64,000 bases of DNA. Source: Escherichia phage p000y. The translations under genes were made by a program, and so were the position numbers. Of the stretch, positions 1-64,000 are shown piece after piece. The notes beneath the pieces are model-generated. The model searched no databases and was not told where the DNA came from. It worked only from the letters and a program-made list of their open reading frames with translations. The stretch lies in sequence record MK047718.1. One strand, given 5' to 3'. Each line of letters starts with the position of its first letter. The first letter of the stretch is position 1.

Positions 1-2
1 GC

Positions 3-1397
3 CATAACGTAATTGTTAACTGGTGTGATATTATTCCTGACTTTGGTTCATGGTCTTGGAATGTTAACGCAATCTATGTTAAGGGTGATGAATGTCGATA
101 TAATTTCGATGGTGAAAATATCACTAACGTAGGTTCAACAGGTGGTAATGTTGTAGGAATTTATCAGTTCAAAGACTGGGAATTCTACATGGGTTCTACT
201 GATGAGGAAATTCACGAATACTGCAAAGGTCGTGATTTCGTAGAATTCCTTTACGGCAGTGCATTCAATAAATCAGAGCTTATGAATCTAATTGATTTAG
301 GTGATATGCCTAAACTTGAAAAGGCTCATGAAGTTCGTGAACTGAATCGTAGTTTTAATGCAGTTGAAATTGGCGAAGAAACTGTAACTAAATTCGCGTT
401 AACCGAACAAGGTCGAGCTCTTCAAAAAGATGAGATTTCATGGTATTTGAAAGTGAAATCAGATTCAGTTCCTCAGTTAGTTTCGGTAAATGAAAATAAT
501 TTTGAAATGGAACGTATTAAAGGTAAGCCGGCATTTGAATATATTAAATCCAAATCAAGTCTTGCTCGTCCACAAATTGTTGATGCAATTTTAGATGCAC
601 TGAAATTCAGCACGGACACTTATTTTGTAAGTCCTGAAACTGTTCGCCGTGATTTCACTAAAGAGTTCTATACGAAAGTTATTGATCGTTGTGAAAGCAT
701 TCAGCCATTGATTGATTCATTTGGTAAAATCACACACGTGAACTACACTAAAATTGGACGTCTGAAGCCAATGTTGAAACAAGCTTTAGAACATCTTATT
801 CGTTATCATAACCGTTCTCAGGGACAGTACTCTGTTATTCATGGTGACCCGAACTTCAGTAATACTATGATTACCGATAACGGCGAAGTCAAGTTTATCG
901 ACCCTCGTGGATATTTTGGTGAAACCAAGATTTACGGGCCAAAATTATATGATGAAGCTAAAGTGCTTTATGCTGTTTCAGGTTATGATGAATTCAATGC
1001 TAATCCGACCTGGGGACAGTTTACTATTGATGAAACAACTTGTAATGTGACTATTAACATCAATCCATTAGTTTACAAATATGGAAAGATGAGTTCGTTT
1101 AACGAGTATCATCATTTGGCTGTAGCAATTATCTGGATTGCATTAGGTGGTTATTTCAAGAATAATCCACTTAAAGCGGTTGCCGCATATTATAAAGGTA
1201 TGGAACTTCTGACTAAGCAATTACGTAACATGGGCCGTGTACTTCAAGACGGCTCTATTAGTTATGACGTAGCAGAACCTGTAACGGCTACTCTGATTAC
1301 AAAAAATCCTGGTAAATGGGTACTAACTGATAAAGAAACTGGTGTTTCCTATCGTCCAATCGGCGGCGATATCACTCATCAATGGGAACGAATCTAA
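3..1397 (+). CDS. Kinase-fold protein (APH/choline-kinase-like), probably 5'-truncated by the window edge
   Basis: Frame is open from nt 3 with no stop before the ATG at 189 and no clear SD at 189. Brenner-type motif HGDPNFSN...KFIDPRGYFG typical of APH/ChoK-like phosphotransferases. Confidence 0.5.
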   Translation, partial: HNVIVNWCDIIPDFGSWSWNVNAIYVKGDECRYNFDGENITNVGSTGGNVVGIYQFKDWEFYMGSTDEEIHEYCKGRDFVEFLYGSAFNKSELMNLIDLGDMPKLEKAHEVRELNRSFNAVEIGEETVTKFALTEQGRALQKDEISWYLKVKSDSVPQLVSVNENNFEMERIKGKPAFEYIKSKSSLARPQIVDAILDALKFSTDTYFVSPETVRRDFTKEFYTKVIDRCESIQPLIDSFGKITHVNYTKIGRLKPMLKQALEHLIRYHNRSQGQYSVIHGDPNFSNTMITDNGEVKFIDPRGYFGETKIYGPKLYDEAKVLYAVSGYDEFNANPTWGQFTIDETTCNVTININPLVYKYGKMSSFNEYHHLAVAIIWIALGGYFKNNPLKAVAAYYKGMELLTKQLRNMGRVLQDGSISYDVAEPVTATLITKNPGKWVLTDKETGVSYRPIGGDITHQWERI

Positions 1398-1783
1398 TGC
1401 ACCGTGTAGAAAACATGCTTAATCTTTGTTTTGATGTCGATGATTGTATAACAGAGTGGAATAACAATCGTGATTACGTGAACTTCAAACCAGACGTCGA
1501 AATGGTGTCTGCCATTAATGCCCTGTATGATGCAGGGCATACCATAACGCTTTACACTGCCCGTGGTATGAAGTCGGTAGGTCCTGGTCGTATAGCAATT
1601 GACATTCTCCCAAGTCTGATTCAGAACTTGGAAAACATTGGTTTGAAGTACCATAATTTGCTAACACATAAACCAGTATATGATTGGATTATCGACGACA
1701 AAGCTATGCGTCCTGACGAATTCAAAGCTCTTATGAATAAAGGCGAATTCGAAACATTTAAATCATATAAACCAAATCTATAA
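1397..1783 (+). CDS. Small HAD-superfamily phosphatase-like protein
   Basis: TAATG overlap with the upstream ORF. N-terminal FDVDDCIT (DxDx motif I), later TARG and IDDKA motifs consistent with a capless HAD fold. Track start 1382 is an alternative. Confidence 0.5.
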   Translation: MHRVENMLNLCFDVDDCITEWNNNRDYVNFKPDVEMVSAINALYDAGHTITLYTARGMKSVGPGRIAIDILPSLIQNLENIGLKYHNLLTHKPVYDWIIDDKAMRPDEFKALMNKGEFETFKSYKPNL

Positions 1784-1829
1784 TAATTTAAGTAAGACCT
1801 GCAAAAACCATCGCATCAATTAACGCGAG

Positions 1830-2999
1830 ATGCAAAAAATGAATACTTTTAAAATCGGAACGAATTTTGATTTAGCTCTTCTTGATAAAATCGTAGAGCT
1901 CAATAAAACCTATCCTAATAGCTTGATAAACGAAGTATATGGCTCTACAAGAGAAATGGCTTTTGTAGCAGCCAGACCTGATTTTAGGCTTCCTGACGTT
2001 GACAAAAAGATGTTAGAAGACTACGTTAAACGTTGTAACGAATTAGGTATTTGCTTTAACTATACACTCAACACGATAAATCCTGGTTCAAAAAGAGAAC
2101 TAGTTGAGTGGAAGAAGAAAGCTATTCAGGATTATGTTCAGTATCTTTGGTCAATAGGCGTATGGCGTATTACTATCGCTAACCCTGTTGTTATGGAAAT
2201 TGTTCGTGAAGTCAATAAAGATATTGAGATTGAAGTTTCAACAATTCTACATGTCGATGCGGTAACTCAAATCAAATACTTACATGACCAATATAACATC
2301 AAAAAGGTCTGTTGCGGAATTCATAAGAACCGTTCAGTTTCTTTCCTGAAGCGTGCAGCAGAGTTTTGCAATAAGAACAATATAATATTTGAAGTTCTTG
2401 TAAATGAGTTCTGTTCTAATGCTGGTAAAGGGTATACAACACATTGTAGTTATCGTGACTCTTGCTATATTTTCCATAGTACTGATGTTACCGCTGATGA
2501 TGCTAAATCCTTAAATGGATATCCTATGCAGCACTGTATTAAAGCTCGTGATACAGACCCATTTAACTGGTTGAGAACTCGTTTTGTTCGTCCTCAAGAT
2601 TTGAAACTTTATAATGATATTGGTATCACTCAATTCAAAGTTTCAGGACGTACAGGTAGCACAGACTACATTTTGAAAGTTCTTGAAGCATACGCTTCTG
2701 AAAAGTTTGAAGGTAATTTGTTAGAACTGTGGAAGCCTTTAGAGACTATTTTCACTCTTGAAAATGAGACTGAGTTTTCACATACAGTAAATATTGAAAC
2801 CTCTTTGTTAGATGGCTTTTTAGAAAAAAGGTGGTTCAGACATCCAGATTTTGATTGTGCTAATGAAATCTGTGGGTCAACGTGTACATATTGTGAAAGG
2901 TATTATAAACGTCAATTATCTAAAAACGGGTTAGCAGAAAACTCCATATCTATTATTGATATAACTAACTCTGATGACGCTTTGAGGTACCCGGAATGA
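1830..2999 (+). CDS. Cys-rich 389-aa enzyme, peptidase-U32-like (RlhA/TrhP/UbiU family) by motif resemblance; alternatively an Fe-S protein with C-terminal CxxxCxYC
   Basis: Segments EVYGSTRE, FEVLVNEFCSNAGKGYTTHCSYRDSCY and ITQFKVSGRTGSTDYILKV resemble U32 TIM-barrel motifs as I recall them. C-terminal CANEICGSTCTYC cluster. Family call is unverified. Confidence 0.4.
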   Translation: MQKMNTFKIGTNFDLALLDKIVELNKTYPNSLINEVYGSTREMAFVAARPDFRLPDVDKKMLEDYVKRCNELGICFNYTLNTINPGSKRELVEWKKKAIQDYVQYLWSIGVWRITIANPVVMEIVREVNKDIEIEVSTILHVDAVTQIKYLHDQYNIKKVCCGIHKNRSVSFLKRAAEFCNKNNIIFEVLVNEFCSNAGKGYTTHCSYRDSCYIFHSTDVTADDAKSLNGYPMQHCIKARDTDPFNWLRTRFVRPQDLKLYNDIGITQFKVSGRTGSTDYILKVLEAYASEKFEGNLLELWKPLETIFTLENETEFSHTVNIETSLLDGFLEKRWFRHPDFDCANEICGSTCTYCERYYKRQLSKNGLAENSISIIDITNSDDALRYPE

Positions 3000-3235
3000 T
3001 TTCTAGAAAAAGTTTTAATTATAAACTTAACGAAGAGATTTTGACTATGAAACTGAACACTAACGAACAAATTCTTAAAAAGGCCCTTATGGGCCTGTTT
3101 GAAACCAAAGCGGCTAAAGTGATTAAAGAACCTGTTCAATTGGAATACTACACTGATGCATTCCTTCATAGTGTTCTTGGAAGTATAGATTCTGAAGCTT
3201 TACGTTATATCAACATTGTCAAGAAATTCAAATAA
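2996..3235 (+). CDS. Hypothetical protein (79 aa)
   Basis: ATGA overlap with the upstream gene; same-strand packing. Confidence 0.4.
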   Translation: MISRKSFNYKLNEEILTMKLNTNEQILKKALMGLFETKAAKVIKEPVQLEYYTDAFLHSVLGSIDSEALRYINIVKKFK

Positions 3236-3277
3236 GCTTTACGAATTGAGTATATAATAAATTGTATTGAGGTAAAC

Positions 3278-3994
3278 ATGGGAAAACATAACACAATGAA
3301 ATATATCAAAGCCGCAGATTTTCAAACCGCATTTAAAGCAGTCAATCGTGAAATTTTAGAAAACCCGGAATTCGTAACTGATTCTCGTATTGGACGTTGT
3401 AATGAAATTGGGTCTATGACAGTAGTTGTTGACACTCCATCATCATTCAAAATGACCGACCCACGTATTAACCGCATCTCTTATGAATATGCCGAAGACT
3501 TCTGGAAGTTTATGATTTCTGGTGGTACCAACGCAGAAGAAGCGTTTAAGGCATATCCTAATGTCGCTAAATTTATTTCTAAACCAAAATCAGATGTTTT
3601 GCCGGCGAACTTCAACACTTTCTATGGTCCTCGCATTGCGGCCCAATTACCAACTCTTCTAAAAGAACTTAAAGAAAAACCTAACTCTCGAAGAGTTGTG
3701 TTCCAAATTCTAGAAAGTTCTGATCAGGCTTTGCTTGATTCGGACGAAACACTTGAATATCCATGTACTGACTCAGTAACTTATTATATTCGTGATGGTA
3801 AGCTTTATACCCACTGTCATATGCGTTCTCAGAACTGTGCTGTTGTTATGCAGTTGGATTTTTATCTCCAAGGAAAATTACTTCATTATATCGCTAACGA
3901 ATGCGGTGTAGAAGTTGGTGATTATACTCATACCATGGTAAGTGCCCATGTGTTTGAACGTGATTTTGATTATGTTAAAGGATTCCTTGACTAA
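3278..3994 (+). CDS. 42: Deoxypyrimidylate hydroxymethylase of the thymidylate-synthase family (gp42-like dCMP hydroxymethylase)
   Basis: PNSRR, PCTDSVTYYIRD (catalytic Cys) and MRSQN...QLD motifs align with T4 gp42 PDSRR, MCTNTVQYLIRD, MRSND...RND. Sits directly upstream of the uvsX block as in T4. Appears more diverged than neighbouring core genes. Confidence 0.75.
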   Translation: MGKHNTMKYIKAADFQTAFKAVNREILENPEFVTDSRIGRCNEIGSMTVVVDTPSSFKMTDPRINRISYEYAEDFWKFMISGGTNAEEAFKAYPNVAKFISKPKSDVLPANFNTFYGPRIAAQLPTLLKELKEKPNSRRVVFQILESSDQALLDSDETLEYPCTDSVTYYIRDGKLYTHCHMRSQNCAVVMQLDFYLQGKLLHYIANECGVEVGDYTHTMVSAHVFERDFDYVKGFLD

Positions 3995-4893
3995 TGGCTA
4001 TTTTCCGCGTACCAATCTTGAGTATGCGGTCTTATGAAACTGGACAGTATGCTATCCTTAAGGATGGCAACTTCCAACTTCATTTGCACCGTGCTAATCC
4101 GGGTGATGTGATTACATATCCACGTAATGCATCTGATATTAAAGAATGCGAACGTCTTTTCCCAGAATTTAAGTTTGTTCCATTATGGTATAAAGATAAC
4201 GCGTATAACACTCGTAAATATTTCTGGACTGAAAATGAATTTGTGGTTGATTCATTAATTGATTATTATGATTGTGATTTTCTAATCACAGATATCACTG
4301 GTTATGGCGGCGCTTTTGATGTGGAATTCAATTTCAATATCACTGCAGACCCTAATAAACCACGTTTTTATATTGATGAATTCTTAAAAACCGACATGTT
4401 GTCTGTTAATCGTTCACTTCAAACTACTGTGTTGAATGAACGTCAAAAAGAAGTGCTGGTTAACGCAGGTGCAGATGGTAATAAGATTATCGTAACGCAG
4501 AAAGTTATACGTCCTTCCATCATGCAGCGTCTTGTAGGTGATTTGGCTCCTATTCATCTAGATGGTATTTTTCATCCATTTCGAATTAGTGACCCATGTT
4601 ATCGTTTTGAACAAGTGGTTGAATGTGCAATTCAATTAGGTCAACCGCTTTATATAACCGATCCAAATAATAGCTTCGACAGAAATAAGTATCCTGAAGA
4701 AGCGCTGATTCGAATTTTTAAACCAACTAAAACTGAGTACTATCAAATTCTTAAAGGACGTCCGAAAATTCAATATTTCGAAAATCCTGAAGAAGTATTC
4801 CATCCAGGTCTTGGTGAGTTCATCTACTTTAATGCTTTAATTTCTTCGCCGTATAATATACCTAAATACGAAGATGTCGTAATCGAGGAATAA
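3994..4893 (+). CDS. Hypothetical protein (299 aa) in the position T4 uses for beta-glucosyltransferase
   Basis: TAATG-coupled to gene 42. No resemblance to T4 beta-GT that I can see. Contains a YYDCDFLITD (DxD-like) segment. Function is inferred only from position. Confidence 0.5.
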   Translation: MAIFRVPILSMRSYETGQYAILKDGNFQLHLHRANPGDVITYPRNASDIKECERLFPEFKFVPLWYKDNAYNTRKYFWTENEFVVDSLIDYYDCDFLITDITGYGGAFDVEFNFNITADPNKPRFYIDEFLKTDMLSVNRSLQTTVLNERQKEVLVNAGADGNKIIVTQKVIRPSIMQRLVGDLAPIHLDGIFHPFRISDPCYRFEQVVECAIQLGQPLYITDPNNSFDRNKYPEEALIRIFKPTKTEYYQILKGRPKIQYFENPEEVFHPGLGEFIYFNALISSPYNIPKYEDVVIEE

Positions 4894-4894
4894 A

Positions 4895-5443
4895 ATGGCT
4901 AAAATTATTTTAGTAGATGGCCCGGATAATGCTGGTAAAACAACTTTCATTAATGACATAATGGAAATTAGTGAAAGATATGTAAAGATTGATTTCCCTA
5001 AACGAACAGTTGATGGACGTTTCGATGTTAAGTCTCGAAATGAAGTTGGCTGTTTCGAAACGATGTTGAATTATTTAGACCCTACTAAGATTTATCTGTT
5101 AGACCGTGGATATATTAGTAACTGGGTTTATGGACGTATTCGACAAGATGCGGACTCGATTCTTGACGTTTATGAACAGGACTATGTTCGTCTTTGCCAA
5201 AACCATGATGTGTTCACAATTATTTTAACACGTAACGAAATGACTGAAAGTTTTGAAGACGACCTTATTACTTTGTCTTCATTCGGTTTTAATACAGTCA
5301 TTTCACATTTTGAAGAGTTTGCAATTCATAACAAAATCCAAACGTATCAATTACTTAATCATGATGGTGCTAACAAAGTTATAGGATTTAATGCAAGCGA
5401 ACGTAATTATTTGATTACAGAAATTATCAAATGGGCTCGTTAA
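4895..5443 (+). CDS. P-loop nucleotide kinase, thymidylate-kinase-like
   Basis: Walker A GPDNAGKTT and LLDRGYISNWVYG (TMK-like DR(Y/H)xxSxxxYxG) motifs; 182 aa. Confidence 0.5.
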   Translation: MAKIILVDGPDNAGKTTFINDIMEISERYVKIDFPKRTVDGRFDVKSRNEVGCFETMLNYLDPTKIYLLDRGYISNWVYGRIRQDADSILDVYEQDYVRLCQNHDVFTIILTRNEMTESFEDDLITLSSFGFNTVISHFEEFAIHNKIQTYQLLNHDGANKVIGFNASERNYLITEIIKWAR

Positions 5444-5461
5444 GAGCCATTTAAAGTTTTA

Positions 5462-5488
5462 AATGCTGTATAACCCTTAGTATATAAT
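5462..5488 (+). promoter_or_regulatory. Candidate MotA-dependent middle promoter upstream of uvsX
   Basis: MotA-box-like aaTGCTgtA with TATAAT starting 19 nt after the TGCT core; same spacing as the candidate upstream of gene 39. Confidence 0.4.
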
Positions 5489-5541
5489 CATCTTATCTTT
5501 TAAACATGAGTAAAATATAATGATGCCTATGGAAAAATACA

Positions 5542-6714
5542 ATGTCTGATTTAAAATCTCGTCTGATTAAAGCTTCTACTTCTAAAATGACTGCAGACTT
5601 GACTAAGTCTAAGCTGTTTAATAATCGTGATGAAGTCCCTACTCGTATTCCGATGTTGAATATTGCATTAGGTGGTGCACTGAATGCCGGGTTGCAATCA
5701 GGCTTAACTATTTTTGCTGCTCCTTCTAAACACTTTAAAACGTTGTTTGGGCTGACCATGGTTGCAGCATATATGAAGAAATATAAAGATGCAATCTGTT
5801 TGTTTTATGACTCAGAATTCGGTGCTTCAGAATCTTATTTTCGTTCAATGGGTGTTGATTTAGACCGTGTAGTTCATACTCCGATTCAATCTGTCGAACA
5901 ACTTAAAGTTGATATGACTAATCAGCTTGACGCGATTGAACGCGGTGATAAAGTTATTATCTTTATCGATTCAATCGGTAATACTGCATCTAAGAAAGAA
6001 ACCGAAGATGCGTTGAACGAGAAAGTTGTAGGTGATATGTCTCGTGCTAAGGCACTTAAATCTCTGTTTCGCATTGTGACCCCGTATCTGACTATTAAAG
6101 ATATTCCGTGTGTTGCAATTAACCATACCGCAATGGAAATCGGCGGACTATATCCTAAAGAGATTATGGGTGGTGGTACAGGTATTCTTTACTCTGCTAA
6201 CACTGTATTCTTTATCTCTAAACGTCAGGTTAAAGAAGGTACAGAATTGACCGGTTATGACTTCACGTTGAAAGCAGAAAAATCTCGTACAGTTAAAGAG
6301 AAATCTACTTTCCCAATCACAGTTAATTTTGATGGTGGTATCGACCCATTCAGTGGCTTGTTAGAAATGGCAACTGAAATTGGTTTTGTAGTTAAGCCTA
6401 AAGCCGGGTGGTATGCTCGTGAATTCCTTGACGAAGAAACAGGTGAAATGATTCGTGAAGAGAAATCATGGCGTGCTAAAGCTACTGATTGTGTAGAATT
6501 CTGGGGACCGTTGTTTAAACACAAACCTTTCCGTGACGCAATTGAAACTAAATATAAACTAGGTGCTATCTCTTCTATTAAAGAAGTTGATGACGCTGTT
6601 AATGACCTTATTAATTGCAAAGCAACAACTAAAGTTCCGGTTAAAACTTCTGATGCTCCGTCTGCAGCAGATATAGAAAACGACCTTGATGAAATGGAAG
6701 ATTTCGATGAATAA
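5542..6714 (+). CDS. uvsX: UvsX RecA-like recombinase
   Basis: 390 aa; strong similarity to T4 UvsX from the N-terminus onward; synteny 42-uvsX-40-41. Confidence 0.95.
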   Translation: MSDLKSRLIKASTSKMTADLTKSKLFNNRDEVPTRIPMLNIALGGALNAGLQSGLTIFAAPSKHFKTLFGLTMVAAYMKKYKDAICLFYDSEFGASESYFRSMGVDLDRVVHTPIQSVEQLKVDMTNQLDAIERGDKVIIFIDSIGNTASKKETEDALNEKVVGDMSRAKALKSLFRIVTPYLTIKDIPCVAINHTAMEIGGLYPKEIMGGGTGILYSANTVFFISKRQVKEGTELTGYDFTLKAEKSRTVKEKSTFPITVNFDGGIDPFSGLLEMATEIGFVVKPKAGWYAREFLDEETGEMIREEKSWRAKATDCVEFWGPLFKHKPFRDAIETKYKLGAISSIKEVDDAVNDLINCKATTKVPVKTSDAPSAADIENDLDEMEDFDE

Positions 6715-7048
6715 TCTCGATGATTTAAATCTAGAAATCGTTGATGAATCCCCTTCTTCGGAAGGGGAAGACATTCGCAAAGAACGAGTGTTTAATGAAT
6801 CTCTTAAAATTGTCCGTTCAGCAATGGAAAATGTCATTCAAGAGATTCTGATTACGCTTGAAGATGGTTCTCATCATATAGTCTATATTACAAAACTAGA
6901 CTGGGTTGGTGGTAAAATCGTAATGGACTTTGCAGTTCTTGACCAGGGCAGAAAAGCAGAACTTGCACCACATGTTGAAAAATGTGTTACAATGCAAGTA
7001 CAACAAGCTTTTAATGAACGGACCAAGAAAAAATTTAAATTCTTTTAA
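6707..7048 (+). CDS. 40: gp40 head vertex assembly chaperone (position-based)
   Basis: ATGA overlap with the uvsX stop; about 113 aa; lies between uvsX and 41 as in T4. Track start 6686 is a TTG. Confidence 0.5.
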   Translation: MNNLDDLNLEIVDESPSSEGEDIRKERVFNESLKIVRSAMENVIQEILITLEDGSHHIVYITKLDWVGGKIVMDFAVLDQGRKAELAPHVEKCVTMQVQQAFNERTKKKFKFF

Positions 7049-7057
7049 GGAGTTATC

Positions 7058-8500
7058 GTGGTAGAAATTATTTTGTCTCATCTAGTATACGACCAGGCTT
7101 ATTTTTCTAAGGTCTGGCCTTATATGGATTCTGAGTATTTTGAGCGTGGACCGGCAAAAAATGTCTTTAAAATTATAAAGAGCCACGTTAACGAATATAA
7201 TGCAATGCCATCTATCAATGCGTTAAAGGTGGCTTTAGATAACAGTTCTTTAACTGAAGCCGAATATAAAGGAACTTCAGACCTAATTGAAAAATTGGCT
7301 GATACTCCTGAAGACCATGAGTGGTTGGTTAAAGAAACTGAGAAATATGTCCAGCAAAAAGCGATGTATAATGCTACATCCAAAATCATTGAGATTCAGT
7401 CTAATGCTGAACTACCTCCAGAACAACGTAACAAGAAAATGCCTGACGTAGGAGCTATTCCTGATATTATGCGTCAAGCACTTTCAATTTCGTTCGATAG
7501 TTATGTTGGACATGACTGGATGGAAGACTATGAAGCACGCTGGCTTTCTTATCTAAATAAAGCACGTAAGGTCCCGTTCAAATTAAACATTCTTAATAAA
7601 ATCACCAAAGGTGGCGCAGAAACAGGTACACTGAACGTTTTAATGGCCGGTGTTAACGTTGGTAAATCTTTAGGCCTTTGTTCACTTGCTGCAGATTATC
7701 TTCAAACAGGACATAATGTTCTTTATATTTCCATGGAAATGGCTGAAGAAGTTTGTGCTAAGCGTATAGATGCAAACATGCTTGACGTATCACTCGATGA
7801 TATCGATGATGGTAACGTATCTTATGCTGAATATAAAGCCAAGATGGAAAAATGGCGTTCAAAAACAACATTAGGACGTTTAGTAGTTAAACAGTATCCT
7901 ACTGGTGGAGCTAATGCTAATACATTTCGTGCATTGCTTAATGAGTTAAAACTTAAGAAGAACTTTGTGCCATCTGTAATCATGGTTGATTACTTAGGTA
8001 TTTGTGGGTCTTGTCGTATCAGAGTTTACACTGAAAATAGCTACACATTAGTTAAAGCTATCGCAGAAGAACTTCGTGCATTAGCAGTAGAATCTGAAAC
8101 AGTTCTATGGACTGCAGCTCAAGTAGGACGTGCAGCATGGGATGCTTCAGACATGAACATGAGTGATATCGCAGAATCGGCAGGTTTACCAGCAACGGCA
8201 GATTTCATGTTGGCTGTAATTGAAACCGAAGAACTTGCACAAGCTGAACAACAACTTATCAAACAAATCAAATCACGATACGGCGATAAGAATAAGTGGA
8301 ATAAATTCCTGATGGGTGTACGTAAAGGCAATCAGAAATGGGTTGAGATTGAGCAAGAAGGCATGAACACACCTAACACAGTAAATGAAAACGCAGGTGC
8401 TCAGATGCGTCAGGCAGAGGTGAATCGTACGGAACGCGTAGGTAAAGCCAAAGCAACACGTGCTGACCTAGATAGCTTAGCCAATGAGTTAAAATTTTAA
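7058..8500 (+). CDS. 41: gp41 replicative DNA helicase (DnaB-like)
   Basis: GTG start with AAGGAG SD; 480 aa, near-identical to T4 gp41 over long stretches (MVEIILSHL..., GVNVGKSLGLCSLAADYLQ). Confidence 0.95.
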   Translation: MVEIILSHLVYDQAYFSKVWPYMDSEYFERGPAKNVFKIIKSHVNEYNAMPSINALKVALDNSSLTEAEYKGTSDLIEKLADTPEDHEWLVKETEKYVQQKAMYNATSKIIEIQSNAELPPEQRNKKMPDVGAIPDIMRQALSISFDSYVGHDWMEDYEARWLSYLNKARKVPFKLNILNKITKGGAETGTLNVLMAGVNVGKSLGLCSLAADYLQTGHNVLYISMEMAEEVCAKRIDANMLDVSLDDIDDGNVSYAEYKAKMEKWRSKTTLGRLVVKQYPTGGANANTFRALLNELKLKKNFVPSVIMVDYLGICGSCRIRVYTENSYTLVKAIAEELRALAVESETVLWTAAQVGRAAWDASDMNMSDIAESAGLPATADFMLAVIETEELAQAEQQLIKQIKSRYGDKNKWNKFLMGVRKGNQKWVEIEQEGMNTPNTVNENAGAQMRQAEVNRTERVGKAKATRADLDSLANELKF

Positions 8501-8506
8501 TAAAAA

Positions 8507-8525
8507 GGAGACTTCGGTCTCCTTT
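8507..8525 (+). terminator. CUUCGG-tetraloop hairpin downstream of gene 41 (weak U tract)
   Basis: GGAGAC-TTCG-GTCTCC followed by TTT. Confidence 0.4.
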
Positions 8526-8588
8526 CGGGGTTTACATCTTCCTCTAGGCATGATATGATGAACTTACACCAACCAAGAGGAAAACATT

Positions 8589-8963
8589 ATGAATATGTCT
8601 CAAGCAATTTTTACTGCAATCACCGAAAACACAACTGTTGAAGTAGTTTCTCCACTGGCAACCTACGTTATTCTTGCTCCTAAAACTATTGTATCTCGTA
8701 TGGAAAACATGGGCAAACGTATCGTACAAATAGTTGGAGCTGGAAATCAAAAACTTGATTATCTACGAACCATCAAAGCTTATGAACATTTCCAACTCGA
8801 AAAAGGTTCTCCTATCCAGGTAGAACTCGTAAATGGTGATATCGTTCGAGCAATGTTCCATCATTTCTATGCATTGAATGACCCATCTAAAGCGGTTCGT
8901 TTAATTGCATACGACGCAAACCAAAAAGAAATCAACGCAGATGTATCTAAATTACGTTTTTAA
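8589..8963 (+). CDS. Hypothetical protein (124 aa)
   Basis: ORF with an upstream early-promoter-like element and a purine-rich RBS. Confidence 0.5.
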   Translation: MNMSQAIFTAITENTTVEVVSPLATYVILAPKTIVSRMENMGKRIVQIVGAGNQKLDYLRTIKAYEHFQLEKGSPIQVELVNGDIVRAMFHHFYALNDPSKAVRLIAYDANQKEINADVSKLRF

Positions 8964-9018
8964 GTTTACTTCTCCAGTAGTTGTGTTATTATAGACCTAT
9001 CAACTACTGGAGAACAAA

Positions 9019-9336
9019 ATGAAAACCATCGATTGTAAAGCAGAATTTAAGATTTTTTATCACGGTTCAAGTAGTTCAGCTAACATCGAAAACATGCTTT
9101 GTCCTCCTGAGGAAACAGGAGTTCTGTCTGAAACTGGACGTAAGAAAAACTTGGATCGTGTATTCTTTACTGAAGATATCGGTTTAGCAAAGATTTATGC
9201 AGGACGAGCGGCACGCTCTTATGGAGGTGAACCACGTCTCTATCGAGTAATTTCTCCGGTAGACGTAGTTCAAATGAATAATACTAAAGGTGCTACAGTT
9301 TATCACGCTGAATGGGCATTTTGCGAGGAAATATGA
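9019..9336 (+). CDS. Hypothetical protein (105 aa) with a YHGS motif
   Basis: RBS GGAGAA upstream. Contains FYHGSSS and KIYAGRAA segments. Confidence 0.5.
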   Translation: MKTIDCKAEFKIFYHGSSSSANIENMLCPPEETGVLSETGRKKNLDRVFFTEDIGLAKIYAGRAARSYGGEPRLYRVISPVDVVQMNNTKGATVYHAEWAFCEEI

Positions 9337-9521
9337 GCAAATTAACTAAAATTACTTTTATTGGCTGGTTTAAAAGCGGTGAGATGTTCACTAAAGATAT
9401 CATGTTATCAGGTGATCGTGAAGAAATCGAGTGGGTTGCGGTACAACTTGCTGAAGTAAACAATGCATTAGTTAAAGCATTTATTAATGACGAGAAAGTT
9501 TTTGAAGCAGATTTTCGATAA
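9333..9521 (+). CDS. dmd: Dmd (discriminator of mRNA degradation), inhibitor of RnlA/LsoA toxins
   Basis: MSKLTKITFIGWFKSGEMFTKDI...EVNNALVKAFINDEKV closely matches T4 Dmd as recalled; GAGGAA SD; ATGA overlap with the previous ORF. Confidence 0.8.
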   Translation: MSKLTKITFIGWFKSGEMFTKDIMLSGDREEIEWVAVQLAEVNNALVKAFINDEKVFEADFR

Positions 9522-9534
9522 TTTTAAAATAACT

Positions 9535-9564
9535 GTTTACAAGCACCGCATACTGTGTTACTAT
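9535..9564 (+). promoter_or_regulatory. T4-type early promoter
   Basis: GTTTAC, 18-nt spacer, TACTAT; followed by an RBS and the lipoprotein gene. Confidence 0.5.
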
Positions 9565-9592
9565 CTTTCTATCAACTACAGAGGAAATTGAA

Positions 9593-9961
9593 ATGAAAAA
9601 ATTAATCGCTTTAGCAATGGTATTTGGATTAACCGGATGTGGTGCCCACGGCTTTATCCCTAATAACGTTGGCCAACTGATTTACAATCCGAATGTTAAA
9701 CAGTACGACCAACCTAAAGTTGAAGTGGAAGATCCGGTTACTGTAGGTAATCGAATGATTCAAGCTGATGCTCATGCTCAACGTTATCGTGATTCTGATA
9801 CTGTAGCATTGTCAAAAGAACAACGCGTTAAAGAACATTGTCTACAGGCTACTGAAATCGCATTCATTCGCTATGTTGAAACAACTGGTAAAGAGCCTAC
9901 CCAGAAACAAATCGCGAATAACTACGTCCAGTGTATTGAACGTTTAAACAAATTTAATTAA
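9593..9961 (+). CDS. Putative lipoprotein (122 aa)
   Basis: Signal peptide with lipobox LTGC (MKKLIALAMVFGLTGCGA); own early promoter at 9535-9564. Confidence 0.55.
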   Translation: MKKLIALAMVFGLTGCGAHGFIPNNVGQLIYNPNVKQYDQPKVEVEDPVTVGNRMIQADAHAQRYRDSDTVALSKEQRVKEHCLQATEIAFIRYVETTGKEPTQKQIANNYVQCIERLNKFN

Positions 9962-10022
9962 TTGGTTTACGCAAAAGTTAAAACAAGATACTATAAACAT
10001 AACAAATCAAGAGGAAATTAAC

Positions 10023-10271
10023 ATGGAATTATTCGTAGCTAGTTCAGTAGCAGTTTTAATCGCAGGTATTGGTTCAATCATCATTTACATGTTGCCTTGG
10101 GTAATCGCACTTATTCGTGGCACAAAAAGCACAACAGCAATCTTCTTTGTATCTTTACTCTTTAACTGGACGATGATTGGTTGGATTGGAACTTTAATTT
10201 GGTCTATCGTTGCCGAAAAGAAATCTGCTCAGCAGCCTCAACAAGTAATTATTATTCGCGAAAAAGAATAA
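10023..10271 (+). CDS. Small membrane protein (82 aa, two predicted TM segments)
   Basis: Hydrophobic segments VASSVAVLIAGIGSIIIYMLPWVIALI and AIFFVSLLFNWTMIGWIGTLIWSIV; RBS GAGGAA. Confidence 0.5.
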   Translation: MELFVASSVAVLIAGIGSIIIYMLPWVIALIRGTKSTTAIFFVSLLFNWTMIGWIGTLIWSIVAEKKSAQQPQQVIIIREKE

Positions 10272-10275
10272 ACTT

Positions 10276-10305
10276 GTTTACATTATAGATGGACTATAGT
10301 ATAGT
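10276..10305 (+). promoter_or_regulatory. T4-type early promoter with inverted repeat GGACTA/TAGTCC flanking the -10
   Basis: GTTTAC...ggactatagtatagtagtcc; upstream of sp. Confidence 0.55.
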
Positions 10306-10334
10306 AGTCCTATCAAATCAACTAAGGAGTTAAA

Positions 10335-10628
10335 ATGAAAAAGTTATCATTGGCAGCAATCTTACTTGCAGTATCATGTGCACCGGCTCCAGTTACGGCA
10401 GGTTATGATAAAGACCTCTGTGAGTGGTCAATGACTGCAAATCAAGAAGATGTTGAACAACAAATCTTCTCTGATATCATGAACATCACTAAACGAGACC
10501 GTCCTAATATGGTTAATAAAGTTGTTGAACAACTTAAGTCTGGTGGTATCATGCAGTACAACTATGTTTTGTATTGTGACCCTAATTTCGATAACAAAGA
10601 TATCGTAACCGAAATCACAGGTGAATAA
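10335..10628 (+). CDS. sp: Spackle (periplasmic inhibitor of the gp5 lysozyme, superinfection exclusion)
   Basis: Signal peptide plus AGYDKDLCEWSMTA...GGIMQYNYVLYCD matches T4 Sp as recalled; AAGGAG SD. Confidence 0.8.
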   Translation: MKKLSLAAILLAVSCAPAPVTAGYDKDLCEWSMTANQEDVEQQIFSDIMNITKRDRPNMVNKVVEQLKSGGIMQYNYVLYCDPNFDNKDIVTEITGE

Positions 10629-11280
10629 TATGATTTATTATATGCACAAAAACGCACCATTTAAATATGGTAAATTTCCTAATGCACAATGTTATAATAT
10701 AACGCCGAACGAAAATAATAACGGATATCATATTGGTGTAATTTTTGTAATTGTTAAAGATAACGAAATCATTGCCTGGGCCGATTTTAAAGGTACAACA
10801 TATGATGTTAATCCTGTGCCTTTCACATATTACAATATAATGGATTTGGCATATGATTATAATTGGTTTAATCATGACACGTTGGCTCATATTGAAGGTG
10901 TAGGATTTGACATCTCTTATTCTAGCTATTCATTATGTCCTATGAGCCGAGCTCACGGTAAAGATGTATCATATCTTTCAATTCGGAAACGTGTAAACTT
11001 CAAACGTAGTACAGAGTATGTTGGTGGACTCTTTGTTAAAGATAATAAAATAACCCGTATTAGTTATCCTTTAAGTGTAGGTCAAAAAGATGTTGACGTT
11101 GATTTGGACTTAACTGAAAATAACATTAATCGTATTGCTTCTGTATATTTTGATATCGATGAAAAAATTGTAGTGTGTGGATACGAATTACCACCTGAAG
11201 AAAAGGCTGAAGCAATTGAAGTCGAATTAGAAATTTCTGTTGATGACCAAATATTTAATGCATTTATGAATCGAGGTTAA
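10621..11280 (+). CDS. Hypothetical protein (219 aa)
   Basis: Overlaps the sp stop; same-strand packing; lies in the 61.x interval. Confidence 0.5.
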   Translation: MNNMIYYMHKNAPFKYGKFPNAQCYNITPNENNNGYHIGVIFVIVKDNEIIAWADFKGTTYDVNPVPFTYYNIMDLAYDYNWFNHDTLAHIEGVGFDISYSSYSLCPMSRAHGKDVSYLSIRKRVNFKRSTEYVGGLFVKDNKITRISYPLSVGQKDVDVDLDLTENNINRIASVYFDIDEKIVVCGYELPPEEKAEAIEVELEISVDDQIFNAFMNRG

Positions 11281-11281
11281 A

Positions 11282-11479
11282 ATGACTACTGCAATTTGCA
11301 CTGGTTCTAAAATTAGTGTTTTTACAAGTTTTGAAGATTATGAAGTTGTTTCAAAACACCAATGCCATATTAGCGTAAAAGCTAATGACGGTGTAATTTG
11401 GAATATTCCACAGTATGAAGGCACTACATATGAAGTCACAGATATAAATGGTAACAAAGCAATCTTTGTAATTGATTAA
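11282..11479 (+). CDS. Hypothetical protein (65 aa)
   Basis: Tightly packed ORF starting 2 nt after the previous stop. Confidence 0.4.
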   Translation: MTTAICTGSKISVFTSFEDYEVVSKHQCHISVKANDGVIWNIPQYEGTTYEVTDINGNKAIFVID

Positions 11480-11498
11480 ATATACTCAGGAGGTACCT

Positions 11499-11966
11499 AT
11501 GGGTATTATTAACACTGCAATAGATTCTGTTTACGCATATAAGTTTATTCGACTAATGCAAAAACCTTTTACCGAATGGAAAGCATACGAAGCCAAAATC
11601 ATCGATGAACGTGGAAGTGTTCTTAAACGCCCTTCCACTCCTGAAGAGAAAGCGGCTTATACACCTTTTCATGCTTCAGTTCGTTCAATGAAGCGAATGA
11701 TGAACACTGTTCCAGGTCTTAATGGAATGGCATCAATGATGTCTGCCTGGAGTGCTGTAGCATCCCGCTATAACATTACAGAAGAACAGCAGAAAGAAAT
11801 ATTTAAAGAACTCCCTTTATTTGAGGATATGGTGGCTGGTGATTCAGGTGGCAGCCCTCAAGCTATTGCATCAGGAACAACCACAGGTGCAGTCGTAAAT
11901 AAAGGTCCAGAACAAATTCCTTCCAAGAAAAGAAAGCGAATTAAAGTAAATATTAATAAGTTGTGA
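11499..11966 (+). CDS. Hypothetical protein (about 155 aa)
   Basis: ATG at 11499 preceded by a strong SD (CAGGAGG) with 5-nt spacing; track start 11472 is a TTG inside the previous ORF. Confidence 0.5.
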   Translation: MGIINTAIDSVYAYKFIRLMQKPFTEWKAYEAKIIDERGSVLKRPSTPEEKAAYTPFHASVRSMKRMMNTVPGLNGMASMMSAWSAVASRYNITEEQQKEIFKELPLFEDMVAGDSGGSPQAIASGTTTGAVVNKGPEQIPSKKRKRIKVNINKL

Positions 11967-12005
11967 TATGATGGCCTTATTAATTTAAGGCCTCTGGAGA
12001 ATACT

Positions 12006-13028
12006 ATGGCTGAATGGATAGATAATGAATTTGCTTATCGTGCGTTTTCTCACCTCCCTCGTTTTAGACAAATCAATAATTCAAGCACATTTAAATTAAC
12101 GTTTCGTTGTCCAGTTTGTGGCGACTCCCAGACAGATGCAATGAAAGCTCGCGGATGGTATTATGGCGGTACTCCTGGTAATGTACATTGCTATAACTGC
12201 CAATACCACAATACAATTTCCGGATACTTAAAAGAGTATGATGAAGAGCTTTATCGCGAATATCTAATGGAAGTTCGTAAAGAAAAAGCTAGAATGGAAC
12301 CGAAGATTGAAAAGGTTCCTGAACATAAACCAGAACCGGAGAAAAAGACTATAAATTCTTTGCCGTCTTGTTCTCGTCTGGACAAACTGCCTGAAGAGCA
12401 TCCTATTGTGAAATATGTTAAGTCTCGGTGTATTCCTAAAGAATCGTGGAATAGATTATGGTTCACATTAGAATGGCCTAAATTGGTCAACAAGATTCAA
12501 CCTGGTACGTATAAGAAAGAGATTCCCGAGCCACGTTTAGTGATTCCTATTTTTAATAAAGACGGGAAGGCCGAGTCATTCCAAGGACGTGCACTTCGTA
12601 AAGATGCTCCTCAGAAATATATCACTATTAAAGCGTTTGAGTCTGCAACAAAAATTTATGGTGTTGAACGTGTTAAGGAAGGAGACGTCTGGGTAATGGA
12701 AGGCCCTATTGATAGTTTATTCATACCCAATGCAATCGCTATTACAGGCGGCTCAATAGATTTAGATGTGGTACCATTTAAAGAACGTCGGGTATGGGTA
12801 ATGGATAATGAACCTAGGCATCCAGATACTATAGCTCGCATGAAGCGATTAGTTGATGCAGGCGAACGTGTCATGTTCTGGGACCGAGCTCCATGGAGAT
12901 CAAAGGATGTGAATGATATGGTAATGAAAGAAAATGCAACACCACAAGAAATTTTAGAATATATGAAACAGAATATTTCAAGTGGGTTGCATGCTAAAAT
13001 GAGATTATCTCGTTATTCGAAGATTTAA
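12006..13028 (+). CDS. 61: gp61 DNA primase
   Basis: 340 aa; N-terminal zinc ribbon CPVCGDS...CYNC; TOPRIM-like VMEGPIDS and DNE motifs; synteny with 41. Confidence 0.9.
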   Translation: MAEWIDNEFAYRAFSHLPRFRQINNSSTFKLTFRCPVCGDSQTDAMKARGWYYGGTPGNVHCYNCQYHNTISGYLKEYDEELYREYLMEVRKEKARMEPKIEKVPEHKPEPEKKTINSLPSCSRLDKLPEEHPIVKYVKSRCIPKESWNRLWFTLEWPKLVNKIQPGTYKKEIPEPRLVIPIFNKDGKAESFQGRALRKDAPQKYITIKAFESATKIYGVERVKEGDVWVMEGPIDSLFIPNAIAITGGSIDLDVVPFKERRVWVMDNEPRHPDTIARMKRLVDAGERVMFWDRAPWRSKDVNDMVMKENATPQEILEYMKQNISSGLHAKMRLSRYSKI

Positions 13029-13222
13029 ACAAGCCCTATAATAGCAAAGGCCAAATCAACTACAGTATCCAATGGAACAGAAGGAACTATAATACCATGG
13101 GCAACTAACAATGGTGCAATCCCGAAGTTCCATGAAATAATGCCACCTACAACTATTGCAGCGATAGCAGTTTTCTTTTTATTGCCTTTAATAGCGTTGA
13201 TTAACGATGGAAGTTTAAACAT
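13025..13222 (-). CDS. Small hydrophobic membrane protein (65 aa) on the opposite strand
   Basis: Fills the 61-56 gap exactly. Minus-strand start is preceded by TAAGGAGAT (strong SD). Two hydrophobic segments. Confidence 0.4.
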   Translation of the reverse strand: MFKLPSLINAIKGNKKKTAIAAIVVGGIISWNFGIAPLLVAHGIIVPSVPLDTVVDLAFAIIGLV

Positions 13223-13310
13223 AATATCTCCTTAGTTACCTATTATTTATTACGCTTTATAAAATTAATGTTAGAATTAACTCTCTTATATTGAATTGAA
13301 AGGAAAAATA

Positions 13311-13832
13311 ATGGCACACTTTAACGAATGTTCACAACTTATTTCCGGTGTTGATAAAGCAGAAGAAGCTTATTTTAATGCTCTGATTCACGAAGATAAA
13401 GACCCACTGCAGGTAATGCTTGATATGCAGAAATCTTTACAGGTTCGTCTGGCAAATGACAAGCCTGAACATAACAAACATCCTGATGAATTGGCCACTG
13501 CTGGTGATGTTGTTGATTGGCTGCGTAATCAGAAAGATTATATTGATGATGAATTTCGTGAACTGCTGACTTCACTTGGTGGTATGAGCAACGGTGAAAA
13601 AGCCGCCAGCAGTGTATGGAAGCCGTGGAAGGCACAACATGCTGAATATCGTAATCGTCGTATTGATGAACTGTCTCCTGAAGACCAGCTCGAAATTAAA
13701 TTCGAAATGATTGATATTCTGCACTTCGTTCTGAACATGTTCCAAGGTCTGGGTCTTTCTGCTGAAGAAATCTTTAAACTGTATTATCTGAAGAATGCTG
13801 AAAACTTTGCTCGTCAAGACCGAGGTTATTAA
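13311..13832 (+). CDS. 56: gp56 dCTPase (dCTP/dCDP pyrophosphatase, MazG-like)
   Basis: MAHFNEC...DPLQVMLDMQ...ETAGDVVDWLR...EEIFKLYYLKNAENFARQDRGY near-identical to T4 gp56 as recalled. ATG 13311 with AAGGA SD; track start 13296 is a TTG. Confidence 0.9.
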   Translation: MAHFNECSQLISGVDKAEEAYFNALIHEDKDPLQVMLDMQKSLQVRLANDKPEHNKHPDELATAGDVVDWLRNQKDYIDDEFRELLTSLGGMSNGEKAASSVWKPWKAQHAEYRNRRIDELSPEDQLEIKFEMIDILHFVLNMFQGLGLSAEEIFKLYYLKNAENFARQDRGY

Positions 13833-14005
13833 TGGCTCGTTTAAATAAACGTCAGCTTAAGAAAGCTCATAAGAAACGTATTGACCAACTATTTAAAAAT
13901 GATAACAGTGAGCTTATTTGTAAGCTCCTGTCTAATCAACTTCAGCATGTTAGTCAATTATCAGACCATCTACATATGGTTGATTGGGTTGCAAATGAAA
14001 CTTGA
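13832..14005 (+). CDS. Hypothetical basic protein (57 aa)
   Basis: TAATG overlap with the gene 56 stop; basic N-terminus MARLNKRQLKKAHKKR. Confidence 0.3.
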   Translation: MARLNKRQLKKAHKKRIDQLFKNDNSELICKLLSNQLQHVSQLSDHLHMVDWVANET

Positions 14006-14219
14006 TTTTTATGCATGGCAAAAAGCCGGGAGACCGGCTAATAAAGCATTCGGCTCTGATGGATATAATACTAGACTCCACTGGAAATTTAATACTCCAG
14101 ATGATTATTCTCCGGTAATAATTAACGGTGATGTTGTTATATTAGCTAAATTCGGATATTTTATTGTCCCGAAGAAATTCATTATAAATACACCTGTAAT
14201 TAAACAACAAAGGAGTTAA
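13995..14219 (+). CDS. Hypothetical protein (74 aa)
   Basis: ATG overlaps the previous ORF end; contains the soc late promoter. Track start 13881 is less likely. Confidence 0.3.
   Translation: MKLDFYAWQKAGRPANKAFGSDGYNTRLHWKFNTPDDYSPVIINGDVVILAKFGYFIVPKKFIINTPVIKQQRS
14183..14190 (+). promoter_or_regulatory. T4 late promoter (TATAAATA) for soc
   Basis: Exact TATAAATA 32 nt upstream of the soc ATG. Confidence 0.65.
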
Positions 14220-14221
14220 TT

Positions 14222-14458
14222 ATGGGTGGTTATGTAAACATCAAAACCTTTACGCATCCTGCTGGTGAAGGTAAAGAAGTTAAAGGTATGGAAGTTTCTG
14301 TTCCGTTTGAAATCTATTCTAACGAGCATCGTATTGCAGATTCTCATTACCAAATCTTTCCATCAGAAAAGGCAGCTTATTCTACTGTAGTTTCTGATGC
14401 AGCTGACTGGAAAACTAAGAACGCTGCAATGTTTACCCCTACACCAGTAAGTGGTTAA
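14222..14458 (+). CDS. soc: Soc small outer capsid protein
   Basis: GYVNIKTF...HYQIFPSEKAAYSTV matches T4 Soc; late promoter TATAAATA 32 nt upstream; terminator follows. Confidence 0.85.
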   Translation: MGGYVNIKTFTHPAGEGKEVKGMEVSVPFEIYSNEHRIADSHYQIFPSEKAAYSTVVSDAADWKTKNAAMFTPTPVSG

Positions 14459-14467
14459 ATAATTTAA

Positions 14468-14492
14468 GGAATCCTTCGGGATTCCTTTTTTT
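14468..14492 (+). terminator. Intrinsic terminator after soc
   Basis: GGAATCC-TTCG-GGATTCC followed by T7. Confidence 0.75.
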
Positions 14493-14559
14493 GTTTCTAC
14501 AGTTTACAACCACTAAAAACTGTGTTAAGATATTCTTACTTACTCAAGAGGAGAACAAT

Positions 14560-14787
14560 ATGTTAAATCGTTGGATTAAACCTAATAACACATTAGGTGC
14601 TTTGATTGCTCAAGAAGTTTCGTTGAAATACGGTCTTGGATATTACGATGATGTAGTCGTACACTCATTCATGATGGATGGTGAAGACGTCAAATTTAAT
14701 GCCGAAATCCGTTGGGATGACGGTGGTGTTCGTTTTGTTCGAGGAACAATTAATGCTTACGATGCTGAAGAAGTTGTTTGCTGTTAA
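14560..14787 (+). CDS. Hypothetical protein (75 aa)
   Basis: ATG 14560 after AGAGGAG SD; the track N-terminal extension overlaps the promoter. Confidence 0.4.
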   Translation: MLNRWIKPNNTLGALIAQEVSLKYGLGYYDDVVVHSFMMDGEDVKFNAEIRWDDGGVRFVRGTINAYDAEEVVCC

Positions 14788-14800
14788 ACCAGGCGAAGGT

Positions 14801-14989
14801 ATGATGCCTATTCCTGATACACACGAAAAAAGTTGGGAATACATTGGTGACGGCATGATGGAAGAAGTTATTCGTCCTAAGTCTGCTTCAAACTCTTCAA
14901 GTTATAATCATTCATACGTATCGTCTTGGCCTGGTGATTCCGGGTCAAGTTATTCTGATTGTGGTTCAAGCTCAGGGAGCTGCGAATGA
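14801..14989 (+). CDS. Hypothetical Ser-rich protein (62 aa)
   Basis: ATG 14801 with GAAGG SD; the longer track ORF (14678) overlaps the previous gene. Confidence 0.35.
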   Translation: MMPIPDTHEKSWEYIGDGMMEEVIRPKSASNSSSYNHSYVSSWPGDSGSSYSDCGSSSGSCE

Positions 14990-15165
14990 ACAAGATAGTT
15001 AAATGGTTTAAAAGCTGGGACGATGGTGTCGGTCCAGAAGATTGGCTGGATGTTCTTGAAGAGAATATGGCTAAAGAATTCCAGAAACATGAAGAAAAGC
15101 TCGTCGAAGATGAAGGCGAACGTATTGTAAAACTTTATATGGGTGAACCATCGAGGAAATTATAA
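14986..15165 (+). CDS. Hypothetical protein (59 aa)
   Basis: ATGA overlap; GGGAG SD. Confidence 0.35.
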   Translation: MNKIVKWFKSWDDGVGPEDWLDVLEENMAKEFQKHEEKLVEDEGERIVKLYMGEPSRKL

Positions 15166-15629
15166 TGGATGCTATGCTATTTAAAATGTATTTGCTTGAA
15201 GCCAAGTCATTTAAACATATACCAGTAGAAGATAAGACTCCACTAGAAATAGCTATTCTCATTAACAAAAGTCTAAATAATCCGCAATATATCGTAGAAG
15301 AATTCTGCAAATTGCAGATTCCTAAAGGTTACAAAATTCGTGTAGAGCGAGTTGGAGCTATTACTCGTTCTAAAAATTCTCCGTTTAGTCTTGAAGAAGG
15401 CATAAAGGACTTAGGTTATGAATCTACGGAAAATGCAGTTTATGTGAATCCTGAAAAGCGTTTAGACCTGTTTGAAAAGCGAGACCATAAGTATTTTGCC
15501 AAAAAATACTTTATTACATCATTAGCAGATTTAATCCATTTGCAACGAGCTATTTGGAAATTTTTTAAGACAAAAGGTGTAGCACTAGAAACGTTCTCTG
15601 AACCTGCTAGTTTTTATCTCGGTGAATAA
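15165..15629 (+). CDS. Hypothetical protein (154 aa), in the position of T4 mrh
   Basis: ORF in the soc-modA interval; the name is positional only. Confidence 0.45.
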   Translation: MDAMLFKMYLLEAKSFKHIPVEDKTPLEIAILINKSLNNPQYIVEEFCKLQIPKGYKIRVERVGAITRSKNSPFSLEEGIKDLGYESTENAVYVNPEKRLDLFEKRDHKYFAKKYFITSLADLIHLQRAIWKFFKTKGVALETFSEPASFYLGE

Positions 15630-15630
15630 T

Positions 15631-15810
15631 ATGGACCTTATGAGTATGTTTGATGAGCCTGAAGTTGAGGCTCCTAAAGTGCATCGTAGTGAACTTGTTG
15701 ATGAACTAGATAGTATTATACAGCGTCATGGCTTTAGTTTACCATTAGATGTCCTGAAAGACCTCGCCTCTTATTATGATGACCCTCCACCATGGAGTCC
15801 ATGGAAATGA
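15631..15810 (+). CDS. Hypothetical acidic protein (59 aa)
   Basis: ATG immediately after the upstream stop; track start 15622 is a GTG. Confidence 0.35.
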   Translation: MDLMSMFDEPEVEAPKVHRSELVDELDSIIQRHGFSLPLDVLKDLASYYDDPPPWSPWK

Positions 15811-16026
15811 AAGAGAAATTGAAAGAGAAATTCTTACTAGAAATCAAGGAAAAAGACTTTGAGACATGGTATCGAATGGTGAAAGGGTTGACATTGCTTT
15901 TTAAAGCATCCTTATTCATGTTAGAACAACCTGGTCCTGATGGACCTTTAGTAGGAAAGCTTAAAAAGTAGTTTACATTCCCTCCTCTCGTGTTATGATA
16001 GGCTTATCTTTAAATGGAGGTCTATC

Positions 16027-16608
16027 ATGACATGTCAATCTGAACTTCAAGAACGTGAATACCTAACAAATCTGATTGATAGCAAATTCACCCGCCAAGA
16101 ACAAAACATTCTCTGGGCTTGCACCGATTCTAAGGAAGACCCAGATTTCCACTATGAATTAGACCATCTTGTTCGTAAGCATATGACTTCTACAGTACCA
16201 GTAGAACTCTACCGTGGTGTAACTCCAGAAGAAGTAGAACGTCTTTCCCTTCTTTCTGTTGGATGCCATTGGTCTCCTGGACGAGTAACATCGTTCACAA
16301 CTGATTTCGGTACGGCTCGTCAATTCTCCGGGAGATGGGAATATCAGACGTACACTATTCTTAGTCTCAGGAATGCTCCATTCATTTTTGATTACTACCA
16401 AAACATGGTTAACATTGTACTCGCCGGAAAGAACCCTAAACATGTTATGGAAGAAACGCGTGTTGACGTCTTAGATATGATTGAATCTGAACAAGAGTAC
16501 ATGGTCTCAAGTATCTCTAGATTTGAGATTGTGGAAATTGAAGACTTAGAATATGACCCTTTATCTCGATTATACAAAATCATTCATTTGAAAATGTTGA
16601 ATTTTTAG
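16027..16608 (+). CDS. modA: ADP-ribosyltransferase, ModA-like
   Basis: R-S-E ART signature: LYRG (Arg), SFTTDFGTA (STS-like) and ESEQEYMV (ExE); tandem paralog follows; position matches T4 modA. Confidence 0.6.
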   Translation: MTCQSELQEREYLTNLIDSKFTRQEQNILWACTDSKEDPDFHYELDHLVRKHMTSTVPVELYRGVTPEEVERLSLLSVGCHWSPGRVTSFTTDFGTARQFSGRWEYQTYTILSLRNAPFIFDYYQNMVNIVLAGKNPKHVMEETRVDVLDMIESEQEYMVSSISRFEIVEIEDLEYDPLSRLYKIIHLKMLNF

Positions 16609-16665
16609 TGTACAAACTCTTCCGATGATGATACTATAGACCTATCAACCACAGGAGAAACCTAA

Positions 16666-17274
16666 ATGTTTATGCCGTATAACGAGTGTGAAATTGAAGA
16701 AATGGTTCGTCGTGCTCAAAACCCTGAATATCAAGATGAATTGCAGTATGAAATTGATAGTCAATTCAGTGACATTGAACAAAGTGTACTGTGGCGGTGT
16801 ATGGAAAACAAGCCAGACTGTATTCAACAGGAGTTAAGTTCAATCGTTCGTAGAAATTGGACGTCTTCTGTTCCTGAGACAATGTATCGTGGAATCTCTA
16901 AGAAAACTATGGCCGCACTCGATGATAAAGGCATTGGTAGTATTATTAAATTTGACAGAGTAATGAGCTTCAGCCCAGTGTTCGGTGTAGCACGTAACTT
17001 TGCTTCGTATAATTTTTACGGAACATTTAATATGTTCTGCATCAAAGATGCACCATTTGCTTTCAACTTCCGTGAACATATGCTTAACATGATTCTGGCT
17101 GCGCCATCTTGTGAGTTCAATGGAGCTTTCCCTGAAGCGACAAGACGGTCTAATGCTAGACTTATATCCGACGAATGTGAATTTATGCTCCCTATAGGGA
17201 CTACACTGCGTGTAGATTCTATTATTCAAGATGGACGTTATACAATCTGGAATCTGTCTATTGTCAGTTACTGA
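16666..17274 (+). CDS. modB: ADP-ribosyltransferase, ModB-like
   Basis: Paralog of the previous gene: MYRG, SFSPVFGVA and DECEFMLP motifs; 202 aa. Confidence 0.6.
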   Translation: MFMPYNECEIEEMVRRAQNPEYQDELQYEIDSQFSDIEQSVLWRCMENKPDCIQQELSSIVRRNWTSSVPETMYRGISKKTMAALDDKGIGSIIKFDRVMSFSPVFGVARNFASYNFYGTFNMFCIKDAPFAFNFREHMLNMILAAPSCEFNGAFPEATRRSNARLISDECEFMLPIGTTLRVDSIIQDGRYTIWNLSIVSY

Positions 17275-17427
17275 CTGAATTGGAATAACCGGATGGAACT
17301 CAGAACCATTATAACACATAAAAAATTAAAGCATTTTACGAAAAAAGAGTGTACACTACCTGAGGGCATGATATTATAGACTTATCAGCTAAATGACCTT
17401 AACGTCCGTAAGACAGAGGAAAATATT

Positions 17428-18174
17428 ATGTTATCAAATAATAAAATTAACAAAATCAATCGTCGTCTTGACCACACCAGAGCTTCTGCGAAGAGACGCT
17501 CTAAGGATTTTAACTTAGACTTTAATTACCTTAAAAACATTCTTGATCAAAAGGTCTGCGCTTACTCAGGCGAATCTTTCAATAACTCTGTTGAAGGTGA
17601 GAAATTATCCTTAGAACGTTTTAATAACGATATCGGCTACATTAAAGGTAATGTTATCCCAGTTAAGAAAAAATATAACACGGCTCGTTCTGATTTAACA
17701 TTAGAAGAACTTATTGAGAAACGTGACGCTGTTGCAAGACGTATTGCTAATCCTTCTGCCCGTAAAGTAGAGAAACTTAATCTCGACGAGAAGAAATGGG
17801 CCCAAATTAAAAAGGTTTATGATACTATTTTAAAAATACGAGCAAAACGTGAAAATCGTGTTAAGCATATGGCGAACATGATGAAAAATCAACCTTTATC
17901 TAACGAATCTAAACTTAGAATTGTTGCTTTGAAAGCACGCATTAATGGCTCACATCAAGCAGAAGGCCATGAACTTACTAAACTCAACGTTCTTCTTAAA
18001 GGCTCTGACTGGAAAACTAAAACTAAATTAACTGACGCTGAATCGCTTTTCGATACATATGATAAAGTTATCCAAGGTCTGCAACGTTTTGAAAAGATTG
18101 GTTTCATTGGTAAATTAAAATTGAAACGTGGCTTACCACTTAGCGCATCATTATTCCAACTGATTAAAGGTTAA
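17428..18174 (+). CDS. Hypothetical protein (248 aa), in the position of T4 srd; N-terminal region resembles a degenerate HNH-like motif
   Basis: CAYSGESF...LSLERFNNDIGYIKGNVIPV; lies between modB and dda.1 as srd does in T4. Confidence 0.4.
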   Translation: MLSNNKINKINRRLDHTRASAKRRSKDFNLDFNYLKNILDQKVCAYSGESFNNSVEGEKLSLERFNNDIGYIKGNVIPVKKKYNTARSDLTLEELIEKRDAVARRIANPSARKVEKLNLDEKKWAQIKKVYDTILKIRAKRENRVKHMANMMKNQPLSNESKLRIVALKARINGSHQAEGHELTKLNVLLKGSDWKTKTKLTDAESLFDTYDKVIQGLQRFEKIGFIGKLKLKRGLPLSASLFQLIKG

Positions 18175-18176
18175 TT

Positions 18177-18488
18177 ATGGTTTATGTATATGCAATAGTT
18201 TATCGAGATATGGAAGGATTTACTGTCCCGGTTCCACTTGATGAGCATCGTCCTGCAGTATTTTTTAGAAAGGATATTGCAGATAAAGTTTTCGATACTT
18301 TGAAAACACAGTATAAAACAGATTTAAAAATGGGAGTTCTAAGAATGGTCGAAACTCCGCGTAAGTTTTGGTTTAATAAGCTTGAAATGAAACACGTTAA
18401 ACTAGATGCGGAGACGCAAAGATTGTATCAACGAATTCTGGACACAGGCCGTATTGTTAGTATTCCAATTGCAGGGACTTTACGATGA
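18177..18488 (+). CDS. Hypothetical protein (103 aa), dda.1 position
   Basis: Tightly packed upstream of dda; ATGA overlap at its 3' end. Confidence 0.5.
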   Translation: MVYVYAIVYRDMEGFTVPVPLDEHRPAVFFRKDIADKVFDTLKTQYKTDLKMGVLRMVETPRKFWFNKLEMKHVKLDAETQRLYQRILDTGRIVSIPIAGTLR

Positions 18489-19798
18489 CATTTGATGATT
18501 TGACTGAAGGTCAGAAAAACGCCTTCAACGTTGTTATGAACGCTATTAAAGAAAAGAAACATCACGTAACTATTAATGGGCCCGCTGGTACAGGTAAAAC
18601 AACCCTTACTAGATTCATCGTTGAAGCTCTTATTTCTGCCGGAGAATCAGGTATTATTTTAGCAGCCCCTACACATGCTGCTAAAAAGGTTCTAAGCAAA
18701 CTTGCTGGTCAAGAAGCATCGACTATTCATAGCATTCTTAAAATCAACCCAACTACATACGAAGAAAACGTATTGTTTGAACAGAAAAAGGTTCCCGACT
18801 TAGCCTTGTGTCGTGTACTGTTATTTGATGAAGCGTCAATGTGCGACCGTTCTCTGTTTAAAATAATGTTAGCTAGTATCCCTAAATGGTGTACAGTAAT
18901 TGGAATCGGCGACCGATGCCAGATTCGTCCGGTAGACCCAGGCGAATCAACTGCGTATCTAAGTCCTTTCTTCACTCACAAAGACTTCGTGCAATGCAAC
19001 CTTACAGAAGTTAAACGTAGCAATGCACCAATTATTGATGTTGCGACTGATATTCGTAATGGCAAATGGATTTACGATAAAGTAGTTGATGGACACGGTG
19101 TTCATGGATATACAGACCTTAAATCCTATATGATGAACTATTTTAACGTCGTTAAAACTCCTGAAGACCTTTTCGAAAATCGAATGATGGCATTCACAAA
19201 TAAGTCGGTGGACAAGTTGAATTCAATTATTCGCCGAAAACTTCTTGAAACAGAAAAACCGTTTATTAAAGACGAAGTCATTGTTCTACAAGAGCCATTT
19301 ACTAAGACATATAAACTAGATGGCAAAAATATGACCGAAATGCTTTTCAATAACGGGCAATTCGTTCGTATTCGAGATGCTGTAGAAACGTCTACATTCG
19401 TTAAAGCACGTGGTGTTTCAGGCGAATATATGATACGATACTGGAATCTTACAGTAGAAACATATGGGGATGATGAAGAATACATCCGCGAAGATATAAA
19501 GGTTATTTCTTCTGAAGAAGAGCTTTATAAATTCAATTTGTTTTTGGCTAAGACCGCAGAAACATACAAATTCTGGAATAAAGGCGGTAAAGCTCCATGG
19601 AGCGAATTCTGGGATGCTAAACGTATGTTCACTAAGGTGAAGGCACTACCAGTATCAACCTTCCATAAGGCCCAGGGCATGTCCGTCAATACAGCCTTTG
19701 TTTATACTCCGTGTATCCATTACGCTGATTCAGAATTAGCTAAACAGTTATTGTATGTCGGCACAACTCGTGGTCGTTTTGACGTCCATTTTATTTGA
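18485..19798 (+). CDS. dda: Dda DNA helicase (SF1)
   Basis: 437 aa; Walker A GPAGTGKTT, DEASM motif; length and position match T4 Dda. Confidence 0.9.
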   Translation: MTFDDLTEGQKNAFNVVMNAIKEKKHHVTINGPAGTGKTTLTRFIVEALISAGESGIILAAPTHAAKKVLSKLAGQEASTIHSILKINPTTYEENVLFEQKKVPDLALCRVLLFDEASMCDRSLFKIMLASIPKWCTVIGIGDRCQIRPVDPGESTAYLSPFFTHKDFVQCNLTEVKRSNAPIIDVATDIRNGKWIYDKVVDGHGVHGYTDLKSYMMNYFNVVKTPEDLFENRMMAFTNKSVDKLNSIIRRKLLETEKPFIKDEVIVLQEPFTKTYKLDGKNMTEMLFNNGQFVRIRDAVETSTFVKARGVSGEYMIRYWNLTVETYGDDEEYIREDIKVISSEEELYKFNLFLAKTAETYKFWNKGGKAPWSEFWDAKRMFTKVKALPVSTFHKAQGMSVNTAFVYTPCIHYADSELAKQLLYVGTTRGRFDVHFI

Positions 19799-19807
19799 GA
19801 GAAAATT

Positions 19808-20485
19808 ATGAGCACTGATGTTATTATAGATTTTGAAACATTCGGCAATACATCAAAAGCGGCTGTTATTGACCTTGCGGTTATTGCATATAATTCCGAC
19901 CCTGAAGTTGTTGAATCATTTGAAGAACTTGTTCAACGAGGTAAGCGAATTAAATTTAATTTAGCTTCTCAGAAAGGGAAGCGAGTTTTCGCTAAATCCA
20001 CTATGAAATGGTGGAAAGAACAATCAGCAGAAGCACGTAAAAACCTGGCTCCGTCTGAAGACGATGTCACTACGCTTGAAGGTATTAAAATCTTTTTAGA
20101 TTATTGTCGAGCTAATAAAGTTGACCAATGGAAATCACAGATGTGGTGCCGTGGTATGAGCTTTGACTTCCCGATCTTGGTCGATTTGATTCGTGATCTC
20201 TATCGTGATGAAGGTGTTCTTGAACCAGATATTGATACTGATAAATTAGAACCTGTTAAATTCTGGGCTCAACGTGATATTCGTACGGCAATCGAAGCTT
20301 ACTCGTTGACACGAGGATTAAGTATGTGTCCATTACCGATGGGTACGCTAAAAGGATTCGTTGCCCATGATAGTATTCACGATTGTGCTAAAGATATTTT
20401 GATGTTAAAATATGCTCAGCGTTATGCGCTTGGCCTTGAAGATGTCCCTGAGAATCCTGACCCGTTAAGTGTAAAACAGCGATAA
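19808..20485 (+). CDS. dexA: DexA exonuclease A (DnaQ-like 3'-5' exonuclease)
   Basis: 225 aa; N-terminal IIDFETFG exonuclease motif; follows dda as in T4. Confidence 0.8.
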   Translation: MSTDVIIDFETFGNTSKAAVIDLAVIAYNSDPEVVESFEELVQRGKRIKFNLASQKGKRVFAKSTMKWWKEQSAEARKNLAPSEDDVTTLEGIKIFLDYCRANKVDQWKSQMWCRGMSFDFPILVDLIRDLYRDEGVLEPDIDTDKLEPVKFWAQRDIRTAIEAYSLTRGLSMCPLPMGTLKGFVAHDSIHDCAKDILMLKYAQRYALGLEDVPENPDPLSVKQR

Positions 20486-20490
20486 AACCA

Positions 20491-20520
20491 GTTTACAACC
20501 AAGGATGGTTGGAGTATAAT
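20491..20520 (+). promoter_or_regulatory. T4-type early promoter with spacer hairpin AACCA-AGGA-TGGTT
   Basis: GTTTAC, 18-nt spacer, TATAAT. Confidence 0.55.
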
Positions 20521-20550
20521 CTTTCTATCTTAACCAAACAGGAAAACATT

Positions 20551-21045
20551 ATGAATATCAATACCACGGCTACTTACATCCTGAAAGATGAAAAACAAAT
20601 CAACTGGTACGGTGCTTCAGTGCGAGCTTATGAAAAGTTTTGTGAAATTTTAGGTGCCACTCAAGGTAATAGTTTCACTATTGTTAACTTCATCAAACAA
20701 GTTGAAGGCCCTTGGTTATTCTTAGAAATTAAAAATTCATATGGTATAATTTCTACTACCGCCCTTCCAAGCACCGACTTTGAACTGTTGATTGAAGAAG
20801 TAGAACCCGTTAAAGATATCTGTATTGATATGGATATCGCTTGTATGTACGGTACTCTGATTAAGCCTATTGAGCCTACTGATTTGTTGTGTAAATATGT
20901 TTCAATTCGACGCCCATTCGCTGGTCCAGTAAATGGATGGGTAACTGACCAATGGATTGAAGACGGTGTTGAACTTCTGAACGTTGTTCATGCAGGTGAT
21001 TTTAGTGTAGTTCCACGTAGTGCTGTGGTTAATATCCTTAATTAA
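20551..21045 (+). CDS. Hypothetical protein, paralog family member 1 (about 164 aa)
   Basis: ATG 20551 after an early promoter and RBS; shares the C-terminal motif DQWIEDGVELLNVVHAGDFSVVP with the next two ORFs. Confidence 0.5.
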   Translation: MNINTTATYILKDEKQINWYGASVRAYEKFCEILGATQGNSFTIVNFIKQVEGPWLFLEIKNSYGIISTTALPSTDFELLIEEVEPVKDICIDMDIACMYGTLIKPIEPTDLLCKYVSIRRPFAGPVNGWVTDQWIEDGVELLNVVHAGDFSVVPRSAVVNILN

Positions 21046-21107
21046 TGTTGTACATCCAAGGACGGATGGAGTATAATGAATTCAACTTAAACAAAGAGAG
21101 AGAAATT

Positions 21108-21563
21108 ATGATTACTATTGGTGAAATTAAGCGTGTATCGTCTGCATCTCGTTCTAAAGCTGCAGGTCGTCTAGTTGAAGTGGTAGGACTTCGTACTAAT
21201 GGTACTGGTCGTGTTAAAGAAGTTAAAGTTCGAATCATTCCTAGTTCTGGAAAAACTGAAACTCAGTACGCTTACGTAAGTCCTAAATTCTTGGAAACTC
21301 ATGTGAGCGCTCATTTTGCTTCTACTGAACCTAATGTACAGTTCAAATGGGCCTTGTGTAAAGGTGTTGAATTCCAGACTGATAAAGAATTTGACTTCAT
21401 CGATGAATACGGTTATCCAAGCAAAACTGATACTATGTGTGGCTTCATTAGTGACCAATGGGTTGAAGATGGTGAAAAGTTATACAATATCGTATTCTTA
21501 GGTGACTTCCGAGTTGTTAAAGAATCTGAAATCACTCGCTATGTGTCTCCTCGTAAAGCTTAA
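21108..21563 (+). CDS. Hypothetical protein, paralog family member 2 (about 151 aa)
   Basis: ATG 21108 after AGAGAGAGAA RBS; VSSASRSKAAGRLVEV and DQWVEDGEKLYNIVFLGDF shared with neighbours. Confidence 0.5.
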   Translation: MITIGEIKRVSSASRSKAAGRLVEVVGLRTNGTGRVKEVKVRIIPSSGKTETQYAYVSPKFLETHVSAHFASTEPNVQFKWALCKGVEFQTDKEFDFIDEYGYPSKTDTMCGFISDQWVEDGEKLYNIVFLGDFRVVKESEITRYVSPRKA

Positions 21564-21572
21564 GGAATTATT

Positions 21573-21992
21573 ATGAATATTGTAAATCTCTCTACAGGTG
21601 ATTACGTATATGTATCTGTTGCTTCTCGCTCTAAAGTTGCCGGGAAGTTGGTTGAAGTTCTTTCTGTGAGTGATCCGGTTTTTGGTCGTAACCAAGTTAA
21701 AGTTCGTGATGCTAATGGTAATATTGGCTACATCTCAAGCCAGTTCATTGAGCCAGAAGAACGTGCGTTCAAATGGAAACTGTGCAGGTCAGTTTTAGTT
21801 GTAAAAGACCATGAATTTACTATTGCTGCCGCAACTGATGGGTCTCCATGGACAACGAATCAAGTCGCTGGTTTTATTTCAGACCAATGGGTTGAAGATG
21901 GTGTTAAGCTTTATAACATCGTTTTCGCCGGACAGTTCATGGTAGTTCCTGAATTCCAAATCAAAGGATATAGCCAAGCATCTTTTGCATAA
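21573..21992 (+). CDS. Hypothetical protein, paralog family member 3 (139 aa)
   Basis: VSVASRSKVAGKLVEV and DQWVEDGVKLYNIVFAGQF shared with the two upstream ORFs. Confidence 0.5.
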   Translation: MNIVNLSTGDYVYVSVASRSKVAGKLVEVLSVSDPVFGRNQVKVRDANGNIGYISSQFIEPEERAFKWKLCRSVLVVKDHEFTIAAATDGSPWTTNQVAGFISDQWVEDGVKLYNIVFAGQFMVVPEFQIKGYSQASFA

Positions 21993-22051
21993 AGTTGTTT
22001 ACTTCTCCTCCGGTTTTGATATTATAACCATATCAACCAGAGGAGAATAAT

Positions 22052-22576
22052 ATGTTAGTTTACCGCGTAGAACGTAGTTTTTGTACTCAACGTGAATCAT
22101 TACCAGGAATTGCTATCGAAGACGGTAAAGCCGTCAGAATTTGGGAAACCTCTTGGAATAAAGAACCTCGCTCGCCATACGGTTGGTCGGGCACCGACAA
22201 CTCTGAAGAAACATGGGAGTTCCTTGATAAGCATGGAATACTCTCAGGTAACTTCTACCATCACGGCGACAACTATAATGTCCCTAATCGTCCTACAGTA
22301 AATGAAGACAAACTCCTTGAACAAAATATCTTAAGATACCATAGAATTGAGTACACATTTGAATTGAGTGAAGATTGGGCTCAAGGGTTCTATTTTGGAT
22401 TTGAAAGCGTTGACGCGGTTTATGCATGGTTTGATGACCAGGTGGATGTTGAACTCTTGAAAGCTAAAGGATACTACATCGCGGTCTATGAAGCACCTGA
22501 TTTCATCCTCGGAAGTTGTCAATTAATGTTCAGACGTTCATTGGCAGAACAAGTTGATTTTATTTTGCTAAAATGA
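22052..22576 (+). CDS. Hypothetical protein (174 aa)
   Basis: Early promoter plus AGAGGAGAA RBS upstream. Confidence 0.5.
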   Translation: MLVYRVERSFCTQRESLPGIAIEDGKAVRIWETSWNKEPRSPYGWSGTDNSEETWEFLDKHGILSGNFYHHGDNYNVPNRPTVNEDKLLEQNILRYHRIEYTFELSEDWAQGFYFGFESVDAVYAWFDDQVDVELLKAKGYYIAVYEAPDFILGSCQLMFRRSLAEQVDFILLK

Positions 22577-22605
22577 TGTACAACAACTATGGTTTATGAT
22601 ACTAT
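22577..22605 (+). promoter_or_regulatory. T4-type early promoter
   Basis: TGTACA, 17-nt spacer, TACTAT; conserved downstream ...TATAGACCTATCAA motif. Confidence 0.45.
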
Positions 22606-22633
22606 AGACCTATCAAATCAAGAGGAGAATATT

Positions 22634-22861
22634 ATGAAATGTCAAATCATTAAAAACGTAACTACTGATTCAAACATCGATGAGTTTGAAGATGTTCTGT
22701 TTAATCCTGATTTAGTTGTTGTACAGAAAAACTGGACCGGATTTTTATGCTACACCGAAGTGGTTTACGTTTACGAAAAACTCGGCGATGAAATGCCTAT
22801 CTATGGTATCTTCCGTGAAATCACTGAAAACGGTACAACTTATTGGAAGGAAACTTACTAA
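22634..22861 (+). CDS. Hypothetical protein (75 aa)
   Basis: ATG 22634 after AGAGGAGAA RBS; the track N-terminal extension overlaps the promoter. Confidence 0.45.
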
Positions 22862-23271
22862 TGGCTAATAAATTCCGCGTTAACTCATGGTACCAATTTA
22901 AAGATAAACGTGCCCAAGAAGAGTTTATTAAGGACCACACCGATAATGGTATTTATGCACGACGTCTTGGCATGGAACCATTTAAAGTATTAGATGTTGA
23001 CCATCTTGGTCGTCCTACTAAAATTGTGACATCTACTGGCATGGTTGGATACGCGACAGGTGGTGATATCCTTGATGAAAACTTTATCTGGCTCTCCACG
23101 AATGAAGCAGAGTTTTTTGATGAAGTGGGAAATCCGTATCAAGCGTCCGAAGAGCAAGATTCTGGTGAACTTGACGAATTGTCTGAATTTCCGGTGATGA
23201 CAATTACTATCGAAAATAACGACCAGGCATGGTCTTTGTATCAAATGTTGAAAGCACATTTTAAGGAATAA
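22861..23271 (+). CDS. Hypothetical acidic protein (136 aa)
   Basis: TAATG overlap at 22861; track start 22843 is a TTG. Confidence 0.45.
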
Positions 23272-23273
23272 TA

Positions 23274-23453
23274 ATGCCGTTATACGACTATAAATGCCAA
23301 TCTGAAGATTGCGGACATGAATATGAAAAAATTAAAAGGATTTCTGAACGAGAAAACGATGTTTGCCCTGAATGTCATCGTCTGTCTACTCGTCGGGTTT
23401 CTGCTCCTAAACATGTGAACGGTGGTTTTTACGACTTACTTAAGAAGGGTTAA
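23274..23453 (+). CDS. Zinc-ribbon protein (FmdB-like CxxC...CxxC, about 59 aa); below the ORF-track size cutoff
   Basis: Translation MPLYDYKCQSEDCGHEYEKIKRISERENDVCPECHRL...; coordinates are approximate to within 1-2 nt. Confidence 0.45.
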   Translation: MPLYDYKCQSEDCGHEYEKIKRISERENDVCPECHRLSTRRVSAPKHVNGGFYDLLKKG

Positions 23454-23455
23454 TT

Positions 23456-23878
23456 ATGGCTTTTAAAGGTTTTGAAGTTGGTAAGAAATATCGTATTATC
23501 AAAGGACAGGAAGATAATTTCTTGAGAATTCTTAATACGACTGGTAAACGTCTTAACACTACTCTGCATACAGTTTTATTATCAAGAGATTTTATTGTAG
23601 AAGAGATGATTGGTTATGGTGTTTCAATGATTGCCGCTGAAACCGATGGACCTGGACGTACAATCATTAGTATGCAAGGTGATATTCTGATTTATGGTGC
23701 AGAATTTAAATTCTTTGAAGAAGTTCCGGAACAAGATACAGCTGTCGATTTCAAAAAAGGCTCTATAGAATTTGTTGATGGTTCGGTGATCGTATCAGGC
23801 GATGTGGTCATTACAGTTAAAAGTGAACAAGGGCGTTTGGCTGCAATTGATGCACTTCAGAAAATTAAATTTAAATAA
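23456..23878 (+). CDS. Hypothetical protein (140 aa)
   Basis: ORF followed by a GGGCTTCGGCCC-TTTTT terminator. Confidence 0.5.
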   Translation: MAFKGFEVGKKYRIIKGQEDNFLRILNTTGKRLNTTLHTVLLSRDFIVEEMIGYGVSMIAAETDGPGRTIISMQGDILIYGAEFKFFEEVPEQDTAVDFKKGSIEFVDGSVIVSGDVVITVKSEQGRLAAIDALQKIKFK

Positions 23879-23895
23879 GGGCTTCGGCCCTTTTT
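23879..23895 (+). terminator. Intrinsic terminator upstream of the gene 39 middle promoter
   Basis: GGGC-TTCG-GCCC followed by T5. Confidence 0.65.
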
Positions 23896-23919
23896 GCTTT
23901 AGATTTCGGATGATAGAAT
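23893..23919 (+). promoter_or_regulatory. Candidate MotA-dependent middle promoter upstream of gene 39
   Basis: MotA box ttTGCTTtA followed by TAGAAT at the expected -10 distance. Confidence 0.4.
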
Positions 23920-23941
23920 ACCTTCATAACGAGGAGACAAC

Positions 23942-25759
23942 ATGATTAAAAATGAAATTAAGGTATTGTCAGATGTAGAACATATTAAGAAACGTAGTGG
24001 TATGTATATTGGTTCTTCTGCTAAAGAAGCACATGAGCGTTTTTTGTTTGGTAAATATCAACAAGTTGAATATGTTCCAGGTCTGGTTAAATTAATCGAT
24101 GAGATTATTGACAACTCGGTTGATGAAGCTATTCGTACATCATTTAAGTTTGCAAATAAAATTGATGTGCAAATTAAAAATAATCAAGTTTCGGTGGAAG
24201 ATAACGGACGTGGTATTCCTCAAGGTTTAGTTACCGACCAAACAGGTGAACAAATTCCTGGTCCTGTAGCAGCCTGGACTATTCCAAAGGCCGGTGGTAA
24301 CTTTGGTGATGACTCTGAACGCAAGACTGGTGGTATGAACGGCGTCGGGAGTAGTTTAACTAATATCTTCTCTACGTTGTTTACAGGCATCACGTCAGAT
24401 GGCGAAAATGAAATCACTGTTAACTGTTCAAACGGAATGGAAAACAAATCATGGTCTTCTAAGAAATCTAAAGGTAAAGGCACTAAAGTAATCTTCACTC
24501 CTGATTTCTCTTCATTTGAAGAGCATAATTTATCTCAAATTTATTTAGATATTACTTTAGACAGACTTCAAACATTGGCAGTCGTTTATCCTGATATCAA
24601 GTTCACATTTAATGGTAAAAAGGTTGATGGTAATTTTAAACGATTTGCTAAACAATTTGGTGAAGATAACATCATTCAAGAAAATGATAAAGTCTCTATA
24701 GCATTCACAACATCACCAGATGGCTTCCGTCATTTAACTTATGTGAATAACATCCATACTAAAAATGGTGGTCATCATGTTGAATGTGTAATGGATGATA
24801 TCTGCGAACATCTTTTGCCTGGTATTAAAAAGAAATATAAGGGTATTGAAGTCACTAAAGCTCGTGTTAAAGAATGCCTCACAATGTTGATGTTTATTAG
24901 AGACATGAGCAATATGCGTTTTGATTCTCAGACTAAAGAACGTTTAACGTCAACGTATGGTGATATTCGTAATCATATCCAATTAGATGCTAAGAAAATT
25001 GCTCAGGCACTTCTTAAAAACGAAGCCTTGATTATGCCTATTGTTGAAGCAGCATTAGCTCGTAAATTGGCGGCAGAAAAGGCTGCAGAAACTAAAGCAG
25101 CTAAAAAGGCAACTAAAGCTAAGGTTCATAAGCATATTAAAGCTAACCAATGTGGTAAAGACGCAGATACGACATTGTTCTTAACAGAAGGTGATTCTGC
25201 AATTGGTTATCTCATTGATGTTCGTGACCGTGAACTACACGGCGGATTCCCATTACGTGGTAAGGTGATGAATAGCTGGGGTATGTCATATGCGGATATG
25301 ATGAAGAACAAAGAGCTCTTTGATATCTGTGCTATCACAGGTCTTATTCTTGGTGAAAAGGCCGAGAATACGAACTATCGTAATATTGCAATTATGACTG
25401 ACGCAGATCACGACGGTCTTGGAAGTATCTATCCGGCTTTGCTTGCTTTCTTTAGTAATTGGCCTGAATTGTTTGAACAAGGACGTATTCGCTTTGTTAA
25501 AACACCTGTAATTATTGCACAAATTGGCAAAACTCAAAAATGGTTTTATACTGTAGCTGAGTATGAAGAAGTTAAAGATACACTGCCTAAGCATAGTATT
25601 CGATACATCAAGGGATTAGGCTCCCTTGAAAAGTCAGAGTATCGTGAAATGATTCAGAACCCTGTGTACGACGTAGTTAAACTTCCTGAAAATTGGAAAG
25701 AACTCTTTGAAATGTTGATGGGTGATGATTCAGAACTTCGTAAAGAATGGATGTCCTAA
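23942..25759 (+). CDS. 39: DNA topoisomerase II large subunit (GyrB-like), continuous 39/60 fusion
   Basis: 605 aa; GHKL ATPase motifs (IDEIIDNSVDEA, GGMNGVGSS), TOPRIM (LTEGDSA) and the C-terminal part corresponding to T4 gp60 in one uninterrupted frame. Confidence 0.9.
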   Translation: MIKNEIKVLSDVEHIKKRSGMYIGSSAKEAHERFLFGKYQQVEYVPGLVKLIDEIIDNSVDEAIRTSFKFANKIDVQIKNNQVSVEDNGRGIPQGLVTDQTGEQIPGPVAAWTIPKAGGNFGDDSERKTGGMNGVGSSLTNIFSTLFTGITSDGENEITVNCSNGMENKSWSSKKSKGKGTKVIFTPDFSSFEEHNLSQIYLDITLDRLQTLAVVYPDIKFTFNGKKVDGNFKRFAKQFGEDNIIQENDKVSIAFTTSPDGFRHLTYVNNIHTKNGGHHVECVMDDICEHLLPGIKKKYKGIEVTKARVKECLTMLMFIRDMSNMRFDSQTKERLTSTYGDIRNHIQLDAKKIAQALLKNEALIMPIVEAALARKLAAEKAAETKAAKKATKAKVHKHIKANQCGKDADTTLFLTEGDSAIGYLIDVRDRELHGGFPLRGKVMNSWGMSYADMMKNKELFDICAITGLILGEKAENTNYRNIAIMTDADHDGLGSIYPALLAFFSNWPELFEQGRIRFVKTPVIIAQIGKTQKWFYTVAEYEEVKDTLPKHSIRYIKGLGSLEKSEYREMIQNPVYDVVKLPENWKELFEMLMGDDSELRKEWMS

Positions 25760-25782
25760 GCTCCTTCGGGAGCTTCATTTTA
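25759..25782 (+). terminator. Hairpin terminator after gene 39
   Basis: AAGCTCC-TTCG-GGAGCTT followed by a T-rich tract. Confidence 0.5.
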
Positions 25783-25801
25783 ATTTTAATAAGGCTTAAT
25801 T

Positions 25802-26902
25802 ATGAAAGTTATGTTTATCCCATCTCGCGCAGTCCCATTTAACCCAGAACGTGTACAAGGTGGTCTTGAAGCAGTACATTTAAATGTGTTGAAATATTTA
25901 GTTTCTATCTGTGCTGATATTGATTATATCGGTTTTGATAATGACACATTTGGTGATTGGAAGGTTAATCATCATCCTGTTGGTCATCTGACAAAATTCA
26001 GTCTAGGTATGAGTTATACTATGGCTCGTAAGATTGTTGAACTAGCCGGCATCCATGAATACGATTTCGTTGTTACTATGGAACCGACTAAACTAACCGT
26101 TCAGGCAATTAAAGACGCAGGCCTCTCTAAAGTTCATAAGAATTTTATGGCAACACCATTTGAACCGGTATCTCGTGGCATTGTTCAAATTTGGGACCAG
26201 ACTATTCAAATTCATAAGAATGGTGGTAAGAGTTATGCTCCTACTAAAGCCTTCCGTGAATTTGAACGCAAATATTGTTATATGACTTCAGGTCTGACTG
26301 ACAAAATTGATTATGATTATTGGCGAGCAAATCCGTTGTTTGAAGCCGAAGATTATCCGGTTATTTGTTTGAATGAGAAACCTGAAGTTCTTCCGGCGAC
26401 GGATCTGATTATTAGTGCACAACGTTATGACACTAAAATGCGTCGTACTGATGTTGCTCTTGAAGCGATTAAAGCACTAGGCGAAAATGGTGCAGGATAC
26501 TGTCCTAGTAAATGGGCACCACCAGCTAAATATCCTGTTATTATTGATGCTCCACACAGTGAAATCATGGAACGCCTTAAAACAGCTAAAGCACTTATTA
26601 ATACGTGTCCTGACACAGGTACGGTAGAGAATAGTTCTATTGAAGCCATCTCTAAAGGTGTCCCTGTAATCCAGTTAGTTTTTAAGGATTATCCTCATGC
26701 GACATTTGAATACGACCCAGATACTGTGCGTGTAGAAATTGATTCCTCTACTCCTAAGAAAGAAGTAGTTGCGCTTTACACAAAAGCTGTATTAGAATTC
26801 ACTGACACATACGAAGCTCGAGTTAAACGTGCTGAAGCAGTATGGAAGAAGTATAACCGAGATGCAGTTGTTGCGATGTGGGATAAAATCTTCACAGCGT
26901 AA
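25802..26902 (+). CDS. GT-B fold glycosyltransferase (GT4-like), candidate DNA sugar transferase
   Basis: C-terminal DTGTVENSSIEAISKGVPVI resembles the GT-B EX7E / donor-binding segment; 366 aa; inserted between 39 and rIIA. Confidence 0.55.
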   Translation: MKVMFIPSRAVPFNPERVQGGLEAVHLNVLKYLVSICADIDYIGFDNDTFGDWKVNHHPVGHLTKFSLGMSYTMARKIVELAGIHEYDFVVTMEPTKLTVQAIKDAGLSKVHKNFMATPFEPVSRGIVQIWDQTIQIHKNGGKSYAPTKAFREFERKYCYMTSGLTDKIDYDYWRANPLFEAEDYPVICLNEKPEVLPATDLIISAQRYDTKMRRTDVALEAIKALGENGAGYCPSKWAPPAKYPVIIDAPHSEIMERLKTAKALINTCPDTGTVENSSIEAISKGVPVIQLVFKDYPHATFEYDPDTVRVEIDSSTPKKEVVALYTKAVLEFTDTYEARVKRAEAVWKKYNRDAVVAMWDKIFTA

Positions 26903-26918
26903 ATCCTGAATAGCCTGA

Positions 26919-26969
26919 GGCACTATTACACATAAGATGATAGATTATATGGTCTTTAGTAATAGTGCC
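26919..26969 (+). repeat. 11-bp perfect inverted repeat GGCACTATTAC / GTAATAGTGCC with a 29-nt spacer
   Basis: Read directly; lies between the glycosyltransferase gene and the rIIA.1-like ORF. Confidence 0.5.
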
Positions 26970-26994
26970 CTAGGAATCTACTGAAGAGAATATT

Positions 26995-27195
26995 ATGAGA
27001 ACATATAACGTGGACTTGGAACTTTTTGATAAAGCAGTGCTCCGGGAATTCCGGCTTATCCAAAGATTTTTTGATATTGAGTCAGCAGAGTCCTTTAAAG
27101 AACGCTTTAAAGAAATTCGATATAAAATACAAACTGATACAGCTACTAAAGAAGAACTTCTCGAAGTGGCAGAAATTTTTAAACGTAACTTGTGA
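26995..27195 (+). CDS. Hypothetical protein (66 aa), rIIA.1 position
   Basis: RBS GAAGAGAA; immediately upstream of rIIA. Confidence 0.4.
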   Translation: MRTYNVDLELFDKAVLREFRLIQRFFDIESAESFKERFKEIRYKIQTDTATKEELLEVAEIFKRNL

Positions 27196-27207
27196 TGAGA
27201 GAAAAAT

Positions 27208-29421
27208 ATGATTATTGAAACGGCTAAAGAAACAATTATTGGTTCAGGCGGTAAGAGCACAGCATTTACTATTCAAGGCAATAGCAAAGTTTATAAGATT
27301 TTGTCTAATGACCTTTATACAAACAAAGAATTGGCTTGTGTACGTGAATTAATCACAAACTGTATCGATGGACAAATTCTTAATGGTTGCACCGACAAGT
27401 TTATTGTTCAGGCTCCAGGTCGTTTAGACCCACGTTTTGTAGTTCGAGACTTTGGTCCTGGTATGAGTGATTTCACCATTCGAGGTAATGATGAAGAGCC
27501 AGGAATCTATAACTCATATTTTGCTTCAACTAAAACATCGAGTAACGATTTCATTGGTGGTTTCGGTCTCGGTTCTAAAGCTCCATTAGCATATACTGAT
27601 ACGTTTAACCTTACGTCTTATCACAACGGTGAAGTTCGTGGTTACGTAATTTACCAAGATGACACGGGTCCACAAATTAAGCCAACCTTTGTAGATAAGA
27701 TGGGCCCTGATGACAGTACGGGTGTAGAAGTAGTTGTACCGGTTAACCCAGAAGATTTTGAAAAGTTCGCATCCGAAATTGCTTATGTTATGCGTCCTCT
27801 CGGCGATATTGCAGAAGTTCGTGGTGTTAAAGATATTAAATACTTTCCTGAATTTGACGATGTATATTTGGCCAAGGAAGCTCCATGGGGTGAACGTGGT
27901 AATATCATGGCTGTTTATGGTGGTATTGTATATCCAATCGGAAGTGTTATTAAAGAACAAACATGGATGATGACACGATGCACTACAGCTTATATTAAAT
28001 TCCCTATGGGTGAACTAGATGTAGCCCCGTCTCGTGAAGCATTGTCATTTGATAAACGTACAGTAGCAAATATCCATAAACGCGTTGCAGAAATCGATGC
28101 AAAATTATTTGCTGAAGATTCTAAGAAATGGATTGATTGTGAATATCCACGTCATGTATTCCGTGAAATCGATTCTCTTGGTTACTCTGCTCGTAAATAT
28201 ATGGAAAAGGCCGGGTCTAATATTGAATCACTGAAATACTCTAAAGAACAACTAACTTATTCTGAGTTGTACAAACGTTTTAAAATGGGGCCTGAGTGGT
28301 GTAATCTTGGTGTCGTATACGATATCGTTGAATCCCCTCGTCTTCGTCGTATTCGTGAAAGCGGTAGCTCAACGGCAACCATTTCAATTAACAGTCTGAT
28401 TGGCATTAACATTAAAAACGTTGAAATTGTTATTGACGACGTTAAGGGACGCGTTCCATTAATGCGAGCTCTTAATTCAATTGAAATGTCTAAAGACGAG
28501 GTTAAATTAACCGGTAAAGTTCCACGCGGTTTTGGTAAAAGCGTACTATTCGTTGACCCTACAGACGAAGATGCAATGAAACTTCTGGAACGCCTTAAAG
28601 TTATCTTTGATGGCGACAACATTAACATGTACAAGACTTCAGAGCTTTTACAAATCGTTAAGCCATGGATTGAAGTCAAGACTCGTTCTAATGGGCCTCG
28701 TCCTAAATCCCCAAGTGCTCATCGGTTCTTTAAGAATGAAAACGATGTTTGGGTATCAGAAGACCTCTTTATTCCGGCAAGTGAAGCAGATGAAATCCAA
28801 GGTTATGCTATAGTTCGTAATCGTTCTAATGCTGAATGTCTTGACTCAGATAAAGGTTGGTTGAACTATGACTCCAATTTCTTGACCCGTATTGCTGATT
28901 TGTCAGGTATTAAAGAGTTCACTGTAGTTCGTCCACAGATTGCTAAGAAAGTTCGTAAACTTGGTGAAGTAGAATGCTTGTTCGAAAAATCAATTAATGA
29001 CTATATTACGCTAATCGATAAAGTAGATTATGATGAGTATGTATCACCAAGTCGTAGAGCACAGCCCTATCTAAACCATATTACTCGTAATGAAGAGCTT
29101 AACTTCCTTAGTAAGTATTTTAGCTCTAAGAACAAAGAAATCAGTAAAGACTTTGCAAAACTCTCCACAGTAAATAATCGCTGGGGATGGAATCGATTCG
29201 CAGGTGCTACTAATACAGACCTGAATAAGAAGTTAGAATTGTGTGCTAAAATTTTCGATAAGCTTAAAGATAATGCTTACGATAATGATGATAAAATGGT
29301 TATTGAATTCGAAACCAATTATCATATTGTGTCAGACTACATGGGACGACGTGGTACTCTTTCCAAAGAACAGGTCGCTCAAATCGTTAAATTCATGAAG
29401 GCCGTGGAAGCGGCCAAATAA
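27208..29421 (+). CDS. rIIA: rIIA (membrane-associated lysis inhibition / exclusion protein with a GHKL-like N-terminal domain)
   Basis: 737 aa; N-terminal ATPase-like motifs (ELITNCIDG, GGFGLGSK); size and position match T4 rIIA. Confidence 0.85.
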   Translation: MIIETAKETIIGSGGKSTAFTIQGNSKVYKILSNDLYTNKELACVRELITNCIDGQILNGCTDKFIVQAPGRLDPRFVVRDFGPGMSDFTIRGNDEEPGIYNSYFASTKTSSNDFIGGFGLGSKAPLAYTDTFNLTSYHNGEVRGYVIYQDDTGPQIKPTFVDKMGPDDSTGVEVVVPVNPEDFEKFASEIAYVMRPLGDIAEVRGVKDIKYFPEFDDVYLAKEAPWGERGNIMAVYGGIVYPIGSVIKEQTWMMTRCTTAYIKFPMGELDVAPSREALSFDKRTVANIHKRVAEIDAKLFAEDSKKWIDCEYPRHVFREIDSLGYSARKYMEKAGSNIESLKYSKEQLTYSELYKRFKMGPEWCNLGVVYDIVESPRLRRIRESGSSTATISINSLIGINIKNVEIVIDDVKGRVPLMRALNSIEMSKDEVKLTGKVPRGFGKSVLFVDPTDEDAMKLLERLKVIFDGDNINMYKTSELLQIVKPWIEVKTRSNGPRPKSPSAHRFFKNENDVWVSEDLFIPASEADEIQGYAIVRNRSNAECLDSDKGWLNYDSNFLTRIADLSGIKEFTVVRPQIAKKVRKLGEVECLFEKSINDYITLIDKVDYDEYVSPSRRAQPYLNHITRNEELNFLSKYFSSKNKEISKDFAKLSTVNNRWGWNRFAGATNTDLNKKLELCAKIFDKLKDNAYDNDDKMVIEFETNYHIVSDYMGRRGTLSKEQVAQIVKFMKAVEAAK

Positions 29422-29430
29422 GGAAACATT

Positions 29431-30357
29431 ATGTACAATATCAAATGCTTGTCCCAAGAAGAACAGTTAGAAGCTTACAGACTGGTTGAATCAGGTCAAT
29501 GGACCCGTCGGGAAATTGCTGATTACTTCGACATTTCAACAGATACTCTTCGTAAGATTGTTAAGAATTTTAAAGCCGAAGATGAGACTTCGAAAGTTGA
29601 AGAAGTTCCAGAAAATGATGAACCTATTATCGGCGGCCATCGTCCTGAAATCGTATGGAACGCGTCATCTAAATTTATTTCAATTATTGAAGGACGCGTA
29701 GCATATAATGCGACTCCATCAAGTCATGCAAATTTTGAAGAAATTAAAGCTAATCTGGTCGCAGGAAACCTTAGTAAAGCTGTCGAACTTATTAACATCA
29801 AGAAAGCTATTAGTAAGTTTGTTGACGGTAATGTTGTTATTGAAGGTGGTAGTTTATTTTATCAAGGTATAGAGATTCGTTCAGGGCTGGTTAACCGTAT
29901 TATTGATTCCATGGAAAAAGGCGAAGACTTTAAATTCTATCTGCCATTCCTTGAAAACCTGTTAGAAAACCCAAGTGAAAAAGCTGTACAACGTTTATTC
30001 GACTTCTTGGTTGCAAACGATATTGAAATCACTGAAGATGGTCATTTCTATGCGTGGAAAGTAGTTCGTAAGGACTATTTAGACTGCTATAGTGGTACAT
30101 TCGATAACTCACCAGGTAAAGTTGTTTCAATGCCTCGTACTCGTGTTAACGATGATGATACTCAAACCTGCTCCCGTGGTCTACATGTTTGTGCTAAATC
30201 TTATATTCGCCACTTTGGTTCAAGCTCAGATAAAGTTGTTAAGGTTAAAGTTCATCCACGTGATGTTGTATCTATCCCAGTTGACTACGGCGATGCTAAG
30301 ATGCGTACTTGTCGTTACGAAGTAATTTCAGACGTTACTGAATTATTTGCAGAATAA
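29431..30357 (+). CDS. rIIB: rIIB
   Basis: 308 aa; MYNIKCL...WNASSKFISI...SLFYQGIEIRSGLV...FYLPFLENLLENPS...KVVSMPRT...CSRGLHVC matches T4 rIIB as recalled. Confidence 0.85.
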   Translation: MYNIKCLSQEEQLEAYRLVESGQWTRREIADYFDISTDTLRKIVKNFKAEDETSKVEEVPENDEPIIGGHRPEIVWNASSKFISIIEGRVAYNATPSSHANFEEIKANLVAGNLSKAVELINIKKAISKFVDGNVVIEGGSLFYQGIEIRSGLVNRIIDSMEKGEDFKFYLPFLENLLENPSEKAVQRLFDFLVANDIEITEDGHFYAWKVVRKDYLDCYSGTFDNSPGKVVSMPRTRVNDDDTQTCSRGLHVCAKSYIRHFGSSSDKVVKVKVHPRDVVSIPVDYGDAKMRTCRYEVISDVTELFAE

Positions 30358-30362
30358 TAATT

Positions 30363-30384
30363 GGGGACTTCGGTCCCCTTTTTT
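30363..30384 (+). terminator. Intrinsic terminator after rIIB
   Basis: GGGGAC-TTCG-GTCCCC followed by T6. Confidence 0.75.
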
Positions 30385-30398
30385 CTTTAGGGGTAATT

Positions 30399-30686
30399 AT
30401 GATTCATCCATTTGACGTATCAGAATCCAAAATTGCTAATCTTCGTGGTCATCATAAGTGTAAATCGGTTTATTGTGCTAAATTGGTAAAACACCCAGGT
30501 GATGCACACTATGGCTGGTTAGAATGCGACGAAGTTGTTAATGAAATTCCACCTGTAGATGCTGAATATCTTGAAGAAGGTGACCGCATTTATTTTGGCG
30601 AACTACACATCAGAGGTATCTATGGTAAAGACGAACTTGGGATTGTTGAGACTGAAGAGTCTTCCGACATTTATTCTGTCGAATGA
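30399..30686 (+). CDS. Hypothetical Cys/His-rich protein (95 aa)
   Basis: AGGGG RBS; HHKCKSVYCAKLVKHPGDAHYGWLEC. Confidence 0.45.
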   Translation: MIHPFDVSESKIANLRGHHKCKSVYCAKLVKHPGDAHYGWLECDEVVNEIPPVDAEYLEEGDRIYFGELHIRGIYGKDELGIVETEESSDIYSVE

Positions 30687-30702
30687 GTTTTTGACTAGTG
30701 AA

Positions 30703-31179
30703 ATGAAGGTGAAGATTGCTGACACTGCTCGATATTCGTTGAGCCAAAATCCAGGTCAAATAAAAGAAGACGTTGTTCGACGTTGTAAGGTTGCAGTCTT
30801 TGCAGAGTATGTAGTAGCAAATTGGCTAGACGGATATGTTAATAAAGGTAATGAAGACGTAGAAGACCCGTACACGTATGCATGGGACGTTTTAGCTCAT
30901 CCTAAGTACTGTGGTCTACGCGTAGAAGTAAAGACCCATCAGATGGATTCGAAATGGATTTCGGTTACCACAGGATACGGTGGTGATTATCCGGGTGGTA
31001 ATGGAATCAATATAGGGCCCTTCTTGAATCATCGAGTCGCAGATTGTATTATTATATTAGATGTCAAAGAAACCTCACCTGACGTCTTCTCTTATTCTAT
31101 AAAGTTCGTGGGAGACCATGAAGACCTAAAGAAAATCGTCCGTAAGAGCAACTACAACGGATGGTATCTTCATCTTTAA
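30703..31179 (+). CDS. Hypothetical protein (about 159 aa), possible PD-(D/E)xK-like nuclease in the denB position
   Basis: ATG 30703 placed 16 nt after the previous stop; WDV...RVEVK is a possible D...ExK motif. The track start 30559 would overlap the previous gene. Confidence 0.35.
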   Translation: MKVKIADTARYSLSQNPGQIKEDVVRRCKVAVFAEYVVANWLDGYVNKGNEDVEDPYTYAWDVLAHPKYCGLRVEVKTHQMDSKWISVTTGYGGDYPGGNGINIGPFLNHRVADCIIILDVKETSPDVFSYSIKFVGDHEDLKKIVRKSNYNGWYLHL

Positions 31180-31191
31180 TTTCATAAAAGT

Positions 31192-31221
31192 GTTTACAAC
31201 TAAGTAGGACTATGATATAGT
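31192..31221 (+). promoter_or_regulatory. T4-type early promoter with inverted repeat GGACTA/TAGTCC
   Basis: GTTTAC...taggactatgatatagtagtcctatc. Confidence 0.55.
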
Positions 31222-31247
31222 AGTCCTATCTAAAAGAGGATAACATC

Positions 31248-31511
31248 ATGAAATTTAAATTTTTCTACGCAAAACATAAAGTAACAGGCGAATTTGTTTC
31301 AATGTACAACACTGCAGATGACGAAGGGATGATTTATACCCATTTGGGTCTATCTCATTGGGACTCAGACGTGCCTTATATGTCATCTGAAGCCGAAATA
31401 ACTCGTTTAGTTAACGGACATATGAACGACCATTTTAGTGTTATTCTTTCTAAAGACCTTAAAGAGGTTATCAACAAAGGATATATGGAACTTGCGGAAG
31501 TTGAGATATGA
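31248..31511 (+). CDS. Hypothetical protein (87 aa)
   Basis: Early promoter 31192-31221 plus AGAGGA RBS. Confidence 0.45.
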   Translation: MKFKFFYAKHKVTGEFVSMYNTADDEGMIYTHLGLSHWDSDVPYMSSEAEITRLVNGHMNDHFSVILSKDLKEVINKGYMELAEVEI

Positions 31512-31700
31512 GCTCTAAAATGTGGATCGGAATATGGTTGCTTAGTATCCCTATGATTTGTATAATATTTTCAATTGCATTGAGGTACTTATGAAAAATG
31601 CACTTATTGTATTAAGAACAATTTGTGATACGGGTTTTTACATTGCATGTTCGTTCACTGGAACATGGTTGGCTTTAACATATTTTAATGTAATTTAATT

Positions 31701-31730
31701 GTTTACAACAAGGTAGGATTATGGTATAGT
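31701..31730 (+). promoter_or_regulatory. T4-type early promoter with inverted repeat GTAGGA/TCCTAC
   Basis: GTTTAC...gtaggattatggtatagtagtcctac. Confidence 0.55.
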
Positions 31731-31758
31731 AGTCCTACTGAAACATGAGGAACACAAA

Positions 31759-31959
31759 ATGGCTAAGCTTTTTAAAGATGTTGAAATTGGTGAAAAATTT
31801 GTTCTGAATAACGGTCAGCAGCTTATTCGTGTAGCTTCTATCGCCGGACAAACTCATAACTGTATCGCCCCAACGTGTTGGACTCGATTCTTTATTGAAG
31901 ATGACACTGAATGTTTAACTGTTGAAGAGCTTTTTGAACGTTCCGATATAGCCGAATAA
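31759..31959 (+). CDS. Hypothetical protein (66 aa)
   Basis: Early promoter 31701-31730 plus GAGGAA RBS. Confidence 0.45.
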   Translation: MAKLFKDVEIGEKFVLNNGQQLIRVASIAGQTHNCIAPTCWTRFFIEDDTECLTVEELFERSDIAE

Positions 31960-31961
31960 AA

Positions 31962-31991
31962 TTGTACAAACTCTTGAGAGCAGAGTATAAT
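31962..31991 (+). promoter_or_regulatory. T4-type early promoter with inverted repeat GAGAGCA/TGCTCTC spanning the -10 TATAAT
   Basis: TTGTAC...gagagcagagTATAATgctctc; upstream of ndd. Confidence 0.55.
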
Positions 31992-32035
31992 GCTCTCATG
32001 GATTACAAAAACATTAATCAATTGAGGAAATTAGC

Positions 32036-32482
32036 ATGTCCAAATATTTAACTCGTAAAGACCTTCTGGCAGTTGGTGGTGAAGTTGTTGCCGTAGTTCG
32101 TAATGGCGAATACGGTTCTGAAGTTTCTAAAGAGTTTCGTTCTCGTGAAGGTTTTTACTTCTTTGTTAAAGGCTCATCCGATTGGCGACAAGTAGCAGCA
32201 CGATTCTTTGTAGGACGTCAACGTTCTAAACAAGGGTTGGATGCAATTCTTTCTCACATTCGTCAAGGCCGTTCGCAACTAGCCCGCACTATGGGCACTA
32301 ACAATATTGAATATGATGTAATCTTTGTTGCAGCTAAGAACATGAAACCACTGACCACTGGTTATGGTAAAGGTCAATTGGCTCTGGCATTCACTCGCAA
32401 CCATACATCAGAATATCAAACACTCACTGAAATGAACCGTCTTCTGGCAGATAATTTCAAATTCATTCTTCAGAGTTACTAA
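32036..32482 (+). CDS. ndd: Ndd nucleoid disruption protein
   Basis: [12 protein letters not shown]...[33 protein letters not shown]...[45 protein letters not shown] matches T4 Ndd as recalled. Confidence 0.85.
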
Positions 32483-32534
32483 TTTATACAGGCCTATTAA
32501 GTTGGGCCTTTAATTTATTTTTGAGGTAATTAAA

Positions 32535-32681
32535 ATGATAGCATGGATTATTGCATTGCTGTGTTGGACATTTTTATTCGTTAGCACTTTAGTTACAGGC
32601 GAAACAACAGTATTTCAACAGGCCATATCACAAGGTACCTTAGCGGTCTTAGCTCTTCTTAACGTGTTAAAAGGCGAGTAA
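32535..32681 (+). CDS. Small hydrophobic protein (48 aa), possibly ac-like; below the track cutoff
   Basis: GAGGT RBS; MIAWIIALLCWTFLFVSTLV... Confidence 0.3.
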   Translation: MIAWIIALLCWTFLFVSTLVTGETTVFQQAISQGTLAVLALLNVLKGE

Positions 32682-32821
32682 TGATTAAGAAAATCTTAGC
32701 AGGAGCCTTCGGGCTCTTGTTGTTGCTTACGGTTCTGTACTACGGTGTGATGTTTGGACTAATCCAAGTAGTGCTTTTCATTTCAGATGTTATAATGGAT
32801 ATTCGTTCATTAATATGGTGA
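32681..32821 (+). CDS. Small hydrophobic protein (46 aa); below the track cutoff
   Basis: TAATG overlap; MIKKILAGAFGLLLLLTVLYYGVMFGLIQVVLF. Confidence 0.3.
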   Translation: MIKKILAGAFGLLLLLTVLYYGVMFGLIQVVLFISDVIMDIRSLIW

Positions 32822-32825
32822 AAAT

Positions 32826-34151
32826 ATGCAATTGAATTCTCGTAATCTAAAAAGTATTATTGATAACGAAGCCTTAGCATATGCGATGTACACCGTTGAA
32901 AACCGTGCAATCCCAAACATGATTGATGGATTTAAGCCGGTTCAACGTTTTGTGGTCCATCGTGCGTTAGATTTGGCTCGTGGTAATAAAGAAAAATTTC
33001 ATAAACTTGCGTCAATTGCAGGCGGTGTTGCAGATTTAGGTTATCACCATGGTGAATCTTCTGCACAAGATGCAGGTGCATTGATGGCTAACACATGGAA
33101 CAACAACTATCCACTGTTAGATGGCCAAGGCAACTTTGGTTCTAGAACAGTCCAAAAAGCTGCAGCATCTCGTTATATTTTTGCTCGTGTAAGTAAAAAT
33201 TTCTATAACGTATATAAAGATACTGAATATGCTCCAGCTCATGAAGATAAAGAACACATTCCACCAAAATTCTATCTTCCTATTATTCCGACAGTTCTTT
33301 TGAATGGCGTCTCTGGTATTGCAACCGGTTACGCAACAAATATTCTGCCTCATAGTTTTAAATCGGTAAAAAAGGCTGTATTACAAGCTCTTCAAGGTAA
33401 AAATGTCACTAAGCCAAAAGTTGAATTCCCGGAATTCCGTGGTGAAGTACATGAAGTTGATGGGCGTTATGAGATTCACGGAACGTATAAGTTCACATCT
33501 CGCACTCAAATGCAGATAACTGAAATCCCATATAAATTCGACCGTGAAACGTATGTGAGTAAGGTTCTTGACCCGTTGGAAGACAAAGGTCTAATCTCAT
33601 GGGAAGATGATTGTGGTGAACACGGCTTTGGGTTTAAGGTGAAGTTCCGTAAAGAGTACTCGCTTCCTGATGATGAAGAGCTACGTCATGAAAAAATCAT
33701 GAAAGATTTTAGTCTCATCGAACGTCGTTCACAAAACATCACAGTGATTAATGAAAAGGGTAAATTAGCTGTCTACGATAACGTAGTGGACTTAATCAAA
33801 GATTTTGTTGAAGTCCGTAAGACTTACGTTCAGAAACGTATTGACAACAAAATCCTTGAATCTGAAAAAGCATTTAAACTGGCTTTTGCTAAGGCACACT
33901 TCATCAAAAAAGTTATCAACGGTGAAATTGTGATTCAGGGCAAGACTCGTAAAGCTTTGACTGAAGAGCTAGCACAAATAGAAATGTATAAAGAACATGT
34001 CGATAAACTGGTAGGTCTTAACATCTTCCATATCACTTCCGATGAAGCACGTAAACTAGCCGAAGAAGCTAAAGCTAAGAAAGAAGAAAATGAGTATTGG
34101 AAGTCTACTGATGTTGTGACAGAGTACACTAAAGACTTGGAGGCACTTTGA
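32826..34151 (+). CDS. 52: DNA topoisomerase II medium subunit (GyrA-like)
   Basis: 441 aa; N-terminal ENRAIPNMIDGFKPVQRF, typical of type IIA topoisomerase A subunits; position matches T4 gene 52. Confidence 0.9.
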   Translation: MQLNSRNLKSIIDNEALAYAMYTVENRAIPNMIDGFKPVQRFVVHRALDLARGNKEKFHKLASIAGGVADLGYHHGESSAQDAGALMANTWNNNYPLLDGQGNFGSRTVQKAAASRYIFARVSKNFYNVYKDTEYAPAHEDKEHIPPKFYLPIIPTVLLNGVSGIATGYATNILPHSFKSVKKAVLQALQGKNVTKPKVEFPEFRGEVHEVDGRYEIHGTYKFTSRTQMQITEIPYKFDRETYVSKVLDPLEDKGLISWEDDCGEHGFGFKVKFRKEYSLPDDEELRHEKIMKDFSLIERRSQNITVINEKGKLAVYDNVVDLIKDFVEVRKTYVQKRIDNKILESEKAFKLAFAKAHFIKKVINGEIVIQGKTRKALTEELAQIEMYKEHVDKLVGLNIFHITSDEARKLAEEAKAKKEENEYWKSTDVVTEYTKDLEAL

Positions 34152-34228
34152 GTGCCCTAGCCTTAGGATTTCTCGGTGCAATAGCTGCACTAGTGATTTG
34201 GCTGTATTGGTTGGACAAACATGATTAG

Positions 34229-34247
34229 GGAGCTTCGGCTCCTTTTT
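34229..34247 (+). terminator. Intrinsic terminator after gene 52
   Basis: GGAGC-TTCG-GCTCC followed by T5. Confidence 0.65.
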
Positions 34248-34268
34248 GTGCATTTTTCTCACAAAACA

Positions 34269-34298
34269 GTTTACACGTGCTTCAAACATGATATTATA
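34269..34298 (+). promoter_or_regulatory. T4-type early promoter upstream of motA
   Basis: GTTTAC, CACGTG palindrome in the spacer, A/T-rich -10. Confidence 0.45.
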
Positions 34299-34336
34299 AA
34301 CCTATCAAAACAAAACAACCGAATTGGAGAAATAAA

Positions 34337-34969
34337 ATGTCTAAAGTTACTTACATCATCAAAGCTTCTGAAAACGCTCTGAATGAAAAAACTGCTGCAA
34401 TAATGGTTTATATCATTAAGAACAACTTCACCACTGCTGCCAATGTCCGTGAAGCTCTGGAAGCAGAATACAATGCATCGGTTGTTAACTCTAACATTGG
34501 TGTATTGATTAAGAAAGGTTTGGTCGAAAAATCCGGTGATGGACTTGTAGCAACAGGCGAAGCAATGGATATTATCCAAAAAGCTGCAGACCTATTTGCT
34601 CAAGAAAATGCTCCAGAACTTCTTCAGAAACGTAACACCAGAAAAGCACGTGGAGTTACTCCTGAAATGCATGAATTAGCAAACTTTGTTTTTGAAAATA
34701 TTAAAGATAAAGTTGAAGTTAAAGAAATTGGTGAAAACCGTAGTAACTTAGAAGTTCGATTTGCAAAACGAGTTCTAGGTATTCGTCAGATCGAAATTCG
34801 TCGAGATGGCGCTCTTAGAATCTTTGCATACAACATGTCAGAAACTGAATCAAAGCTGTTTACTTCTCTTGAAAATGATGTTAAGATTAAGATCGGTGGT
34901 AAATATACTTACATTGACTTCCCTAATGTGTCCAAAGAAATCATTACCCTTGTAACTAACGTACTGTGA
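34337..34969 (+). CDS. motA: MotA middle-transcription activator
   Basis: MSKVTYIIKAS...VVNSNIGVLIKKGLVEKSGDGL...QENAPELL matches T4 MotA as recalled; 210 aa. Confidence 0.9.
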   Translation: MSKVTYIIKASENALNEKTAAIMVYIIKNNFTTAANVREALEAEYNASVVNSNIGVLIKKGLVEKSGDGLVATGEAMDIIQKAADLFAQENAPELLQKRNTRKARGVTPEMHELANFVFENIKDKVEVKEIGENRSNLEVRFAKRVLGIRQIEIRRDGALRIFAYNMSETESKLFTSLENDVKIKIGGKYTYIDFPNVSKEIITLVTNVL

Positions 34970-34979
34970 GGAATACATA

Positions 34980-35309
34980 ATGAATAAGCTGAATATTATT
35001 AACGAACTTCGTAAATGTGCAGAACCTACTCAGGAAGGATGGGATATTTGGTACCACGGGGCTTATTTAGGGACAATTGTAAAGATTAAAGCAGGCCAAT
35101 ATACGGTTATTCGTGAAAATAATGACGCGCCATTTGGCCTTCGTAAAAACTACATGGCAGCGATCAGTTCATTTGTTGATGCAGCTTACGAAATCTATAA
35201 AGAAGATTATAAAGAATATCAGCAGTCACAACCGGTTATTCGTTCAATTGGTGTTAACAAAGCTCAGCAGAAAACTTTGTGGCAACGTATTAAAGGATGG
35301 TTTAAATGA
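34980..35309 (+). CDS. Hypothetical protein (109 aa)
   Basis: ORF in the motA-asiA interval. Confidence 0.5.
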
Positions 35310-35767
35310 AAACTTTTAAAGAACGTTTAGCTCTGTTAGATAAAGCTTTGACGCGTGAGACTCCGGAAAGTCTGGCTGCTAAATTAGCTTCTTACGGTGG
35401 TGAATATACAGAACAAAATGTTTTAGATGAAGTTCCTGAAATCTGTTGGCAGACTCTGTATTGGGATGAAAACCAAAAGTATCAACGACGAATTGTCTGC
35501 GCAGCCAACCGTTTTAAATTAAAAGATGGACGAACTCTTATTATTCCAGGTGCTCGTCATTATTCTAAAGATATGGCAGAAGTTTTAGATGTAGTTAAAC
35601 CTCAATTAGTTACTCAACAAGTTTGTGATGATGACCAAGGGTTTATTGACCAGTATAGTAATTATTGGACACGTGAAGAAGCAATGATTATTGCAACTTA
35701 CGCTGGACAAGTACGTATTGAACGTGGTGGTAATGAAAAAGAACTTTACTCTGAGGACCTTTACTAA
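35306..35767 (+). CDS. Hypothetical protein (153 aa)
   Basis: ATGA overlap; contains IVCAANRF...PGARHYS...[16 protein letters not shown]. Confidence 0.5.
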
Positions 35768-36048
35768 TGAATCTTAAACAACTCCAGATTGATGCTATTG
35801 AAGCCCACATTAATCATATCAAACGCCTGAATGCTATGATGGAAGAAAATTATGGTATGTATGCTAATCAGCCTGGTTGGGATGCTTTAGACCATCCTTA
35901 TTTGGTTAATTTATGTAAAGGTGATACGTTAGCAATTATTCGTGATGGGTTAAAACCTTTCTTGCGCGACATGTATATTAAAATGAACGAAGAAATTATT
36001 AGCTCGTTGCAATATCAATTAAGGAAATTAGATGATGAGAATAATTGA
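35767..36048 (+). CDS. Hypothetical protein (93 aa), in the arn-region
   Basis: TAATG overlap; T4 has arn and arn.x genes in this interval. Confidence 0.45.
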   Translation: MNLKQLQIDAIEAHINHIKRLNAMMEENYGMYANQPGWDALDHPYLVNLCKGDTLAIIRDGLKPFLRDMYIKMNEEIISSLQYQLRKLDDENN

Positions 36049-36250
36049 TTCTAAAGCAGATTATTTTAATTCTGTTAATGATAAGAATAAAGCTTTAATT
36101 CGCCACTTTATTACTGAGATGGGTTATACTGACTCTAAAGATTTGAAAGAGCACATTATCGAATGTTCTGTGGCTAAAAAGTTTTCTTTCACAGACAAAT
36201 GTTTAAATGAGGTTATAAATCATTATGAACAATCTTGTAGCAAAACATGA
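36032..36250 (+). CDS. Hypothetical protein (72 aa)
   Basis: Overlapping, tightly packed ORF. Confidence 0.4.
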   Translation: MMRIIDSKADYFNSVNDKNKALIRHFITEMGYTDSKDLKEHIIECSVAKKFSFTDKCLNEVINHYEQSCSKT

Positions 36251-36633
36251 TTTCAATAAGGCTTCTGTCCATAAGGACAAAAAGAAATCAGAACTTCAAT
36301 CTAAACGTAAACAAAAACATAAGGGTAAAGACTATGCTTACTAAAATCAAAGAAAATCCTGCCACTGAACTTGTTATTCGATGTGAAGAACTTGCAGAGC
36401 TTTATCAGGTTAACCGAGAAGTGTGTCGTAGTGTTATCGTAGATATGGAAGATGAAGTCTGTTCTCGTATTCCTTTTAGTGTCGATTTCAATCACATGAA
36501 GCCCGGTGAAATCACTATCGTCTTTGGTTCTGACTATACTGAAGAACGGGCTCTTAACGTCCTAGAATATGAAATGTCGTTTTTCGACATACAGGACTAT
36601 ATTGATAGTTATAAGGAACGATATGAGTCATAA
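36247..36633 (+). CDS. Hypothetical protein (128 aa; alternative start at 36334)
   Basis: ATGA overlap at 36247; an internal ATG at 36334 has an AAGGG SD. Confidence 0.45.
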   Translation: MISIRLLSIRTKRNQNFNLNVNKNIRVKTMLTKIKENPATELVIRCEELAELYQVNREVCRSVIVDMEDEVCSRIPFSVDFNHMKPGEITIVFGSDYTEERALNVLEYEMSFFDIQDYIDSYKERYES

Positions 36634-36784
36634 TCTTCAGAACGTAGTAGAGGCCGAACGTGAGCGCGAGGCTTTAGTCTATAATGAACTATTAGTTCAA
36701 TTCTTGGTCTTACACTCGTATGAACAGGAAGACTATACCAATTACGTTAAAAGCGTAGAAAAAGCCGTTTACAATCAACACTGA
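36623..36784 (+). CDS. Hypothetical protein (53 aa)
   Basis: ATG 36623 with AAGGAA SD; the track start 36569 lies inside the previous ORF. Confidence 0.35.
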   Translation: MSHNLQNVVEAEREREALVYNELLVQFLVLHSYEQEDYTNYVKSVEKAVYNQH

Positions 36785-36830
36785 TAATGGTACTATATCC
36801 ATATCAACTAAGTGGAATGAATAAAACGTT

Positions 36831-37103
36831 ATGAATAAAGACATTGAAATCGTACGTGAAATTATTACTATTGCTTCTATTTTGATTAAATTCTCTAGGG
36901 AAGATATTGTTGAAGACCGAGCAAGTTTCATCGGATTCTTGAATGAGATTGGAATTAAAAAAGATGGTCGGCAGCTAAATCAGAATTCTTTTAGAAAACT
37001 AATTACAAATTTAACTGCCGAAGAAAAGAAAACACTGATTAGTGAATTCAATGAAGGTTTTGAAAATATTTATCGTCATTTAGCGATGTATTCTAACAAC
37101 TAA
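36831..37103 (+). CDS. asiA: AsiA anti-sigma70 factor
   Basis: MNKDIEIVREIITIASILIKFSREDIVEDRA...NEGFENIYRHLAMYSNN near-identical to T4 AsiA as recalled. Confidence 0.9.
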   Translation: MNKDIEIVREIITIASILIKFSREDIVEDRASFIGFLNEIGIKKDGRQLNQNSFRKLITNLTAEEKKTLISEFNEGFENIYRHLAMYSNN

Positions 37104-37766
37104 TTATTTAGCCCTTCCTAGTATTCGGATCGCTTGGTTACATATAGCCGCTAAGCGATCTTCCTCAAGTATATTATTATTCCCCTTATACCAATACATC
37201 GTCACAGTTCCAGCATAGATGTTATCCAAATTAAAGTATGGACAACTATACATATAAGAAAGTTCGGCAGTTTTAGATTTTGTAGGCAAAAATGCAAATT
37301 CTGATTTAGACGAGAAATGACGGCCACTTAAATGAATTATATATTCATTGGCCGTTTTATCCACCGGGAATCCGCCAAGGGACTTTTCAGAAATTGTGCT
37401 AGGTAGTTTGCCTTCATAAGCTATAAGGTCGACAAAATAATTTAAGTTTTTAGGTCTGAAAGAATACACAGCACTAAAATCTGCACCAGATGAGATATGA
37501 ACTATTTGCAGTTGTTCTAGAGCCGCAGATTCAAAACGTAAAGCTCGTTCTTTTTGGATTATTTCAGTATAAGTATCATACTTAGCTCTTACATAATAAT
37601 CCAGCAAAATACTTCCTTTGTACCATATTAGTGCCATTAGGAACAAAAGAATAATTACCGCTACTCGGGACATTAAAACCTTTCCAGTAGCGTTATCTTT
37701 GAAAATACGATCTAGCAACCCAAATAGAATATCACTAGGCGAAAATGACACTTTTGGTGTTGCCAT
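37104..37766 (-). CDS. t: Holin T
   Basis: SFSPSDILFGLLDRIFKDNATGKVL...FSAVYSFRPKNLNYFVDLIAYEGKLPSTISEKSLGG...YMYSCPYFNLDNIYAGT matches T4 holin T as recalled. Confidence 0.9.
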   Translation of the reverse strand: MATPKVSFSPSDILFGLLDRIFKDNATGKVLMSRVAVIILLFLMALIWYKGSILLDYYVRAKYDTYTEIIQKERALRFESAALEQLQIVHISSGADFSAVYSFRPKNLNYFVDLIAYEGKLPSTISEKSLGGFPVDKTANEYIIHLSGRHFSSKSEFAFLPTKSKTAELSYMYSCPYFNLDNIYAGTVTMYWYKGNNNILEEDRLAAICNQAIRILGRAK

Positions 37767-37775
37767 AATACCTCC

Positions 37776-38327
37776 TTACTTAAAGATATTTATAATCGCT
37801 TTGATAATAGATTTGTTTTCAAGGTCAGGGAATTTAGGGAATTCGCCGCCAAGATGTTCATGTTTTTCTAAAAGGGCAAAGAATTTTTTGAGCTCTTTAA
37901 ATTTTCGTTTTTCTTCTCTATTAGCAACCTCTGCGTCAATAAGAGAACTTAAAACACTGAATAATTTATAGAGTTCATGAATTTTCTTATCACGTTGAAC
38001 TACGCGTTTATATGCTTCATCTTCCTTCCACCCGTCGTCGGTCCAAATGTCAAATTCACCAGGTTCTTCCGTAGTAACATTTTGAAGAGCACCCGGAGTG
38101 TCAATAACAATTTTTTGCTTATCATAAGTCCATACTGTTTTTCCACGATGGTCTTCAACATATACCCATTCTTGTTCGTGTTCATCAAATAAAACAGCAT
38201 AGCCTTCTTTAGGGTCTAAAGGTTTTTTTGGTGTTGAATGAGCCGGAAATCCTACACCTTTTAATGGTTTATAATTTTCTTCTTTGTAAAATTCTTTAGT
38301 GTCAAAATAATAATGATAGAGTTTCAT
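37776..38327 (-). CDS. 38: gp38 tail fibre assembly chaperone (T4 type)
   Basis: MKLYHYYFDTKEFYKEENYKPLKG...DIWTDDGWKEDE...FALLEKHEHLGGEFP matches T4 gp38 as recalled; 183 aa. Confidence 0.85.
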   Translation of the reverse strand: MKLYHYYFDTKEFYKEENYKPLKGVGFPAHSTPKKPLDPKEGYAVLFDEHEQEWVYVEDHRGKTVWTYDKQKIVIDTPGALQNVTTEEPGEFDIWTDDGWKEDEAYKRVVQRDKKIHELYKLFSVLSSLIDAEVANREEKRKFKELKKFFALLEKHEHLGGEFPKFPDLENKSIIKAIINIFK

Positions 38328-38357
38328 ATTATAAAAAGGGACCGAAGTCCCTTCTCC
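38328..38357 (-). promoter_or_regulatory. Hairpin between an SD and the gene 38 start codon (split ribosome-binding site, or 37/38 terminator)
   Basis: - strand reads UAA(37 stop)GGAGAA-GGGACUUCGGUCCC-UUUUUAUAAU-AUG(38). Confidence 0.5.
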
Positions 38358-41300
38358 TTATGCTAAACGAACGATATAGTTAAAAGCAACGTTTTTAACT
38401 GTGTTTTCTGTATTTCCTGTGGCATTTACAGTTATTGTATGTCCATGGGAACCAATCGCTACCGAATGAGAGTGGGCACCAATACCTACAGTATGTGTAT
38501 GGGCACCAATACCTACAGTATGCGCGTGGTTACCTGTGGTACTTGTGGTTCCTGACCAAGAGTGTGTATGGTTACCTTCTGAAGAAGTTTTGGCCATATT
38601 CGACGATGCGGTAGCACCACTCACGGTTGCAGTGAATTTAGCGTTACCGTTTGGACCCGCACTATTGTATCCATCATAGAATACGCTAGTGGGTATGCCG
38701 CCTTGTACCTGAGGACCTGAGCGCGCATGTTGGTGGTTACCTGCAGCACTTGTAGTTCCACTCACCGTATGGTTATGGTTACCTGTGGTATTACTGGTCT
38801 TAGTACCATAATCAAAGCTTGAAGTCGTTTTGCTACCGTAATCAAAACTAGAAGTGGTCTTAGTACCCAAATCTGTGCTTGATGCACTTGCACTATGGCT
38901 ATGTGACTTAACACCGTCTGCTTCTGTACTCAATACAGCACGCCCAGATGGTTTACCCTTGATAGTTTGACCACGCATATCAGGCAGAGTGCCGGAAGGA
39001 TACACCGCAGCTAACTTAGGATACAAGTCAGCATCAAATGTTTGACCTTCCATTATGGCATAACCTTCAGGAGGTGTATCAGTAGGCCAAGGAATCGGAG
39101 CACCGATTGGGTAACTCGAGACAATATCCGTCTTAAGGTTATTTATTGTTGTATTCAAGTTAGCAAAATTACCAGAACCACCAGTGATATTACCATCAGT
39201 ACCAATACGAACATTACCAGCGCCTAATTTACCAGGAGAATAAAAATCACCGTTTTTATTAAATTCCCATCCAAGATCCTTTATAACAGCACCAGTAGAA
39301 ACGCCGTCACCACCTTCGTGATAATGAACTCTAAAGTTACCACCATTAATTAAAGTACCAATAGAATAGCAACTATTATTTTGAACGTATCTTTGTTTCA
39401 CAATAGGAACATAAGTGCTTGTATCTGTTCTATCAATATTCATATAGAACGGAGCACGAACGTTTTCATTATTTTGTGAAGCAAAAGAACCGGCTCCAGC
39501 AGGTCGTGCAGTATCAGTACATTCAGCGTCGATATATGCCGATTGTCCTAATTGCATACGGTAATTAGGAGAAATACGACTATTACTAGTGATAACAACA
39601 AGTTTATTATCATTATCGACCGTTACCATATTACCGCCAGCACCATCATCGCCTAATGTAACGGAATGGCGCATTTGTACCATACCGTTGTTAAGAGAAA
39701 CACTCAATGGGCGAAGGTTAGAAATACCACCACTTTCACCTGCATCTTTAAGTGTAGGTATAATATGCAAAGACGCTTCAGAACGACGGAAAATAGCTCC
39801 ATATTCAGCATTGTAAATACGGAAAGCATCTGCGGTATTACCGATTTTAACTTGACCGGTAATAGAACCACCGCCGGATAAAACAAGCCCGTTATCCATA
39901 GTAACTTGTCCGGATAATGTACTTAATCCATTAACTCTAAGACTTCCATCGGTGATAATGCTCCCTCTTGCATTCAGTTGTCCATTAATTTGTGTTACAA
40001 CAGGTCCCACAGTTTCTGAACCGGTTGGAGCTACGCGCTGAGAATAAAAATAATATCCCTGCCCGTCAGCTACTTCAAAAACTGTTTCACGAGTACGATC
40101 GCCGGATGCGTTAAATGAATTACCCCATGCTTTAACAGTTACGTAGCTTTTATTCTGCCCAGCACGAGTACCACCTTCCCACAAAATTTGCTTAGTGCCA
40201 TCAACTGTAGTAGTTGGAGCGAATGTTAGCCCAGCAGTAGAATTATTAGCTGCTAAATATACACCATTATATATTGAAAGCTGCTTAGTGGATGTAATAC
40301 CGCCATCAGCATAAAACATCACATTATTTGCACCGGTTACCAATTTCAAAATACCCGGGTTAATTTCCATACCTTGTTGGGTATTGATATTCATCTGACC
40401 TGTACCACGGAAATAATGGGAAAATTTACCGCCAGAATTATATCCGATGTGGGTTTGACCATCACCTGCATTGTTTGTATCAGCCTGGGTTTGAACCGAT
40501 AAAAGCGCGGCGTTGGTTCCAGGCATTGTCCAGGTTCCGCCTTGGTCTTCTGAGCGTCCAAATAATGCTTTACGAGTACTACGGAAACTATCAGGAGTAA
40601 TAGAAGCAACAGAATTCCAATTACCTACTAAATCATAAACGCCTTGCTTAATATATTTTAAACCAGTTGCAGCATCGCCCAAAGCAATATATCTTTCTCC
40701 CATTGGAGTAGGAGAGCCGTAGTTGTTAGTATTTTCGTCAGCAGTAATTGTGCCAATAGCAAGTGAACGACGTAATACCATTGCTCCATCATTACGAAGA
40801 CCCATTAATTTAGTAGTAAGTGTATTTCCGGTCCACCAAGAAATTTCATCATTCTTACCAGTTTGAGCTGAAGCGATTTCATGGTAAATGGTTCCACCTG
40901 ATTTAGCTCGAACTTTACGAAGATAGTTTATACCATTTTCTTCACCTGTTCCAGGATAAACATATTGAACTAATGACTGCGAATCGTATTGTCCAAATGC
41001 TTTTGTGTCTAAAACAATGGTTTTCGTATTAACTTGTGGAGCAGAAACTATACCATTAGCGGAGTTAATATTGCCTGACGCAGAAATATTACCTTTGCTG
41101 ACAAATAAATCACCAGTGTCAACTTGGAAATTACCATTACGATTAAAAGTCCAATATTTCGAATCCCCAGTTTCATCAATATAATGGAACTTAAAACTGC
41201 CTTCAGCAACCAATGTACCCGCTGAAAACGTACCATCTTTATAACGTTGCTTAATGAGTGGATGATATTCTGAAATAGAAGTAGTTGAACTTAAATCTGT

Positions 41301-41633
41301 AAAGATAGGAGCTTTATTTAGGTGTTGATTTGCCCACGCGCCATTACCAGCTGTTTTAGGTAAAAATTCAATATATTTTCCTGCATAAACAAACTGATTT
41401 CCATTGAGATTATATGTGCCGTTTTGTAAATAATCACCATTTTGAGTTACATTACCGTTAATATCCCCGCCCTTAGCAAAACCTAGGCTAATAATATTAC
41501 CGAGGTCATCTTTAGTAAAAAGAGTTCGATCTTTTAAGTTTATCGCTAATTCGCCTTCGGCTAATTGTGCTGCAGTAGGATTAACTCCTGCCACTTTGCT
41601 TCTTTTAAATTGTATCTGTTTTAATGTAGCCAT
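38358..41633 (-). CDS. 37: gp37 long tail fibre distal subunit (receptor binding)
   Basis: 1091 aa; C-terminal His-box repeats ([41 protein letters not shown]) like the iron-binding needle of T4 gp37; synteny 34-35-36-37-38. Confidence 0.9.
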
Positions 41634-41641
41634 AAGTCCTC

Positions 41642-42304
41642 TTAATAATAGCCGAAATCTTGAACAGAATCTTTAATTACAATCTGGTCGAAACGAGGAA
41701 CATGATTAGCCTCGGAGGCCGGATTCTGTGAGAAAAAGTTTGGTGCTGTTAAAGTACCAGTCATGGTATCGCCTTTACGCAATACACGGGAATTTGCGTT
41801 ATCCGTAACAATATTTATTCGTCCATCAACATAATCTTTACGAGTAAGGTCATTTGCTGCTATAGGAGCAGTAGCGTTAGAACGGACAGGACCAATTGCA
41901 TAAAAACCGCCCTTAGTGCTGATATCACCGGTACGAGCGTTAATTACAACAGTTCGGTCCGCTGAACCTTGTGATGACTTAAAACCAATACCATTCCACG
42001 AAACGATGTCAATATTTGCCATATCAAAAGTAGCTGCATCACCGTTACCTGGATAAACACCACACTGTTGACTACTACCTACAGTAGGAACATGTACTCC
42101 TCCATTAAATCGAACAGTTGCAGCGTAAGTACCACCATTAGCTTTAGAAACGAAATCGTTATCAGCCGCTTGTGGTTTATTATATTCTGAATAAAGTTTA
42201 AACGTTTTATACAGGACGTCATCACCTGCTGGCATTAAAGGGAAATTACCTTGATGCCATATGACAGCACCGCCAGTTGTACTACCAGCTTTTAAATCGG
42301 CCAT
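41642..42304 (-). CDS. 36: gp36 long tail fibre distal connector
   Basis: 220 aa; position between 35 and 37; late promoter upstream; N-terminal segment similar to the gp37 N-terminus (GSTTGGA...). Confidence 0.8.
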
Positions 42305-42328
42305 AGTTGTCTCCTTATATGTATACCA

Positions 42329-42336
42329 TATTTATA
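42329..42336 (-). promoter_or_regulatory. T4 late promoter (TATAAATA) for gene 36
   Basis: Exact TATAAATA on the - strand about 25 nt upstream of the gp36 start. Confidence 0.65.
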
Positions 42337-42337
42337 C

Positions 42338-42361
42338 AAAAATGGGAGACCGAAGTCTCCC
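42338..42361 (-). terminator. Hairpin terminator between 35 and 36 (- strand)
   Basis: On the - strand GGGAGAC-TTCG-GTCTCCC then AUUUUU, immediately upstream of the gene 36 late promoter. Confidence 0.55.
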
Positions 42362-42366
42362 TAAAT

Positions 42367-43494
42367 TTATTCTGATGCTTCTTTAAATTCTTGTCCAAAT
42401 ACCTTACCAGTATCAGTTGAAGATTGAGTAGGTAATGTCATTATGTCTGGAGCACTTAAAGATTCTGAAACATAATTTACACGAATACCATTTATACCAA
42501 ACTCAGCAGGTTTTGAAACGCTTCCATTACATGATACTTCAGTGAATATAACGTTTCTTAATCCGCCTTGCCCGACTGGAGCTGTACGATAACAATAAAT
42601 CGTGAACCCGTCAGCACCAGCAGGAATTTCTATGTAGTCTTCATATATCTTCCATTCACCTGCGCCCCCATCAAAGTTTATATCCTTAAATGAAATAGGT
42701 GAAGTAGAAGGAGATTTAAAGAAACGAATAGAAAGTCGTGTCGTCCCTTGTGCTAACAAATCGGCATCGGCCATTAGTTGGAATTTCATATAAAGGAAAT
42801 CTCCAGGCTTCAATTTATACCCAGCGAGAGGTGTAATAAGGGATGTTGTAGGCATCCTTTTAATTTCATTATTAGTACCTCCAATGGCAGATAAAAATGT
42901 GTCTGACGATTCATACGTACGTCTAGGGAAGCCGGTAGCACCAATATCATCGATCGTGTCGTACACAACATCAAGTGGTGTACTATAGTCGGTTGAAGTT
43001 TTCTTATTACTATACTTAATATGTTCTAGTGCTATAGCATTCTTACCAGAAATATAAAATGCAGAATAAGAAATGTCCACTATATTTAAAACTTGTTGAG
43101 CTAATGGAATAGCAGAACTCCCAGCTTTAGTAAACCATGCAAGAACTTCTGGTGGAAAGTTTGTTTTAGCGTTAGTAACAAGAGCAAATATAAAATTTGA
43201 AGCATATGTGTCCATGAAAGTAACAAATGCACTTGACGTGGTGTCGTTTTCAGTAGAGAAATTATATGTCTTAGATTCAACTACTGCACCTGTTGTAGGA
43301 TTTATTACACGAACGTTTAATCCAACGGAAAAAACCTGGGACCCAAGTGGATTATCCTGGAACTTAATATAAGCAGGAGATGTTGATAGCGGGCAAGAGC
43401 CCGCTATGCTTAATTTAAATCGTACTGAATTGCTTTCCGATAAAAATGGCGTTTGGACGTATCCTTGTCCAAACTTAGCCATAAATTTTTCCAT
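42367..43494 (-). CDS. 35: gp35 long tail fibre hinge
   Basis: 375 aa; between 34 and 36. Confidence 0.8.
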   Translation of the reverse strand: MEKFMAKFGQGYVQTPFLSESNSVRFKLSIAGSCPLSTSPAYIKFQDNPLGSQVFSVGLNVRVINPTTGAVVESKTYNFSTENDTTSSAFVTFMDTYASNFIFALVTNAKTNFPPEVLAWFTKAGSSAIPLAQQVLNIVDISYSAFYISGKNAIALEHIKYSNKKTSTDYSTPLDVVYDTIDDIGATGFPRRTYESSDTFLSAIGGTNNEIKRMPTTSLITPLAGYKLKPGDFLYMKFQLMADADLLAQGTTRLSIRFFKSPSTSPISFKDINFDGGAGEWKIYEDYIEIPAGADGFTIYCYRTAPVGQGGLRNVIFTEVSCNGSVSKPAEFGINGIRVNYVSESLSAPDIMTLPTQSSTDTGKVFGQEFKEASE

Positions 43495-43502
43495 AATACC
43501 TC

Positions 43503-46500
43503 TTATTCAATCCACTCGAATTTAACAGATTTATTCACAGGGTCTGGAATAATGCGGACATTACCAATCCTTAAGAAATCCCTTATTGTCAAGTTTCCGA
43601 TTGTTGCATTATCAGAAGGTAAAGCACCAATATCAGATGGCTGAGGAGGGTTACCCCCATCAAATACTTGAACAAAACTTGACCAAGAATTTTTAGTTTT
43701 CTGCCATGTACGAGTCCAACGGGTTGTACGTGCTTCTGGGGTTGTTGGATAAGTAATCCAATCTTGGTAAAGTGAATCAAGTGTGTTACCAAACTGAGTC
43801 AGTGTACCAGGAGATTTAACTTCTTCGCCACGTTCTAAGTATGGAAGCCCAGTCACTTCATTAGTTTTTTCAACCATTTTAAAATAACCTGGGAACTGGT
43901 TATAAGTGGCTGAATCGTTAATATCAATTGACCAGAATCCTACATTATCAGATGTTGGCGCACGGGTATATAAATCGGATGTTTTAGTACCCTGAGAACG
44001 AATTCTCGAGTTAACAGTCAAACCGCCAGAATTTATAGTAGCACCTTTGGCAATGATTAAGCTTTCACCAATCGTAACTTGACCGGATTGATTATTAATT
44101 GATAATGGACGTAATCCATTAAATCCACCGGTCTGATCACCAGATGCAGTAAGCATAAAATATGTGCTGCCACCATCATTGCGAATAAAGAATCCGTAAT
44201 CACCACTAATTGCTCTGAAAGCATTTGCAGACTTGCTAATGAATTCGCCATTGGCTGTAACTGAACGACCAAATGTTGCAACGCCATTCGCATTTAACAT
44301 GCCGGATGCGTTAACATTTATTGGCATCACAGTACCATTGATACTAAACGTTATATTCCCGGCTTTATTACGTTGAGAATAAAAGTGATTAGATGTTTCA
44401 TCGCCAACTTCAAATACAGTAGAACGTGTTGTATCTGAACCACCACCAAATTCATTTCCCCAAACTCTGATAGTCATCGTCTGTGCTGGGTTAGTTCCAG
44501 TTTGAGGTCCTTTCTCAAAAATCAGACGAGTTGCCGTTCCAGTATTAGAAATAGTTAATGTACTATTTGCCGAAACTGAACCACCAAACGTAGCAGTACT
44601 AGATGATACAAGAGGGGCACTCAGATTCGTTTGTTGGGTTAAGGTTAGTGAACCATTAACCGTCTGTGCAATGTCCCTACGAATGAACTGAGATGAATCT
44701 AGGCCATCTAATAAATTTGCGTCAGCAGCTTTTGCTTTTAATGGCAAATAGTTAGCAAGTACACGGTTTAATTCATATGGAGAAATAGCATAACTATTTT
44801 TTTCATATGATTCTAAAGGTTGTGTTGAACCAACTGTATCATTACCAACGAATGTAATTGAACCAGATGAAGTTTTAACAAAACCTCTTATTGCAGTAGT
44901 AGCAGCCCATGTCGGTTCATTCTGGACAATCCATTTTAAATTCTTAGGAGATACAGCAGTATTAGCAGAAGTTCCTGTTACAGTTTCAGCCTGAGTAGCA
45001 ACCTTAATTACGCCTTCAGACGTTTCAGTGGACTTAGTCCCTAAAAGCTTTTTAGGAGTAATAAGAACATCATCTAAAGTTCCTGCATTAGATTCTGCTT
45101 GGGTCGCTACACGAAGTGTACCACGTTGTGTTTCATTTGCTTTAGAAATATCAAGAGTATAATGGTTCCACAAGGTTCCTTCTTCAATAAGTCCGGAATC
45201 AGAATTAACACTGGTACGGTCAGAAGAATCAAAATGAGTTTTAATTTTCAGTGGAGTTGAGATACGAGTATCATCAGTTCCAGTATCAAATTCAACTTGC
45301 GTAGCAAGTTCGGCTATGCCGGATAATCCTTCCGTAGCTTTCCTATCATTTAACGTCTTAGGCGTTACTGCACGTGTATAATCAGTCCCAGCATTAGTTT
45401 CTGTTTGCGTAGCAATTTCAATTAAACCAATACGTCCATCAGTAGAAGTTTTCTTATGTAGTGTTTCAGGAGTTACTACAGCGTGAGAATAACCTGCTTG
45501 AGATTGGCCGGCAATTACTTCACTATCAACAGCTAAAATTACTGCACCTTGTTGAGCATAAGTTGCTTTATATTGGTCAAGGGCTTTAGGAGAAATAGTT
45601 AAATTATTTACGGTTTTATTATAAACGTTAGTGCCTGCGGTACCACGAGTTTCAGCAGGAGTAGCAGAAGTAGTTGATACATATTTAACTATACCAGATA
45701 GTGTTTCAGAACCCTGACGGGCCTGTAATTTCTTAGGCGTAATAATCGTTGTGTCATCAAGACCAGCATCGGTTTCAGCCTGAGTAGCAATTTCAGCAAG
45801 ACCGCGACGAGTTTCAGTTGCTGTACGCCCATTTAGTTTTTTAGGCGTAACAATAGTATCGTCCACAAATGTTGCTGTGGAATTCTGGTTAACTTGTGCT
45901 GTTGTAGCAATTTTAGCGATACCACGTCGAGCTTCAGTTGCTGTACGATTTGCCAACGTTTCAGGAGTAATAGCCACTTCTTTAGCCGGAGTATTCTCTA
46001 AATCAACATTTGCTTGCGCTTGAGTAGCAAGAGCAATAACACCTAAACGAGCTCGTGTAGCATCAGTTCCAGCATCAACACGTTCTACCGTAGGGACGTT
46101 TTGTTGAACGACCCAATAACGTGTACCAGCAACGGTGTCTTCGATATACGCTAATTCTAATACAGGAACATATGAAGTAGTGCCATTGAATTCTAGTTCA
46201 GTAACAGAGACCCATTGAGCATCAGGTGGATATTCAGAACGTTTAGGGAACTGAAGCAATGCAACAGAAGAAGCAATTGTATCACCTTCGGCAGCTTTAA
46301 TTTTTACTGTTTGGCCTTTACGCATGTAGTTCATTGAAATTTTAACAGTGTCACCACTCAAAATTCCGGAAGGCAGCGTAAGATTAATAGTTCCGGCTGT
46401 AGCGTTATTTGTGCCAAAAATAAGAACTTCTTCATTTGGACGAATATTTGAATCCGCACGGATAATACGAAGACGCGATTTCTGGTCGCCTTCCCATATA

Positions 46501-47378
46501 CGCCATAAACTATTTGCAGCATCAAAAACAAAAAACGCGTCAGAGTCATTTCTGCCTTCGGCAATATGAGTCCCGACTTCACCAATAGACGTTGTATCAT
46601 CAAATGTTTTAACAATTGTATGATACAGTGGGTTTAATTTATCTAAATCAACTAGGTGGATTATATCACCGTTGTTAGCATTACGTGGAAGTGTAATGTT
46701 GATTGGTGCTGCACTAGTAAAACGACGAACGATAAAATCATTTGCTTGTGCTTGATATGGTGTCGCAGGTGTAACAGTGATTGATTCTTTACCATAATCG
46801 GTAATATACATCTGCCACAAACGATTACTAAACACAAACAATAGTTGTGAACGTGGGCGCGTCATTAAAACCGTACGAACTTGTTCACCTCTAAAGTTTA
46901 AAATACTCTGTACAGACGCGTTAATCTGTACTTTAACTGTCCCGGTTCTTCCACCAATATCAGCCAAAACAACAGTATCACCATCAACCGGCGTATTTGG
47001 CAACGTGAAAACCATATCATTGCCGGCACCAGTGTTAACCGAAATAGATTCACCTGAAGAAAGTTGATAAGTCCCAGAAGCGACAGTTATCCATTGTGCA
47101 TCAGTACGAACTGCACGCCATTGTAAAAGGTTAAATGCCCCGGAAGGAGACACGATATCATTTATTGCTTGATATAAACGGTTGTCATAAAGAACAACAA
47201 ATCCTTTGTTATATCCACGCGTAGAATCATATACTTGAACGGTGTTTTCTTGTACCAGGAAGTCAACGTTTACGCCATCAGTACCTACTGTACGGTCGGC
47301 TAATGCTACGTTAACAATCTTGTCGCCACCGGCGTCCAGACCGTCTTCGGCTCTGAACTTACGTTTGATGTCGGCCAT
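43503..47378 (-). CDS. 34: gp34 long tail fibre proximal subunit
   Basis: 1291 aa with internal repeats (...RGIAKIATTAQV / RGLAEIATQAET / SGIAELATQVEF...); late promoter TATAAATA about 30 nt upstream. Confidence 0.9.
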   Translation of the reverse strand: MADIKRKFRAEDGLDAGGDKIVNVALADRTVGTDGVNVDFLVQENTVQVYDSTRGYNKGFVVLYDNRLYQAINDIVSPSGAFNLLQWRAVRTDAQWITVASGTYQLSSGESISVNTGAGNDMVFTLPNTPVDGDTVVLADIGGRTGTVKVQINASVQSILNFRGEQVRTVLMTRPRSQLLFVFSNRLWQMYITDYGKESITVTPATPYQAQANDFIVRRFTSAAPINITLPRNANNGDIIHLVDLDKLNPLYHTIVKTFDDTTSIGEVGTHIAEGRNDSDAFFVFDAANSLWRIWEGDQKSRLRIIRADSNIRPNEEVLIFGTNNATAGTINLTLPSGILSGDTVKISMNYMRKGQTVKIKAAEGDTIASSVALLQFPKRSEYPPDAQWVSVTELEFNGTTSYVPVLELAYIEDTVAGTRYWVVQQNVPTVERVDAGTDATRARLGVIALATQAQANVDLENTPAKEVAITPETLANRTATEARRGIAKIATTAQVNQNSTATFVDDTIVTPKKLNGRTATETRRGLAEIATQAETDAGLDDTTIITPKKLQARQGSETLSGIVKYVSTTSATPAETRGTAGTNVYNKTVNNLTISPKALDQYKATYAQQGAVILAVDSEVIAGQSQAGYSHAVVTPETLHKKTSTDGRIGLIEIATQTETNAGTDYTRAVTPKTLNDRKATEGLSGIAELATQVEFDTGTDDTRISTPLKIKTHFDSSDRTSVNSDSGLIEEGTLWNHYTLDISKANETQRGTLRVATQAESNAGTLDDVLITPKKLLGTKSTETSEGVIKVATQAETVTGTSANTAVSPKNLKWIVQNEPTWAATTAIRGFVKTSSGSITFVGNDTVGSTQPLESYEKNSYAISPYELNRVLANYLPLKAKAADANLLDGLDSSQFIRRDIAQTVNGSLTLTQQTNLSAPLVSSSTATFGGSVSANSTLTISNTGTATRLIFEKGPQTGTNPAQTMTIRVWGNEFGGGSDTTRSTVFEVGDETSNHFYSQRNKAGNITFSINGTVMPINVNASGMLNANGVATFGRSVTANGEFISKSANAFRAISGDYGFFIRNDGGSTYFMLTASGDQTGGFNGLRPLSINNQSGQVTIGESLIIAKGATINSGGLTVNSRIRSQGTKTSDLYTRAPTSDNVGFWSIDINDSATYNQFPGYFKMVEKTNEVTGLPYLERGEEVKSPGTLTQFGNTLDSLYQDWITYPTTPEARTTRWTRTWQKTKNSWSSFVQVFDGGNPPQPSDIGALPSDNATIGNLTIRDFLRIGNVRIIPDPVNKSVKFEWIE

Positions 47379-47408
47379 TCGTTTTTCCTTTATTGTTTCA
47401 ATAATACT

Positions 47409-47416
47409 TATTTATA
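47409..47416 (-). promoter_or_regulatory. T4 late promoter (TATAAATA) for gene 34
   Basis: Exact TATAAATA on the - strand about 30 nt upstream of the gp34 start. Confidence 0.7.
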
Positions 47417-47419
47417 CCA

Positions 47420-47449
47420 GTTTACGCTTTCAAATGAGTGTGTTACTAT
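47420..47449 (+). promoter_or_regulatory. T4-type early promoter upstream of rnh
   Basis: GTTTAC, 18-nt spacer, TACTAT. Confidence 0.45.
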
Positions 47450-47481
47450 AGACAAGTTGACTAACTGAACAAGAGGTTCAT

Positions 47482-48399
47482 ATGGATTTAGAAATGATGT
47501 TGGATGAAGATTACAAAGAAGGTATTGCGCTTGCCGACTTTAGTAACATTGCACTGGCAGCCGCATTAAACAACTTTGAAGACGGCGATAAAATTACAGT
47601 TCCAATGGTTCGCCATGTAATCTTGAATTCAATTCGTAAAAACGTAGTGATGTTCCGTAAGCAAGGCTATACAAAATTTGTATTGTGTATGGATAATGCT
47701 ACTTCGGGTTATTGGCGTCGAGACTTTGCTTACTATTACAAGAAAAATCGTAAAACCGATCGTGAAGCTTCAAAGTGGGATTGGGAAGGATATTTTACTG
47801 CACTCCATCAAGTTGTTGATGAGATTAAGAAATACATGCCATACGTTGTAATGGATATTGACAAGTATGAAGCGGATGACCATATCGGTGTATTAACTAA
47901 ATATTTGTCATTAGCTGGACATAAAGTATGTATTGTTGCATCAGATGGTGACTTTACACAATTACACAAATATCCTAACGTTAAACAGTGGTCGCCACCA
48001 CAGAAAAAATGGGTTAAAATTAAGAATGGTTCTGCTGAAATTGATTGCATGACTAAAATTCTTAAAGGTGACCGTAAGGATGGTGTTGCATCTGTTCGAG
48101 TTCGTGGCGACTTCTGGTTTACCAGAGTTGATGGTGAACGAACTCCGAGTATGAAAACATCGATTATTGAAGCAATTGCCAATGACCGTTCTCAAGCTGA
48201 AGTATTATTAAGTGCAGAAGAATATAAACGGTATCAAGAAAATTTGGTTCTCATTGATTTTGATTATATCCCTGATAATATTGCTTCAACCATTATAGAG
48301 TATTATAACTCGTATAAACAACAACCTAAAGGCAAGATTTATTCATACTTTGTAAAATCTGGTCTTTCTAAATTAACAAGTGTAATTAATGAATTCTGA
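47482..48399 (+). CDS. rnh: RNase H (FEN-family 5'-3' exonuclease)
   Basis: 305 aa, same length as T4 RNase H; acidic motifs (CMDNATSGYWRRD, DKYEADDHIGVL, ASDGDFTQL). Confidence 0.9.
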   Translation: MDLEMMLDEDYKEGIALADFSNIALAAALNNFEDGDKITVPMVRHVILNSIRKNVVMFRKQGYTKFVLCMDNATSGYWRRDFAYYYKKNRKTDREASKWDWEGYFTALHQVVDEIKKYMPYVVMDIDKYEADDHIGVLTKYLSLAGHKVCIVASDGDFTQLHKYPNVKQWSPPQKKWVKIKNGSAEIDCMTKILKGDRKDGVASVRVRGDFWFTRVDGERTPSMKTSIIEAIANDRSQAEVLLSAEEYKRYQENLVLIDFDYIPDNIASTIIEYYNSYKQQPKGKIYSYFVKSGLSKLTSVINEF

Positions 48400-48406
48400 G
48401 GTAAAC

Positions 48407-48676
48407 ATGGCTAAGAAAGAAGCAGTTGAATTTAATCAAGATGTGCACGGTGAAGAACTGGCTAAACTAGTCAAGGAAGCTTCCGATAACAAACTTAAAA
48501 TTTCTGGTTATAATGAACTGATTAAAGACATTCGTACTCGTGCTAAAGAAGAGCTTGGTGTTGATGGAAAAATGTTTAATCGTTTGTTAGCTCTTTATCA
48601 TAAAGACGCTCGTGACCAATTTGAAGCTGAAAACGAAGAGGTAGTCGAGCTTTATGACACAGTTTTCACTAAGTGA
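48407..48676 (+). CDS. dsbA: DsbA double-stranded DNA binding protein (late transcription)
   Basis: MAKKEAVEFNQDVHGEELAKLVKEASDNKLKISGYNELIKDIRTRAKEELGVDGKMFNRLLALYHKD matches T4 DsbA as recalled; GAGGT SD. Confidence 0.8.
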   Translation: MAKKEAVEFNQDVHGEELAKLVKEASDNKLKISGYNELIKDIRTRAKEELGVDGKMFNRLLALYHKDARDQFEAENEEVVELYDTVFTK

Positions 48677-48992
48677 TATTAAACCGGTTGATGAGGCCGG
48701 TTTATCTGAACAAGAATTAGCAGTAAAACACGATAAAGATGATATCGCTAAATTGCTTGACCGACAAGAAAACGGATTCATTATCGAATCCATGGTTGAA
48801 CAATTTGGTATGTCTTATTTAGAAGCAACAACTGCTTTCTTGGAAGAAAATTCTATTCCAGAAACACAATTTGCTAAATTTATTCCTACAGGAATTGTTG
48901 AAAAAATTACAAGCGAAGCAATTGACGAAAACATGCTTCGCCCATCAGTTGCTCGTGGTGAAAAAACTAATACGTTAGATTTCTTATTATGA
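48654..48992 (+). CDS. 33: gp33 late transcription co-activator
   Basis: MTQFSLSDIKPVDEAGLSEQELAVKHDKDDIAKLLDRQENGFIIESMVEQFGMSYLEATTAFLEENSIPETQFAKFIP matches T4 gp33 as recalled. Confidence 0.9.
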   Translation: MTQFSLSDIKPVDEAGLSEQELAVKHDKDDIAKLLDRQENGFIIESMVEQFGMSYLEATTAFLEENSIPETQFAKFIPTGIVEKITSEAIDENMLRPSVARGEKTNTLDFLL

Positions 48993-49642
48993 TTAAAATA
49001 CGCATGCCTCCTGATGGAGAACGTTATATTAACGGAAAATCGGTATACAAACTATACTTGATGTGCAAACAACATTTTAATGGTCGGTATGACGTAATCA
49101 AATATAACTGGTGCATGCGTGTTTCGGATAATGCGTATCAAAAACGCCGAGATAAATATTTCTTTGAAAAACTAGCAGAGAAATATAAATTGAAGGAACT
49201 CACCTTGATATTCATAAGCAACTTAGTTGCTAACCAAGACGCATGGATTGGTGAGATATCAGACGCTGATGCATTAGTTTTCTATAGGGAATATATTGGA
49301 CGTCTCAAACAAGCTAAAGAGACGTTTTCTGAAGACGTACGTAACATCTACTATTTCAGTAAGAAAGTTGAAGTTAGTGCGCTTCAAGAGATATTTGATT
49401 ATAATAACAACGTTCAGTCGAGCTACATATTCAAATTGCTACAAAGCAATATAATTTCATTTGAGACTTTCTTATTGTTAGACTCGTTTTTGAATATTAT
49501 AGATAAGCACGACGAACTCACTGACAATTTAGTGTGGCAAAATTATTCTACCAAATTAAAGGCATATCGAAAAATACTTCAAATCGATGGAAATGCTGCT
49601 AAGAAATTGTTCATAGAAACAATCAAATCATGTAAGTATTAA
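48989..49642 (+). CDS. 59: gp59 helicase loader
   Basis: 217 aa (T4 gp59 is 217 aa); ATGA overlap with 33; position before 32. Confidence 0.85.
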   Translation: MIKIRMPPDGERYINGKSVYKLYLMCKQHFNGRYDVIKYNWCMRVSDNAYQKRRDKYFFEKLAEKYKLKELTLIFISNLVANQDAWIGEISDADALVFYREYIGRLKQAKETFSEDVRNIYYFSKKVEVSALQEIFDYNNNVQSSYIFKLLQSNIISFETFLLLDSFLNIIDKHDELTDNLVWQNYSTKLKAYRKILQIDGNAAKKLFIETIKSCKY

Positions 49643-49671
49643 GCTTTATTTCTTGTGTGTTAAAATTACTT

Positions 49672-49679
49672 TATAAATA
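49672..49679 (+). promoter_or_regulatory. Late-promoter-like TATAAATA upstream of gene 32
   Basis: Exact TATAAATA about 90 nt upstream of the gp32 ATG. Confidence 0.45.
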
Positions 49680-49689
49680 AATCATACCA

Positions 49690-49767
49690 GCTACGAGGTA
49701 TAAGTGTCGTAGCAACCAACTGTAAATAAATTAAATAATTTAAATAATCTAAATAAAGGTAAATATA
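49690..49767 (+). promoter_or_regulatory. Gene 32 translational operator (autoregulatory leader): hairpin plus repeated TAAATAA elements
   Basis: Stem GCTACGA/TCGTAGC (49690-49713), then five direct TAAATAA-like repeats with about 9-nt period running up to the ATG; matches the known architecture of the T4 gene 32 leader. Confidence 0.6.
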
Positions 49768-50670
49768 ATGTTTAAACGTAAATCTACTGCTGACCTCGCT
49801 GCTCAAATGGCTAAACTGAACGGTAACAAAGGTTTCTCTTCAGAAGATAAAGGCGAATGGAAGCTGAAGCTAGATGCATCCGGTAATGGTCAAGCGGTAA
49901 TTCGTTTCTTGCCAGCAAAAACTGATGATGCACTACCATTTGCAATTCTTGTTAACCACGGTTTCAAGAAAAATGGTAAATGGTATATTGAAAATTGCTC
50001 TTCTACACATGGTGATTACGACTCTTGTCCTGTATGTCAGTACATTAGTAAAAATGACCTGTACAATACCAACAAAGCTGAATATTCTCAACTGAAACGT
50101 AAAACTTCTTATTGGGCTAATATTCTGGTTGTTAAAGACCCTCAAGCTCCAGATAATGAAGGTAAAGTATTTAAATATCGTTTCGGTAAAAAGATTTGGG
50201 ACAAAATCAATGCAATGATTGCAGTTGATACCGAAATGGGTGAAACTCCAGTTGATGTTACTTGTCCGTTTGAAGGTGCTAACTTCGTTCTGAAAGCTAA
50301 GCAGGTTTCTGGTTTTAGCAACTATGACGAATCTAAATTCTTGGGTCAATCTGAAATTCCTCGTATTAATGACGAAGCATTCCAGAAAGAACTATATGAC
50401 CAGATGGTAGACCTTACCACTTTGACGGCTAAAGACCAGTTCAAATCCTTTGAAAAATTAAATGAATCTTTCGCTAAGGTTCTTGGTACTGCCGCTCTTG
50501 GTGGTGCAGCAGCCGCAGCAGCTTCTGTTGCAGATAAAGTTGCTTCTGACCTTGACGATTTTGATAAAGACATGGAAGCCTTTAGTTCTGCAAAAACTGA
50601 AGATGACTTCATGAGTTCTACCTCATCCTCTGATGATGGTGACCTCGATGACCTGTTAGCTGGTCTATAA
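49768..50670 (+). CDS. 32: gp32 single-stranded DNA binding protein
   Basis: [36 protein letters not shown]...[12 protein letters not shown]... near-identical to T4 gp32; operator-like leader upstream; terminator downstream. Confidence 0.95.
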
Positions 50671-50676
50671 TAAATC

Positions 50677-50698
50677 GGGAGACTTCGGTCTCCCTTTT
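50677..50698 (+). terminator. Intrinsic terminator after gene 32
   Basis: GGGAGAC-TTCG-GTCTCCC followed by T4. Confidence 0.7.
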
Positions 50699-50783
50699 GA
50701 GTATCTGTAAATTGCCGAAAAAGTTGTTTACTTCTTCCCTGGATGTATTAGTATAGACATATCAACAACATGAGGAAATCAAA

Positions 50784-51188
50784 ATGGAAATCGGAAAATC
50801 TTATATCATTAACCCTTTATTTAAAGACGACTTTGTTCAAGAAGCACCACATAATAACGCTAAGATGTTAAAACTGATTGAACTCCATGGGCCTAGTTTT
50901 GTTGTAAACGGAATGGAACCTGATTACGATAGCGATACGCCAAACGTAGTAAGTGTAACTATGGAAGATGGTACTGTATGTTCTGCCGGTGGTGAAATTG
51001 AAACTTATTTTGAGATTTATCCTGATGAGTTCAAATACTTTATTGAGTACTTTACTGAGGTAGATTTAGTAAAGCCTCAACCTACTAACGAAGGTATAAC
51101 TTTAGGTGTAACAAAAATCCATTGTATCGTAGATGAAACCAACGTCGACGAAATCATCGAACTTTTGCAAAAAACTTTTAAAAAGTAG
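50784..51188 (+). CDS. Hypothetical protein (134 aa)
   Basis: Early promoter and RBS upstream; 32-frd interval. Confidence 0.5.
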   Translation: MEIGKSYIINPLFKDDFVQEAPHNNAKMLKLIELHGPSFVVNGMEPDYDSDTPNVVSVTMEDGTVCSAGGEIETYFEIYPDEFKYFIEYFTEVDLVKPQPTNEGITLGVTKIHCIVDETNVDEIIELLQKTFKK

Positions 51189-51216
51189 TTTACAATCAGA
51201 TAGGGTTATGTTATAG
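51187..51216 (+). promoter_or_regulatory. T4-type early promoter with inverted repeat GATAGGG/CCCTATC
   Basis: GTTTAC...gatagggttatgttatagtagccctatc. Confidence 0.55.
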
Positions 51217-51251
51217 TAGCCCTATCAAATAAAAGTGAAGAGGAGAATAAA

Positions 51252-51494
51252 ATGAGATTGCAACGCCAGAGCATCAAAGATTCAGAAGTTAGAGGTAAAT
51301 GGTACTTCAACATCGTTGGTAAAGATGCTGAACTCCTTGAACAAGCTGAAGAAGCTTTACGTGAAATGGGTTGGAACGAAGAATGTGATGGATGTCCACT
51401 CTACGAAGATGGTATATCATCCGGATTCTGGATTTATCACTCGGATGTCGACCAATTTAAAGCTGATTGGAAAATTGTGAAAAAGTCTGTTTGA
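51252..51494 (+). CDS. Hypothetical protein (80 aa)
   Basis: Early promoter 51187-51216 plus GAGGAGAA RBS. Confidence 0.5.
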   Translation: MRLQRQSIKDSEVRGKWYFNIVGKDAELLEQAEEALREMGWNEECDGCPLYEDGISSGFWIYHSDVDQFKADWKIVKKSV

Positions 51495-51503
51495 GGAAAT
51501 ACA

Positions 51504-51755
51504 ATGAAAACACTAAATTTACTTAAGGTTGGGGAAGACATAGATATTGCTGATATCTACAAAAATCTAACTTATTATGATAATTTATTTGTCGTTCAAA
51601 CCTTAAATGGCGATTATTACACTGTTTCTTTAGTGCGAAATAAATTTAAAAACAAATTTTACTTTTGTATTTATAATTATCACGGCCAACGCTCTAGCAA
51701 TTATATTGAACCATCTGACATATTTTATATTGAGGAATTAAAATGCTTAAATTAG
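51504..51755 (+). CDS. Hypothetical protein (83 aa)
   Basis: GAGGAA RBS; packed before frd. Confidence 0.45.
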   Translation: MKTLNLLKVGEDIDIADIYKNLTYYDNLFVVQTLNGDYYTVSLVRNKFKNKFYFCIYNYHGQRSSNYIEPSDIFYIEELKCLN

Positions 51756-52330
51756 TATTCGCATGCGCACCATCTAAAACAGTTGATGATAAACTGGAAT
51801 ATGCTTTTGGATTAGGTGATGGACTTCCATGGAAGCATATCAAACAAGATATGAGTAACTTTGTTGCTCGCACTAAAAACACTGTAATGGTTATGGGTGC
51901 TAAGACTTTTGCATCATTACCTCGTCTACTCCCAGATCGTACTCATGTAGTTGTCACCGATATGTCTAGAAAACTGCCTAGGACTAAAAGCGACGAACTT
52001 GCACGGTTCTATATCACCCAAGCAGAATTTATTACCCTGGTGACTGGTAGTGAAATTAACTTGTTCGGCCCTTCAACAGACGTACCATTTAAACTTTCTA
52101 CTGAACATGTTGATGTATCTGTTATCGGTGGCCCGGCTCTATTAAAACAAGCACTGCCTTATGCCGATGAAATTGTGATGACTAAAATCATTAAGAAATG
52201 TCGTGTTAATTCAGACGTTCAACTTGATAAAGATTTCATCCAAGATATTATGCTTCAACGTTCTATGGTAGAATCTCATTACTACAGAATCGATGAACTC
52301 ACCGAAATTACTGAGAGCGTATATAAATGA
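51743..52330 (+). CDS. frd: Dihydrofolate reductase
   Basis: MLKLVFA..PSKTVD...FGLGDGLPW...MGAKTF.SLP.LLP.R.HVVV...VIGGPALL...LPYADE matches T4 Frd; 195 aa. Confidence 0.85.
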   Translation: MLKLVFACAPSKTVDDKLEYAFGLGDGLPWKHIKQDMSNFVARTKNTVMVMGAKTFASLPRLLPDRTHVVVTDMSRKLPRTKSDELARFYITQAEFITLVTGSEINLFGPSTDVPFKLSTEHVDVSVIGGPALLKQALPYADEIVMTKIIKKCRVNSDVQLDKDFIQDIMLQRSMVESHYYRIDELTEITESVYK

Positions 52331-53187
52331 AACAATACCAATACCTGATTAATGATATCCTAGAAAATGGCTACGAAACAGACGACCGTACAGGCACAGG
52401 AACAATTGCCCTGTTCGGAACTAAATTACGTTGGGACCTGACTAAAGGATTCCCTGCAGTAACAACTAAGAAATTAGCATGGAAAGCTTGTATTGCCGAG
52501 TTACTGTGGTTCATGTCTGGTTCTACCAATGTTAATGATTTACGTATTCGTACTCACGGTAGTCTTATTCAAGGTAAAACTATTTGGGACGACAACTATG
52601 AAAATCAGGCAAAAGACCTTGGATATCATAGCGGCGAACTTGGTCCTATTTATGGTAAGCAATGGCGTGATTTTGGCGGTGTAGACCAATTGGTCAAAAC
52701 TATCGACCGCATTAAAGCTCTTCCTAATGATCGTCGTCAAATTGTTTCTGCCTGGAATCCGGCTGAAATAAATCAAATGGCACTTCCTCCTTGCCATATG
52801 TTCTATCAGTTCAATGTGCGTAATGGTCATCTTGATTTACAATGGTACCAGAGAAGTGTTGATGTTTTCTTGGGCTTGCCGTTCAACATTGCCTCGTACG
52901 CTGCCTTGACTCATATTGTAGCTAAGATGTGTAATCTTATCCCGGGTGATTTAGTGTTCTCAGGCGGCAACACGCATATCTACAGCAATCATGTCGAGCA
53001 ATGCAAAGAAGTTCTTCGTCGTGAACCTAAAGAGTTATGTTCTCTTGAAATTAATTGGCCTAGTAATTTTGAGAATTGGCCTACAAAAATCCAAATGGAC
53101 TGGGTTACTGGAACGATGACACATTCTGATTTCGTTCTTAAAAATTACGAATCTCATCCAGCTATCAAAGCTAAAATGGCGGTATAA
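52327..53187 (+). CDS. td: Thymidylate synthase (uninterrupted, no intron)
   Basis: 286 aa; LPPCHMFYQF, QRSVDVFLGLPFNIASYA; a single continuous ORF. Confidence 0.9.
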   Translation: MKQYQYLINDILENGYETDDRTGTGTIALFGTKLRWDLTKGFPAVTTKKLAWKACIAELLWFMSGSTNVNDLRIRTHGSLIQGKTIWDDNYENQAKDLGYHSGELGPIYGKQWRDFGGVDQLVKTIDRIKALPNDRRQIVSAWNPAEINQMALPPCHMFYQFNVRNGHLDLQWYQRSVDVFLGLPFNIASYAALTHIVAKMCNLIPGDLVFSGGNTHIYSNHVEQCKEVLRREPKELCSLEINWPSNFENWPTKIQMDWVTGTMTHSDFVLKNYESHPAIKAKMAV

Positions 53188-53188
53188 A

Positions 53189-53443
53189 ATGATTTTACGT
53201 TTTATTAATTCATATGGCACCACAATTTTTGAAATGAAAAATCCAAGTGAACTGGATATCCCTTCACCAAATAGTGAAATCACAGTTAAAGGTGAACGAT
53301 TCATTTGTTATTCACATGAACGAATTTATGAATATCGTGAATTCTGTGGTGGATTCGGTATAGAAAAAGAACCGTTGGTTTATTTTAATATCACGGTCTT
53401 GACTCCTAAAGAATACGAAGAAATTATTGCAGAGGACATGTAA
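53189..53443 (+). CDS. Hypothetical protein (84 aa)
   Basis: ORF packed between td and nrdA. Confidence 0.45.
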   Translation: MILRFINSYGTTIFEMKNPSELDIPSPNSEITVKGERFICYSHERIYEYREFCGGFGIEKEPLVYFNITVLTPKEYEEIIAEDM

Positions 53444-53748
53444 TGAAAATGTGCCGCGTTGTGAATAAATATAAATCCGATTTTGATGTTAATATTCATC
53501 GTGGCACATTCTGGGGAAATTATGTAGGCAAGGATGCCTCTTCCCGAGAAGAAGCTATTGAGCTTTTCAAAAAGGATTTTATTAAGAGAATTAAGTGTGG
53601 AGAAATCACAAAAGCTCATCTAGAACCTTTACGTGGTATGCGTCTGGGATGCACATGTAAACCAAAAGCCTGTCATGGTGATATAATATCTCTAGTGGTT
53701 AATAAACTTTTTAAAGACGAATTTAATATAGAGGACATATGCAAGTAA
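53443..53748 (+). CDS. Hypothetical protein (101 aa) with a GCTCKPKACHGD motif
   Basis: TAATG overlap; CxC...CH motif suggests a small metal-binding domain. Confidence 0.45.
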   Translation: MKMCRVVNKYKSDFDVNIHRGTFWGNYVGKDASSREEAIELFKKDFIKRIKCGEITKAHLEPLRGMRLGCTCKPKACHGDIISLVVNKLFKDEFNIEDICK

Positions 53749-55994
53749 CTAAGAGCAGTGGCGTATCCCAAAATTTTGATGCACAGAAAATTATCCAAGT
53801 TCTGACCTGGCAATGTGAAGGAACACAAATTGACCCATATGAATTGTACGAAGAAATTAAGACCCATCTTGTCGACGGGATGAGCACCAAAGATATTCAG
53901 AAGATTTGTATTAAAGTTGCAGCTAACTCGATTTCTGTCGAAGAACCTGATTATCAGTATGTCGCCGCCAAAGGGCTAATGTTTGCACTTCGTAAAGATG
54001 TGTATGGCCAGTTTGAACCGCCTGCTTTTATCGACCATATTTCTTATTGTGTTAATGAAGGCAAATATGACCCTGAGCTGTTGTCTCAATATTCAGCAGA
54101 AGAAATCATTTATCTCGATTCACAGATTAAACATGAACGAGACTTTGACCTGACTTATGCTGGTGCTATGCAACTTAAAGAAAAATATCTAGTTAAAGAT
54201 AAAACAACTGGGAAGATTTATGAAACTCCCCAGTTTGCTATCATGGCTATTGGCATGGCCTTACACCAAGACGAAACTCATGACCGTTTGAAACATATTA
54301 TTCGTTTTTATGATGCCGTTTCTACTCATCAAGTTTCATTGCCAACCCCAATTATGGCAGGTGCTCGTACTCCGACTCGCCAGTTTTCTAGTTGTGTAGT
54401 TATTGAAGCCGGTGATTCCTTAAAATCTATTAACAAAACTTCAGCATCAATTATTGAATATATTTCTAAACGAGCTGGTATTGGTATCAACGTTGGTATG
54501 CTTCGTGCAGAAGGTTCTAAGATCGGTATGGGTGAAGTTCGACATACGGGTGTTATTCCGTTCTGGAAACATTTCCAAACTGCAGTAAAATCTTGTTCTC
54601 AAGGCGGTATTCGTGGTGGTGCTGCTACAGCATATTATCCGATGTGGCACTTAGAAGTAGAGAACCTATTAGTTCTGAAAAATAACAAAGGCGTGGATGA
54701 AAACCGTATTCGACATATGGACTACGGAATTCAGATTAATGACCTTATGATGGAACGCCTTGGTAAAAATGATTATATTACTTTATTTAGCCCTCACGAA
54801 ATGTCAGGCGAACTATACTACTCGTTCTTTGAAGATCAAGATAAATTCCGTGAGCTTTATGAGAAAGCTGAAAAAGACCCAACAATCAGAAAGAAAAGAA
54901 TCAAAGCACTAGAACTCTTTGAATTGTTCATGACTGAACGTTCTGGCACCGCTCGAATTTATCCGCAATTCGTTGATAACACGAACAACTACACTCCATT
55001 TATTCGTGAAAAAGCTCCAATTCGTCAGAGTAACTTATGTTGTGAAATCGCTATTCCAACTAATGATGTGAATGGTCCTGATGCTGAAATTGGTTTATGC
55101 ACATTATCTGCTTTTGTATTAGATAAATTTGATTGGCAAGACCAAGATAAAATTAATGAACTTGCTGAAGTACAAGTACGTGCACTTGATAACCTGTTAG
55201 ACTATCAAGATTATCCGGTTCCAGAAGCTTTAAAAGCTAAAAAGCGTCGAAACCTCGGTGTTGGTGTGACGAACTATGCCGCATGGTTAGCTTCTAACTT
55301 TGCTTCATATGAAGACGCTAACGATTTGACTCATGAATTGTTTGAGAGATTGCAATATGGCCTTATCAAAGCATCAATCAAACTCGCCAAAGAAAAAGGA
55401 TGTTGCGAGTATTATTCAGACACTAAATGGTCTAGAGGCGAATTACCTATCGACTGGTACAATAAAAAGATTGACCAAATCGCAGCCCCGAACTACGTCT
55501 GTGACTGGGAAGAACTTCGAGCTGAACTCAAAGAACATGGAATTCGTAACTCAACGTTGTCTGCACTCATGCCTTGTGAGTCAAGCAGTCAAGTATCAAA
55601 CTCTACAAACGGGATTGAGCCACCACGTGGTCCAGTAAGTATTAAAGAATCTAAAGAAGGCAACTTCCGACAGGTTGTTCCTAATATCGAACATAACATG
55701 AGTCTTTACGACTACGCGTGGAAACTTGCTAAGAAAGGTAATAAACCTTATTTGACCCAAGTTGCTATCATGTTGAAATGGGTGTGCCAATCTGCTTCTG
55801 CTAATACTTACTATGACCCTGCAGTATTTGAGAAAGGTAAAGTGCCAATGTCAGTAATGCTTGACGATCTGCTTTACTTCTGGTACTTTGGCGGAAAAAA
55901 CCTCTACTATCATAACACTCGTGATGGGTCCGGTACAGACGACTATGAATTAGAAACACCTAAAGCAGAAGATTGTTCTGCTTGTAAGCTTTAA
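53739..55994 (+). CDS. nrdA: Ribonucleotide reductase alpha subunit (class Ia)
   Basis: 751 aa; N-terminal ATP-cone; active-site NLCCEI and C-terminal CxxC (CSACKL). Confidence 0.95.
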   Translation: MQVTKSSGVSQNFDAQKIIQVLTWQCEGTQIDPYELYEEIKTHLVDGMSTKDIQKICIKVAANSISVEEPDYQYVAAKGLMFALRKDVYGQFEPPAFIDHISYCVNEGKYDPELLSQYSAEEIIYLDSQIKHERDFDLTYAGAMQLKEKYLVKDKTTGKIYETPQFAIMAIGMALHQDETHDRLKHIIRFYDAVSTHQVSLPTPIMAGARTPTRQFSSCVVIEAGDSLKSINKTSASIIEYISKRAGIGINVGMLRAEGSKIGMGEVRHTGVIPFWKHFQTAVKSCSQGGIRGGAATAYYPMWHLEVENLLVLKNNKGVDENRIRHMDYGIQINDLMMERLGKNDYITLFSPHEMSGELYYSFFEDQDKFRELYEKAEKDPTIRKKRIKALELFELFMTERSGTARIYPQFVDNTNNYTPFIREKAPIRQSNLCCEIAIPTNDVNGPDAEIGLCTLSAFVLDKFDWQDQDKINELAEVQVRALDNLLDYQDYPVPEALKAKKRRNLGVGVTNYAAWLASNFASYEDANDLTHELFERLQYGLIKASIKLAKEKGCCEYYSDTKWSRGELPIDWYNKKIDQIAAPNYVCDWEELRAELKEHGIRNSTLSALMPCESSSQVSNSTNGIEPPRGPVSIKESKEGNFRQVVPNIEHNMSLYDYAWKLAKKGNKPYLTQVAIMLKWVCQSASANTYYDPAVFEKGKVPMSVMLDDLLYFWYFGGKNLYYHNTRDGSGTDDYELETPKAEDCSACKL

Positions 55995-56048
55995 GACTTT
56001 TTATTATAATTTACTCATGGATGAGTTAATAACTAAGTGAGAAATATA

Positions 56049-57227
56049 ATGAGTACAGTTTTTAACACACAACAAGTCGATGTTTTGAATGAACCGATGT
56101 TCTTTGGTTCTGGTCTTGGCCTCGCACGGTATGATATTCAGCGTCATAAAGTTTTTGAAGAGCTTATCGAAAAGCAGCTCTCGTTCTTTTGGCGTCCCGA
56201 GGAAGTAAACTTGATGTTGGATTCGGCCCAGTTTAATAAGCTTCCACAGTTCCAACAGGACATCTTTACCAACAACCTTAAGTATCAATCATTATTAGAT
56301 TCTATCCAAGGTAGAGCACCATCTGCGGTACTTATGTCATTGCTTTCAGACCCTTCATTAGATACATGGGTTGCTACATGGACTTTCAGTGAAACTATTC
56401 ACTCTCGTTCATATACTCATATTATGCGAAATCTTTATACAGATCCATCGAAGGTGTTTGATGAGATTGTATTAGATGAAGCTATTATGAAGCGTGCCGA
56501 ATCTATCGGACGATATTATGATGATGTTCTGGTTAAAGCTCGTTATTGGGAAAACGCTAAAGCTGATATCGAATACCAAAAAGAAATTAATGCAGACGAA
56601 GACGTTATTGAAGATGCTATTGAGCATGAGACATATTGGAAGCGTGAGCTAATGAAATCTCTTTACCTCTGTTTGCACGTTATTAATGCCTTAGAAGCTA
56701 TTCGTTTTTATGTATCTTTCGCATGCACCTTTAACTTCCACAAGAATATGGAAATCATGGAAGGTAATGCCAAGATTATGAAGTTCATTGCTCGTGATGA
56801 ACAGCTCCACCTCAAGGGCACTCAATATATTATTCGCGCTTTACAAGATGGCGAAGACGGTGATGAATGGGTCAAAATTGCTCAAGAGTGTGAACAAGAA
56901 GCAGTTGATATTTTCATGGAAGTTAACGCTCAAGAAAAAGAATGGGCTGAACACTTGTTTAAAGATGGTGCTCTTCCAGGTCTAAATGTTAAAATCCTAA
57001 GTGAATTTGTGGATTATCTTACCGTGTCTCGTATGCGTAGTTGTGGTCTGCCATGTCCTCTTAAAGACGTATCAACTCGTCATCCTATTCCATGGATTCG
57101 TGAGTATTTGAACTCTGATTTGGTTCAAGCAGCCCCACAAGAAGTTGAAATCAGTTCTTATCTTGTCGCACAAATTGATAATGATGTAGACCAAAATGTA
57201 ATCAATTCATACAAAAAATATTTCTAA
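56049..57227 (+). CDS. nrdB: Ribonucleotide reductase beta subunit (uninterrupted, no intron)
   Basis: About 392 aa; di-iron ligand motifs (ETIHSRSYTHI, EGNAKIMKFIARDEQLHL); ATG 56049 (the track start 56037 is 4 codons upstream). Confidence 0.9.
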   Translation: MSTVFNTQQVDVLNEPMFFGSGLGLARYDIQRHKVFEELIEKQLSFFWRPEEVNLMLDSAQFNKLPQFQQDIFTNNLKYQSLLDSIQGRAPSAVLMSLLSDPSLDTWVATWTFSETIHSRSYTHIMRNLYTDPSKVFDEIVLDEAIMKRAESIGRYYDDVLVKARYWENAKADIEYQKEINADEDVIEDAIEHETYWKRELMKSLYLCLHVINALEAIRFYVSFACTFNFHKNMEIMEGNAKIMKFIARDEQLHLKGTQYIIRALQDGEDGDEWVKIAQECEQEAVDIFMEVNAQEKEWAEHLFKDGALPGLNVKILSEFVDYLTVSRMRSCGLPCPLKDVSTRHPIPWIREYLNSDLVQAAPQEVEISSYLVAQIDNDVDQNVINSYKKYF

Positions 57228-57253
57228 GGACGGGACTTCGGTCCCACTTTATT
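57225..57253 (+). promoter_or_regulatory. Hairpin between an SD and the denA start codon (split ribosome-binding site)
   Basis: UAAGGAC-GGGACUUCGGUCCC-ACUUUAUU-AUG; same architecture as at gene 38. Confidence 0.45.
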
Positions 57254-57664
57254 ATGAAAGATATCGCCGCCGAATATTCCTTTATTAAATATACAGAATT
57301 GGAGCTATTAGAAGATGCAACAATTAAAACAGTTGATGTCCCTAATAAGAAAAATGTCATATATGCTATTGCTATAGATGACGAACTTGTGTATATTGGT
57401 AAAACCAAGAATTTAAAGAAACGCATTAACTATTATCGAACAGCCATAAATCGAAAAGACCAGACTTCAGATTCAAGAAAATCACTTATGATTTTGGATG
57501 CCTTAATGCAAGGCAAAAAGGTTGAATTCTGGGCCCGCCAATGTTTTGACCTTTCAGTCACCAACGAACTTGGTTCAATGACCATCGCAACAATGGACCT
57601 TGAAGAACCACTTTTTATCAAAAAGTTCAACCCGCCTTGGAATATCCAACATAAGAAAAAGTAG
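57254..57664 (+). CDS. denA: Endonuclease II (DenA), GIY-YIG family
   Basis: 136 aa (T4 DenA is 136 aa); GIY-YIG-like VIYAIAIDDELVYIGKTKNLKKRINYY; position after nrdB. Confidence 0.8.
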   Translation: MKDIAAEYSFIKYTELELLEDATIKTVDVPNKKNVIYAIAIDDELVYIGKTKNLKKRINYYRTAINRKDQTSDSRKSLMILDALMQGKKVEFWARQCFDLSVTNELGSMTIATMDLEEPLFIKKFNPPWNIQHKKK

Positions 57665-57693
57665 TTTACATACCACAAGGATTGTGGTACAAT
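57664..57693 (+). promoter_or_regulatory. T4-type early promoter with spacer hairpin ACCACAA-GGA-TTGTGGT
   Basis: GTTTAC, 18-nt spacer, TACAAT; upstream of rnlA. Confidence 0.55.
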
Positions 57694-57710
57694 TTAAAAA
57701 AACTAACTGA

Positions 57711-58844
<1,134 letters not shown>

Positions 58845-58856
58845 CGGTTTACAAAC

Positions 58857-58886
58857 ACCAAGGATGGTGATACTATGGGTTTATCA
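58857..58886 (+). promoter_or_regulatory. T4-type early promoter with spacer hairpin CACCA-AGGA-TGGTG
   Basis: GTTTAC, 18-nt spacer, TACTAT; upstream of the alc-like gene. Confidence 0.55.
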
Positions 58887-58905
58887 ACAACACGAGGAGA
58901 AAATT

Positions 58906-59406
58906 ATGAATATGCAATTGATTACTAACGATATGGTCGTAAACGCTTTTGGAGACACAACTGACGGAATCCGGGTCTTTAAGAAAGGACGTCCAGTTGG
59001 TTATCTTACTGACCTACGGGTTACACTGGCCAAAAATCTTAAAAAGAAAGTAAAACAAAAAGAGTATTCAACCCGATACGCTGAAGAGAAACGCGAAGCG
59101 ATGCCAGAAGCAGTTAATGCTATGGTAGAATTTCTTCAAAACAATTTGACTAAATATGACGCTAATGTGTTCATTAATATTAGTCAACCAAACGTACATA
59201 TCGCAGGTATAAAATTCTACATTATTTGCGACCCTCTTACCGACAAATTCAACCGTCTCGGAATTTCAAGTCCATATCATACAGCAGAAGAGTTGTGTGT
59301 ATTGTTTGAATCGTACAAAATCCAGTGTGATGGTTTGAAAACCGTTCTTATCAATGGATTATCCCGAGATGAAATCATTGAGATTATTAAAACATGCTTA
59401 AAGTAA
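58906..59406 (+). CDS. alc: Alc-like protein (position- and size-based)
   Basis: ATG 58906 after GAGGAGAA RBS; 166 aa against T4 Alc 167 aa; between rnlA and the spanins. Confidence 0.5.
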   Translation: MNMQLITNDMVVNAFGDTTDGIRVFKKGRPVGYLTDLRVTLAKNLKKKVKQKEYSTRYAEEKREAMPEAVNAMVEFLQNNLTKYDANVFINISQPNVHIAGIKFYIICDPLTDKFNRLGISSPYHTAEELCVLFESYKIQCDGLKTVLINGLSRDEIIEIIKTCLK

Positions 59407-59750
59407 ATCCTATTTACGCTATAGTAGCAGCTTTTGCTCTAGTTTCTACGGTAACAATAGTTGTCTTAAACAACAAAGTTGATTCGTTGAATACTGAATT
59501 AGCTTCTGTCAAAGAGACTGCTAAAAACAATGCTAAAGTATTAGATGACTTCAAGGTTCAATATCAGTCAATCGAAGAAATGACTTATAAGAACCGTGTT
59601 TTAGTTGACCAACTTAAGGCCGAAAATGAAAAGCTCCGTAAGGATTCGAAGAAGAAGAACGTGGTGGCAAGTAAGCCAGGATTGGTCGAAAAACAAATCA
59701 ACAGGTCCTTCGATTCCTTTGCAGAAGACCTCAGGAAGCTCTCAGAATGA
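59394..59750 (+). CDS. i-spanin (PseT.3-like, N-terminal TM anchor plus coiled coil)
   Basis: N-terminal TM segment IYAIVAAFALVSTVTIVVL; charged helical remainder; adjacent o-spanin-like lipoprotein. Confidence 0.55.
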   Translation: MLKVNPIYAIVAAFALVSTVTIVVLNNKVDSLNTELASVKETAKNNAKVLDDFKVQYQSIEEMTYKNRVLVDQLKAENEKLRKDSKKKNVVASKPGLVEKQINRSFDSFAEDLRKLSE

Positions 59751-60037
59751 TTAAATTAACTGTGGCTGTATTATCTATTGGTCTCCTAGTTGGATGTACT
59801 CAGGATGTGCCAGTAAGCCCTAAAGAAACTTTACATCCTTCATGGCCTACGCCTATTTCCGAATACAACCAGAAATGGCAAGTAAAGGTTATTGATGGTA
59901 ATCCGTGGGTTGGAATGCCATTTGAAGACTCTCAAGAATTTCGTATCTGGTTAAACGACGTAAAAAGATATATACATGACCAGAAGACTATGTTATGTTA
60001 TTATCGTAGTGGTTTAAAAGAGGAAAAATGCCAATGA
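59747..60037 (+). CDS. o-spanin outer-membrane lipoprotein (PseT.2-like)
   Basis: Lipobox LLVGC (MIKLTVAVLSIGLLVGCTQ); ATGA overlap with the i-spanin. Confidence 0.55.
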   Translation: MIKLTVAVLSIGLLVGCTQDVPVSPKETLHPSWPTPISEYNQKWQVKVIDGNPWVGMPFEDSQEFRIWLNDVKRYIHDQKTMLCYYRSGLKEEKCQ

Positions 60038-60252
60038 CTAAAGAACAGCATGAATACATTAAAGGGCTTATCTATGAATCTGAAATGGCGGCTATGATTT
60101 ATGGACGCCAGATTCAACGATTAGAATCTTTGCCTCCGACTAATGACCGCTTGTTAGTTCAGTCTCGTGCTAATCTGAAAAATGAATATCAGAATAAGTG
60201 GGCAGTAGCGACTAAAGCTCTTCATGAGTATATTGAATCTTTAGTAAAATAG
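60028..60252 (+). CDS. Hypothetical protein (74 aa)
   Basis: Overlapping start; pseT.1-like position. Confidence 0.45.
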   Translation: MPMTKEQHEYIKGLIYESEMAAMIYGRQIQRLESLPPTNDRLLVQSRANLKNEYQNKWAVATKALHEYIESLVK

Positions 60253-60281
60253 TTTACAAACTCTCAGGAGCAGAGTATAAT
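60253..60281 (+). promoter_or_regulatory. T4-type early promoter with inverted repeat GGAGCA/TGCTCC spanning the -10 TATAAT
   Basis: GTTTACaaactctcaggagcagagTATAATgctcc; near-duplicate of the promoter at 31962. Confidence 0.55.
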
Positions 60282-60309
60282 GCTCCTATGGATAATTGAG
60301 GAAATCTAA

Positions 60310-60608
60310 ATGAAAACATTACTAGAGAATTACATCAAACGGTCTGATGAGTATATTGATATCTGTCGTGGAATGTCACTTGGCAATTATGACAAAGATG
60401 CAGCAAAGGCACTAGATGAAGCAGGTAAAGCTCTTCGTAAAGCTGCTAAAGAAAAAGGGTTGGATTTGCAACAACTCAAAAGTCATATGATTAAATTTAT
60501 TTCTTCAAACGTTAGAAGTACGTCAATTAATAAAAACGTTGCTGAAATTAATAAAGACCGGCGCGAGCATAACATTCGTATTCTTGAAATTTTCTTAGGA
60601 ATAAAATA

Positions 60609-60609
<1 letters not shown>
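60310..60609 (+). CDS. Hypothetical protein (99 aa)
   Basis: Early promoter 60253-60281 and GAGGAAA RBS. Confidence 0.45.
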
Positions 60610-61696
<1,087 letters not shown>

Positions 61697-61888
61697 ATGA
61701 AACGATTATATGAAGTGATTGAGGCCATCGAACATCATAAAGAATATTTGTTTGTAGCCTGGCCTTTAGTAAATGGACAGTTCGGTATTGATGTGCTGGA
61801 CTATGAGCATGAAGAACGTTTGGACGGCGGTATATTTGATAACGTCGACCAGGCAATTGAATGGTTAAATGAAAACTATGTACGATAA
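61697..61888 (+). CDS. Hypothetical protein (63 aa)
   Basis: Starts immediately after the pseT stop. Confidence 0.4.
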   Translation: MKRLYEVIEAIEHHKEYLFVAWPLVNGQFGIDVLDYEHEERLDGGIFDNVDQAIEWLNENYVR

Positions 61889-62093
61889 ACATCATGAAAT
61901 AGAAGATGAAGCATACAAAATGCTTCGTAAACTAGTGGGACTTAATATGAGTCCTACATTAATCAACAAACTCGCAGGAATTCGTAATGATCTGAATACT
62001 CGTTACAAAGGTGAATATCATGTAGAGTTTGTTCCTGTAGGTGAACCAACCGAGCGATTTGTTGTTCGAGTTAAAGTAAATACTGTGCACTGA
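61869..62093 (+). CDS. Hypothetical protein (74 aa)
   Basis: Overlapping, packed ORF. Confidence 0.4.
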   Translation: MKTMYDKHHEIEDEAYKMLRKLVGLNMSPTLINKLAGIRNDLNTRYKGEYHVEFVPVGEPTERFVVRVKVNTVH

Positions 62094-62100
62094 GGTAATT

Positions 62101-62376
62101 ATGTTCCCAACTTATTCTGAAATTGTAAAGGTAGTCTTCAGTCAGATTATTGCTAATAATATGTTTGAAGTGCTTGATAATGCAGCCGAACTCAGAGTTC
62201 ATGCTCAAGTAACTCATGTACTCAATGCTTTGCTCCCAGACCAAGTAGATTCTATTGCTATTACTCTTCTCCCTGGATCTGCACACGTCATCGTGGTATT
62301 TGATCTTGACGGCGATTTAGTTATCCAATGTGATATCAATTTCGGTACACAAAAAATTGAATGCAAAGCAATTTGA
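62101..62376 (+). CDS. Hypothetical protein (91 aa)
   Basis: GAGGTAA RBS. Confidence 0.45.
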   Translation: MFPTYSEIVKVVFSQIIANNMFEVLDNAAELRVHAQVTHVLNALLPDQVDSIAITLLPGSAHVIVVFDLDGDLVIQCDINFGTQKIECKAI

Positions 62377-62378
62377 TG

Positions 62379-62408
62379 GTTTACAACATGGTGGAGTTGT
62401 GATACTAT
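62379..62408 (+). promoter_or_regulatory. T4-type early promoter
   Basis: GTTTAC, 18-nt spacer, TACTAT; ACAAC/GTTGT inverted repeat in the spacer. Confidence 0.45.
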
Positions 62409-62436
62409 AACTCTACCAACAAATGAGGAAATAGAA

Positions 62437-62673
62437 ATGCTAAGTGAAAACCCAATTACAGTACACGAATTTCAGATTAAAGTAAAAGAATTTGCTCAAG
62501 CACTCATCAATAAAGTGTCTGAACGTTTCCAAGATGCAACATTACGAGTTATTCAAGAATCTCCACGTTCTTTTCTCATAATCGTTAATCCTAAAGATGG
62601 TGACCAAATTACTAATCTTAAATTAGGCAGTGATGGTCTTGTTGAAGCAACTCGAGTATATGGAACACTATAA
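62437..62673 (+). CDS. Hypothetical protein (78 aa)
   Basis: Early promoter 62379-62408 and GAGGAAA RBS. Confidence 0.45.
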   Translation: MLSENPITVHEFQIKVKEFAQALINKVSERFQDATLRVIQESPRSFLIIVNPKDGDQITNLKLGSDGLVEATRVYGTL

Positions 62674-62793
62674 TGAGAGCTATCTCATTACTATCGAGAA
62701 TGGTCATAAATCTGAGCACTACCAACTTAGCCTGTCTAATCCGGTTAAAGGTATTGTTGAATCAGAATCTGTTTATATCTCCTAAGGATTGTT

Positions 62794-63786
62794 ATGTTAC
62801 CTGTCGTCGGAAAACTTATTTCTCCAAAAGAACTGGCTGAGATTATTCCTTTGTCGGAAGCTTACGCATCACAAGTGGCTTCTCATCGCGAACAAGTTAA
62901 TTCGATTATGAACGGTGAAGACCCACGCAAACTTATTGTTGTAGGTCCTTGTTCAATTCATGACCCTATTGCTGCTGTTGAATACGGCAAACGTCTGGCT
63001 GAACTTCAAACTCGTCTTCCTAATGTTCTGTTAGTGATGCGCGTTTATTTTGAAAAGCCTCGAACTACCGTAGGTTGGAAAGGTCTTGTAAATGATCCAT
63101 ATCTTGACGGAAGTTTTGATATGAACCACGGTCTTATAGTTGCACGAACATTGTGTCGTAAACTTCTACGTATGGGACTTCCATTAGCAACTGAAGTATT
63201 AGACCCATTCACGATTAAGTATCTTTCTGGTATTTTCTCATGGGTTGCTATTGGCGCCCGTACGACTGAAAGTCAGACACATCGTGAAATTGCTTCAGGT
63301 CTACCGATGTGCGTAGGCTTCAAGAACGCAACCAATGGTTCTATTAAAGTAGCTACAGACGCGATGTATAGCGCCGCCTGGCCTCATCGGTATATGGGTA
63401 TGGACGTCGATGGTACTGTAGGCATTGTTGAAGCTGAAGGTAATCAGAATACGCATATCGTATTGCGTGGCGGGACCAACGGCCCGAACTATCATTCTTC
63501 TGATATTCAAGAAGCTTCTAACAAAGCAAGTGCAGTAGGTCTGAATCATTATGTAATGGTTGACTGTAGCCATGCAAACGCTGCTGGGCATTATAGCAAT
63601 CAAATTGGTATTGGTAAAAATTTAGCAGCTAATGATTTGGTCAAAGGAATTATGATAGAATCATTCCTACATGAAGGAAATCAAAAAATTTCTGATAATA
63701 TGTCCTATGGCGTTTCCGTTACCGATGCGTGCATCAGTTGGGAACAAACTAAAGAGCTGTTAACTTATATTAATAAGGTTCAATAA
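62794..63786 (+). CDS. 3-deoxy-D-arabino-heptulosonate-7-phosphate (DAHP) synthase, class I (AroG/AroF/AroH-like)
   Basis: LIVVGPCSIHDP, VMRVYFEKPRTTVGWKGLVNDP, GARTTESQTHRE, GFKN.T.G, IVLRGG, VMVDCSHAN and ESFLHEGNQ align with E. coli AroG motifs as recalled; 330 aa. Confidence 0.85.
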   Translation: MLPVVGKLISPKELAEIIPLSEAYASQVASHREQVNSIMNGEDPRKLIVVGPCSIHDPIAAVEYGKRLAELQTRLPNVLLVMRVYFEKPRTTVGWKGLVNDPYLDGSFDMNHGLIVARTLCRKLLRMGLPLATEVLDPFTIKYLSGIFSWVAIGARTTESQTHREIASGLPMCVGFKNATNGSIKVATDAMYSAAWPHRYMGMDVDGTVGIVEAEGNQNTHIVLRGGTNGPNYHSSDIQEASNKASAVGLNHYVMVDCSHANAAGHYSNQIGIGKNLAANDLVKGIMIESFLHEGNQKISDNMSYGVSVTDACISWEQTKELLTYINKVQ

Positions 63787-64000
63787 TGAAAGCTAGCACA
63801 TATCTTCAAATTGCTTATTTGATTTCTCAAGAATCAAAATGTTGTTCATGGAAAGTTGGTGCCGTCATTGAAAAAGATGGACGCATTATTTCTACAGGTT
63901 ATAATGGCTCTCCTTCAGGTGGTACAAACTGTTGCGAACATGCATCCGAAAACGGTTGGTTGAAGAATAAACCAAGCCCGGTCATCGTTGCTGGGCATAA
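63786..64000 (+). CDS. cd: dCMP deaminase (3'-truncated by the window end)
   Basis: MKASTYLQIAYLISQESKCCSWKVGAVIEKDGRIISTGYNGSPSGG matches the T4 Cd N-terminus as recalled; TAATG overlap. Confidence 0.85.
   Translation, partial: MKASTYLQIAYLISQESKCCSWKVGAVIEKDGRIISTGYNGSPSGGTNCCEHASENGWLKNKPSPVIVAGH

Follow-up and report, generated by a model that had tools for sequence, protein, structure and literature searches.

A lengthened repeat allele of the RB69-type gene 32 operator in Escherichia phage p000y

Background

The gene 32 operator is a textbook example of a protein that senses its own free concentration by binding cooperatively to an RNA lattice. In phage T4, gp32 nucleates at a pseudoknot and then spreads cooperatively over the A/U-rich ribosome-binding region (PMC3014915). 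The gene 32 leader of phage RB69 is also an autogenous translational operator (Borjac-Natour, Petrov and Karam 2004, PMC535899). Its repression has been shown to be autogenous and translational both in vivo and in vitro. Deletion of the leader increases plasmid-directed gp32 synthesis approximately 4-fold, and purified gp32 represses translation in vitro (PMC535899).

The RB69 leader consists of a structured 5' element, a putative pseudoknot that is sensitive to RNase V1, and a 45-nucleotide unstructured segment, A(-1) to A(-45), that is hypersensitive to DMS and DEPC (PMC535899). Footprints of RB69 gp32 cover both parts. At low protein concentration it strongly protects U(-14) to G(-61) of RB69 RNA, whereas T4 gp32 gives strong protection of the same RNA only from C(-42) to G(-61). 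The bases G(-10) and G(-9), which belong to the RB69 Shine-Dalgarno sequence, are within the gp32-protected region (PMC535899).

The DNA analyzed here is a stretch of 64,000 nucleotides from Escherichia phage p000y (MK047718.1), which is referred to as the window. Positions are counted from its first letter, and the features described lie on the plus strand. A previous sequence-only reading of the window had proposed that a hairpin followed by five tandem TAAATAA repeats forms an autoregulatory operator ahead of gene 32. Positions 49684 to 49770 are indeed very probably the autogenous translational operator of the gene 32 mRNA in an RB69-like T-even phage. This RB69-type operator has been characterized before, and it is found here as a previously unrecorded allele with four exact repeat units and one variant unit.

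Gene 32 and its leader in the window

The open reading frame at 49768-50670 encodes gp32 (300 amino acids), which would be both the regulated product and the repressor. It matches Pfam model PF08804 (E = 6e-61) and, over its full length, the T4 gp32 structure 8gme (E = 1e-158). It is 92% identical to RB69 gp32, and residues 1-75 of the two proteins are the same. The cooperativity motif KRKST (MFKRKST...) and the zinc-binding Cys/His cluster are both intact. These matches bear out the earlier assignment of the region as a gene 32 leader.

Upstream lies the gp59 open reading frame, and gene 59 stops at 49642. Mosigvirus (RB69-like) genomes match the locus at 97-98% identity. The minus strand of the region contains just a 46-amino-acid frame with a TTG start and a promoter-like match that scores no better than shuffled sequence. 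The gp59 frame is 217 amino acids long in the window (48989-49642), in T4 and in other Mosigvirus records, and the RefSeq entry for RB69 (NC_004928) gives gene 59 as 528 nucleotides and 175 amino acids (7074-7601). Judging from these lengths, the start of RB69 gene 59 is probably annotated too far downstream.

From the late-promoter box at 49672 to the ATG, the RB69 leader is identical to that of the window minus one 9-nucleotide unit. RB69 has three exact units in a track of 45 nucleotides, and the window has four in a track of 54 nucleotides. The extra unit is a tandem duplication of UUAAAUAAU; the second copy of the duplicated TTAAATAAT occupies 49740-49748, and the first is at 49731-49739. 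By our mapping, the RB69 gp32 footprint from U(-14) to G(-61) takes in every UAAAUAA unit along with the pseudoknot's 3' half. The proposal of an autoregulatory operator draws its support from the near identity of this leader to one whose operator function has been demonstrated. By analogy, the window allele would be expected to repress translation as the RB69 allele does.

A pseudoknot at the 5' end of the leader

The arms GCTACGA (49690-49696) and TCGTAGC (49707-49713) form the perfect 7-base-pair stem that had been described, with a 10-nucleotide loop. A hairpin of this kind is statistically ordinary by itself. The window contains 90 perfect 7-base-pair stems with loops of 3-12 nucleotides, 23 of which have at least four G/C per arm. 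The significance of this hairpin comes instead from its position, its conservation and its covariation.

The stem is real, but it is merely one half of a larger fold. On the evidence of covariation, the 5' element is an H-type pseudoknot that starts at 49684, 6 nucleotides before the start noted earlier, and the reported hairpin is its stem 2. In stem 1 (5 base pairs), AUACC (49684-49688) pairs with GGUAU (49697-49701), a strand located inside the hairpin loop. A single A (49689) makes up loop 1. Stem 2 joins GCUACGA (49690-49696) to UCGUAGC (49707-49713), and loop 2 is the 5-nucleotide AAGUG (49702-49706), which varies from 3 to approximately 7 nucleotides in other leaders. These dimensions are those expected of this fold: a stem 1 of 4-6 base pairs, a 1-nucleotide loop 1 and a 7-base-pair stem 2 that abuts stem 1. 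ViennaRNA assigns -9.2 kcal/mol to the stem 2 hairpin and -3.3 kcal/mol to the stem 1 duplex.

Leaders for comparison were collected from IMG/VR contigs by a gp32-anchored locus search, which was used instead of a pseudoknot pattern scan of IMG/VR that returned one contig only. Eight distinct T4-like leaders entered the covariation count: the window/RB69 leader, T4, one T2-type and five others. Two further leaders (L031 and L032), in which stem 1 is plausible but ambiguous, were excluded. Over the 12 pairs, 95.8% of cells can pair, although this count uses fixed-length stem segments in a register set by hand, which favors the structure somewhat. MAFFT could not supply it, as the variable length of loop 2 led the program to misplace the 3' strand of stem 1. 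Pairing falls to 26-43% when the partners are slid by one to three columns, and the covariation score is reached by none of 500 shuffles.

Changes on both sides are found in seven of the 12 pairs, three of them among the five pairs of stem 1 and four among the seven of stem 2, which is 100% paired. The 5' strand of stem 2 occurs as GCUACGA, GCUAUGA, GGUGCAA, GGUGUGA or GAUGCAA, in every case with a matching 3' arm. The loop 1 A is invariant in all eight aligned leaders. Both stems thus covary in this set of diverged leaders.

A scan of positions 49300-50000 against Rfam 15, with E values up to 10, yields four hits at chance level (E = 3-8.5), none of them on the leader, which stays below the gathering threshold of every Rfam 15 model. 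An invariant AGG (as GAGG or AAGG) that resembles a Shine-Dalgarno sequence is present at the junction of stem 2 and stem 1 (49695-49698) in all eight leaders, and the structural model predicts that folding of the pseudoknot would make it inaccessible. A candidate mini-frame within the pseudoknot (GAGG...GUG UCG UAG) was dropped, as it is missing from the T2-type and other leaders.

Database records offer a different account of the same hairpin, as a rho-independent terminator of gene 59 with the A/T repeats serving as mere intergenic spacer. In OL960576, the homologous hairpin (L084, 491-524; approximately 49690-49722 of the window) is annotated 'rho-independent terminator' from WebGeSTer, and several other records give a 'terminator' in the region. 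However, the stem is followed by AACCAACUG, so that the U-tract of an intrinsic terminator is missing, and a terminator scan skips the gene 59-32 hairpin yet calls a real one at 50677-50694. A terminator here would also abort the transcripts that start at the late-promoter consensus directly upstream. Furthermore, the loop bases pair and covary with upstream bases, an interaction that a terminator does not need, and the region lies within the RB69 gp32 footprint (PMC535899). Termination is a most improbable function for this hairpin. The label in OL960576 looks like a mis-annotation, and it may recur in other records.

The A/U-rich track and its repeats

The pseudoknot is followed by a track of 54 nucleotides (49714-49767; 87% A+U) that presumably serves as the lattice on which gp32 binds cooperatively. 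It begins with the linker AACCAACTG, which lies between the TCGTAGC arm and the first TAAATAA unit, and an ACUGU motif common to most T4-like gene 32 leaders is found at its start (49719-49723). The Shine-Dalgarno sequence, AAGGU (49756-49760), is located 7 nucleotides before the AUG and is the same in RB69. The segment next to the pseudoknot therefore has the form expected of a gp32 lattice, namely at least 40 A/U-rich nucleotides with repeats of the UUAAA or UAAA type and the ribosome binding site included.

Folding predictions agree with the earlier description of the track as unstructured. Its minimum free energy is -0.7 kcal/mol, and its mean unpaired probability of 0.736 is about 2.3 standard deviations above that of random 57-mers from the window (0.539 +/- 0.084). 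The 4-base-pair hairpin that the RB69 paper places around the Shine-Dalgarno sequence (AUCU...AGGU) is assigned +0.4 kcal/mol by ViennaRNA.

Exact TAAATAA units start at 49723, 49732, 49741 and 49750 and are separated by the spacers AT, TT and TC. This array of four UAAAUAA units in the RNA (49723-49756; spacers AU, UU and UC) is reported by Tandem Repeats Finder at 49723-49757 with a period of 9, 3.9 copies and 88% matches. A fifth unit exists only in the variant form TAAATAT (UAAAUAU in the RNA; 49760-49766), between the Shine-Dalgarno sequence and the AUG and 10 nucleotides past the fourth exact unit. Of the five tandem copies at a 9-nucleotide period that had been described, four are exact and in register, and the last departs from the rule in both sequence and spacing. 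As had been stated, the repeats run into the start codon: the variant unit ends at 49766 and the ATG is at 49768.

TAAATAA as such is not over-represented, with 25 copies in the 64-kb window versus 32.9 expected. It is the regularity that is unusual, as the earlier reading had remarked. Nowhere outside the array does any 7-mer in the 64 kb occur four or more times with a constant period of 8-12 nucleotides, and only two of 300 first-order Markov windows contain any 7-mer at least three times at such a period.

Repeats rich in UAA could bind proteins other than gp32, and might serve mainly as a site for the general translational repressor RegA or as an A/U-rich translational enhancer bound by ribosomal protein S1. 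A/U-rich leaders are generally good S1 ligands, and each unit carries two UAA triplets. In SELEX, RB69 RegA selected mainly AAUAAUAAUAAnA, and sites for RegA adjoin the AUG and are A/U-rich and free of structure (PMC3014915), a composition and position that fit the track. However, by eye the track matches the SELEX consensus at best with approximately 3 mismatches in 11, and gene 32 is not named among the RegA-repressed messages in the same review (PMC3014915). Purified gp32 by itself reproduces RB69 repression, which is also seen in plasmid clones lacking RegA, and RB69 gp32 footprints span the repeats (PMC535899). It is very unlikely that the repeats act chiefly through RegA or S1. Binding of these proteins may add to gp32 control, but it cannot replace it, because purified RB69 gp32 represses.

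Copy-number variation among relatives

Close relatives of p000y carry three, four or five exact units. The three-unit form, with spacers AT/TC and a 45-nucleotide track, is found in RB69, SA79RD and IMG/VR contig L004. Four-unit forms exist with three different sets of spacers. These are AT/TT/TC in the window (track of 54 nucleotides), AT/AT/TC in mogra (54) and PhAPEC2 (56), and AT/TC/TC in SSE1 (54) and LNA2 (55). Five units with spacers AT/TC/TC/TC are present in Shf125875 and SHSML-52-1, whose tracks are 63 nucleotides long, that of SHSML-52-1 being judged by match length. The arrays of F2 and moskry are degenerate, with one exact unit and tracks of 43 and 46 nucleotides. The three four-unit alleles are duplications of the RB69 allele in three registers, which implies at least three independent 9-nucleotide events.

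The 93-nucleotide allele of the window has no exact match in 50,697 phage records. The best matches are 98.9% identical at equal length (14 records), and among the best 60 matches listed at least 38 have the RB69 length or one base more (84-85 nucleotides). Although F2 (L087, MN864145) is classed as a Tequatrovirus, it carries an RB69-type pseudoknot and upstream leader ahead of its degenerate track. This combination suggests a mosaic exchange at the gene 59-32 junction.

The T4 group varies a different unit, UUAAA or AUUAA, which is 5 nucleotides long and is present in about two copies in T2-type leaders, three in T4 and five in HY03 (L089). Tracks in this group (T4, L002; L010; L011; L014; L089) are 33-48 nucleotides long, and those of all pseudoknot leaders range from 33 to 63 nucleotides.

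This variability raises the question of whether the repeats matter as repeats. Gp32 might simply require a long, structure-free, A/U-rich lattice next to the pseudoknot, in which case the period and the copy number would be products of neutral slippage. In the RB69 group, track lengths of 43, 45, 46, 51, 54, 55, 56 and 63 nucleotides do not fall into quantized steps, F2 and moskry manage without an array, and the T4 group has changed the copy number of a different 5-nucleotide unit from two to five. Contig L004 encodes a gp32 that is 100% identical to that of the window, yet it has only three exact units, so copy number is uncoupled from protein sequence. On the other side, RB69 gp32 protects its own repeat region and T4 gp32 only C(-42) to G(-61) (PMC535899), a difference that suggests some lineage-specific sequence preference. 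Short motifs spaced about 9-11 nucleotides apart also recur at this place in very distant T4-like phages, as described below. We regard neutral slippage as a serious contender that falls a little short of an even chance. It is compatible with the element being an operator.

Motif tracks in more distant T4-like phages

Among 26 distinct T4-like gene 32 leaders, ACUGU is the most enriched 5-mer from -70 to -1. It occurs 40 times versus 1.8 expected, a 22-fold enrichment whose independence is overstated because the leaders are related to one another. Its usual context is AACUGU[U/A]AA (L005-L029). Lineages without the pseudoknot carry ACUGU three or four times at spacings of 10-13 nucleotides, and some copies lie within the 3' end of gene 59 in different reading frames. 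Single-lag autocorrelation in the closer T4-like phages peaks at a lag of 10 (0.42 versus 0.27 in controls).

Distant environmental T4-like contigs (L036-L083), whose gp32 is approximately 40% identical, instead carry AUAC(A/G) motifs about 70 nucleotides upstream of the gp32 homologue. These are 35-fold enriched, again with independence overstated by relatedness, and are mostly 8-11 nucleotides apart. Apart from a single exception, the remainder of each locus (approximately 3.7 kb) holds no other cluster of them. Upstream of the motifs are a near-consensus TTGACA-17-TAATAT promoter and a conserved AUUAUGAA..GUGGACA block. Autocorrelation at single lags is flat in this group, where periodicity rests solely on the motif spacings. 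Consensus folding of the distant leaders finds no analogue of the pseudoknot and yields only a hairpin between the -35 and -10 hexamers of the sigma-70-like promoter.

These tracks could be instances of an ancient design conserved among T4-like phages, in which a motif track with a 9-11-nucleotide period lies between a 5' element and the gene 32 Shine-Dalgarno sequence, the spacing reflects the gp32 register and the number of units, changed by slippage, is an evolutionary dial for the gp32 set-point in the cell. We consider such a design unlikely. Its motif may differ by lineage: UAAAUAA in the RB69 group, AAAACUGU in several enterobacterial T4-like groups, AUAC(A/G) in the distant environmental phages and two copies of UUAAA in T4. 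If it were true, the three independent 9-nucleotide duplications in Mosigvirus would be examples of the dial at work.

Transcription through the leader

A candidate MotA-type middle promoter, GCTT-N15-TATAAT, is located within gene 59 (49381-49405). The site matches the consensus, and GenBank OL960576 labels its homologue a T4-like middle promoter. Transcripts from this promoter would carry the whole leader.

The T4 late-promoter consensus TATAAATA is found at 49672-49679. It is kept in RB69 and other Mosigviruses and is annotated as a late promoter in OL960576. The box ends 4 nucleotides upstream of pseudoknot stem 1. Late promoters have a -10-like element at the usual -10 position (PMC7892883), so late transcripts should start at approximately 49684-49686, at or just inside stem 1. 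Such a start may change autoregulation late in infection. The late box is similarly near stem 1 in L022-L024, and it is more than 20 nucleotides away in T2-type leaders and in L018.

The RNase E site at -71 in T4 lies within GA/AUUAUGCC, and no equivalent motif adjoins stem 1 in the window. The AAUUA nearest to stem 1 is at 49664-49668, upstream of the late-promoter box.

Downstream of gene 32, a terminator-like hairpin, GGGAGACTTCGGTCTCCC, is followed by TTTT (50677-50694) and would end the gene 32 transcript. It is called by the terminator scan and annotated in OL960576. The hairpin is perfect (GGGAGAC-TTCG-GTCTCCC) and has T-rich flanks on both strands, and from its sequence it looks like a bidirectional intrinsic terminator.

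A model for repression

The operator would work as follows. The 5' part of the leader is predicted to fold into a compact H-type pseudoknot. When gp32 is in excess over the available single-stranded DNA, it would bind at or next to this structure and polymerize cooperatively in the 3' direction along the 54-nucleotide A/U-rich track. Coverage of the Shine-Dalgarno sequence and the AUG would then block binding of the 30S subunit. Gene 32 mRNA is unusually stable, and the leader probably has a part in this as well.

In this scheme the UAAAUAA units would be the lineage's counterpart of the T4 UUAAA units and would keep the track free of structure. RB69-type gp32 probably has a modest preference for their sequence. 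Exact repeats are dispensable, given that F2 and moskry have the same pseudoknot and one exact unit. The site size of gp32 on single strands is usually quoted as approximately 7 nucleotides, and set against a 9-nucleotide period this leaves the picture of one unit per monomer unsupported.

The array presumably grows and shrinks in 9-nucleotide steps by replication slippage, and the one unit gained relative to RB69 would have lengthened the lattice from 45 to 54 nucleotides. Von Hippel and colleagues reportedly described gp32 repression with a cooperative-lattice model. Under that model a longer lattice saturates at a lower concentration of free gp32, and the extra unit would slightly tighten repression. 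The extra unit may shift the gp32 set-point of p000y.

The window does not alter the principle of gene 32 control. Its value is in the natural allelic series of lattice lengths to which it belongs, and in the possibility that periodic motif tracks are a general feature ahead of gene 32. RB69 relatives provide three-, four- and five-unit alleles, with tracks of 45, 54 and 63 nucleotides behind an invariant pseudoknot, and the T4 group provides a parallel series of two to five UUAAA units. Such a series is a ready test case for the quantitative model, long in use, that makes the threshold for repression depend on lattice length. The analysis also corrects the database records that call the pseudoknot hairpin a terminator.

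Comparison with known systems

Translational repression near a ribosome-binding site is also exerted by S15 on Escherichia coli rpsO and by the M13 gene 5 protein on the gene 2 mRNA, and the S15 operator likewise uses a pseudoknot. However, the proteins and RNAs of these systems are unrelated to those of gene 32, and they operate without a cooperative lattice of tandem repeats.

The T2/T6 pseudoknot, solved by NMR (2TPK, cited in PMC3014915), is much closer. It is of the H type, with coaxial stems, a 7-base-pair stem 2 and a 1-nucleotide loop 1, and a T2-type leader (L014) aligns with the window pseudoknot position by position. The solved structure is of the T2/T6 type rather than the RB69 type: T2 has UGACC/GGUCA as stem 1 and a longer loop 2.

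The leader comparison proposed by the sequence-only reading places the window next to RB69, from which it differs by a single 9-nucleotide unit, and shows the same architecture in T4 with UUAAA units. The T4 operator has the same position, with its pseudoknot approximately 67 nucleotides upstream and UUAA(A) repeats behind it (PMC3014915). Its stem 2 differs from that of the window by one compensated pair (U-A to C-G). Loop 1 is an A in both leaders, the linker (A)CCAACUGU is common to them, and in each the Shine-Dalgarno sequence falls within an A/U-rich track. The T4 pseudoknot overlaps the segG open reading frame with its 5' portion, and RNase E cleaves every transcript at -71, whereas in the window the TATAAATA box abuts stem 1. 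The repeat unit is the 5-nucleotide UUAAA in T4 and UAAAUAA plus 2 nucleotides, 9 in total, in the window, and the tracks built from these units are 39 and 54 nucleotides long, respectively.

Follow-up and report, generated by a model that had tools for sequence, protein, structure and literature searches.

The junction between nrdB and denA

The window, i.e., the whole stretch of 64,000 nucleotides analyzed here, comes from a phage that is related and nearly identical to Escherichia phage APCEc01 (Mosigvirus, T4-like). On its plus strand nrdB is followed by denA. The reading frame of nrdB comes from the open reading frame (ORF) list and its product name from related records, while its start is set as in the annotation of KR422352.1 (43619..44797, local offset 12430). 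The genes and the features between them are:

56049-57227, plus strand: nrdB (ribonucleotide reductase small subunit), intron-less
57225-57227, plus strand: nrdB stop codon TAA
57226-57230, plus strand: Shine-Dalgarno (SD) motif AAGGA, which overlaps the nrdB TAA and ends 23 nt from the denA AUG
57232-57245, plus strand: C(UUCG)G tetraloop hairpin GGGACTTCGGTCCC, which begins 4 nt past the nrdB TAA
57232-57236, plus strand: 5' arm of the hairpin, GGGAC
57237-57240, plus strand: loop, UUCG
57241-57245, plus strand: 3' arm, GUCCC
57246-57253, plus strand: 8-nt spacer ACUUUAUU between hairpin and AUG, U-rich and without an SD
57254-57664, plus strand: denA (endonuclease II, GIY-YIG), 136 aa, with its ATG at 57254-57256

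The junction thus reads TATTTC TAA GGAC GGGAC TTCG GTCCC ACTTTATT ATG AAA GAT, which confirms what the sequence-only reading had described at 57225-57256: an nrdB stop codon that overlaps AAGGA, then a 14-nt hairpin and then the denA ATG. TAAGGA agrees with the anti-SD complement over 6 nt, and the nrdB stop and denA start codons are 26 nt apart in the window, with no stop/start overlap of the ATGA type.

The start of denA is secure, because the ORF check found no in-frame start 5' of 57254, the next in-frame Met is residue 79, past the GIY-YIG motif, and the N-terminus MK.IA.E(Y/F)SFIKY is kept in relatives. Translation of denA from a different start, which would have undermined the sequence-only reading, is therefore not borne out. 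An in-frame ATG that adjoins the SD in JS98-type sequences (AAGGAATGGGGC...) was rejected as a start; it offers no usable spacing and is not conserved.

The SD of denA is unusually far from its start codon. Its anchor distance is 25 nt, compared with a median of 9-10 nt (5th-95th percentile, 7-12) for the canonical SDs found in 208 of the 271 genes of the reference genome; these gene-wide statistics were computed on the reference record (KR422352.1) itself, as the window is not perfectly colinear with it. No second SD match of at least 4 nt is found at a distance of 6-15 nt from the denA start in the window. When the hairpin is subtracted, the effective SD-AUG distance is 11.

The denA hairpin, GGGAC-UUCG-GUCCC, has a 5-bp stem with 4 G-C pairs and a UUCG loop closed by C-G on a short helix, and is thus a member of the extra-stable C(UUCG)G tetraloop hairpin family described in PMC4371310. 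Its predicted free energy is -7.5 kcal/mol when folded alone, and it appears in the centroid fold of region 57195-57290, whose fold as a whole has a z-score of -0.05. A long-range pairing of AAGGA with UCCUU at 57278-57282, found in the minimum free energy fold of the same region, was rejected: it accounts for only 0.9% of the ensemble, and T4 has UUCAUU in place of UCCUU, which also counts against it. An Rfam scan of 56800-57800 with E-values up to 10 returned only chance-level matches far under the gathering scores. No promoter-like hexamer pair is found in 57200-57260, the nearest being at 57369 and 57665.

Conservation among T-even relatives

The same order of SD, hairpin and AUG precedes denA at 25 other distinct junctions of T-even-type phages, including T4, to give a set of 26 distinct junctions whose denA proteins are 57-100% identical; distant GIY-YIG matches (L075-L080) are in unrelated contexts and were left out. 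An SD (AAGGA, AAGGAG, AAGG or AAGAG) is found at the same place, just 5' of the stem, in 26 of 26 junctions, and is kept in every one while the adjacent nrdB codons and the spacer have diverged. The spacer from hairpin to AUG varies only from 7 to 10 nt and contains no SD in any of the 26 junctions. Neither the SD nor the AUG lies within the core stem in the window and most relatives. Cleavage of a GGAG SD by RegB would be possible in T4 (AAGGAG); such a site is not a conserved feature, because the window has AAGGAC, and it was not retained as a candidate.

The linear SD-AUG distance ranges from 24 to 30 nt across relatives, and removal of the hairpin leaves an effective distance of 9-15 nt with a mode of 12 (two rows of the table were hand-corrected), which is on the long side of the canonical 9-10 and to which the base of the helix adds more. 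As the linear distance rises to 30 with unchanged flanks where the stem is longer (18 nt in L058), the conserved quantity is the effective spacing rather than the linear distance. The loops vary among the junctions (UUCG, GCAA, GUAA, UUUG, UUAG or CUUGA), all of them on short GC stems. When the 22 distinct hairpins with 4-nt loops were aligned, 96.2% of the cells paired and 4 of 6 pairs had compensatory changes, and none of 500 shuffles reached the covariation score, although this alignment (A3) was centered on a hairpin found by pairing and its sequences are related, both of which inflate covariation statistics. A MAFFT alignment (A2) independently placed the hairpin arms in register. The relatives that lack the hairpin (L066, Aeh1 and avDM3) also lack the distant SD and possess an ATGA stop/start overlap instead. 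That the SD-hairpin-AUG architecture is under selection is shown by its conservation, its covariation and its constant spacing across the 26 distinct junctions.

Gene 38, gene 25 and copies of the hairpin

The exact 14-mer GGGACTTCGGTCCC is found three times in the window (30364+, 38338- and 57232+), and there are six matches with no more than 2 mismatches where 0.13 are expected, a number that 0 of 100 shuffles reached. The features at the other two exact copies are:

38325-38360, minus strand: junction of the gene 37 stop and the gene 38 split ribosome-binding site, the comparator, which contains the exact 14-mer
38360-38358, minus strand: TAA
38359-38354, minus strand: AAGGAG
38351-38338, minus strand: hairpin, followed by a spacer to 38328
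38327-38325, minus strand: gene 38 ATG
38356-38333, minus strand: extent of the gene 38 stem when extended to 10 bp
30364-30377, plus strand: third exact 14-mer, in the order stop, hairpin, CTTTTTTCTTT and then SD, with an ATG 21 nt past the stem

The copy at 38338(-) sits between the gene 37 stop and SD (TAAGGAGAA) and the ATG of gene 38, in line with the layout that the sequence-only reading had given for this gene. At 30364 the SD-hairpin-AUG layout is absent; that copy is terminator-like, with an ordinary SD downstream and a T-tail score of 4.99.

T4 gene 38 has a split ribosome-binding site (Gold 1988, as summarized in PMC3014915 and PMC7297116). Its site, compared by tblastn on phage records, resembles that of denA in that the upstream stop overlaps the SD (UAAGGAG), a 14-nt hairpin of the C(UUCG)G type lies 1-2 nt past the SD, and an A/U-rich spacer of 8-10 nt leads to the AUG. 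In T4 itself the spacing of the two sites agrees to the nucleotide (TAAGGAG, 1 nt, 14-nt hairpin, 8 nt, ATG), so that the claim of a shared architecture holds. The sites also differ: gene 38 belongs to the late 37-38 unit on the other strand, whereas nrdB-denA runs in the direction of early/middle genes; the gene 38 stem reaches 9-10 bp via A-U and G-U pairs, which the denA stem in the window cannot do because of a C/A mismatch; and the split site has experimental support at gene 38, while at denA it is deduced from sequence. Relatives of gp38 were found at only two loci in viral contigs, since gp38 is variable.

The second known case is found in T4 where gene 25 follows gene 26 (26-25 junction; Nivinskas et al. 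1999; Malys and Nivinskas 2009, as reported in PMC3014915), where the SD is 27 nt from the AUG and an intervening hairpin restores functional spacing. It is present in close T-even phages and absent from distant T4-like phages, the same pattern as that of denA. Unlike the intergenic GC tetraloop hairpin of denA, that of gene 25 has an A/U-rich stem of 7 bp (CUCAAAG-AAUU-CUUUGAG), lies within the end of the gene 26 coding sequence and lacks a terminator-like tail. The E. coli thrS site, a split ribosomal binding site (Sacerdot et al. 1998, as cited in PMC7297116), likewise has a hairpin that interrupts the elements of the translation initiation region; it differs in that the hairpin is a protein-binding operator between an upstream single-stranded enhancer and a normally spaced SD, while nothing suggests a protein ligand at denA. 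A blind scan for the layout over the 271 annotated genes of the reference genome returned denA and just two others, genes 25 and 38, which are the published, experimentally supported split sites (PMC3014915; PMC7297116), whose layout is reported to enhance translation (PMC3014915; PMC7297116).

The identity of the denA and gene 38 hairpins might also have arisen by duplication or gene conversion of a mobile regulatory cassette, a reading that we consider highly improbable. Recombination between stem-loop cassettes is documented for the promoter-stem-loop cassettes (PeSLs) of RB49-type phages (PMC2839356) and provides a precedent; three exact 14-mers and three copies of GAGACTTCGGTCTC in 64 kb, as well as GAC-UUCG-GUC in 6 of the 11 intergenic C(UUCG)G hairpins of the window, would be in keeping with such an origin. 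However, the identity does not go beyond the stem, and the two window copies have non-homologous flanks (GGAC vs. GGAGAA and ACTTTATT vs. TTTTTATAAT for denA and gene 38, respectively). The hairpins at the two sites are also unlike in T4 (GGGCC-GCAA-GGCCC at denA vs. GGGGC-UUCG-GCCCC at gene 38), in Moon and in contig 2706795401, the close relative L081 has a UUCU loop at gene 38, and no sigma-70-like promoter of the kind that defines a PeSL lies beside the hairpin. As the number of different 5-bp GC stems able to close C(UUCG)G is small, coincidence is likely. Of the reused translational control module that was suggested from the shared layout, what stands is a shared and selected layout (26 junctions), whereas the identical 14-mer is incidental and no evidence of copying; the hairpin belongs to a general class, with 11 intergenic members in the window.

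A proposed split ribosome-binding site and a probable role at the 3' end of the nrdA-nrdB message

We propose, with a probability of roughly 0.6, that a very stable tetraloop hairpin makes a non-contiguous (split) ribosome-binding site of the nrdB-denA junction. At 23 nt from the AUG, the denA SD (UAAGGA) would be too distant to work on linear RNA; the 14-nt hairpin would fold between the two and loop itself out, so that the 30S subunit would meet an SD and an AUG that are ~9 nt apart plus the width of the helix base. The mode of action would be that of T4 genes 38 and 25, and the hairpin would permit or enhance initiation at denA. Given that its geometry is the same as that of the T4 gene 38 split site, denA is probably the third, and apparently undescribed, example of this known T4 type; no description of or experimental data on the nrdB-denA hairpin or the denA ribosome-binding site of any phage was found in the literature.

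The same hairpin could instead be inhibitory, by keeping the SD too distant or by hindering access of the 30S subunit, so that little DenA nuclease would be made. Structured initiation regions restrain other T4 nuclease genes (I-TevI, mobE and segB; PMC3014915), DenA nuclease is needed in catalytic amounts only, and in T4 additional G-U and A-U pairs could lengthen the denA stem so far that the SD is partly covered, a point that also weighs against a split site. Such an effect is nevertheless very unlikely: the SD and AUG lie outside the core stem in the window and most relatives, a stable looped-out hairpin shortens rather than lengthens the SD-AUG path, the same layout is reported to enhance translation of genes 38 and 25, and loss of the SD, which is conserved nonetheless, would by itself suffice for low expression.

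Several features of the site are those of intrinsic (Rho-independent) terminators. The hairpin is GC-rich and just 3' of a stop codon. The spacer is 67% U over the 26 junctions, compared with 28% T and 47% A in control -8..-1 regions, and U is found at positions 1-5 past the stem in 18-22 of the 26. A simple terminator scan calls the site terminator-like, and in the ATK48 and DalCa records it bears the label of a putative rho-independent terminator, which in both is a software prediction. Within the window, 9 of the 11 intergenic C(UUCG)G hairpins are plain stop-hairpin-U-tract elements. The T4 intercistronic C(UUCG)G hairpins (Tuerk et al. 1988, as recounted in PMC4371310) share with the denA site a short GC stem just past a stop and a U-rich tract after it. 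They differ from the denA site, where the AUG is 8 nt past the stem, the SD is before the stem and the U-tract of the window is weak. The interrupted tail of the window, ACUUUAUU (vs. AUUUUAUU in T4), scores 1.22 as a T-tail, lower than any other UUCG hairpin in the window; the other hairpins there score 2.5-5.0, the relatives 1.5-4.5 and the 90th percentile of the background 1.94. Nor does a promoter follow the denA hairpin.

These features raise the possibility, which we regard as real but doubtful, that the hairpin serves solely at the 3' end of the nrdA-nrdB message (as a terminator/attenuator and/or exonuclease barrier) and that denA is translated mainly by re-initiation. Ribosomes would stop at the nrdB UAA, 27 nt upstream, AAGGA would either help to keep them on the message or play no part, and de novo initiation would not profit from the hairpin. 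A stop codon that overlaps an SD is typical of coupled genes; the SD could serve ribosomes terminating at the nrdB stop instead of a split site, and the U-richness of the spacer, which a split site does not need, points to a terminator role. Moreover, gene 38 of Moon and denA of JSE keep the hairpin with an ordinary SD downstream of it, which indicates that the hairpin has a role independent of the split SD. A 3'-end element alone does not explain why an SD invariably sits directly 5' of the stem, why the AUG always comes 7-10 nt past it, or why no SD is found downstream. It is also at odds with the identical geometry of T4 gene 38, reported to enhance initiation (PMC3014915), and with the lack of a promoter-like site between hairpin and denA, because of which efficient termination would silence denA. 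Finally, the lineage of the window, despite having the poorest U-tail, keeps the element intact; the constant features, namely SD, hairpin and spacing, are thus those that a split ribosome-binding site needs.

That the hairpin might act as a terminator only was offered as a refutation of the sequence-only reading. Terminator-like features are indeed present, but the two roles may coexist. Besides its proposed part in a split ribosome-binding site, the hairpin probably serves the nrdA-nrdB message as a 3'-end element, and we infer an effect on transcript ends, whether as a weak intrinsic terminator or attenuator and/or as a barrier to 3' exonucleases; no literature on T4 or Mosigvirus transcript 3' ends at nrdB-denA was found. 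As the 26-nt gap contains no promoter-like site, transcription of denA from any upstream start has to pass through the hairpin, which could therefore keep denA expression lower than that of nrdB and yet allow denA to be translated. A more elaborate and unlikely reading is that of a terminator inside a ribosome-binding site, first an attenuator and then a translational enhancer, which would gate denA on nrdB translation. A ribosome at the nrdB UAA, 4 nt from the stem, would block the hairpin while the polymerase crosses the U-rich tract, so that only actively translated nrdB messages would be read through into denA; when the ribosome leaves, the hairpin would snap shut and bridge SD and AUG for denA initiation. 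If true, this design would be conserved across T-even phages and common to gene 38.

Split ribosome-binding sites are textbook curiosities that are known from very few genes. As examples of this type, reviews of 2010 and 2020 name no genes other than 38 and 25 of T4. Annotators who label the denA hairpin a terminator may miss the real denA ribosome-binding site. A third case would be an incremental addition to phage biology and not a new principle. It would be valuable in that it occurs in T4 itself and shows covariation across many T-even phage genera, and natural variants without the hairpin, or with an SD past it, would provide a ready comparative and mutational system. With such a system, it may be asked how a helix that separates the SD from the start codon fits into the 30S subunit, and whether the same hairpin can work in the formation of transcript ends as well as in the initiation of translation.

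The nrdB-denA junction and SD-to-start distances

In the window, the junction between nrdB and denA reads ...AAA AAA TAT TTC TAA GGAC GGGAC TTCG GTCCC ACTTTATT ATG AAA GAT..., with the following features.

57225-57227, + strand: nrdB stop codon TAA, closing an ORF of 392-396 aa
57232-57245, + strand: denA hairpin, between SD and ATG
57254, + strand: start codon ATG of denA (endonuclease II), a 136-aa ORF

The sequence-only reading had described an nrdB stop overlapping an AAGGA element, followed by a 14-nt hairpin and the denA start, and its coordinates and wording are correct on re-reading the window. Judged from the sequence, the denA start is unambiguous, and its position at 57254 holds: upstream in-frame alternatives are absent, Met recurs only at residue 79 and relatives have a conserved N-terminus. 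The 501 nt tested around denA are 100% identical to those of Escherichia phage APCEc01 (KR422352.1, Mosigvirus, Tevenvirinae); the window is not perfectly colinear with this genome, as one coordinate offset fails (e.g., RNA ligase start 57720 vs. predicted 57721), so that it comes from a close relative or from an isolate assembled differently. In the MFE fold, the denA SD AAGGA (57226-57230) pairs with UCCUU at 57278-57282, inside denA codons 9-10; this pairing makes up 0.9% of the ensemble, is not conserved in T4 and was rejected.

SD-start distances were determined across the full set of 271 annotated CDS in KR422352.1, after matching the SD to the 3' end of 16S rRNA. An SD of at least 4 nt lies at 6-15 nt in 208 of them (median 9). 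The remaining CDS were scanned for an SD 16-45 nt upstream and a hairpin wholly between SD and start that restores an effective distance of 6-15, which returned exactly three genes: denA (25 nt linear, 11 effective), gene 25 (31 nt linear, 13 effective) and gene 38 (29 nt linear, 7-15 effective, by the amount of stem counted). Split RBSs have been described and tested in two T4 genes, 38 and 25 (PMC3014915; PMC7297116); therefore, both positive controls were recovered and denA is the sole addition. The split-RBS mechanism is already known and the gene 38 instance in the window already published. Genes 38 and 25 are the only split RBSs of this type listed in reviews of 2010 and 2020 (PMC3014915; PMC7297116). 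A denA split RBS did not come up in the literature that could be searched. We propose, with a probability of roughly 0.6, that the nrdB-denA junction is a split RBS.

Conservation and proposed mechanism

In two DenA scans of viral contigs and in phage GenBank records, the split layout is found at 26 distinct nrdB-denA junctions, whose DenA proteins are 57-100% identical to that of the window. All 26 possess an SD (AAGGA, AAGGAG, AAGG or AAGAG) 0-4 nt 5' of the stem, mostly overlapping TAA, and an SD-free gap of 7-10 nt between stem and ATG. The linear SD-AUG distance ranges from 24 to 30 and tracks stem length, reaching 30 in a relative with an 18-nt hairpin (locus L058), and the effective distance ranges from 9 to 15 with a mode of 12 (rows of loci L034 and L035 corrected by hand). 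The T4 junction is TAAGGAG-T-GGGCC GCAA GGCCC-ATTTTATT-ATG; stems elsewhere are GGGGC, GGGCC, (A/G/C/T)AGGGC, GAGGGC and GGGAGAC, and the loops in relatives are UUCG or, more rarely, GCAA, GUAA, UUUG, UUAG, CUUGA and CUUGU. Across 22 distinct hairpins, 96.2% of cells are paired and four of the six pairs have changes on both sides; the covariation score was reached by 0/500 column shuffles, and pairing in slid registers drops to 20-67%. These figures come with two caveats, the relatedness of the sequences and an alignment centred on the hairpin, although MAFFT without such centring had already brought the arms into register. We conclude that the constant, selected features of the junction are those of a split RBS.

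Some lineages carry additional features. In T4-type junctions (L031, L036-L040), the denA SD AAGGAG includes GGAG, the motif cleaved by RegB, and the stem is extendable via G-U/A-U pairs, GGAGU with AUUUU; unlike these, the window has neither the motif (AAGGAC) nor the extension (C/A mismatch). JS98-type phages (L044-L050; junction TAAGGAATGGGGCTTCGGCCCCTTATTGCTATG) have an in-frame ATG at the hairpin's 5' foot, eight codons before the conserved denA start; this ATG lies right against the SD and is unlikely to serve as a start.

The whole scheme that we infer for denA runs from folding to re-initiation. The hairpin would fold immediately upon transcription, given the exceptional stability of the C(UUCG)G type (PMC4371310), and UAAGGA would pair with the 30S subunit. 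Once the helix is looped out, SD and AUG would be separated by about 1 + 8 unpaired nt and by the width of its base, which would bring AUG into the P site; the same arrangement has been proposed for genes 38 and 25. The hairpin would be melted transiently by ribosomes finishing nrdB, which may also feed re-initiation. An inhibitory role of the hairpin appears very improbable.

Relation to the gene 38 hairpin

The 14-mer GGGACTTCGGTCCC has three exact copies in 64 kb and six with at most two mismatches vs. 0.13 expected. Between its genes the window has eleven C(UUCG)G hairpins with GC-rich stems, nine of which follow a stop codon and precede a T-run, with the SD and ATG of the next gene further downstream. 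As the sequence-only reading had noticed, denA and gene 38 share the SD-hairpin-ATG layout, and they are the sole two so placed (57232-57245 and, on the minus strand, 38338-38351). The inner stem GAC-UUCG-GUC is common to six of the 11, three GGGAC and three G(G)GAGAC; a preferred stem or earlier recombination among the hairpins may lie behind this.

Hairpins with GAC-UUCG-GUC
8508-8521, + strand: intergenic hairpin
30364, + strand: exact 14-mer copy
38338-38351, - strand: gene 38 hairpin
42346-42359, - strand: intergenic hairpin
50679-50692, + strand: intergenic hairpin
57232-57245, + strand: denA hairpin

That the two sites represent a reused module stands for geometry, which in T4 is the same to the nucleotide (TAAGGAG-A-hairpin-TTCTAAAT-ATG for gene 38, TAAGGAG-T-hairpin-ATTTTATT-ATG for denA, each hairpin 14 nt), but not for the hairpin itself: those of T4 are unlike (GGGGC-UUCG in gene 38, GGGCC-GCAA in denA), those of Citrobacter phage Moon and contig 2706795401 also differ, and identity between the window's copies stops at the stem. 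Coincidence, given how few 5-bp GC stems can close C(UUCG)G, or else a local event is therefore the best reading of the shared 14-mer, which is no evidence of a copied cassette. The denA hairpin has no promoter-like element beside it, so it is not a cassette of the PeSL type (the promoter-early stem-loop of RB49-type phages); descent of the hairpin from any copied cassette is scarcely credible. At the 37/38 junction of L081, whose gp38 is 98% identical to that of the window, the loop is TTCT rather than TTCG (GGGACTTCTGTCCC), so that the extra-stable tetraloop is lost in a very close relative.

Terminator features and natural variants

The hairpin might instead be a terminator, with coupling only. 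A simple terminator scan flags it as terminator-like, two public records, on the strength of ARNold and MFOLD predictions, label it a putative rho-independent terminator, and U makes up 67% and A 17% of the spacer that follows the stem in the junctions, vs. 47% A and 28% T at -8 to -1 of 76 control genes. However, the window's tail (ACUUUAUU) has a T-tail score of 1.22, against 2.5-5.0 for other UUCG hairpins and a background 90th percentile of 1.94, and despite this weak tail the SD, stem and spacing are intact. Neither an SD at the 5' foot nor a start codon 8 nt from the 3' foot is needed by a terminator. As the 26-nt gap holds no promoter-like site, any denA transcript that begins farther upstream must run through the hairpin. 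We thus regard a terminator with coupling only as rather unlikely; alongside the split RBS, a second function, as a leaky terminator or in stabilising RNA, is likely and would vary between lineages.

Promoter-like sites were seen directly 5' of nrdB (55982-56010, + strand; TTGTAA-17-TATAAT) and directly 3' of denA, 5' of the RNA ligase gene (57665-57693, + strand; TTTACA-17-TACAAT with TG). If both are real promoters, the nrd transcription unit would end with denA.

At the 37/38 junction of Moon (L084), the GC hairpin is kept after the stop and an ordinary SD lies downstream (GAGGAAACT-ATG), and before denA of the RB49-like phage JSE (L089) a hairpin and U-tract are followed by an ordinary SD (GAGGAAAGGATA-ATG); therefore, the hairpin persists with or without a split RBS. 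A distant SD is seen only together with a hairpin. Both hairpin and SD are lost in L066 (contig 2974786931, 167773 nt, Yersinia-phage-type), where the genes overlap as TTATGA, and Aeromonas phages Aeh1 and avDM3 (L091/L090), with neither hairpin nor SD, have denA overlapping the upstream gene by ATGA. Thus, there are three solutions to the junction: the split form, the ATGA overlap and the hairpin followed by an ordinary SD. The split form is limited to Tevenvirinae with adjacent nrdB and denA, a phylogenetic restriction much like that published for gene 25 (PMC3014915), and L066, Aeh1 and avDM3, as natural hairpin-less variants, could serve as an experimental comparison.

Follow-up and report, generated by a model that had tools for sequence, protein, structure and literature searches.

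Escherichia phage p000y is a Mosigvirus, that is, an RB69-like, T4-like coliphage, and a 64,000-nucleotide stretch of its genome (sequence record MK047718.1, hereafter the window) carries a gene for a DAHP synthase (DAHPS) immediately upstream of cd. Judged by family, the product is an intact, full-length, metal-dependent class I-alpha enzyme, and it is almost certainly active in the conversion of PEP and erythrose-4-P (E4P) into DAHP, as far as the residues of its active site can tell. The reading favoured here, at a probability of roughly 0.55, is that this DAHPS, apparently released from feedback control, feeds prephenate to a phage-encoded Fe-S protein of the U32 family for the oxygen-free hydroxylation of cytosine. 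Since the gene travels with U32 and often with a chorismate mutase, the supply of prephenate for the hydroxylation of DNA cytosine would be its probable function. The gene call itself is routine and not new, since over 100 phage genomes in GenBank already have DAHPS annotated, and since it corresponds to PHROG 5045, filed as 'moron, auxiliary metabolic gene', and was listed by Olsen et al. (2020) as an auxiliary metabolic gene (AMG) of unknown function; it is the genomic context that provides it with a testable function.

The genes and signals of the pseT-cd region are the following:

60797-61696, + strand: pseT, polynucleotide kinase/phosphatase (Pfam HAD_PNKP and AAA_33).
61697-62673, + strand: four small ORFs, the equivalents of RB69 cd.4, ORF227, cd.3 (DUF7355) and cd.2 (DUF7320).
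62380-62408, + strand: site resembling an early promoter, located between cd.3 and cd.2 and reading (G)TTTACA-17-TACTAT with an upstream TG.
62660-62785, + strand: small ORF of 41 aa from its ATG (phrog_15876), annotated from 62633 in phage JK45, in the segment missing from RB69.
62670-62689, + strand: imperfect 20-nt direct repeat, left copy (ataatgagagctatctcatt), located at the stop of cd.2, where the segment missing from RB69 has its left edge.
62784-62788, + strand: Shine-Dalgarno-like AAGGA, read from the sequence, 5 nt before the DAHPS ATG.
62794-63786, + strand: DAHPS coding sequence, 330 aa from an ATG, class I-alpha, phage clade, PHROG 5045.
63783-63802, + strand: the same direct repeat, right copy (ataatgaaagctagcacata), which matches the left one at 16/20 positions and extends over both the stop of DAHPS and the start of cd.
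63786-64000, + strand: 5' part of cd (dCMP deaminase), whose start overlaps the DAHPS stop (TAATG) and which continues past the end of the window.

The initial annotation had located the gene between pseT and cd, in an interval which in T4 holds small cd.x ORFs only, and both statements were confirmed, as PseT (60797-61696) and dCMP deaminase (from 63786) flank it and the T4 interval contains only cd.5, cd.4, cd.3, cd.2 and cd.1. In the ORF list, the ATG at 62794 is the earliest start available downstream of the in-frame stop. No promoter or terminator belonging to DAHPS was found within 120 nt upstream of it. The promoter-like site at 62380-62408 stands where an early promoter is located in T4 and, on the basis of this position only, probably drives cd.2, the small ORF, DAHPS and cd; promoter-like matches in the region are no more numerous than expected from shuffled sequence. 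DAHPS is probably transcribed early, together with cd. The nucleotide-metabolism genes of the window comprise nrdA/B, td, frd and cd, and DAHPS is embedded among them in the early region.

All the motifs quoted in the initial annotation (GPCSIHDP, VYFEKPRTTVGWKGL, GARTTESQ, IVLRGG and VMVDCSHAN) are present in ORF 62794-63786, and its description as a full-length class I DAHP synthase is well supported by profile and structure searches. Pfam DAHP_synth_1 (PF00793) matches with E=7.4e-75 and 251.8 bits (cutoff 25.5) over positions 8-269 of the 270 in the profile, the scores against the NCBIfam aroFGH equivalog TIGR00034 (427 bits, cutoff 173.2) and against NF009395 (454.8 bits, cutoff 343) exceed their thresholds, and the top PDB matches are E. 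coli AroF (6agm, E=1.5e-104) and AroG (1gg1, E=2e-91). The label 'AroG-type' was right as to the class I family but imprecise as to its nearest member: by these comparisons AroF-like fits better, since identity is higher with AroF (51.1%) than with AroG (47.1%), the AroG equivalog NF006723 is scored at 364 bits, below its cutoff of 568, and the specificity position AroG Ser211 is occupied by Gly. Identity with AroH is 43.5%, and the AroH equivalog NF009396 also stays below its cutoff (384.8 against 463 bits). The phage protein shares with AroF, its best structure match, the residues of the (beta/alpha)8 core and the Gly at the Ser211 position, but is 26 aa shorter, lacks the first ~9 residues, a part of the inhibitor site, has two deletions in the C-terminal half and I/K/P/Y in the pocket, and belongs to a separate, phage-only clade. 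With the Phe-sensitive AroG (1gg1/1kfl) it shares the family and the motifs, whereas the Gly for Ser211, the changed pocket and the missing N-terminal segment set it apart.

As regards the active site, the AroG metal ligands Cys61, His268, Glu302 and Asp326 correspond to C53, H260, E289 and D311 of the window protein and are identical in 25/25 members of the phage clade, the PEP-binding residues R92, K97, G163-A164-R165, K186 and R234 (AroG numbering) are all kept, and the E4P motif reads KPRTT, with no motif of the KDO8PS type. Missing catalytic residues had been named as a point against the initial annotation; on alignment, all 14 of the metal, PEP and E4P residues (C61, R92, K97, P98, R99, T100, G163, A164, R165, K186, R234, H268, E302 and D326) proved to be present, and they are identical in 25/25 phage-clade members, from genera that are 56-77% identical. 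Identity as a KDO8P synthase is rejected in view of the active-site motifs.

The feedback site presents a different picture. Equivalents of AroG D6 and D7 are missing in 25/25 phage-clade members and that of L8 in 24/25, and the proteins of the clade are 319-343 aa long, compared with a bacterial median of 354 aa. In the pocket (AroG numbering), P150 is replaced by I and Q151 by K in 24/25 members each, and S180 by P and F209 by Y in all 25; the corresponding residues of the window protein are I141, K142, P171 and Y200. Among the 95 nearest bacterial homologues, the regulated-type residues predominate (P in 87, Q in 93, S in 92 and F in 92). The combination that characterises the inhibitor pocket of AroG, AroF and AroH, namely the N-terminal D6/D7/L8 together with P150, Q151, S180 and F209, is thus absent from the phage DAHPS. 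The N-terminal segment, P150, Q151, S180 and F209 belong to the AroG/AroF inhibitor site, and feedback-resistant alleles include AroG P150L and S180F, as well as AroF P148L and N-terminal deletions. The phage clade is altered at the same sites where single changes abolish inhibition while sparing catalysis, but, unlike those engineered or selected alleles, it acquired several changes naturally, and they have become fixed throughout the viral clade. By alignment, the pocket has been remodelled throughout the clade, the N-terminal lid being gone and four pocket residues changed, and, because of the lid deletion and of P150I, Q151K, S180P and F209Y, insensitivity of the phage enzyme to aromatic feedback (Phe/Tyr) is predicted, with the balance tipping moderately towards it. 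The possible escape from host feedback put forward in the initial annotation is in line with this loss of the N-terminal segment and with the clade-wide substitutions.

Concerning its origin, phage DAHPS proteins form a monophyletic clade, their nearest bacterial proteins being 50-54% identical and coming from mixed phyla (enterobacterial AroF, ~52%). The GC3 of the gene is 0.296, the phage mean being 0.297. The pseT...cd slot holds DAHPS in at least four annotated genera (Mosigvirus, Winklervirus, Bragavirus and Marfavirus) and in 10/10 Straboviridae-type IMG/VR loci, and identity between genera is 58-68% for DAHPS versus 45-67% for the neighbouring PseT. Recent capture from a host is excluded by the bacterial identity, the phage-like GC3, the monophyly and the synteny across genera, and on these comparisons the gene is old in the phage lineage and fully ameliorated. 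The word 'inserted' in the initial annotation holds for the occupation of the pseT-cd slot but not for a recent event, and the phylogeny that it proposed for dating the transfer leads to the clade just described. Between JK45 and the window, the gene differs by 2 synonymous and 3 non-synonymous codons, which are too few for dN/dS. Outside the T4-like phages, the 80 IMG/VR loci comprise, besides the 10 Straboviridae-type ones, 3 stretches of bacterial aroF-tyrA and a remainder of contigs with DAHPS only, of which many come from giant-virus MAGs, and among these 80 loci no independent viral lineage with DAHPS beside U32 or chorismate mutase was found.

The proposed partner of DAHPS is located at the other end of the window, within the cluster for arabinosyl-5-hydroxycytosine (ara-5hoC):

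189-1783, + strand: genes that by position are homologous to those for the RB69 kinase/nucleotidyltransferase gp52:53 and the HAD phosphatase gp51, which serve UDP-arabinose synthesis (PMC13326640); assigned by synteny only.
1830-2999, + strand: U32-family Fe-S protein, homologue of RB69 gp50 (PHROG 5757; Pfam U32), 99.2% identical to that of RB69.
2996-3235, + strand: ORF of 79 aa (RB69ORF049c family, phrog_8601), in the slot of the chorismate mutase in other genera.
3278-3994, + strand: thymidylate-synthase homologue (Pfam), by synteny presumably the RB69 gp48 O2/flavin-dependent 5-hydroxy-dCMP synthase (function from PMC13326640).

In phages of the RB69 type, cytosine is replaced by ara-5hoC, the known hydroxylase gp48 consumes O2, and roles have been given to all genes of the cluster except that of the U32 protein gp50 (PMC13326640). 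The U32 protein of the window matches the Pfam U32 profile with E=7e-11 and 42.2 bits (cutoff 22.4) and is very divergent: BLASTP gave no significant pairwise match with RlhA, TrhP, UbiU or UbiV, and hhalign aligned it to these E. coli proteins with E=2.8e-6, placing its C206 and C212 on RlhA C169 and C176. Moreover, 13 Cys are invariant in the phage protein across three genera. RlhA C169 and C176 are essential for 5-hydroxycytidine, RlhA depends on prephenate synthesis (PMC5727448), and prephenate is the oxygen donor for UbiU/V and has been proposed as such for all U32 hydroxylases (PMC10990095). RlhA (ho5C in 23S rRNA), TrhP/TrhO (ho5U in tRNA) and UbiU-UbiV versus UbiI/H/F represent O2-independent hydroxylases with O2-dependent twins, and the phage arrangement resembles them, as a U32 protein with the Cys pair essential in RlhA lies near an O2-dependent hydroxylase that makes 5-hydroxycytosine, together with linked genes of the prephenate pathway. 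It differs from them in that the proposed substrate would be a deoxynucleotide or DNA, rather than RNA or a quinone, and in that the demand would be stoichiometric and genome-wide, not for a single site, which would account for dedicated supply enzymes. That the phage U32 protein is an anaerobic cytosine-C5 hydroxylase can be advanced tentatively, at slightly less than even odds. With regard to distribution, the cluster of DLP3, an ara-5hoC phage of the strict aerobe Acinetobacter, is devoid of U32 (PMC13326640), and no Acinetobacter phage record carried U32, except possibly four MD-2021a contigs, themselves DAHPS matches. In the searchable literature no link of DAHPS, chorismate mutase, prephenate or U32 to phage cytosine modification was found.

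The second element of the proposed pathway is encoded by related phages. In Klebsiella phage PWKp16, an AroQ chorismate mutase (Pfam CM_2, 39.5 bits, cutoff 27) overlaps the U32 stop codon, homologues of it occupy the same slot in 51 records with 12 host-genus names, and a chorismate mutase directly follows U32 in most other genera carrying the module. In the 64-kb window itself, tblastn with two phage chorismate mutases detected none, and the 79-aa ORF found in that slot gave no Pfam or NCBIfam match, no BLAST similarity and an hhalign probability of 0.1% as a chorismate mutase; its homologues occur in Mosigvirus only, some of them truncated. Such pairing has precedents in the Bacillus AroA(Q) fusion (NF009239), whose chorismate mutase domain is weakly matched by the phage enzyme, and in the M. 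tuberculosis complex of chorismate mutase and DAHPS, but the phage genes are ~60 kb apart, the DAHPS is class I-alpha, and the two products are not known to interact.

Co-occurrence was assessed among 50,697 records, 221 of which contained U32 and 212 DAHPS. Since a chimeric DAHPS-U32 query returned a union of 242 records with 434 places, both genes are present in ~191 records, i.e. ~191/212 of those with DAHPS; the ~21 records with DAHPS alone are either fragments of genomes or sequences that are unrelated (<60% identity), and no complete T4-like genome with DAHPS and without U32 was seen among the matched records. With U32 as the marker, DAHPS is restricted to genomes with the modification cluster, in records that are not phylogenetically independent, and both genes are missing from ~400 T4-like records that match the pseT-cd region. 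All U32 lineages scored, except a few Mosigvirus strains, possess chorismate mutase, DAHPS or both, the Tegunaviruses and Pectobacterium phage PM2 having U32 and chorismate mutase without DAHPS. Shared ancestry dominates the counts, as does a set of ~140 Mosigvirus genomes that are nearly identical, and, as DAHPS and U32 lie ~60 kb apart, their association could largely be phylogenetic hitch-hiking. Furthermore, RB69, which lacks DAHPS and in which no chorismate mutase was detected, makes ara-5hoC and fully modifies its DNA aerobically (PMC13326640). DAHPS is thus not required for making ara-5hoC and is dispensable at least in aerobic laboratory conditions, so that its role in the modification is at most accessory or conditional. 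The supply of chorismate or prephenate to the U32-like enzyme at 1830-2999, raised as a possibility in the initial annotation, nevertheless gains from the reality of the U32 ORF, the ~191 co-occurrences and the adjacent AroQ of related genera, and a functional tie between DAHPS and the U32/prephenate module is, on this genomic evidence, somewhat favoured.

In the proposed mechanism, DAHPS should stay active under inhibition or repression of the host AroF/G/H and after the shut-off of host transcription, because its pocket for aromatic-amino-acid feedback has been dismantled. It would increase the flow of carbon into the shikimate pathway of the host and on to chorismate and prephenate, the aim not being aromatic amino acids as such; the step from chorismate to prephenate would be performed by host PheA/TyrA in p000y and by the phage AroQ chorismate mutase in most related genera. 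Prephenate, in turn, would be the oxygen donor for the U32 Fe-S enzyme, which would act in the ara-5hoC pathway as an O2-independent hydroxylase and correspond, under anaerobic conditions, to the O2/flavin-dependent 5-hydroxy-dCMP synthase, whose gene is the second one downstream. In arithmetical terms, a genome of ~168 kb with 37.5% GC contains ~63,000 cytosines, and a burst of 100-200 requires roughly 10^7 hydroxylations, estimated at about 10-20% of the aromatic flux of one cell generation; a demand of this size would make a dedicated entry enzyme worth carrying. Extended to T4-like phages of facultatively anaerobic hosts in general, with a deregulated DAHPS, joined by AroQ in most genera, feeding a U32 protein that makes 5-hydroxy(deoxy)cytosine without O2, the proposal is best held as a tentative one, its chances falling a little short of one half.

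Other explanations for a viral DAHPS have to be considered. The enzyme might simply lift Phe, Tyr and Trp for phage protein synthesis after host shut-off, with no link to DNA modification, as would suit an intact and apparently deregulated enzyme, its PHROGs category 'moron, auxiliary metabolic gene' and the AMG listing of Olsen et al.; in addition, unrelated DAHPS genes are found with no U32 or chorismate mutase nearby in many giant-virus MAGs and in Aeromonas phage HJ05, where the gene adjoins a methyltransferase and an Acb2/Tad1-like gene. This explanation is nonetheless unlikely: the ~400 region-matching T4-like records, of comparable genome sizes and mostly from Escherichia/Shigella hosts, do without DAHPS, which is confined to the U32-bearing ara-5hoC lineages, and phage genes for the later steps towards the amino acids were not seen. 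Moreover, most genera have as the partner gene a chorismate mutase of the monofunctional kind, located beside U32 and the hydroxylase for cytosine, and this placement indicates prephenate rather than amino acids. Chorismate is a metabolic branch point, and it is conceivable that DAHPS provides it for some other product, such as pABA/folate (for dTMP or the baseplate), quinones or a siderophore, all the more as the folate enzymes td and frd are encoded in the window. Such a destination is nevertheless improbable, given that T4 and its relatives share the folate needs yet have no DAHPS, and that the linked chorismate mutase commits chorismate to prephenate, away from pABA, quinones and enterobactin.

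A change of substrate, with PEP being joined to phage-made arabinose-5-P in the manner of KDO8P synthase, or with formation of another sugar acid for glycosylation, could be suspected from the isomerase by which the phage lineage makes its own arabinose-5-P and from PF00793 being common to DAHPS and KDO8PS. It can be almost dismissed, however, as all the E4P and metal residues of a true DAHPS are kept (KPRTT and the Cys-His-Glu-Asp ligands), the aroFGH equivalog cutoff is passed and the use of arabinose-5-P would compete with UDP-arabinose synthesis. Hardly credible at all is the idea that the gene plays no part in infection, as a neutral passenger or a decaying relic: RB69 and a few further Mosigvirus strains have lost DAHPS without any obvious defect, and the short flanking direct repeat permits easy deletion, both of which would agree with it, but the protein is full-length with its catalytic residues intact in 25/25 clade members, is better conserved than the neighbouring PseT and is encoded with a fully ameliorated codon composition.

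The supply of prephenate for oxygen-free cytosine hydroxylation would bring DAHPS close to the AMGs for DNA precursors (the pentose-phosphate and nucleotide genes of cyanophages, and nrd, td, frd and cd of T4), which likewise act early and rewire host central metabolism, with the difference that its target, the shikimate pathway, is conventionally unlinked to nucleotide synthesis. The characterised hydroxylase needs O2, though the host bacteria inhabit gut and sewage, and the deregulated DAHPS, the chorismate mutase beside U32 and the prephenate dependence of the U32 family jointly suggest a route to the modified base that needs no oxygen. This may explain U32, the only gene of the ara-5hoC cluster left without a role in PMC13326640. 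If true, it would supply the missing function of RB69 gp50 and the first viral member of the O2-independent hydroxylases, and would be the first use of prephenate as oxygen donor in DNA modification, extending this chemistry from RNA and quinones. A virus would then be re-wiring the shikimate pathway for nucleic-acid modification, by means of a natural feedback-resistant DAHPS of potential use in metabolic engineering. Finally, it would account for the hypermodification of the DNA of these phages in the anoxic gut, and would bear on restriction evasion under anoxia by therapeutic phages of the Mosigvirus type.

The open reading frame at 62794..63786 (+ strand), described in the initial annotation as a full-length class I DAHP synthase of the AroG type, is present exactly there and encodes 330 aa, its ATG being the first possible start past an in-frame stop and preceded by AAGGA at 62784-62788 (+). 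The protein spans the Pfam DAHP_synth_1 profile end to end (E=7.4e-75) and scores 427 bits against the NCBIfam aroFGH equivalog TIGR00034 (cutoff 173), in agreement with a full-length class I enzyme. Its best match among solved structures (PDB) is E. coli AroF (6agm, E=1.5e-104), followed by AroG (1gg1, 2e-91), and global identity to the E. coli K-12 proteins of NC_000913 is 51.1% for AroF, 47.1% for AroG and 43.5% for AroH; moreover, it falls below both the AroG-specific and the AroH-specific NCBIfam models. Its sequence therefore makes it a DAHP synthase of class I-alpha, closest to AroF, and the former label is imprecise only in its AroG part. In an alignment of 25 phage-clade proteins with 95 bacterial homologues and AroF, AroG and AroH, the 14 positions which we take from the AroG structural literature to bind metal, PEP or E4P (C61, R92, K97, P98, R99, T100, G163, A164, R165, K186, R234, H268, E302 and D326, AroG numbering) are identical in all 25 phage sequences, no catalytic residue being missing, and the KPRTT motif argues for E4P, not arabinose-5-P, as the substrate.

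The gene call itself is not new, since GenBank and RefSeq phage records often label the gene phospho-2-dehydro-3-deoxyheptonate aldolase, aroF or DAHP synthase, it belongs to PHROG 5045 (category 'auxiliary metabolic gene'), the phiC120 genome note mentions it in passing (PMC8022965), and Olsen et al. count 'a DAHP synthase present in Mosigvirus' among putative auxiliary metabolic genes (AMGs) whose function is unknown (bioRxiv 10.1101/2020.01.19.911818). Many Mosigvirus (RB69-like, T4-related) coliphages match the region 60700-64000 at 98-99% identity, and the protein is 100% identical to its counterpart in phage vB_EcoM_WFbE185. The representative of its protein cluster (P0001, 164 member sequences), 99% identical to it, carries an NCBI name as an Escherichia coli protein, which suggests phage sequence inside bacterial assemblies. 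Shigella phage JK45 (NC_054940.1) is assigned to Tequatrovirus by RefSeq taxonomy, yet over this region, DAHP synthase included, it shares 98.9% identity with the Mosigvirus window, and the label may be wrong.

The gene sits at the position of cd.1 in the T4 pseT-cd interval, which, as had been claimed, holds only small ORFs (cd.5, cd.4, cd.3, cd.2 and cd.1). The surrounding features are:

60797-61696, pseT, upstream of DAHP synthase
between pseT and the phrog_15876 ORF, four small ORFs equivalent to RB69 cd.4, ORF227, cd.3 and cd.2
62380-62408, early-promoter-like GTTTACA-17-TACTAT with upstream TG
62633/62660-62785, + strand, small ORF of 41-50 aa (phrog_15876), between cd.2 and DAHP synthase
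62670-62689, left copy of a direct repeat, opening a vestigial ORF that begins M-R-A-I
63783-63802, right copy, in the start codon region of cd, which begins M-K-A-S
63786, start of cd (dCMP deaminase), overlapping the DAHP synthase stop as TAATG

The promoter-like sequence has the same position as the T4 early promoter, between cd.3 and cd.2, and a promoter and terminator scan of the region found neither element separately adjoining DAHP synthase; cd.2, the small ORF, DAHP synthase and cd are probably transcribed together and early. The small ORF overlaps the end of cd.2 and stops 8 nt short of the DAHP synthase start. In RB69, cd.2 directly abuts cd; the extra segment of the window (62689-63782) is flanked by the imperfect 20-nt repeat (16/20 identical), and the sequence between the copies, small ORF plus DAHP synthase, is exactly what RB69 lacks, which is compatible with its loss from RB69 through repeat-mediated recombination.

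Only phage or phage-like sequences occur among the nearest homologues (55-99% identity), and the best bacterial ones, of mixed phyla, are just 50-54% identical (enterobacterial AroF ~52%). In a neighbour-joining tree, the means by which the initial annotation had hoped to date the transfer, the 25 phage sequences form one clade. At 0.296, its GC3 matches the average over 20 other window genes (0.297 +/- 0.023), the pseT...cd slot also holds DAHP synthase in Winklervirus X20, Bragavirus PM2, Marfavirus PhiKpNIH-6 and 10/10 Straboviridae-type IMG/VR loci, and the protein is equally or more conserved between genera (58-68%) than the adjacent PseT (45-67%). These data therefore mark the gene as old, vertically retained and selected and speak against a recent insertion; of the suggested insertion between pseT and cd, the position stands, and the word should not be taken to mean a recent event.

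The phage-clade enzymes are shorter than the bacterial ones (319-343 aa in 25 phage proteins vs a median of 354 in 95 bacterial proteins) because the N-terminus is trimmed: the equivalents of AroG D6 and D7 are missing from 25/25 members and that of L8 from 24/25. Four positions of the AroG inhibitor pocket are also replaced throughout the clade, in contrast to the 95 bacterial homologues closest to it:

P150: I in 24/25 of the phage clade; P in 87 bacterial homologues
Q151: K in 24/25; Q in 93
S180: P in 25/25; S in 92
F209: Y in 25/25; F in 92

Single changes at such sites (AroG P150L and S180F, AroF P148L) and N-terminal deletions make these enzymes feedback-resistant. The clade-wide N-terminal loss and the four replacements favour the earlier suggestion of an enzyme without host feedback inhibition, and it seems rather likely that inhibition by aromatic amino acids is lost or altered; a switch to a different effector is possible.

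The initial annotation had also suggested a supply of chorismate or prephenate to the U32-like enzyme, which belongs to a DNA-modification cluster at the window start, with parts assigned by synteny with RB69:

189-1783, gp52:53-like and gp51-like UDP-arabinose enzymes (synteny with RB69)
1830-2999, + strand, U32-family protein (Pfam E=7e-11; 99.2% identity to RB69 gp50)
2996-3235, + strand, 79-aa ORF of the RB69ORF049c family (phrog_8601), in the chorismate-mutase slot
3278-3994, thymidylate-synthase homologue (Pfam)

In RB69 DNA, arabosylated 5-hydroxycytosine replaces cytosine, the ThyA homologue gp48 makes 5-hydroxy-dCMP using flavin and O2, and gp50 has received a vague guess alone, 'sugar or heterocycle reductase' (PMC13326640). 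RlhA, of the U32 family, makes 5-hydroxycytidine in 23S rRNA and requires Fe-S biogenesis, two U32-motif Cys and prephenate synthesis (PMC5727448), while prephenate is the oxygen donor for O2-independent hydroxylation by UbiU/UbiV and has been proposed as donor for RlhA and TrhP too (PMC10990095). The phage U32 protein is highly divergent from known paralogues; profile comparison with the four of E. coli gave an hhalign probability of 88% (E=2.8e-6), C206/C212 aligning on RlhA C169/C176. All 13 of its Cys are invariant across three genera, among them a C-terminal CX4CX3CX2C cluster that recalls the C-terminal Cys which RlhA cannot do without. It is unusually conserved, with inter-genus identity of 81.5-89% where PseT reaches only 45-67%.

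By tblastn over 50,697 phage records, U32 was found in 221 and DAHP synthase in 212; a chimeric query of both matched 242 records at 434 places, so that ~191 records hold both genes (chance expectation ~1), counts that are heavily non-independent, with ~140 near-identical Mosigvirus genomes. The co-occurrence count was reproduced using Serratia phage X20 proteins, and the two genes lie ~60 kb apart. Among ~21 DAHP synthase-only records, 17 are unrelated sequences of <60% identity (human-faecal 'Bacteriophage sp.' contigs, Acinetobacter MD-2021a contigs, a Salmonella contig and Aeromonas HJ05) and the remainder, where identifiable, are pieces of multi-contig submissions. Identified U32-only records include RB69, mar005P1, moha, Yersinia Tegunaviruses, Pectobacterium PM2, the partial phiE142 genome and two genome fragments; ~400 other T4-like records matching the pseT-cd region carry neither gene.

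Gene combinations by lineage

U32, chorismate mutase and DAHP synthase: most lineages
U32 and chorismate mutase only: Tegunavirus, Pectobacterium PM2
U32 and DAHP synthase only: Mosigvirus, Bragavirus
U32 alone: a few Mosigvirus strains

At this lineage level, no complete T4-like genome was seen to have DAHP synthase without U32, an asymmetry that would be expected if DAHP synthase and chorismate mutase are accessories of U32. Outside Straboviridae, no viral lineage among HJ05 and the IMG/VR loci shows the same linkage. Aeromonas phage HJ05 (79 kb, non-T4-like) has an unrelated, longer DAHP synthase (L015:6257-7904, 387 aa, 38% identical) adjoining an Acb2/Tad1-like anti-defence gene and a methyltransferase, with neither U32 nor chorismate mutase nearby. 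The IMG/VR loci L030-L096 include dozens of giant-virus MAG (GVMAG) contigs and several >170 kb with class I homologues 40-48% identical, and DAHP synthase seems to be a recurrent viral acquisition far beyond T4-like phages; some IMG/VR entries (L027, L028 and L074) represent bacterial aroF-tyrA stretches.

In Klebsiella phage PWKp16, the U32 stop codon is overlapped by an 81-aa gene that encodes a genuine AroQ chorismate mutase (Pfam CM_2 39.5 bits, cutoff 27). The slot equivalent to window 2996-3235 holds:

L009:6161-6406 (PWKp16), AroQ chorismate mutase
L013:5158-5502 (Serratia phage X20), AroQ chorismate mutase

Homologues occupy the same slot between U32 and the ThyA-like gene in 51 phage records with 12 host-genus names (Klebsiella, Serratia, Erwinia, Kosakonia, Yersinia, Enterobacter, Edwardsiella, Pectobacterium, Escherichia (EcS1), Morganella, Providencia and Shewanella), in most of them annotated as hypothetical. 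The enzyme is monofunctional, and its gene is translationally coupled to U32 and closely followed by that of the ThyA-like cytosine hydroxylase. In a thin three-sequence alignment with the E. coli TyrA N-terminus, the PWKp16 and X20 proteins retain the N-terminal Arg/Arg/Lys positions and apparently have Val at the Arg of the E-R-E motif, which could mean low intrinsic activity or a partner requirement. Similarity, family and profile searches of the window and its 79-aa ORF detected no chorismate mutase. This ORF is unrelated to the enzyme and its family is present only in Mosigvirus; its much faster evolution than that of the neighbouring genes (73-96% identity vs 99% for U32) and its truncation in some relatives, to 47-58 aa, suggest that it may be in decay or may have replaced another gene.

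Three genes converging on prephenate, together with the 5-hydroxycytosine base common to the RNA product of RlhA and the product of the neighbouring O2-dependent phage enzyme, lead us to propose that the phage U32 protein is an O2-independent maker of 5-hydroxy(deoxy)cytosine. DAHP synthase would open the shikimate pathway, chorismate mutase would commit chorismate to prephenate and U32 would consume the latter as oxygen donor; the window phage being without detectable chorismate mutase, that step would fall to host PheA/TyrA. DAHP synthase would secure the precursor flux once the host isozymes were repressed or inhibited by feedback and host transcription had ceased. The gp48-like/U32 pair would mirror the known pairs TrhO/TrhP and UbiIHF/UbiUV. 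The cluster of DLP3, an ara-5hoC phage infecting the strict aerobe Acinetobacter, lacks U32, and organism counts gave no U32 match in Acinetobacter phages, save possibly four MD-2021a contigs, themselves DAHP synthase hits. By simple arithmetic, 168 kb at 37.5% GC corresponds to ~63,000 cytosines per genome and would demand ~10^7 hydroxylations per burst, roughly 10-20% of what passes through the aromatic pathway in one cell generation.

The main alternative, a general AMG for amino-acid supply, leaves unexplained both the restriction of the gene to U32-bearing lineages and the chorismate mutase beside U32. A supply of folate or quinone precursors is contradicted by that same chorismate mutase, which diverts chorismate from those branches, as is a KDO8P-like activity by the active-site motifs and a decaying passenger by catalytic residues that are perfectly conserved from genus to genus. 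RB69, without the gene, shows that DAHP synthase is dispensable for modification in aerobic laboratory culture, which fits an accessory or conditional role and equally weakens the case. The proposed prephenate supply to U32 is supported by the ~191-record co-occurrence, the chorismate mutase beside U32 and the prephenate dependence of the U32 family. The initial observation is confirmed and its interpretation gains support.

In the searchable literature, nothing ties DAHP synthase, chorismate mutase, prephenate or U32 to phage cytosine modification. The gene is a catalogued one, and what appears previously undescribed is the remodelling of its regulatory site and the proposed link of DAHP synthase, chorismate mutase and U32 through prephenate.
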